Positions 1 through 24,334 of a stretch of 24,334 bases of DNA are shown here, piece after piece. The stretch covers positions 1-24,334 of the forward strand of contig CAJYIL010000166.1 in assembly GCA_913774795.1 (NCBI GenBank), read 5' to 3'. Below the pieces are notes generated by a model. The model worked only from the letters and a program-made list of their open reading frames with translations, was not told the DNA's origin and made no database searches. The position numbers were made by a program, and so were the translations under genes. The first letter of the stretch is position 1. Every line of letters starts with the position of its first letter. The DNA is from Pseudobdellovibrionaceae bacterium. GTDB taxonomy: Bacteria; Bdellovibrionota; Bdellovibrionia; Bdellovibrionales; JAMPXM01.

Positions 1-243
1 GGGCTCGTTTATTTCTGTAGTGAATCGAATCTTCGCGCCCACGCGGCCCAGGGCGGCGGTTACCCAGCGACGTGCGAGATGACCGAGGAGAAGAAGATCG
101 CCTTCAATGAAGGTCGCCAGGATTTCATCGAAAGCGAAGTTGTTCGTTTGCGTGATGAAGTCACGCAACTCCGGGGCCGCGTCAGCGACCTCGAAAACGA
201 AAACTCGCACTTGAAGCGCGAGCTCGACAGCGTCAAGCGCTAA
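1..243 (+). CDS. 3' end of a DUF2799-like protein with a C-terminal coiled coil (partial, start is upstream of the window)
   Basis: Frame 1 is open from base 1 to TAA 241-243 and reads GLVYFCSESNLRAHAAQGGGYPATCEMTEEKKIAFNEGRQDFIESEVVRLRDEVTQLRGRVSDLENENSHLKRELDSVKR. The YFC...GxxY...C...F.xG pattern recalls DUF2799, and the tail has heptad-like Leu/Val spacing. The family call is from memory of the motif only. Confidence 0.55.
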   Translation, partial: GLVYFCSESNLRAHAAQGGGYPATCEMTEEKKIAFNEGRQDFIESEVVRLRDEVTQLRGRVSDLENENSHLKRELDSVKR

Positions 244-665
244 CTCAAAAGCTGAGGAATTGCCGCCTCGGGGATGACGCCCGGTTGTCGGCGAACTTCT
301 TTACCGTTCTTGAAAACGATCGTCGTTGGAATGCCGCGCACGCCGAGCTGAGCGCTCAGTTGCTGTTCGGTTTCGGTGTTGATCTTCACGAAGACCGCTG
401 ACTTGAGGTTCTTGGAGGCGGCTTCGAAATTTGGGCCGTAGGCGCGGCAGGGTCCGCACCAGCTCGCCCAAAAATCGGCGATCACCGGTTGATCCGACTT
501 TGCCAGCAACTTCTTAAAGCCTTCGGCCGTGACCTCGCTCACGAGACCGTGCATGGGTAAAGTTTGTCCGCACTTCCCGCACGAGGGCGTTTTCTCGAGC
601 GCCTTTTGGCTGTCGACTTTGTTGAGAGACGCACATTTAGAACAAACCGAAAATGTATGAGCCAC
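240..665 (-). CDS. trxC: Thioredoxin 2 (TrxC) with N-terminal zinc-binding domain
   Basis: WCGPC active site, cis-Pro GIPT, and two N-terminal CxxC motifs (CSKC, CGKC). Start reassigned to GTG at 665, 6 nt downstream of a GAGGAGG SD (678-672). 141 aa. Confidence 0.93.
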   Translation of the reverse strand: MAHTFSVCSKCASLNKVDSQKALEKTPSCGKCGQTLPMHGLVSEVTAEGFKKLLAKSDQPVIADFWASWCGPCRAYGPNFEAASKNLKSAVFVKINTETEQQLSAQLGVRGIPTTIVFKNGKEVRRQPGVIPEAAIPQLLS

Positions 666-726
666 GTCAGGCCTCCTCAAACTTGATTCTCCCAGAGAGA
701 ACCTGAGGCCATCAAGAGCGTGAACA

Positions 727-746
727 AATTTGCATGTATGCATATT
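727..746. promoter_or_regulatory. Candidate dimeric transcription-factor operator AATTTGCAT-GT-ATGCATATT
   Basis: 8 of 10 symmetric base pairs, in the AT-rich divergent region between trxC and the 836 ORF. A further ATGCAT lies at 768-773. Confidence 0.35.
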
Positions 747-835
747 GAGAATAATTACTTTGTCATCATGCATTAGCCAAATACATTACCTGTGAGTAGA
801 ACTGCCGCATTCCAACTCACACTGAAGGAAAACAA

Positions 836-2062
836 ATGAAACTCACCGGACTCTTTTTATCGCTCGTTCTCGCTGCCCAAATCTCTCAAGCACGTCTTCT
901 TGATTCAAAAGTAGTTCTCAAAGCCTCTGAGCTTAAAGGACAAACCTACTTCTCGCTTATGAAAGAAAAGGTGAAGCCCGAGCTCGACGCTTTCGCGACC
1001 GACGGCTTCTCGCCCGTGAGCGGCCACGAAGCGGTCGGCGTTCTTGAAAACGTGGGTAAAAAAGTCAGCTCCGGCGTCATGCGCGCAGCCAAAGATCGCG
1101 ACACGTTGGCCGCCGTCGCCAACGCACTCAACGGCGAAATGGTTACATTCTACGATCTGCCTGCGGCGATCGCGAAAGTCGACCGCGGCGTATCTCGCTA
1201 CGATCTCACGACTTACCTGGCTCTCGCGAGCGGCGCGGGTGTCGCAATCGAGATCGATGAAAACAACACGTTCTACAATGTGAACTACGGAACGGGTGCC
1301 GTCGAAAAAGATGAGATGACCGGTCGCTCATTTAGCGAAACGCCGCTCCATAGGGCCGATGACATCTCCGACAAATCTTATTTAAAGGGCCTTGAAGACC
1401 TCGTCGCCGGCGAAGTGTTCCAAAAAGATTTCTTCTCAGTTGTTATGCAAGGTCTCGTGAACAGCGATTTCTCGGGCTACAAAAAACTCTCGGATCTCGG
1501 GCAGTCGGTCGCGACGGACTTCTTCGCCATCTACACAGCGGAACAAGATCGTCACTTGATGGCGAATCTGAGAAATCACGCTTGGGATGTCGCGCTTCTC
1601 GAAGTGACGCTCATCTCGAGTCTCCACGGTGGCCAAGAGAAAATCGCGCTTCTCGTTCAAGGCGAGATGAAAGATGTCGTTCTCAATCAGGTTCGCTGCG
1701 GTCAATCCGACGGCAAGACTCGCGACGCTTCGCTGATCGACTACTGGCAATTCACGACGAACCCAGATCCGAAATCGTGCGGGCGAAGCGGTATCAATAT
1801 TACGAAGCGTGACTTCCGTGCCCTCGGTCTTGCGATCTCGAAGTACGAGCGCGAACACAACCCCGAGTTGGTTGCAAACGTCGAGCGCCATTTCACGGGC
1901 CGCAAGAATGCAAACGTCTTTGCGGGATTGTCGGCGTACTTGATCAGCTACGATGCGCCTCGCGCAATGGGCCGCGAAGGTCAACAGCTCGTCAAAGACG
2001 TTTTGGCTTTCTTGGAGCAAGTGCACGCCGACGCAAACGAAATTACTCAAGCAACTCATTAA
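836..2062 (+). CDS. Hypothetical secreted protein, 408 aa
   Basis: Long ORF with a GAAGGA SD upstream, a Sec-type signal peptide (MKLTGLFLSLVLAAQISQA) and a terminator directly after the stop. I recognise no domain. Confidence 0.88.
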   Translation: MKLTGLFLSLVLAAQISQARLLDSKVVLKASELKGQTYFSLMKEKVKPELDAFATDGFSPVSGHEAVGVLENVGKKVSSGVMRAAKDRDTLAAVANALNGEMVTFYDLPAAIAKVDRGVSRYDLTTYLALASGAGVAIEIDENNTFYNVNYGTGAVEKDEMTGRSFSETPLHRADDISDKSYLKGLEDLVAGEVFQKDFFSVVMQGLVNSDFSGYKKLSDLGQSVATDFFAIYTAEQDRHLMANLRNHAWDVALLEVTLISSLHGGQEKIALLVQGEMKDVVLNQVRCGQSDGKTRDASLIDYWQFTTNPDPKSCGRSGINITKRDFRALGLAISKYEREHNPELVANVERHFTGRKNANVFAGLSAYLISYDAPRAMGREGQQLVKDVLAFLEQVHADANEITQATH

Positions 2063-2076
2063 TCATCAGAGGGTGG

Positions 2077-2122
2077 GGCCCGCGTGCTTTGTGTGTGAGA
2101 CAAAGCACGCGGGCCTTTTTTT
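2077..2122 (+). terminator. Rho-independent terminator
   Basis: Perfect 16-bp stem GGCCCGCGTGCTTTGT (2077-2092) / ACAAAGCACGCGGGCC (2100-2115), 7-nt loop, then T7. It begins 14 nt after the stop of 836..2062. Confidence 0.92.
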
Positions 2123-3185
2123 ATTTCAGCTCACGCTTCGCTTTCATTCGCGCCGTGCCTTCGGCGCCAATCTTTTTCCAGCGCTCTTTCTCGGCCTTCG
2201 CGAACGCTTTATCGATCTTCCTTAGACCGAATCGCACTTCCGCCTGAAGCTTCAGATAATTCGACCACCGGCCGAGATCGAGTGAGCCGGCCGCCAACGC
2301 GTGTTTGACCGCGCAGCCGGGTTCGGTCCCATGAGCGCAATCTCCGAACCGACATTGAGCGATCAAGTCTTCGACTTCTGCGAACTGAGTCGAGACTCCT
2401 TCGGCATGGTCGGCGAGTTGGAGCTCGCGCATACCCGGCGTATCGATGATCAATCCTCCGTACCTCGAAACGAACAATCCTCGCGACGTCGTCGTGTGTT
2501 TGCCGCGATCGTCGTGAGCTCTGACCTCACGCGTGGACTGCCGTGCCGTCGTAATCAAATGGTTCACGAGGGTCGATTTTCCGACTCCGCTTGAACCAAC
2601 GAAAACGCTCGTCGAACCCGGTCGCAAGAGGCGGGCAAAAAAGCCGGCTTCATCGAAGCGATCAGAAGCAACGCTGTAAACGTCGACGCCCGAAAACGAC
2701 CGTGCCATCGTAAGAGCGATCCCGTCGGGATCGTTCACGAGATCGGCTTTGGTAAGAAGTAGGACGGGCGTGCAGCCAGACTCATGCACCATCGCGAAAT
2801 ACCGCTCGAGCCGTCGCTCGTTCAGATCATTGTTCATGGAAGTCGTAACGAAGACCGTGTCGACGTTGGCGGCCAGAATCTGCAGGTCGTGCGAGGAACC
2901 GATCTGTTTTCGCTGTAAAAGCGTCCGACGCGGCAAAATCCCATGGATGACGGCTCGGTCGCCGAAGGCGATCTGGACCCAGTCACCGACCGCCGGAAAT
3001 GACTCCCGTCCGCGTGATTCGTGCATCATCCGGCCGCTGACGACCGCCGGCCGTTCTTCCGTCATTGAGAGTTGAACTCGGTATAAACCTCGCTCTTCGC
3101 CGATGACCCGCGCGGGCGTCAGGCCGGGCGCGAGCTCACCCGAAAAGCCGTAAAAATCCAAGAATTCGCCAAGCGAATTGGACAT
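2121..3185 (-). CDS. rsgA: Ribosome small subunit-dependent GTPase A (circularly permuted GTPase)
   Basis: Permuted motif order G4 (TKAD), G1 (GSSGVGKST), G2 (HTTT), G3 (DTPG). C-terminal Zn site CRFGDCAHGTEPGC and an N-terminal OB-fold-like region. SD AAAAGGAG at 3198-3191. Confidence 0.96.
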   Translation of the reverse strand: MSNSLGEFLDFYGFSGELAPGLTPARVIGEERGLYRVQLSMTEERPAVVSGRMMHESRGRESFPAVGDWVQIAFGDRAVIHGILPRRTLLQRKQIGSSHDLQILAANVDTVFVTTSMNNDLNERRLERYFAMVHESGCTPVLLLTKADLVNDPDGIALTMARSFSGVDVYSVASDRFDEAGFFARLLRPGSTSVFVGSSGVGKSTLVNHLITTARQSTREVRAHDDRGKHTTTSRGLFVSRYGGLIIDTPGMRELQLADHAEGVSTQFAEVEDLIAQCRFGDCAHGTEPGCAVKHALAAGSLDLGRWSNYLKLQAEVRFGLRKIDKAFAKAEKERWKKIGAEGTARMKAKRELK

Positions 3186-3190
3186 TGGAA

Positions 3191-3222
3191 CTCCTTTTAA
3201 GTTTTTTAGAAAAGAAAGGAGG
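3191..3222 (-). promoter_or_regulatory. SD-sequestering hairpin upstream of rsgA (anti-SD CUCCUUU / SD AAAGGAG)
   Basis: Plus-strand CTCCTTT (3191-3197) and AAAGGAG (3215-3221) are perfect inverted repeats. On the rsgA mRNA the 3' arm is the rsgA ribosome-binding site. Confidence 0.55.
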
Positions 3223-3224
3223 GC

Positions 3225-3278
3225 TTAAGCCGCGAAAAGCGCGCAGAGGCCCTGAGAAACGACGTTTGCTACCATCAT
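3225..3278 (-). CDS. Putative leader peptide (uORF) MMVANVVSQGLCALFAA upstream of rsgA
   Basis: AAGGAGG (3290-3284), a 5-nt spacer, ATG ATG, and TAA at 3227-3225. The uORF ends 39 nt before the rsgA ATG and 3 nt before the anti-SD arm. Confidence 0.55.
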   Translation of the reverse strand: MMVANVVSQGLCALFAA

Positions 3279-3490
3279 AAGAGCCTCCTTGAAGCGGGTG
3301 ATGGGACCAATGTATCCGGGTTCCCGAAGCCCCGCAAGACGGGTACCCCGCGTGCGCGTGAAGGATTTCCCGAAAGTGTTGCGATCTCGCAAACTTCCAC
3401 GGCAGAAATTTTCTTGCTTGAACGGAGTCCATTGCGTTCGTTGGACGGCAGGCGTATCCACTCCAGCACACAATCGAAGGATCTCACGAC

Positions 3491-4414
3491 ATGCGTCTCG
3501 CCATAGCGGGTTTGTTTTTTATTTTCGCCGGCGCTGCCCAAGCGCTTCCGTCCCCAGCTCTTCAACGCCTGATCGATCGCACCAGTGACAAGAACATCAC
3601 GTTTTTCCACACAGTCGAAAAGCAATCGACGCGCAACTGCCCGAAGGGTCGCACATTCATCACTGGCAAAGAGCCTTGGACGGGTGAAAAGCGCGACATC
3701 CTCTTAAACGAGTATGAAGCCACGGGCTCGACTCGCGCGATCATCATCATGCCGCCAACCGGTGGCGAGAACATCGTCGATCAGTACTATGCGAATCAGT
3801 TTTGCTCGAAAGGCATTCGCGCCGTGATCGTGAATAACTTCGAGATGTTTCCGGAGAGCGGCGTTGACTTGAAAATGTACGACATCGAAGCGCTTCGCTC
3901 GCTCGCGGCGATTCGTCAAACAGCGGAGTATTTGAGCCGTACGGGTACGAAGTCGATCGGCCTTATCGGAACATCGCTCGGCGCTCTTCAGGGTTCGCTT
4001 GGTGTCATGGTCGATGATCGCATCAACGTCGCCACTTTCATCGTTGGCGGAATGGGCTTAGCGCAAATCGTGGCGGCGTCAGAAGAGCCTGAACAAGCGC
4101 AGCTTCGCAAACTTCGGATGGACATGTGGAAGCTCGATCAGAAGCAATACGCCGAGAAAGTTCGTCAGGCGATCCATGTCGACACGTTCGCGTTCGAGGA
4201 CGATGCGACTCTCAAAGATCGCAAGAAGGTGATGTCGATCATCGCGATCGGCGATACGTATGTCCCGACTGAAAATCAGATGCGACTTTACCGCGTGTGG
4301 GGAACTCAGCCGAAGATCACGATGGTGCGTCCTCATGTCGATACGGTCATGCGTTCCGCGCTCATGCATGCGACCGAGATCTACACGTTCATGAACAACA
4401 ACTTGATCCCTTAA
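3491..4414 (+). CDS. Secreted alpha/beta-fold hydrolase (putative esterase/lipase)
   Basis: Signal peptide (MRLAIAGLFFIFAGAAQA) and nucleophile elbow GTSLG. Candidate Asp (GDTYVP), His (RPH) and oxyanion region (MPPTGG). GAAGGA SD upstream. Confidence 0.85.
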   Translation: MRLAIAGLFFIFAGAAQALPSPALQRLIDRTSDKNITFFHTVEKQSTRNCPKGRTFITGKEPWTGEKRDILLNEYEATGSTRAIIIMPPTGGENIVDQYYANQFCSKGIRAVIVNNFEMFPESGVDLKMYDIEALRSLAAIRQTAEYLSRTGTKSIGLIGTSLGALQGSLGVMVDDRINVATFIVGGMGLAQIVAASEEPEQAQLRKLRMDMWKLDQKQYAEKVRQAIHVDTFAFEDDATLKDRKKVMSIIAIGDTYVPTENQMRLYRVWGTQPKITMVRPHVDTVMRSALMHATEIYTFMNNNLIP

Positions 4415-5190
4415 ACGATGGGGCTTAAGCCGCCATCGACGTTGATGGCGGTGCCGGTTACGTACGAGCCAGCCTCACTCACCAAGAAGGCCGCGAGATT
4501 CGCGAATTCTTCTCCGCGGCCCATTCGGCCGAGCGGAACTTGCTGACCCATCTTATCGACGAGATCGTCGGTGGAGATGCCGTCGGCCTTGGCTTTTCTC
4601 TGCCATTGATCTGATTCAATTAAGCCCACGAGAAGCGCGTTGACGAGAATCCCGTGTGGGGCGCCTTCGTTGGCCATTATTTTCGTCAGGGCGAGTCCTG
4701 CGGCGCGGGTGACCGATGAGGGCGCTGAGCCGGCCTTGGGCGCTTTGGCGGCGATCGCGAGCGTGTTGATCACGCGACCCCACTTGCGCTCTTGCATCTG
4801 CGGCCAGACGAGACGAGTGAACCTCACCGCCGAAAAAAATTTGAGATCGAAGTCGGCCTGCCAGTCTTCATCGGTAATTTGCGTAAATGGTTTTGCCGAA
4901 GAGGCGCCGACATTGTTGACGACGATATCGATACGGCCGAACTGGCCCATCACTTCGTTGTACGCTCGGGTGACGTCTCTCGCGCGCGAAACGTCGGCGC
5001 TGACCGCGAGAGTTTTGGCTTCGCCGTGGTGCGTGTGAATCTCTGCGAGGGCACCTTTCAGGGTCTCGGAGTCACGGCCAACGATCGCGACGTTCGCGCC
5101 GTTCAGCGCGAACTCTTTAGCCATCGCGAGCCCGAGTCCTTTGGAGCCACCGGTGATGACGGCCGTGCGGCCCTTGAGATCGATGATCAT
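4411..5190 (-). CDS. SDR-family oxidoreductase, atypical active site (BKR-like subgroup)
   Basis: TGGSKGLG cofactor motif, NNVG, and C-terminal TGTAINVDGG. The YxxxK position reads SVTR. The ATG overlaps the purA stop (TGATG). Confidence 0.92.
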   Translation of the reverse strand: MIIDLKGRTAVITGGSKGLGLAMAKEFALNGANVAIVGRDSETLKGALAEIHTHHGEAKTLAVSADVSRARDVTRAYNEVMGQFGRIDIVVNNVGASSAKPFTQITDEDWQADFDLKFFSAVRFTRLVWPQMQERKWGRVINTLAIAAKAPKAGSAPSSVTRAAGLALTKIMANEGAPHGILVNALLVGLIESDQWQRKAKADGISTDDLVDKMGQQVPLGRMGRGEEFANLAAFLVSEAGSYVTGTAINVDGGLSPIV

Positions 5191-6485
5191 CAGTTGAACA
5201 GAGGCTTAATCCAGAGCGTTTGTTCACGACCCGGACCGACGGAAACAACGTCGATCGGAGTTGCGAGTTCGTTCCCGATGAACTGGATATAATCGCGTGC
5301 GGCCTGAGGAAGATCGTTGATCGCGCGAACTTGCGAGATGTCTTCCTTCCAGCCTGTGAGCGATTTATAAACCGGCTCGACGCGCGAGAGATCCGCGGTG
5401 TTGGTTGGGAGTTCTTTGATCTCGACACCGTCAAGACGATACGCCGTGCACGCTTCGATCTTGTCGTGACCCGACAAGATATCGAGCTTCATGAGCGCGA
5501 TGTTCGTGATGCCGTTGACGCGAATCGCGTACTTGAGAGCAACGAGATCGAGCCAGCCGGTGCGGCGCGCGCGGCCCGTTGTCGCTCCGAATTCTCCGCC
5601 TTCTTTACGAATGCGCTCGCCGAGATCGCCGTGAAGCTCAGTCGGAAACGGCCCTGAGCCCACGCGTGTCGTGTAGGCTTTGGTGATACCGACGATCTTC
5701 TGGGCGGCGTGAGGTCCGACACCTGTTCCGATAAATGCTGATCCCGCAATCGTCGAAGACGAGGTGACGTAAGGATACGTGCCGTGGAGAAGATCGAGCA
5801 TTGTACCTTGAGCGCCTTCGAACAAAACTTTCTTGTGATCTTTGAGAGCTTTGTGAACGAGGATGGAGGCGTCTTTCGCGCGGTAAGGTGCGAGCTCTTT
5901 CGTGAGCTCACGAACCCGACCAAAGAGTTGTTCAGCGTCGATCGGTTCAGTTTTATAATATTCTTTGAGGAGGAAGTTCTTCTCTTGAAGAGCTTCCTCG
6001 AGTTTCGCTCTCAACTTGGCTTCGTCGAATAGGTCGCCGAACAAAATCGCTTTGCGAGCCGCGCGATCCTCGTAGGCCGGACCAATTCCGCGGCCAGTTG
6101 TTCCGATCTTCTCTTTGCCGAGGGCTTTCTCGCGAGCTTGATCGATCGCGCGGTGGTAACTCAAAAGAACCGTGCACTGATCAGAAATTTTGAGTTGCTC
6201 AGGGTTTGCGATCAGGCCCGCTTCTCTGAGTGAGCGAATCTCGTTTACGACTTCTTCGAGATCGAGAACGACGCCGGCCGCGATCACGCATGTCGTTTTC
6301 GGGTGGAGGATACCCGACGGCACCAAGTGCAAAACAGTTTTTACGCCGTTGACGACGAGGGTGTGACCGGCGTTGGCGCCGCCTTGGTAGCGTACGACGA
6401 AATCGGATTGCGCCGAAAAAACGTCGATGACCTTGCCTTTTCCTTCATCACCCCACTGCGAGCCGACGACGATGATACCTGGCAC
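5190..6485 (-). CDS. purA: Adenylosuccinate synthetase
   Basis: GSQWGDEGKGK, RYQGGANAGHT, IGTTGRGIGPAY, FEGAQG, TYPYVTSS, TRVGSGPFPTE and GATTGRARR motifs. Confidence 0.99.
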   Translation of the reverse strand: MPGIIVVGSQWGDEGKGKVIDVFSAQSDFVVRYQGGANAGHTLVVNGVKTVLHLVPSGILHPKTTCVIAAGVVLDLEEVVNEIRSLREAGLIANPEQLKISDQCTVLLSYHRAIDQAREKALGKEKIGTTGRGIGPAYEDRAARKAILFGDLFDEAKLRAKLEEALQEKNFLLKEYYKTEPIDAEQLFGRVRELTKELAPYRAKDASILVHKALKDHKKVLFEGAQGTMLDLLHGTYPYVTSSSTIAGSAFIGTGVGPHAAQKIVGITKAYTTRVGSGPFPTELHGDLGERIRKEGGEFGATTGRARRTGWLDLVALKYAIRVNGITNIALMKLDILSGHDKIEACTAYRLDGVEIKELPTNTADLSRVEPVYKSLTGWKEDISQVRAINDLPQAARDYIQFIGNELATPIDVVSVGPGREQTLWIKPLFN

Positions 6486-6523
6486 TTGAAAGCTCCCTGT
6501 TTGTTTTTGCGGAAGCTCAGAAT

Positions 6524-7429
6524 CTACATCCAGGGCGCATTTCCTGGCAATTCATCGGAGGTGGCGCCATGCTGCGCAAAAGCGATGATCTTGTCAGCGG
6601 CTTCAGAAGACGCTTGCCGAAAGGCCTCATGGGTCGAAGCGCCCACATGCGGTGAGAGCACGACATCGTCGCGGCCTGCGAGGGCGCTTGAAGCGGGAAG
6701 AGGCTCGTGTTCAAAGACATCAAGCCCAGCGGCCGCGACCTGCTTCGAGTTCAGCGCCTCGATCAGCGTGCTCTCTTTAACGACGTGTCCGCGCGATGTA
6801 TTCACGAAGATGAGCCCCGGTTTTGCCCCGACAAATGACTGAATCATGTGTTTGGTCGCAGGTGTTGCCGGCACGTGAACGCTGACGACGTCGCAGTCGG
6901 CGAGGATTTGCTCCAGCGATTCGCCGTTTTGATACGGATCACAGATTCGTACGGTCATACCGAACGCACGCGCGATCGCGGCGACCCGCGAGCCGATGCG
7001 CCCGTGGCCCACGACGCCGTAGGTTTTTCCGGAGAGTTGTGTTCCCATCTTGCGGGTCCAGTCACCTTGCTCGACCCGCTCGTGGGCTTGGATCAAACCA
7101 CGCGCGCAGGCGAGGACGAGGGCCCAGGTGAGTTCGGCCGCCGATGCCGCATTTGCGTTTGGCGTGTACATCACGCGAACGCCGCGGGCCTGAGTCGCCT
7201 TTAAGTCAATGTGATCGAAGCCACTCGTGCAGGTTACGATCACGCGCAGCTTTGGCGCACGCGTGAGCAACTGCGAATCGACTGGCGTGCGCGAGCGAAT
7301 CACCAGAGCTTCAACGTTTGAGAGATCGTCGGCCGAGAGATCAAAAGACTTCGCGCGAGCGCACGTCACGGCTTTTGAAAGGCGCGAAAGCGCTTCGTCA
7401 TCGAAGCGATCGCTGACGAGCGTGATCAT
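6524..7429 (-). CDS. serA: D-isomer-specific 2-hydroxyacid dehydrogenase, probably D-3-phosphoglycerate dehydrogenase without the ACT domain
   Basis: GFDHIDL, NAASAAE, GHGRIG NAD-binding motif, and catalytic R (NTSRG), E (FEHEP) and H (SPHVGAST). Substrate is inferred from context next to a class V aminotransferase. Confidence 0.8.
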   Translation of the reverse strand: MITLVSDRFDDEALSRLSKAVTCARAKSFDLSADDLSNVEALVIRSRTPVDSQLLTRAPKLRVIVTCTSGFDHIDLKATQARGVRVMYTPNANAASAAELTWALVLACARGLIQAHERVEQGDWTRKMGTQLSGKTYGVVGHGRIGSRVAAIARAFGMTVRICDPYQNGESLEQILADCDVVSVHVPATPATKHMIQSFVGAKPGLIFVNTSRGHVVKESTLIEALNSKQVAAAGLDVFEHEPLPASSALAGRDDVVLSPHVGASTHEAFRQASSEAADKIIAFAQHGATSDELPGNAPWM

Positions 7430-8601
7430 GTCGAGCGCCGCGAATCGACCAACACCGCCGGAGTCGCCTCAAGGATTTTACGGGCCTCATCAAGCGCGCG
7501 TGACAAGGCGGCGTCGCTGATCGCATCGGGCTTTTGGGCGGCGATTGCTTGCACAAGAGAGCGCAAGGTCACAACCATGTCTTCGTCGCTGATGGCCCCC
7601 ATGTGACCGATGCGGACGATTTTCGTTTTGAGCTGATCTTGTCCGCCCATCACGATCACGCCCGCGGTTTTCTCCATGTGCGAGCGCACTTTTTGTGAGT
7701 CGACGCCCTCGGGAACGAGAAGAGCGGTGACTGAAGGAGACGGAACTTCAGAGAGAACCTGCAGGCCCATTTCGCGAGCGGCGACCAACGTCGCGCGAGA
7801 AAGGGCCGCGATGCGCTCGTGCACCTTGTGCATCCCGCGATCGAGGAAAATCTTGAGGACGGCATCGAGAGCACGGATGTGCGTGACCGGTGTCGAGAAG
7901 TACGACTCGCCTTTTTCGTTGGCGTCTCGCTCGGCCCGAATGTCGAAATAAAAGCGGGGGGTTTTGCACGTTTCAACGCGCGCCCATGCCTTCTTCGAGA
8001 AGGCGATAAATGAAAGACCGGTCGGGAGCATGAAGGCTTTTTGGCTCCCGCCAATCATGACATCGATGTCCCACTCATCCATCGGCATCGGGAGTGCGCC
8101 AAGTGCGGTGATCGCGTCGACGATGAAGAGCGCTTTCGTCGGCGAAACAACTTGCGCAAGTTCACGGATCGGATGAAGCACACCGGTCGACGTCTCACAT
8201 GCTTGCGTGATGACCGCGACTGTTTCCGGGGTCATCGCTCTACGAACATCTTCGACCTGAACAACGCGGCCCCAGGCCACGCTCACGCGAGTGACGCGAG
8301 CTCCGAAAGTTTCGGCCATGTCGGCCCAGCGCTCGCCGAATTTTCCGCTGACGACCGCGACGACGTGATCACCTGGCGAGATGCAATTCACCAGCGCTGA
8401 TTCCATTCCGCCCGAACCTGTCGATGTGTGAATGAAGGCGCGTTCGTTTGTGGCAAAAACCTGGCGCAAATTCTCAAGGACGCGGGCGAAGAGGGCGATA
8501 AATTCAGGAGTGCGGTGATGCTCCATCGGCAGTGCTAAAACATCCAGCACTTCGGGCGGGAGAGGAACGGGGCCGGGAGTCATCAAAGTCTGCTTGGTCA
8601 T
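7426..8601 (-). CDS. Class V PLP-dependent aminotransferase (alanine-glyoxylate/serine-pyruvate aminotransferase family)
   Basis: LMTPGP N-terminal motif, STGSGGMES, ETSTG, VDAIT, GSQKAF (PLP lysine) and RIGHMG. Start placed at ATG 8601 (MTKQTLMTPGP). The stop overlaps the serA start (ATGA). Confidence 0.93.
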   Translation of the reverse strand: MTKQTLMTPGPVPLPPEVLDVLALPMEHHRTPEFIALFARVLENLRQVFATNERAFIHTSTGSGGMESALVNCISPGDHVVAVVSGKFGERWADMAETFGARVTRVSVAWGRVVQVEDVRRAMTPETVAVITQACETSTGVLHPIRELAQVVSPTKALFIVDAITALGALPMPMDEWDIDVMIGGSQKAFMLPTGLSFIAFSKKAWARVETCKTPRFYFDIRAERDANEKGESYFSTPVTHIRALDAVLKIFLDRGMHKVHERIAALSRATLVAAREMGLQVLSEVPSPSVTALLVPEGVDSQKVRSHMEKTAGVIVMGGQDQLKTKIVRIGHMGAISDEDMVVTLRSLVQAIAAQKPDAISDAALSRALDEARKILEATPAVLVDSRRST

Positions 8602-8665
8602 GCCCGCAAGCCTAGAGGGAAACGCCTTGAAAACCAAGGTCATCCTTTATAGTGTCGAAGGCACG

Positions 8666-9244
8666 ATGCCTCGTTTCTTGCTCCTGTTCATGCTCACACC
8701 GGTTTTCGCCGCGCTGACTTCGTGCGCAGGCTACCGCATGGGCGATAGCGACCGACAAATTCCAGGCGGCTATCGAACTGTCGCGATTCCAGTTTTCGCG
8801 AACAAATCCATGGAAGCCGGCATCGAGGCTTACTTCACCAACGCGCTGATCCGCGAATTCGAACGAGGCCGGGTGGGTCGCGTGACTTCGAAGAGTGAGG
8901 CGCAGACCACACTCGAAGGTTCGATCGACAACGTGAACTACGTCGTCACCAACCAGGTGAGTAAAGAGCAAGGCGGGGGCTTTCTCCCTGATAAAATCAT
9001 CTTGAACACGGAGTACCGCATCCTTCTCACAGCGACGTTAAAGCTCCGCCGTAACTCCGATCAAAAAATTCTCTGGGAAGGCTCTTTCAACGGCGAACGC
9101 TCTTATCTTGCACCACAAATCGGGCAAGAGGGCATTAACTCGGCAGATGCTGTTTACAATCAAAGTGCTCGTTACCAGAACATCGAGGCCATGGCCTCTT
9201 ATCTGATGAACGAAGCTCACAACCGCATCACGGAGAATTTCTGA
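8666..9244 (+). CDS. lptE: LPS assembly lipoprotein LptE
   Basis: Lipoprotein signal with lipobox LTSC, then AGY. VAIPVFANKS...FTNALIREF and ILWEG segments typical of LptE. Directly coupled to holA (TGATG), matching the conserved lptE-holA order. Start placed at ATG 8666. Confidence 0.85.
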   Translation: MPRFLLLFMLTPVFAALTSCAGYRMGDSDRQIPGGYRTVAIPVFANKSMEAGIEAYFTNALIREFERGRVGRVTSKSEAQTTLEGSIDNVNYVVTNQVSKEQGGGFLPDKIILNTEYRILLTATLKLRRNSDQKILWEGSFNGERSYLAPQIGQEGINSADAVYNQSARYQNIEAMASYLMNEAHNRITENF

Positions 9245-10242
9245 TGGCAGATTTCTCTCCGCAGGCGCTCGATCAAACCATCGAGAAGGGCCAAGTTTAT
9301 CCGCTCTATTATCTTTACGGTGACGAAACGTTCCTGATCGAAGACGCGCTTTCGCGTTTGACCGACGTCGCGCTCGGCGAAGGCCTCAAAGACTTCAACC
9401 TGAATACGTATTACGGAGGCGAAGTCGATGCGGCTCAAATCCGTGATGCCGTTGAAACTCTCCCGATGATGGCGCAAGTGCGCGTCGTGATCGTCAAAGA
9501 CGCTCAAGATCTCACCGATAAAGAGTGGGAATCACTGACTCCGCTCATCGAAAATCCCGTACCTTCGACGGCTCTCGTTTGCGTCGCGACGAAGGTGGAT
9601 AAACGTAAAAAGTTTATCAAGGCGTTTCTCGCCAAGGGTTTCGTCGTTGAGTTCAAGAGGCCTTACGACAACCAAATCCCGGATTGGATTCGTTCGATCG
9701 GCCGAAAACATAAGCTTACGCTCGACTCCGAAGCCGTCTCCACGATGCATCAGCTCGTCGGCTCAAATCTCCAAGACATCGACGGCGAGATGCTGAAGCT
9801 CTCGCAGTTCATGGGTGGTAAAACGAAAGTCTCTTCCGAGGACGTATTGAAAGTCGTGTCTCGCTTGCGCATCGATAGCGTCTTCGATCTCACCGAAGCG
9901 ATCGGCCGTAATGACCGCGCTCGTGCGCTCACGTGTCTCGCGAATCTTCTCGATCACGGGCAAAACGAAGTCGGCGTTCTTGCGCTCATCTCACGCCACG
10001 TACGCATCCTGAAACTCGTCGCCGAAGGAATGCGCGAAGGTCTTCAGGGCCCAAGGCTGGCGTCTCGGGCGGGAGTGTCTCCGTACTTTTTGAAGTCGTA
10101 TGTCGATCAAGCCCGCGCGTGGAGCGACCGCAAGATCGAGCACACCTTCCAGGCCCTCGTCGATACCGATCGGGCGCTGAAGTCGTCTCCGGTCGCCTCG
10201 CACATTTGGCTCGAGAATTTCGTCGTCCAGACCTGCACGTAA
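9244..10242 (+). CDS. holA: DNA polymerase III subunit delta
   Basis: LYYLYGDETFLIE, TLPMMAQVRVVIVKDA, GSNLQDIDGEMLKL, VFDLTEAI and DRALKSS. 332 aa, in lptE-holA-rpsT context. Confidence 0.95.
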   Translation: MADFSPQALDQTIEKGQVYPLYYLYGDETFLIEDALSRLTDVALGEGLKDFNLNTYYGGEVDAAQIRDAVETLPMMAQVRVVIVKDAQDLTDKEWESLTPLIENPVPSTALVCVATKVDKRKKFIKAFLAKGFVVEFKRPYDNQIPDWIRSIGRKHKLTLDSEAVSTMHQLVGSNLQDIDGEMLKLSQFMGGKTKVSSEDVLKVVSRLRIDSVFDLTEAIGRNDRARALTCLANLLDHGQNEVGVLALISRHVRILKLVAEGMREGLQGPRLASRAGVSPYFLKSYVDQARAWSDRKIEHTFQALVDTDRALKSSPVASHIWLENFVVQTCT

Positions 10243-10260
10243 GTCGGGGCGCTCAAACTC

Positions 10261-10277
10261 TCGGCGAGGCTCGCCGA
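10261..10277 (+). repeat. Perfect 8-bp inverted repeat between holA and the PilZ gene
   Basis: TCGGCGAG-G-CTCGCCGA, with no U-tract, ending 9 nt before the PilZ ATG. Confidence 0.5.
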
Positions 10278-10286
10278 TAAAGAAGC

Positions 10287-10640
10287 ATGCCATTCTCGCA
10301 AGATCCGAACGCCAACCGCAGTCCTCGACGTGTGTTTAATCGCGCGATCGGGCTTTTGCGCGACGGCAAATTCGAACTCGCGCAAGCGCTGCAGATCAGT
10401 GAGAACGGAATGTCGTTCGTCACGCCGCTGGCTCTGAAAGCGCAGTCGCGGGTGGTGATCACGCTGGTGATTCCGGGCAGCGATGGTCTCGTGGTGCGAG
10501 GTCATGTGGTGAGCGAACGGGAGCCGATCGGCAAGATGCGCACGTACGGCATTCAGTTCGGAACATTGGAGCTTCACGAACGCCGGATGATCCGGTCATA
10601 CGTTTCGGCAAAGACTCAGGCCGAAGCGGAGCAGGCATAA
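10287..10640 (+). CDS. Stand-alone PilZ-domain protein (degenerate motifs)
   Basis: NRSPR at the RxxxR position and QISENGM at the (D/N)xSxxG position. The beta-barrel pattern continues through RGHVV and YGIQF. 117 aa. Confidence 0.82.
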   Translation: MPFSQDPNANRSPRRVFNRAIGLLRDGKFELAQALQISENGMSFVTPLALKAQSRVVITLVIPGSDGLVVRGHVVSEREPIGKMRTYGIQFGTLELHERRMIRSYVSAKTQAEAEQA

Positions 10641-10641
10641 A

Positions 10642-10669
10642 AAAAGCCAAGGTTTAAACCTTGGCTTTT
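10642..10669. terminator. Bidirectional intrinsic terminator between the PilZ gene and rpsT
   Basis: Perfect 28-bp palindrome AAAAGCCAAGGTTT/AAACCTTGGCTTTT with A and T tracts on both sides, between convergent genes. Confidence 0.88.
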
Positions 10670-10698
10670 CTCACTCTCGAATTCTGTCGGATTCCCTG

Positions 10699-10980
10699 TT
10701 ACTTCGTTGCGGCTTGCTGCCCGAGTTTTGAAACTCGAGTTGCGAGGCGACCGATTTTGCGAGAAGCGGTTTTCGCATGAACGACACCTTTGCCGCCGGC
10801 TTTCGCCATGAGGCTCATGTAGTCTTTCATGAGAGTTGTCGCAGCCGACTTATCGTTGCCTGCGAGAGCGGTGCGGAGCTTACGCTCGAGAGTGCGAACA
10901 GCGCCGACAGCAGCAGTGTTGCGAGCGTTGCGTTTAACAGACTGACGTGCACGTTTTTCGGCTGACTTATGAGTTGCCAA
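10699..10980 (-). CDS. rpsT: 30S ribosomal protein S20
   Basis: ATHKSAEKRARQSVKRNARN...KGVVHAKTASRKIGRL. TTG start at 10980 with a GGAGG SD (10992-10988). 93 aa. Confidence 0.97.
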   Translation of the reverse strand: MATHKSAEKRARQSVKRNARNTAAVGAVRTLERKLRTALAGNDKSAATTLMKDYMSLMAKAGGKGVVHAKTASRKIGRLATRVSKLGQQAATK

Positions 10981-11115
10981 GAAAGATCCTCCCGGACAGA
11001 ATTCGAGTGAAGACGAAGGGTTATCATAACGAACCTGGCCCGTGCAAGCTCTGGTTTCGGGACTTTGTAATCCCGGGCCTAGCCCCGGCGCAACTAGCTG
11101 GCAGGAGACGCTTTT

Positions 11116-12735
11116 TTGGAATCGCAAGCCCCCGAAGCGTCGGTCCCTTCCCAGACCGCTCAAGTCACCGGTAACGCCGCTCTCTTCGCCCTCGGGACAC
11201 TCCTCAGCCGCATTTTAGGTCTCATTCGTGACATGATGATGGCCCGTTACTTTCCCAATGACGTTCGAGATGCCTTCATCAACGCCTTCCGGCTCCCGAA
11301 TCTCTTTCGCCGCCTTTTTGGCGAGGGCTCGTTGTCGATCTCGTTTATTCCGGTCTTCGTCGACATTCTCTCCGGGCGGGATTCAAAAAGTTGGGCGGAG
11401 AGCGATCAACGCGCACGTGATTTGGTCGCCGGAGTCTTTAGTCTTCTGATGTCGATCACGATCACGCTCTCTTTGTTGGCGACGATCTTCATGCCTGACA
11501 TCTTGCGCGTGCTGCTCAGTGGAGACGCCTACATGGCTGTTCCCGGGAAGTTCGAACTCACGGTGCGCCTAGGTCGCATCATGTTCTGCTTTTTGATTTT
11601 GGTCTCTCTGTACGCGTTTCTGATGGCGATCTTAAACTCTCTTCAGAAGTTTGCCCTCACGGCGCTCGCACCCTGTCTGTTTAATGTTGCGATGATTGCG
11701 GCTGCCTTTTTTTCGCCGCGCTTCTCCGCGCCTGAGCAAGTTCTTGCGATCGGTGTTTTGGTCGGCGGGTTCTTGCAAATGCTAGTTCTCGTTCCGGGTG
11801 TTATCCGAGCGGGTCACTTTCCTCGGCTGCGGTTCGCGTGGGAATCGCGCGATGTTTGGCGAGTGCTGAAGGCCTTCTTGCCGGGTATGATTGGATTATC
11901 GCTCATGCAACTGACAATCATCGTCAATATGCATTTCGCCTCGCGGCTTCCGAGCGGATCACAATCGTATCTCTACTTGGCCGATCGAATCTTGGAACTG
12001 CCGATCTCTCTGTTCGTCGTTTCAATTGGCTCGGCGCTGTTACCGACGCTCGCTCGATTCTGGTCGGAGGGAAATCGAGCGGCTCTTTCATCTACACTCA
12101 ATCATTCGCTTCGCTTGATATTGTTCGTCGCATTTCCTGCAGCGCTCGGAATGCTCTTTCTTGCGCGTCCGATCGTCGACGTTTTGTTCCTGGGTCGCGA
12201 GTTCAAATACGCCGATGCGGTCGCGACAGCACAGGTCATTCAAATCTACTCACTGTCTGTGATGATGGCCGCAGGCGTACGGATCCTCGCACAAGGCTTT
12301 TATGCCATCCAGAACACGTGGTTTCCGGCGCTGGCGGGCTTCGTCTCTTTAATCGCGCACGTGATCTTTGCGGTGACCCTCACCCAAACTTTCGGGCTTG
12401 GCGGCCTCGCAGCGGCTTCTGTTTGTTCAGCGACCGTGAATCTCCTGATGCTGGCGACCGCTTACTCGAAATGGGTCGGTGATCTTGAACCGAAGCGGCT
12501 GGTGAACTCGTTTGCGAAATTTTTCGTGTGCGGAGCCGTGATGGTCGCGGTCTTGATGGTTCATGACCGCGTGCTCGCGATCTTTGGAACACGCTTTTTC
12601 GCTCGTGCTTCGGTTTTGGGTGCCACGATTTTCGTAGGCGCCGGTGTTTATCTCGCGGTGGCGCGTCTTCTGAAGGTTGAAGAACTTCGGGATGCGACGG
12701 CCGTTCTTCTCGCAAAGGCTCGTCGTCGTGGCTGA
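11116..12735 (+). CDS. murJ: Lipid II flippase MurJ (MviN)
   Basis: TLLSRILGLIRD, DAFINAFRLPNLFRRLFGEG, YLADRILELP and QGFYA motifs, about 14 hydrophobic segments. Divergent from rpsT. TTG start with AGGAG SD. Confidence 0.97.
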   Translation: MESQAPEASVPSQTAQVTGNAALFALGTLLSRILGLIRDMMMARYFPNDVRDAFINAFRLPNLFRRLFGEGSLSISFIPVFVDILSGRDSKSWAESDQRARDLVAGVFSLLMSITITLSLLATIFMPDILRVLLSGDAYMAVPGKFELTVRLGRIMFCFLILVSLYAFLMAILNSLQKFALTALAPCLFNVAMIAAAFFSPRFSAPEQVLAIGVLVGGFLQMLVLVPGVIRAGHFPRLRFAWESRDVWRVLKAFLPGMIGLSLMQLTIIVNMHFASRLPSGSQSYLYLADRILELPISLFVVSIGSALLPTLARFWSEGNRAALSSTLNHSLRLILFVAFPAALGMLFLARPIVDVLFLGREFKYADAVATAQVIQIYSLSVMMAAGVRILAQGFYAIQNTWFPALAGFVSLIAHVIFAVTLTQTFGLGGLAAASVCSATVNLLMLATAYSKWVGDLEPKRLVNSFAKFFVCGAVMVAVLMVHDRVLAIFGTRFFARASVLGATIFVGAGVYLAVARLLKVEELRDATAVLLAKARRRG

Positions 12736-13378
12736 TACTCGTGTAGGTTGGCAAGAAATCGTAACTCCCGATGATCTCGAAGGTCACATGCTCGACATCG
12801 GTCAGGTGAAAGCGAACGCGGCCTTGATTGATCAAATGCTCGCTGGTCTACGCGCGGGGACTCGAATTTACGTACCGGGCGCGGGCACGGGTCAAATTTT
12901 TGATTACATGAAGTCAAAATGGTCTTCGTTCGACTATATCTTCAGCGATTTGCGTCTCGATTTCCTCGATCGCATCGCGCGCCGAATGCCCGCGAAAGTG
13001 AAATTTCGCTTGGCGATTGATGACGTTGAGGATTCGACGGCGAGCTTCACGTGCGATATCGCACTTGTCGTTTTGGTTCTCGAGCACGTGGAGTGGAAGA
13101 AAGCTCTGCGCGAGATCTTGAAGACGCGACCTCGCGAAATGATGATCGTGATTCAGCGTAATCACGAGGTCGGAACGCGCGTCGTTGCGAAACGAAAGCT
13201 TCGCCCATCGATCGCGGAGTTCGCGAAAGTTGCTACGGCCGAATTGGTAGAGGCCACAGACTTGATCGGCGAGATGAAAAAGCTCGGCTTTCAACCGACT
13301 TGGCAGGCCGAGCGCGAAGTGCCCGACAGTAAAGCTATGCAGGCGATCCGTTTCACGCGAGTTACCGCGAAGCTCTAG
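12728..13378 (+). CDS. Class I SAM-dependent methyltransferase-like protein
   Basis: Motif I-like VPGAGTG, acidic motif II (IFSD), and LVLEHV. The N-terminal WQEIVTPDDLEGHM resembles the W..I...DYEGHM start of a known small methyltransferase family, which favours GTG 12728 (8-nt overlap with murJ). Confidence 0.75.
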   Translation: MADTRVGWQEIVTPDDLEGHMLDIGQVKANAALIDQMLAGLRAGTRIYVPGAGTGQIFDYMKSKWSSFDYIFSDLRLDFLDRIARRMPAKVKFRLAIDDVEDSTASFTCDIALVVLVLEHVEWKKALREILKTRPREMMIVIQRNHEVGTRVVAKRKLRPSIAEFAKVATAELVEATDLIGEMKKLGFQPTWQAEREVPDSKAMQAIRFTRVTAKL

Positions 13379-13610
13379 GGTGAATGCCTTTTCGGCATTC
13401 ACGAGCTTTGACCGAACATTCGTTCATTTCTTTTTCGAAGTTGGTCCAACAAGGCCCCACATCATCGGGCAGCGACTCGCACGTGCGGCGACGTTCGATG
13501 GCATCTTGTCGGCAAGCGGCCTTGACCGATGCGCACGAGCCTTGCGCGAGCGGGGGTTCGGCGATAGCCGAAGCGCTGGTCATGACGGTGATAACGAGAG
13601 CGAGTGTCAT
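13362..13610 (-). CDS. Small exported six-cysteine protein
   Basis: Hydrophobic N-terminus (MTLALVITVMTSASAIA-EPP), with ATG 4 nt after the TVP38 stop. Cys spacing is 6-10-9-10-6. Alternative starts lie at 13637 and 13646. Confidence 0.6.
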   Translation of the reverse strand: MTLALVITVMTSASAIAEPPLAQGSCASVKAACRQDAIERRRTCESLPDDVGPCWTNFEKEMNECSVKARECRKGIHPRASR

Positions 13611-13614
13611 GGCG

Positions 13615-14409
13615 TTAGGATGGCCCTGCGGTGTCATCGGACGCAAGCGGTTCGCGGATTTTGAGAACTTTCTTCGTCACGAATCGCCCCAGAAACGGCA
13701 GGGCCGCCAACGCGACCAGTGCGGCGATCAGCCGCCACGTCAAAATGTTTTCGAGCGCGGTGACTTTTGAGAGTTCAGCGCCAGCGTTCGCATAAATGAA
13801 GATGGCGGGGAGTGACGCCATCATCGAGGTGAGCCAAAAACGCAGTGGCGGAATCGGCGTCAATCCGAAGAGAAGATTCGTGACGAAGTAAGGAACGACG
13901 GGGATTAACCTCATCGCGATCAAAACTTGAGACCCGCTTCGCGCGTAAGCTCGCTCGACCGCGGCGACCGGTCGTTTAAATCTTCGCCGAACGAAGTCGC
14001 GAAACAAGAATCGACTCGTGAGCAATGAAAGCACGGCGCCCGTCGAGGTCGCGAGCATGCAGACGACAGTCCCGAGCTGAGGCCCGAAAAGTGCGCCTGC
14101 GAGGAGCATGATGATGGTGGCAGCCGGCAGTGCGCACACGACCCAGGTCACCGCGCCCACGAAGAAGATCAGAAGTTTGGACTGAAGCGAGAAGTTTTGG
14201 TCGAGGTAGATCTCGGAGTCATGAATCGAGTTCAATGTGAAGTATCGCTCGAGGTGAAAAGAGAAGAAGAGACCGATCGCGATTGCGACGACGACGAACA
14301 CCGCGGAGCGAGCGACATTCGCTGTGCTCCAGATCTTCACCGCTTCGCGTTCGATTGCGACCGAATTCGGTTCGGGGGTGTTCGAGTCGTCCTCGCGCGG
14401 ATCGCTCAT
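13615..14409 (-). CDS. TVP38/TMEM64 (DedA/VTT-domain) membrane protein
   Basis: LPAATIIMLLAGALFGP, GAVLSLLTSRFLFRD, AMRLIPVVPYFVTNLLFGLT and LPAIFIYANAG, which are VTT-domain motifs. Overlaps the mazG stop (ATGA). Confidence 0.93.
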   Translation of the reverse strand: MSDPREDDSNTPEPNSVAIEREAVKIWSTANVARSAVFVVVAIAIGLFFSFHLERYFTLNSIHDSEIYLDQNFSLQSKLLIFFVGAVTWVVCALPAATIIMLLAGALFGPQLGTVVCMLATSTGAVLSLLTSRFLFRDFVRRRFKRPVAAVERAYARSGSQVLIAMRLIPVVPYFVTNLLFGLTPIPPLRFWLTSMMASLPAIFIYANAGAELSKVTALENILTWRLIAALVALAALPFLGRFVTKKVLKIREPLASDDTAGPS

Positions 14410-15254
14410 TTCAAATCGCGCTTCGCTTGTTGCCAGGCGGCTTCTTTATCAGCGTCGGCAAGGGTGTCCCACTCTCGCCCCGAAGTTTCGACGTTTGCGC
14501 GCATCTTAAAGTAGCGAGATTCGAAGCGCGAGTTTGCGACTCTCAGCGACTGCTCAGCATCGAGACCCAAGTGACGGGCGAGTTGCGAGACGCTGAAGAG
14601 CACATCGCCGATTTCGTGTTCAAGGGCTTTTCGCAAATCGGCAGGCAACGCGGACGGGCTCGCATCGGATGCGACACTCGTCTCGCGAGGCACTTTCGCG
14701 AACTCCTCGCGAAGCTCGCGCATTTCCTCTTCAACTTTTTCGAAAACGCCGTGAGCATCGGGCCAATCGAAACCGGCCTTCTGTGTTTTGTCGCCGATCT
14801 TATGCGATCGTTGGAGCGCAGGAAGAGCTTTTGGTAAATCGAAATGCGAGAGCGGTGCGCGCCCGGCTTTCTCGGCGGCCTTCACTTTCGCCCAGTTTTG
14901 CAGGACCTCGCCCGACGTCTTTAACGACGTGTCGCCGAAGACATGCGGGTGGCGACGCACCATTTTCTCCGCGATCCCTCGGATGACATCCGCGAGAGTG
15001 AAGTCGCCCGCCTGTCGACCGACGACCGAGTTCAAAACAACCTGAAGAAGAACGTCGCCAAGTTCGCCGACGATGTCGTCCGTTGAGCCGCTCTCAATCG
15101 CCTCCGCGAGCTCAAAGGATTCTTCGATCGCGAAAGGTGCTAAAGTCCGGTGCGTTTGCTCCTTATCCCAAGGACATCCGTCAGGGCCGCGCAGGGCCTC
15201 GACGATTTCAACGAACGATTCAAATTTCTCGAGGTCTGACGGGGGTTTCACCAT
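14406..15254 (-). CDS. mazG: Nucleoside triphosphate pyrophosphohydrolase MazG (two-domain)
   Basis: LRGPDGCPWDKEQT, EESFEL...ELGDVLLQV, KMVRRHPHVF, and a second domain GFDW...EEMREL...EIGDVLF. Confidence 0.97.
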   Translation of the reverse strand: MVKPPSDLEKFESFVEIVEALRGPDGCPWDKEQTHRTLAPFAIEESFELAEAIESGSTDDIVGELGDVLLQVVLNSVVGRQAGDFTLADVIRGIAEKMVRRHPHVFGDTSLKTSGEVLQNWAKVKAAEKAGRAPLSHFDLPKALPALQRSHKIGDKTQKAGFDWPDAHGVFEKVEEEMRELREEFAKVPRETSVASDASPSALPADLRKALEHEIGDVLFSVSQLARHLGLDAEQSLRVANSRFESRYFKMRANVETSGREWDTLADADKEAAWQQAKRDLK

Positions 15255-15386
15255 GATGAGGCCGCTCCTATCTTAGGTCGTGAAAGAGTCTATCTCTTTG
15301 GGCTTTTCGAGTGAAGAACCGATATGTTAGTAGCTAGCACCACAGAAAATAACTGGGCCGCAAGACCCCCTCAGAGGCAATGCTCG

Positions 15387-17840
15387 ATGGGTAAGCAAAA
15401 GCAGGGTAGCCGCGAAACGCTGAAGTCGCGATCGAAATACATCGATCACTCGCTTCGCTTTTTGGATTGGGTCAACGACCTCGGTTTTGAGCGCACGCGC
15501 GCCGGGCGCATTGCGCAGAGTCTCGATGAGACTTTTCAGGTGCGCAAACTGTCGATCGCGTTTCTTTTCTCGCTCATGCTAGCCGGGCTCATCTACTACG
15601 ATTTCGATTTCTCTTACTCGGCAAGCGTCGGCGAGGTCGCGACACGTGACATCAAATCGCCGGCGAACCTCGAGATGGTCGACGATGTCGCGACAGAAGA
15701 AAAACGCAAACTCGCCGAGCGTGCAACATCGCTCGTCTTCGATTTCGACCGCACAACATTCGAAGAACTCTACGGCGCGGTCTACACCTCGTTCCGGCAA
15801 ATGCGCGAAGAAATGCGCGGCACGACTCTCTCACGCGATGACTTTGTCCGGTTCGATCAAATCAAAAAGCTTTTCGACCTGAAGCCTGATTTCGAGAAAA
15901 CTCTCGGTCATAAAGTGAGTGATCAAGTTTTCGAATGGTTGGTGAACGGAAGATTTAATCCGCGCGTCGAATCGCTCGTGATGCAAACCCTCGATCGCTG
16001 GGCGGATCGCAAAATCGCCGACGGGACCGATAAACTCTTCAGTGAAACCGGCCACAAAGACATCGTCATGCGCGAGCTTTCGCGCGGAGCTCGCGGGGGC
16101 CGCGAGCAAACGGTGTCGAGTCGCGATATTTACGATCGCCAACGCGTCGAAGAATTCCCGATCGTGAAGCCTGCGATCTCCCGCAACTTCACATCGACCG
16201 ATGAGCGACTTTACGAAGAGTTCGTGAGAGGACTCCTCAAGCCCAATGTGACCTTGAACCGCCAAGAGACCGAGACGCGCAAACAAAAAGCTCGCGATGA
16301 AGTTCTGCCGGTGAGCGTTTCGATCAAGAAAAATCAGATCATCGTGAGCCAAGGCTCGACGGTGAAGCCGCTCCAGGTTTCGATCTTAAACGAGATCGAG
16401 AACCAGCGCTCAGGCCGTAAGCGCAACTTCGTCGTGCTCGTCGCGAGCGTGATGTTTGTTGTCATGATGCTCGTGTTCTCATCGTACTTAAGGCGTTTCA
16501 CGCTTAACCGCGTCAGAGTCGACGGAACCGAGATTGTCGTCATGGGTGCGGTCATCTTGACGGTTGTGGCGATCACGAAGTTCTTCATCTTCCTGACGAA
16601 CACCGCGTTCTCTGCTTCCTTCGGAACCATGATCCCCGAATCTGCGTTCTTGTATGCCGCACCGTCGGCGGCAGGCGCGATGCTCGTGGGTCTCTTGATC
16701 ACCGCAGGCGAAATCGTCTGGATTTTCACTTTGTTCGTCGCGGTCGTCTTGGGTCTCATGGTCGACCAAAAATTCTCTTACATGCTCGTGACGATCGTCG
16801 GTTCCCTTGCGGCCGCGCGTGGTGTTCACGGATGCAAAACGAGGAACGATATTTACCGCGCGGGCTTAAGGACGGGGCTCGTCAACGCTCTCATGATCTT
16901 GCTCGCGGTGACGGTTCAGCACTTCGGCGACGAAACGCTTATGCGCGAATTGATGTGGTCGGTCCCGGCGGGCCTCGTCTCAGGCATGCTTAGCTCGTTT
17001 GTTGCGATGATGTTGATTCCGGGCTTGGAATCACTTTTCAACATCACAACAGACGTCAAACTCCTTGAGCTCTCGAACCTGAATCACCCATTGTTAAAAG
17101 AAATGATCGTGCAGGCTCCCGGCACGTATCACCACTCGCTCGTCGTCGGGTCCATGGTAGAAGCCGCAGCCGAGGAGATTGGCGCCAATCCTCTCCTCGC
17201 GAAAGTCATGAGCTACTACCATGACATCGGGAAGACCGAGCACGCGCAGTATTTCATCGAAAACCAGAAGCCGGGCAACAATCCGCACGATCATCTCTCG
17301 CCGCACATGTCGAAGACGATCTTGATTGCGCATGTGAAAGACGGCGTTGAACTCGGAGTCGAACACAAGCTCGGAAAAGCGATCATCGACGGTATCGTTC
17401 AGCACCACGGCACGACGCTCATCGCGTTCTTTTACAACCGCGCCGTCGAGCAGTGTGATGAAGATCACCACGAAGTCGCGGAAGCCGACTTCCGTTATCC
17501 GGGGCCGAAACCGCAATTCCGTGAAGCGGCTCTCATTATGCTCGCCGATTCGATCGAAGCGGCTTCGCGGTCGCTTGATGAACCGACCCCGGTTCGTCTC
17601 CAGAACATCGTGAAGAACATTATTCAGCGCAAGTTCATGGATGGTCAGCTTGATGATTGCAATCTCACGCTGAAAGATCTCACGTTGATCGAAGAATCAT
17701 TCATCAAGATCCTTCACGGCATCTACCACCAGCGCATCGATTATCCGAAACGCGCCGGTGGCGGCATGGGTGATTCAGCTCCGAAAAGAGCGAATGTCAT
17801 TCCGGGCCCGGGTGCTGCGAGCGCGGGCCCGAAGAGATGA
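15387..17840 (+). CDS. 7TM-HD (HDIG) phosphohydrolase, PgpH-like cyclic-nucleotide phosphodiesterase family
   Basis: N-terminal TM, large extracytoplasmic domain, multi-TM block, then APGTYHHS, YYHDIGK, HVKDG, QHHGT, FRYPGPKP and LADSIEAASRSL. Upstream of ybeY, a conserved pairing. Start placed at ATG 15387 after GAGG. Confidence 0.93.
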   Translation: MGKQKQGSRETLKSRSKYIDHSLRFLDWVNDLGFERTRAGRIAQSLDETFQVRKLSIAFLFSLMLAGLIYYDFDFSYSASVGEVATRDIKSPANLEMVDDVATEEKRKLAERATSLVFDFDRTTFEELYGAVYTSFRQMREEMRGTTLSRDDFVRFDQIKKLFDLKPDFEKTLGHKVSDQVFEWLVNGRFNPRVESLVMQTLDRWADRKIADGTDKLFSETGHKDIVMRELSRGARGGREQTVSSRDIYDRQRVEEFPIVKPAISRNFTSTDERLYEEFVRGLLKPNVTLNRQETETRKQKARDEVLPVSVSIKKNQIIVSQGSTVKPLQVSILNEIENQRSGRKRNFVVLVASVMFVVMMLVFSSYLRRFTLNRVRVDGTEIVVMGAVILTVVAITKFFIFLTNTAFSASFGTMIPESAFLYAAPSAAGAMLVGLLITAGEIVWIFTLFVAVVLGLMVDQKFSYMLVTIVGSLAAARGVHGCKTRNDIYRAGLRTGLVNALMILLAVTVQHFGDETLMRELMWSVPAGLVSGMLSSFVAMMLIPGLESLFNITTDVKLLELSNLNHPLLKEMIVQAPGTYHHSLVVGSMVEAAAEEIGANPLLAKVMSYYHDIGKTEHAQYFIENQKPGNNPHDHLSPHMSKTILIAHVKDGVELGVEHKLGKAIIDGIVQHHGTTLIAFFYNRAVEQCDEDHHEVAEADFRYPGPKPQFREAALIMLADSIEAASRSLDEPTPVRLQNIVKNIIQRKFMDGQLDDCNLTLKDLTLIEESFIKILHGIYHQRIDYPKRAGGGMGDSAPKRANVIPGPGAASAGPKR

Positions 17841-18286
17841 TCGATCTCACGATCGTGAACAGCTCGGGGCTCCGAGTGCCGCAGGCCCATCTCCGCCAAT
17901 GGGTCGAGCAGGTCGAAAAACAAATCACGAAACGTACGAAGCACAAGCTCCACCAGCGCGAGCTCGTGATCGCCTTCGTTACGAAAAAAGAAATCCAGCG
18001 ACTCAATAAAGAATTTCGCGGCAAGAATAAGCCGACCGACGTTTTGAGTTTCGAGAGCGACTCTCTTGGTGAGCTTGCGATTTCTCCCGAAGTCATCGCT
18101 GAACAAGCTCGCGAGCACGGGCTTGCGATCAAACACGAACTTGGCTACATGGTGCTCCACGGAATTTTGCACCTTCTTGGCTACGATCACGAAACAGGTG
18201 AGCGCGGTGCCAAAAAAATGTTTACGCTCCAAGATGCGATCTTCGACGAGCTTTTGAAAAAATCAGCGTCGAAAAAATCGAAATAA
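17837..18286 (+). CDS. ybeY: rRNA maturation RNase YbeY
   Basis: LNKEFRGKNKPTDVLSF and HGILHLLGYDH (HxxxHxxGxDH). ATGA overlap with the HD gene. Confidence 0.97.
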   Translation: MIDLTIVNSSGLRVPQAHLRQWVEQVEKQITKRTKHKLHQRELVIAFVTKKEIQRLNKEFRGKNKPTDVLSFESDSLGELAISPEVIAEQAREHGLAIKHELGYMVLHGILHLLGYDHETGERGAKKMFTLQDAIFDELLKKSASKKSK

Positions 18287-18628
18287 GAAGTAAATCGTTT
18301 CGCCGGCGATGATGGCTGCACCTAGGCCCCACCAGAGCAGATAGAGAGCGAAGACGCCCAACGCGCCCGGTCCGAAATGCGGCGAGAATTGAATGGTTGC
18401 GAGTAACACGAGTGCCAAGCCAACTAGTCCGGCCAGTGCGAAGCGAATCAGAAGACCGAGACTGAGATTCGCGACGGCGTTCAGAATGAAATAAGAGCCG
18501 ACCACTCCGATGAGCGGGATTACCGGCCTCGTCAAAATCCAATCCACTGGATGAGACTCGAGTCCGTCATTCACCTTCGCTGACGCAGCGGCCAAAAGCG
18601 TCAGTACGATCCAAAAGAGTTCGATCAT
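18263..18628 (-). CDS. Hypothetical small integral membrane protein (about 4 hydrophobic segments)
   Basis: 121 aa, strongly hydrophobic, with a basic C-terminus (FRFFRR). Lies 39 nt downstream of the co-oriented HNH gene and overlaps the ybeY 3' end by 24 nt. Confidence 0.72.
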   Translation of the reverse strand: MIELFWIVLTLLAAASAKVNDGLESHPVDWILTRPVIPLIGVVGSYFILNAVANLSLGLLIRFALAGLVGLALVLLATIQFSPHFGPGALGVFALYLLWWGLGAAIIAGETIYFLFRFFRR

Positions 18629-18667
18629 TTCGAAATGCTCTAACGGTGCCGATGAAGTGGCAAGTGA

Positions 18668-19081
18668 TCAGCTCGCGTCGTCGAGTATGAGGCCGGCAAA
18701 GTGAGCTTTGAGTTTTTCAATACGCGTCGCTCGTTTCGGATAACGACCGAATTTCTTCACGAGCCGATCCTGCCATTCGTGATAGGCCTCGTGATCACGC
18801 ACCGTCATCACACAGAGGTTTGAGACTCGATTGTCATCTTTGATACCGTTGATATGATGTACGACTTCGCCAGGCGCGAGCTTTCGTTTCAGGACGCGCT
18901 CGGCGATTTGCCGATGCTCGTAGATCGGGCGTCCGCGTTTGTTGCGGCCGACGACTCGATAACTGCTCGGGGGGCGAGGCGGGCGCCGTCGCCTGTTCGA
19001 CTTTAACAACCGCCGCAAAGTTCGGCACACGAGGATGACGGCCCCGAAGATCAACGCCGTTCCCAAAAGAATGCTGTCCAT
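18668..19081 (-). CDS. HNH endonuclease (HNH_3-type) with an N-terminal transmembrane anchor
   Basis: YEHRQIAE...VHHINGIKDDNRVSNL...HEAYH. Hydrophobic ILLGTALIFGAVILVC is followed by an Arg-rich stretch. Start is ATG 19081 (GAGGA SD) or 19099. Confidence 0.85.
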   Translation of the reverse strand: MDSILLGTALIFGAVILVCRTLRRLLKSNRRRRPPRPPSSYRVVGRNKRGRPIYEHRQIAERVLKRKLAPGEVVHHINGIKDDNRVSNLCVMTVRDHEAYHEWQDRLVKKFGRYPKRATRIEKLKAHFAGLILDDAS

Positions 19082-19225
19082 AAGGTCCTCATCGGGCATG
19101 CCGGATCGCACCTTTACCAAAGTAGGGCTCTGTCTCGCTCAGAGACATCGGCTGAGTCGCCCGAGCGCATCATGACGCTCTCCCGTTGGGCGGTCGCCCA
19201 CCAACCGAATCGCATCAGTCAGCTA

Positions 19226-19255
19226 TTGCAACGAGTCGCCCCGCACTGCTAAAAC
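19226..19255 (+). promoter_or_regulatory. Possible sigma70-type promoter for prfB
   Basis: TTGCAA (19226-19231), 18-nt spacer containing an extended -10 TG, then TAAAAC (19250-19255). The last -10 base is non-consensus. Confidence 0.3.
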
Positions 19256-19281
19256 CGAACTTCCACAAAGGATTTACGTAG

Positions 19282-20428
19282 ATGTCACTCGCGACTGAAT
19301 TGTCTGATGCGAAGGGGCGCTTGAAAGCGCTCGCCGATAAATCCTCCGAACTTCGGGGGTATCTTTGACGTTCCTATGAAGGAGAAACGCCTGCAGGAGT
19401 TAACAATGCAGAGCGAGAACCCTGACTTATGGAACAAGCCTGCCGAGATGCAGAAGCTGAACAAAGAAAAAGCAATCCTCGAAAAAGCGGTTAATTCCTG
19501 GACAGAGCTCAATCGCCGCGTCGAAGACGGGCAGGTTCTTCTCGAGATGGCCGTTGAAGCCAACGACGAAGGCACCTTCCTGGAAGTGAAGGCCGAGCTC
19601 GATGCGCTCGATCAAATCGTCAACGAACTCGAAATCGCGAAGATGCTGTCGGGCGAACTCGACATGAATAACGCCTACATTTCGATGAACGCGGGCGCGG
19701 GCGGCACCGAGGCTCAAGACTGGTGCGAGATGCTGTACCGCATGTACATGCGCTATGCGGATTCCCACGGCTACAAAGTCGAAACGATGGAATACAACGA
19801 AGGCGACGGCGCGGGGATCAAAGGGGCAACGCTTCTGATCTCAGGGCCTTATGCTTACGGGCACTTGAAAGCGGAGTCGGGCGTTCATCGCTTGGTACGC
19901 GTCTCTCCGTACGATTCGAACGCGCGCAGGCACACGAGTTTCTCCTCCGTGTTCACGTGGGCCGAAGTCGATGACGATATTAAGATCGAAATTAACCCGG
20001 CCGACATTACTGTCGAAACGTACCGTTCATCGGGCGCGGGCGGTCAGCACGTCAACAAGACTGACTCGGCTGTTCGAATGCGCCACGCACCGAGCGGAAT
20101 CGTCGTCTCTTGCCAAACGCAGCGTTCGCAGCACGAGAACCGAGCGACCGCACTCAAGATGTTGAAAGCGGCTTTGTACGAGAAAGAAGTCGAAAAGCAG
20201 AATGCGGCCAAAGACGCCGCTAACGCGACCAAGAAAGCCAACGAGTGGGGATCGCAGATCCGCTCGTACGTGATGCATCCTTACCAGATGGTCAAAGATC
20301 ACCGCACCCAGTACGAAACATCGCAGGTGCAGTCGGTCATGGACGGCGACCTCGATGGATTCATCTACGCGATGCTCAAGGGCGGCGTGAAACCACGCTC
20401 GGCATCTGGCAGCCCGGATGATATCTAA
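19282..20428 (+). CDS. prfB: Peptide chain release factor 2, expressed through a programmed +1 frameshift (about 381 aa)
   Basis: ORF1 from ATG 19282 reads MSLATELSDAKGRLKALADKSSELRGYL up to CTT TGA C. The +1 frame continues DVPMKEKRL... and contains SPY (RF2 recognition tripeptide), GAGGQHVNKTDS and WGSQIRSY. AAAGGA SD upstream. Confidence 0.97.
19354..19369 (+). other. RF2 autoregulatory +1 frameshift signal
   Basis: CGGGGG-TAT-CTT-TGA-C: internal SD-like run, 3-nt spacer, slippery CTT and weak UGA-C stop, matching the canonical prfB signal. Confidence 0.95.
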
Positions 20429-21662
20429 GAACGCGAGCTTTCATCTTTGGCTCGTCTACCGATTTCTTTCGGGCGGTCGTCGGCGTCTAAGCGTGCCGAC
20501 GATCATCTCGCTTGTCGGCATGGCGCTCGGAGTGGCGTCACTGACGGTCGCGATGGGTGTTGTCAGCGGTTTTGAAGACACCCTGAAGACCGCGATCGTC
20601 GATGTCTTCGGTGATGTGATGCTCGTCAAGAAAGGCGACAAGCCTCAAGTTGTCGAGGGTATTACGGCTCTCGTAAAAAAGAGCACCCCTGAAGTTCGAA
20701 CCTACACTCCGTTTGCGCATCTTGAAGGGATCATGGCGGGCGGAGGCAAAGTCTCCGGTATCGTCATCGAGGGAGTGGAACCGAAAACGGTTGAGAAGGT
20801 CCTCAATCTTCGTAAACGCATCATTCATGGCGATTTTAAATTCGGACGCGCGGAGGGCGACCTACCTTACGCGATGGTCGGTAAGCAGCTCGCCAAAAAA
20901 TACAATCTGAAGATCGGCGACCCGTTCAAAGGCGTTCTTCCATCGCCGTCACGGAGCGATTCGACCGAGTTTCAGCCGCGTGTGATGACGTTCGTTCTCT
21001 CGGGAATTCTCGATCTCGGCAAAGCCGAGTACGACGACCGTATGGTCGTCACCGATCTCGCGGCGGCTCAAAAGTTTGCAGGCGCAGGCGATTCATTTAC
21101 CGGCATTCGCATCAAACTCGATGATAGCGATAAGGCCAACGCGGTCGCGCGCAAGCTCAGTCTCGATCTTGGTGCGAGCTACTACGTTTCGGATTGGACC
21201 GAGATTAACAAAAATCTCATGAGAGCAGCGGCGATCGAGCGCATCGTGATCTTCATTGTCATCTCGATCATCGTCCTCGTGGCTTCTTTTAATATCGCTT
21301 CTAATCTTTTTGTCAGCGTTCTGAAACGGTACGCCGACATCTCCTCGCTCAGAGCGATGGGTTTTGCATCTCGCGATGTAAAGTCGATTTTCATGTTTCA
21401 AGGTTTGCTCTTCGGCGTGATTGGCACGGCTGTCGGCTTCATCTTGGGCCTTCTTTTGTGCGTGGTGTTCGTAGTTGCGCAAAAGTACTTCGTGATTCTG
21501 CCCCAAGAGACCTACAAGCTCGATCACATCGGAATTAGTTTGCGTGCGATCGACATGCTGGCGATTTTCGGTGTCTCGGTTTTCATCTGTTTAATTTCAA
21601 GCTTCGTGCCTGCGCGCAAAGGGGCTTCACTCGATCCGGTGCAAGGACTGCGTTATGAATAG
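20418..21662 (+). CDS. lolE: Lipoprotein-releasing ABC transporter permease (LolC/E family)
   Basis: ISLVGMALGVASLTVAMGVVSGF, a periplasmic MacB-like domain, VASFNIASNL, LRAMG and [17 protein letters not shown]. Upstream of lolD and bamA. Confidence 0.92.
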   Translation: MISKNASFHLWLVYRFLSGGRRRLSVPTIISLVGMALGVASLTVAMGVVSGFEDTLKTAIVDVFGDVMLVKKGDKPQVVEGITALVKKSTPEVRTYTPFAHLEGIMAGGGKVSGIVIEGVEPKTVEKVLNLRKRIIHGDFKFGRAEGDLPYAMVGKQLAKKYNLKIGDPFKGVLPSPSRSDSTEFQPRVMTFVLSGILDLGKAEYDDRMVVTDLAAAQKFAGAGDSFTGIRIKLDDSDKANAVARKLSLDLGASYYVSDWTEINKNLMRAAAIERIVIFIVISIIVLVASFNIASNLFVSVLKRYADISSLRAMGFASRDVKSIFMFQGLLFGVIGTAVGFILGLLLCVVFVVAQKYFVILPQETYKLDHIGISLRAIDMLAIFGVSVFICLISSFVPARKGASLDPVQGLRYE

Positions 21663-22332
21663 CACGTTGATCTCCGTTCGCGGAGCCACCAAAGCATACC
21701 CGATGGGCGCCAGTCGCCTCGAAGTTCTTCGCGGCATCGATGTCGATATCACGGCGGGCGAAGCGGTTTGCATCGTAGGCTCGAGCGGCGCTGGAAAATC
21801 CACTTTGCTTCACGTCATGGGAACGCTCGATAAGCCGACGCTGGGAAAAGTGTTTTTCAAAGGCGTCGATCTCACGCGCGAATCGGATGAGAAGCTCGCG
21901 GAGTTTCGCAATCGCTCGATGGGTTTTGTTTTCCAGTTCCACCATCTGATGGCGGAGTTCACGGCTCTCGAAAACGCGATGATGCCTTGCCGGATCGGCG
22001 GCCTCTCGCTCGCTGAATCGAAAGAAAAAGCGGCGCGACTGCTTGAGCTCATGGGGCTTTCGGCGCGAGCCGCGCACTATCCATCGGAGCTCTCGGGCGG
22101 TGAACAACAGCGTGTTGCCATCGCGCGTGCGCTGGTGCGCGATCCTGAAGTTTTGTTCGCCGACGAGCCGACGGGAAATCTCGATACGGTAAATGCCGCG
22201 AAGATCCAGGACCTGTTTTTTGAACTCAAAGAGAAGCTCAATCTCACGCTTGTTGTCGTCACTCATGACTTGGGCTTCGCGCAAAAGTTCCCGAAGGTTT
22301 TGCGCATGCGCGACGGCCTCTGGGCGACGTAA
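21655..22332 (+). CDS. lolD: Lipoprotein-releasing ABC transporter ATPase LolD
   Basis: Walker [44 protein letters not shown] and H-loop VTHD. Confidence 0.95.
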
Positions 22333-22442
22333 ATCTCCATACCGTCTCCACATCCGCTTGATGTCTAAGCAGTCGAATGAGTTGTGACGTCGCGAAAGCG
22401 GCCGTAGCTCTGCATTTTCGGTTGCGACGAAGGTCCTGAACT

Positions 22443-22471
22443 TTGACATCACTTGGGTTTTGTCATACGCT
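22443..22471 (+). promoter_or_regulatory. Sigma70-type promoter upstream of bamA
   Basis: Perfect TTGACA (22443-22448), 17-nt spacer, TACGCT (22466-22471; TAnnnT). Confidence 0.65.
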
Positions 22472-22545
22472 CTCGCCGTTAATACCTTAAATGATGAAAA
22501 CGACTCAGGTTTTTTGGCAAAATCTGGCGCTGTAGGAACGGTATT

Positions 22546-24334
22546 TTGAGACTTTTCAACCTGGATTTGCTGAAGTTTGCGATCGTTCCTCTCGTTCTCA
22601 CTTGCGCAAGTGCGTCATTGTACGCGCAAGAGCCTACTGAATCTGCGGCCCACTCCGAAACTCAAGAATTATCGACTCCAGATCGTGAACCTGCCCAAGG
22701 CACTGGCCAGACAAGAGCGCAAAGCCGCGCTCGTGGCGCAGCGGTGCGTGCGCGTAACGCCGCTCGACGCTCGGCTCGTGCAGCGGCAGCTCCGGCCGCC
22801 GCACCTGTCGCTAACCTCCGCATCGGAAAAATCTCGATTCGCGGCAATAAGAAAATCGAAGCCGATGCGGTCGCCGCGCGCCTTGTGAGTAAAGCGGGCG
22901 ATGAGTACGCGGCGGAGAAAGTTCGCGCCGACGTCGAAGCACTTTTCAAAACAGGTTACTTCTACGATGTTCGCGTCGATCGCGAAGTGGCGGGCGGAGA
23001 AGCGAATCTCATCATTACGCTTGTCGAAAAGCCGTCGGTGATCGAGATCAACTATTCGGGTAACTCCGAAGTCGACACCAAAGATCTGCAAGACGCTGCG
23101 TCCCTGAAGACGTTCGAAATTTTGAACATGAACAAGGTTCGTGAAGCCCAGGAGAAAATCCAGAAGCTCTACGAAGACAAAGGTTACTTCCTGGCTCGCA
23201 TCACTCCTCGAGTCGAGGCCGTCGGGACCACGGGTGAGAGCGTTAAGCTCACGTTTGACATCCAAGAAAACGACAAAGTCAAAGTGAAGCGCGTGACCAT
23301 TCTCGGTAACCGCAACATTCCTGACCTGCGCATCAAAGGCGCGATGCAAACTCAGGAGGGAGGCTTCTTTAGCTTCATCTCGGGTTCAGGCTCGTACAAA
23401 CAAGACGCCTTCGATCGCGACGTTCAGCTCGTTCAGTACATGTACTTCAACGAGGGCTACGTTCAGGTGAAAGTGGACCGCCCGCAGGTCTATGTCACGC
23501 CCGATAAGAAGGGTATCTACATCACGTTGCGGGTGGAAGAAGGCGATCGCTTTAAGGTCGGTCAAGTCGACTTCGCGGGCGATCTTTTGTTTGATCGCGA
23601 CGATCTTTTCAACTCCATCGAGATCGACGGCAGCGGTTGGTACATGCACGAGACCTTGCTCAAGGACTTGCGCAACCTCCAAGCGAAGTACGGTGATTTG
23701 GGCTACGCGTACGCCAACATCATCCCTCGCACGCGCATCCGCGAGAAAGATCGCGAAGTCGACATCACATTTGAAATCGACAAAGGGAACAAAGTTTACT
23801 TCGGACGTTTAAATGTCGTTGGCAACTCGAAGACCCGCGATAAAGTCGTTCGCCGCGAGCTCGCGATCAAAGAGGGCGAGCTCTACAACGAAACTCGCAA
23901 ACGCGAATCGCTTGAAAACGTAAAGCGTCTCGGCTTCTTCGACGAAGTTCAATTCAACTCATCGACTCCGGCCGAGAACCCAGATTTGATGGACGTCGAC
24001 ATTCTCGTAAAAGAGCGCAACACCGGATCGATCCAAGTCGGCGCCGGTTACTCGACGTACTCGAATTTTATTTTCAACGGGCAGGTCAACCAGACGAACT
24101 TGTTCGGTAAGGGACAAAGACTTGGCGTTTCGATCGACTTCTCGTCGAACCAGTCGTTGTTCAACTTCAACTTCACCGAGCCTTACTTCCTCGACACTCT
24201 CTGGTCAGTCGGCTTCGATGCCTACCAGTCGCAGCGTAAACTCACCCAGTATACCGAGACTAAAAAGGGTGGCGCGATTCGCGTGGGCCACCCTCTCGCT
24301 CCGTTCTTAAACGGCTTCATTCGTTACAAGCTTG
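22546..24334 (+). CDS. bamA: Outer membrane protein assembly factor BamA (partial, runs off the window)
   Basis: Missing from the supplied ORF track because it has no stop in the window. TTG 22546 with an AGGA SD, and signal peptide MRLFNLDLLKFAIVPLVLTCASASLYA. Five POTRA starts (ISIRGNKKI, INYSGNSEV, VTILGNRNI, VDFAGDLLF, LNVVGNSKTRDKVVRRE) precede the barrel start KERNTGSIQVGAGYS. Confidence 0.97.
   Translation, partial: MRLFNLDLLKFAIVPLVLTCASASLYAQEPTESAAHSETQELSTPDREPAQGTGQTRAQSRARGAAVRARNAARRSARAAAAPAAAPVANLRIGKISIRGNKKIEADAVAARLVSKAGDEYAAEKVRADVEALFKTGYFYDVRVDREVAGGEANLIITLVEKPSVIEINYSGNSEVDTKDLQDAASLKTFEILNMNKVREAQEKIQKLYEDKGYFLARITPRVEAVGTTGESVKLTFDIQENDKVKVKRVTILGNRNIPDLRIKGAMQTQEGGFFSFISGSGSYKQDAFDRDVQLVQYMYFNEGYVQVKVDRPQVYVTPDKKGIYITLRVEEGDRFKVGQVDFAGDLLFDRDDLFNSIEIDGSGWYMHETLLKDLRNLQAKYGDLGYAYANIIPRTRIREKDREVDITFEIDKGNKVYFGRLNVVGNSKTRDKVVRRELAIKEGELYNETRKRESLENVKRLGFFDEVQFNSSTPAENPDLMDVDILVKERNTGSIQVGAGYSTYSNFIFNGQVNQTNLFGKGQRLGVSIDFSSNQSLFNFNFTEPYFLDTLWSVGFDAYQSQRKLTQYTETKKGGAIRVGHPLAPFLNGFIRYKL

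Follow-up and report, generated by a model that had tools for sequence, protein, structure and literature searches.

A conserved mRNA leader with an upstream ORF and competing helices appears to gate translation of rsgA in Bdellovibrionota

RsgA is a GTPase of 30S subunit assembly. In the window, that is, the whole stretch of 24,334 nucleotides analysed here, a gap of 305 nt separates rsgA from a divergent gene for a secreted-protein-like product (3491-4414, plus strand). The original prediction for this gap was that a short upstream ORF (uORF) and mutually exclusive pairings gate the Shine-Dalgarno sequence (SD) of rsgA. The question is hence whether the DNA upstream of rsgA is such a control element, and what it would respond to. 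We find that the approximately 120 bases upstream of the gene appear to be a conserved mRNA leader, in which a uORF and competing helices hide or expose the rsgA SD.

The identity of the gene was established by profile searches. Its product matches PF03193 (RsgA_GTPase) with 155 bits (2e-45, cutoff 30) and TIGR00157 with 160.6 bits against a cutoff of 100. The RsgA type that goes with the leader is the sole RsgA in the window's own genome (G000, a 789-contig Bdellovibrionota assembly) as well as in G201 and G424. Downstream of the gene, a strong 18-bp hairpin with flanking A and T runs (2075-2117), located between rsgA and the convergent gene 836-2062 (plus strand), is probably a bidirectional terminator.

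Reading the sequence directly, we found the leader elements on the minus strand where the original prediction had placed them: the SD of the uORF (SD1), the uORF, the pyrimidine tract, the rsgA SD (SD2) and the rsgA AUG are all correctly positioned. A single distance had to be amended, as the tract follows the TAA stop by 2 nt and not by 3. The features are as follows:

3332..3337, minus strand: putative -35 hexamer TTGCGG, placed by positional homology to the promoters of relatives.
3309..3314, minus strand: putative -10 hexamer TACATT, with a 17-nt spacer as in the nearest relative, L029 (TTGCGA-17-TAGATT).
3180..3296, minus strand: whole-leader match to covariance model R2, from the covariance search.
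3280..3290, minus strand: SD1 and segment 1 taken together, from the sequence and the minimum-energy fold.
3290-3284, minus strand: SD1, AAGGAGG, followed by a 5-nt spacer to the uORF ATG.
3288-3280, minus strand: segment 1, GGAGGCUCU, comprising SD1 and spacer; 5' strand of helix P1.
3278-3225, minus strand: uORF, MMVANVVSQGLCALFAA, 17 codons including the TAA stop (3227-3225), from the sequence.
3253-3245, minus strand: segment 2, AGGGCCUCU, uORF codons 9-12, pairing with segment 1 (P1) or with segment 3.
3244-3229, minus strand: local hairpin formed by uORF codons 12-16; the helix between segments 2 and 3 (the 2:3 helix) stacks on it.
3224-3215, minus strand: segment 3, GCCCUCCUUU; its GCCC pairs with segment 2 and its CUCCUUU is the anti-SD for rsgA.
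3222-3215, minus strand: pyrimidine tract, CCUCCUUU, 2 nt after the TAA.
3198-3191, minus strand: SD2, AAAAGGAG, the rsgA SD, segment 4 and 3' strand of helix P2, from the sequence and the fold.
3185-3183, minus strand: rsgA start codon ATG, from the sequence.
2121..3185, minus strand: rsgA coding sequence, 354 aa, from Pfam and NCBIfam.

In the minimum-energy fold of the window leader, GGAGGCUCU (3288-3280) is paired with AGGGCCUCU (3253-3245), forming P1, and CUCCUUU (3221-3215) with AAAGGAG (3197-3191), forming P2; the latter is the pairing of tract and rsgA SD already proposed. As its competitor, a pairing of the same tract with SD1 (AAGGAGG/CCUCCUU) had been put forward. This pairing is peculiar to the window. 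The conserved alternative helix, 2:3, corresponds instead to the short pairing that had been mentioned third, AGGGC/GCCCU. In the window, this helix consists of GGGC (3252-3249) paired with GCCC (3224-3221), only 4-5 bp. There, the 2:3 and P2 pairings are both present and share just 1-4 bases, the overlap being clear in relatives. The overall fold energy of the window leader was not below that of shuffled sequences (z of -0.94 and -0.40). An 82-aa ORF (3225-3473) that contains the uORF frame was also considered and rejected: it has no Pfam match, it overlaps the promoter region, and what relatives have kept is the ATG of the short frame with its SD. Within the initiation footprint at the rsgA AUG (AUG2), codons 3-8 of rsgA contain a 7-bp hairpin (AAUUCGC/GCGAAUU, window 3163-3179, minus strand), and a hairpin (UUCC/GGAA) occupies this position in L029 and the core group too. 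It may add to the control of initiation or may merely reflect conserved residues.

Promoters of the type TTGAC(N)-17-TA(NNN)T lie 25-57 nt upstream of the uORF start codon (AUG1) in 22/35 leaders. A consensus promoter scan of window positions 2000-3700 called none; the window promoter was assigned later by its position, and it is weak (7/12 consensus matches). Transcription is predicted from these hexamers to start near 3302. Attenuation at an intrinsic transcription terminator was rejected, as there is no G+C-rich hairpin followed by a U run between uORF and rsgA. No terminator-like site was found between 3190 and 3225, and P2 is A+U-rich.

We then come to the conservation of the leader. Comparing the upstream regions of orthologous rsgA genes had been suggested as a check on the uORF, on the distance from its stop to the anti-SD and on covarying pairings. 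The uORF is conserved: the same layout precedes about 24 of the 31 rsgA orthologues with at least 48% identity, in several families of Bdellovibrionota, and about 7 orthologues of this identity class are without it. Below approximately 47% identity no leader is found, and most genomes of the window's own family are among these. The layout also precedes rsgA in all eight true matches (8/8) of a metagenome pattern scan. From 5' to 3' it comprises a promoter, often a 5' hairpin, an invariant GGAGG, 5-7 nt, an ATG, a uORF of 13-20 codons and a segment that pairs with SD2. The distance from stop to anti-SD shows no conservation, being 2 nt in the window and L029 and approximately 25-45 nt in most other leaders, in which a further hairpin spans the stop codon; the local hairpin at 3244-3229 is the counterpart of that hairpin in the window. 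L029, whose RsgA is 65% identical to that of the window, shares the short form and has other letters in its anti-SD, which still pairs.

A first covariance model, R1, drew on 12 core leaders and was too narrow: it detected neither the window nor its genome, and a second model was therefore needed. R2, built only from relatives with the window left out, finds the window at 3180-3296 with 25.9 bits (E 0.0011 among loci). When R2 was run against the window's own genome, the window leader was the only match (E 0.018), and neither R2 nor a scan for a strong SD, a short ORF and a footprint effect gave a convincing second copy in G000. The feature is thus more than a chance arrangement; it is a real conserved leader. 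Three R2 matches (L152, L153 and L156) were judged false positives, and two metagenome pattern matches (L163 and L164) are chance matches within coding sequence. A scan of genome contigs by RsgA alignment returned mostly other phyla, with L033 and L034 as the only loci of use for the family.

RsgA of the window is up to 60% identical to RsgA of other families and 40-47% identical to that of most members of its own family, most of which have no leader. As the window protein is closer to those of other families than to most of its own, the comparison suggests that there are two clades of RsgA and that the unit formed by leader and gene was differentially lost or was transferred. As a separate observation, a PF03193 search found no RsgA at all in the complete genome G072 (L154, L172), and the rsgA match in G034 (L008) has two stop codons; because of these two cases, rsgA seems dispensable in some members of that genus. 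In other phyla, uORFs with a strong SD often precede the same RsgA subfamily (L035-L112) and their peptides are conserved among related taxa: four in Acidobacteriota (17 codons), two in Actinomycetota, three in Planococcus, and those of cyanobacteria (approximately 30 codons). Their position before the same subfamily suggests that uORF control of rsgA is widespread across phyla.

Several features suggest indirectly that the short frame is read. GGAGG of SD1 is invariant in 29/29 aligned leaders, and an invariant ATG follows it by 5-7 nt, which is an optimal spacing. The frame of AUG1 is open for 13-20 codons in 34/34 leaders, which had been chosen partly for having a uORF, and the other two frames are broken early, often before codon 10, in 23/34 and 13/34 leaders. 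From this pattern we infer that the uORF is translated. The encoded peptides have in common only (K/Q)(G/S)L, which is accounted for by RNA pairing, and no conserved arrest motif is evident because the peptides share little beyond what the pairing dictates.

Across the family, four segments recur: SD1 with its spacer, uORF codons 8-11, a segment after the uORF and the rsgA SD region. Segments 2, 3 and 4 are typically AAGGGCCUUC, AAGGCCCUUAAGU and ACUUAAGG. Segments 1 and 2 form P1 and segments 3 and 4 form P2, and the alternative 2:3 helix shares bases with both; most leaders have the additional hairpin across the uORF stop. In the alignment of 29 leaders (A8), the closed structure is 87.6% paired and 18 pairs are changed on both sides, pair counts that are inflated because the alignment was fitted to that same structure; its covariation score is 0.249 versus 0.129 for shuffled alignments (0/500). 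The 2:3 helix, which is absent from the model, is 85.8% paired and scores 0.152 versus 0.115 (0/500). In six sequences a G-C pair of this helix is replaced by A-U: a G-to-A change in segment 2, which converts a Gly codon to Ser, is matched by C-to-U in segment 3. Divergent leaders keep the pairings with other letters, as in L029 (CCUUAAGU with ACUUAAGG), in L030 (a 13-nt arm) and in L140 (GAGAGCUCCA). Three mutually exclusive duplexes formed by overlapping segments are present in 23/24 leaders, with mean energies of -15.5, -16.2 and -11.2 kcal/mol (24 leaders). Compensatory changes seen in the aligned sequences support all three helices, P1, P2 and 2:3, which answers the question of covarying pairings in relatives.

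To see what a ribosome on the uORF would do to these helices, we folded 24 leaders by partition function with the ribosome footprint forced unpaired and took the cost of opening SD2 through AUG2 as the readout. Equilibrium unpaired probabilities alone show a modest switch, and opening free energies are more informative. Without a ribosome, opening SD2 costs 7.9 kcal/mol on average. With a ribosome at AUG1 the cost is 4.8 kcal/mol (decreased in 21/24 leaders); it is 5.9 kcal/mol with the ribosome at codon 3, 8.8-8.9 kcal/mol at codons 6-12 and 7.8 kcal/mol at the last uORF codon. The effect of the AUG1 footprint has a mean of 3.1 kcal/mol and becomes -0.2 after shuffling of the 5' part. Folding with and without a simulated footprint had been another of the checks proposed at the outset; real leaders show an effect of the footprint and shuffled controls do not. 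SD1 is itself masked, its opening costing 8.3 kcal/mol on average and 11.5 in the window; behind a leading ribosome that covers segment 2, the cost falls to 5.2 kcal/mol.

In the window, the cost of opening SD2 falls from 6.9 kcal/mol for the leader alone to 4.3 when a ribosome occupies AUG1 and to 3.2 when one occupies the uORF stop; the footprint effect of the window, 2.7 kcal/mol, compares with 0.0 +/- 1.2 in shuffled sequences and was reached by 0/20 shuffles. As the 2:3 helix of the window barely overlaps P2, sharing a single base with it, a ribosome at AUG1 weakens P2 only partly, and the minimum-energy fold with the ribosome at that place retains 6 bp of P2. As the uORF ends next to the anti-SD, SD2 would be opened fully by a ribosome that terminates there. 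The original prediction had included the arrival of the ribosome at the stop codon next to the anti-SD, and in the window it is indeed this step that opens SD2 most. According to these folds, arrival at the uORF stop is the stronger effect in the window, and in the family occupancy of the start site matters more.

These same values bear on the possibility that the leader is a constitutive translational coupler without sensing, in which the uORF would serve only to let its translating or terminating ribosome unwind P2 and bring ribosomes to a poorly accessible rsgA start, and P1 would set a fixed low level of expression. SD2 of the window and of L029 opens most readily when the ribosome sits at the uORF stop (3.2 and 4.4 kcal/mol), as such a coupler would have it, and the coupler would also account for the lack of a conserved arrest peptide. 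However, most leaders have 25-45 nt between the stop and segment 3, and placing a ribosome at their stop leaves SD2 closed (7.8 versus 7.9 kcal/mol). A coupler moreover needs no 2:3 helix, yet this helix is conserved with compensatory changes. We consider it an unlikely explanation.

The leader family is not confined to rsgA. It also precedes genes for RimJ-like GNAT proteins (Pfam Acetyltransf_3) in at least three lineages, with leaders in G001 (the window's genus), G140 and G072, and is found upstream of about 10/15 members of that GNAT clade (loci L168-L182):

L147:1501-1640, minus strand: GNAT leader.
L151:1501-1654, plus strand: GNAT leader.
L154, approximately 1540-1600, minus strand: GNAT leader.

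The best NCBIfam match of these GNATs is the S5-alanine acetyltransferase, far below cutoff. A second GNAT clade (identity of 46% or less) has no leader. Relatives of the GNAT fold can modify antibiotics. For RimJ, a part in the biogenesis of the 30S subunit is documented (PMC2440530). The association thus fits a reading in terms of 30S maturation and one in terms of translation stress or antibiotics alike. Two of the GNAT loci have peculiarities of their own. At L169 (leader approximately 1420-1530), the frame runs on upstream of the first ATG or GTG and an AUU follows the SD, so the gene may have a non-canonical start codon. At L154, the first leader uORF is followed downstream by a second one of 19 codons (1389-1440, minus strand), which overlaps the start codon of the GNAT gene (ATG inside ..TATGCGTAG).

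That the genes concerned act on the 30S subunit, and that segment 3 of the window equals the 3'-terminal motif of 16S rRNA, could also point to an RNA that binds a protein or ligand, with RsgA, in an autoregulatory loop, or a ribosomal protein recognising the rRNA-like CCUCCUUU/GGCC and the uORF being incidental. But CCUCCUUU is not conserved, relatives using CCUUAAGU and others, and the invariant spacing of ATG and GGAGG together with the constraint on a frame of 13-20 codons argues for translation. The same leader, moreover, stands before an unrelated protein family, the GNATs, and a search of Rfam 15 with window positions 2900-3800, both strands, gave zero matches at E up to 10. A binding RNA is accordingly, in our judgement, quite improbable. 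Still less credible is a chance arrangement or decaying remnant without function in the window's genome: the shortened form, the low family-model score (25.9 bits), the weak promoter and the patchy distribution in its own family would agree with it, but SD1, uORF, P1, P2 and the GGGC:GCCC pairing are all intact, L029 shares the short form with an anti-SD of different letters that still pairs, and the footprint effect of the window lies above 20/20 shuffles.

The reading that we favour is that the window leader is a uORF-dependent translational attenuator, a short-form member of a conserved Bdellovibrionota family, and we hold this to be probable. The core of the original prediction, a uORF with mutually exclusive pairings that gate the rsgA SD, finds strong support in the conservation of the layout, in compensatory changes and in footprint folds, across more than 30 leaders of relatives. 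Under this attenuator model, window positions 3302-3183 (minus strand) would be the 5' leader of the rsgA mRNA. In the absence of a ribosome, P1 would hide SD1 by means of uORF codons 8-11 and P2 would hide the rsgA SD, both cistrons being closed. A ribosome on SD1 and AUG1, during initiation or on the first 2-3 codons, would free segment 2, which could then pair with segment 3 and compete with P2, and the rsgA SD would open. Once the ribosome has moved on to cover segment 2, P2 would close again and SD1 would be exposed for the next ribosome. With the stop 2 nt from the anti-SD, as in the window and L029, the terminating ribosome would in addition melt P2 directly (translational coupling). 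From the folding we infer that rsgA output would follow ribosome occupancy of the uORF start. Candidate modulators of this occupancy are inhibitors that arrest ribosomes at the start codon, 30S subunits that are immature or slow, and the general capacity for initiation.

A more specific proposal, which we advance tentatively and with some doubt, is that the leader measures, in cis, how competent 30S subunits are for initiation, and so governs a small homeostatic 30S-maturation regulon. Segment 1 would be held by subunits that bind the strong SD1 but leave the uORF start slowly; these could be immature 30S particles, building up when RsgA or S5 acetylation limits, or drug-arrested initiation complexes. 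With segment 1 held, SD2 would be open and more RsgA would be made and, at the other loci, more RimJ-like acetyltransferase.

Comparison with known systems places the leader as a variant of leader-peptide translational attenuation of the erm/cat layout. This layout had been part of the original prediction, and its parts (a uORF with its own SD, a sequestered SD2 and alternative helices) are all present. As in ermC, ermB, cat-86 and cmlA, four mutually exclusive segments accompany a uORF with its own SD, the downstream SD is sequestered, relief depends on the position of the ribosome on the leader, and there is no terminator. In erm and cat leaders the segment that senses is part of the leader ORF, and arrest requires the drug together with a specific nascent peptide. 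In the rsgA leader, by contrast, segment 1 is SD1 with its spacer, so that segment 2 would be freed only by a ribosome at the start or on the first codons; the uORF peptides are not conserved. The targets differ too, a 30S-assembly GTPase and RimJ-like GNATs instead of resistance methylases and acetylases of known drugs.

The nearest functional analogue is the toiL uORF of the E. coli topAI-yjhQ transcript. Tetracycline is reported to arrest ribosomes at its start codon and to de-repress translation, occupancy of the uORF altering the pairing that occludes the downstream ribosome-binding site (PMC12121999). The two have no sequence relation, and toiL regulation is tied to Rho termination inside topAI, at a toxin-antitoxin locus of enterobacteria; unlike in toiL, SD1 itself is one arm of the switch in the rsgA leader. 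A ribosome-associated GTPase gene under a ribosome-sensing leader is also found in Listeria, in the rli80 leader of hflXr (PMC6310831). That leader controls its gene through transcription attenuation in response to lincomycin and erythromycin, and HflXr differs from RsgA in that it splits ribosomes. Unlike rli80, the rsgA leader has no terminator and its GTPase is the sole housekeeping RsgA.

A literature search found no description of an rsgA leader, which is apparently undescribed, and turned up no dedicated cis-regulation of bacterial ribosome-assembly GTPases. We likewise know of no report of such regulation. If the leader reads occupancy of the uORF start, it would connect, in a directly testable way, the condition of the translation machinery with the provision of 30S maturation factors. 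The predicted control would cover the sole rsgA of Bdellovibrio-like predators as well as RimJ-like acetyltransferases, and the attenuator would be of a design that uses the Shine-Dalgarno sequence of the uORF itself as its sensing arm.
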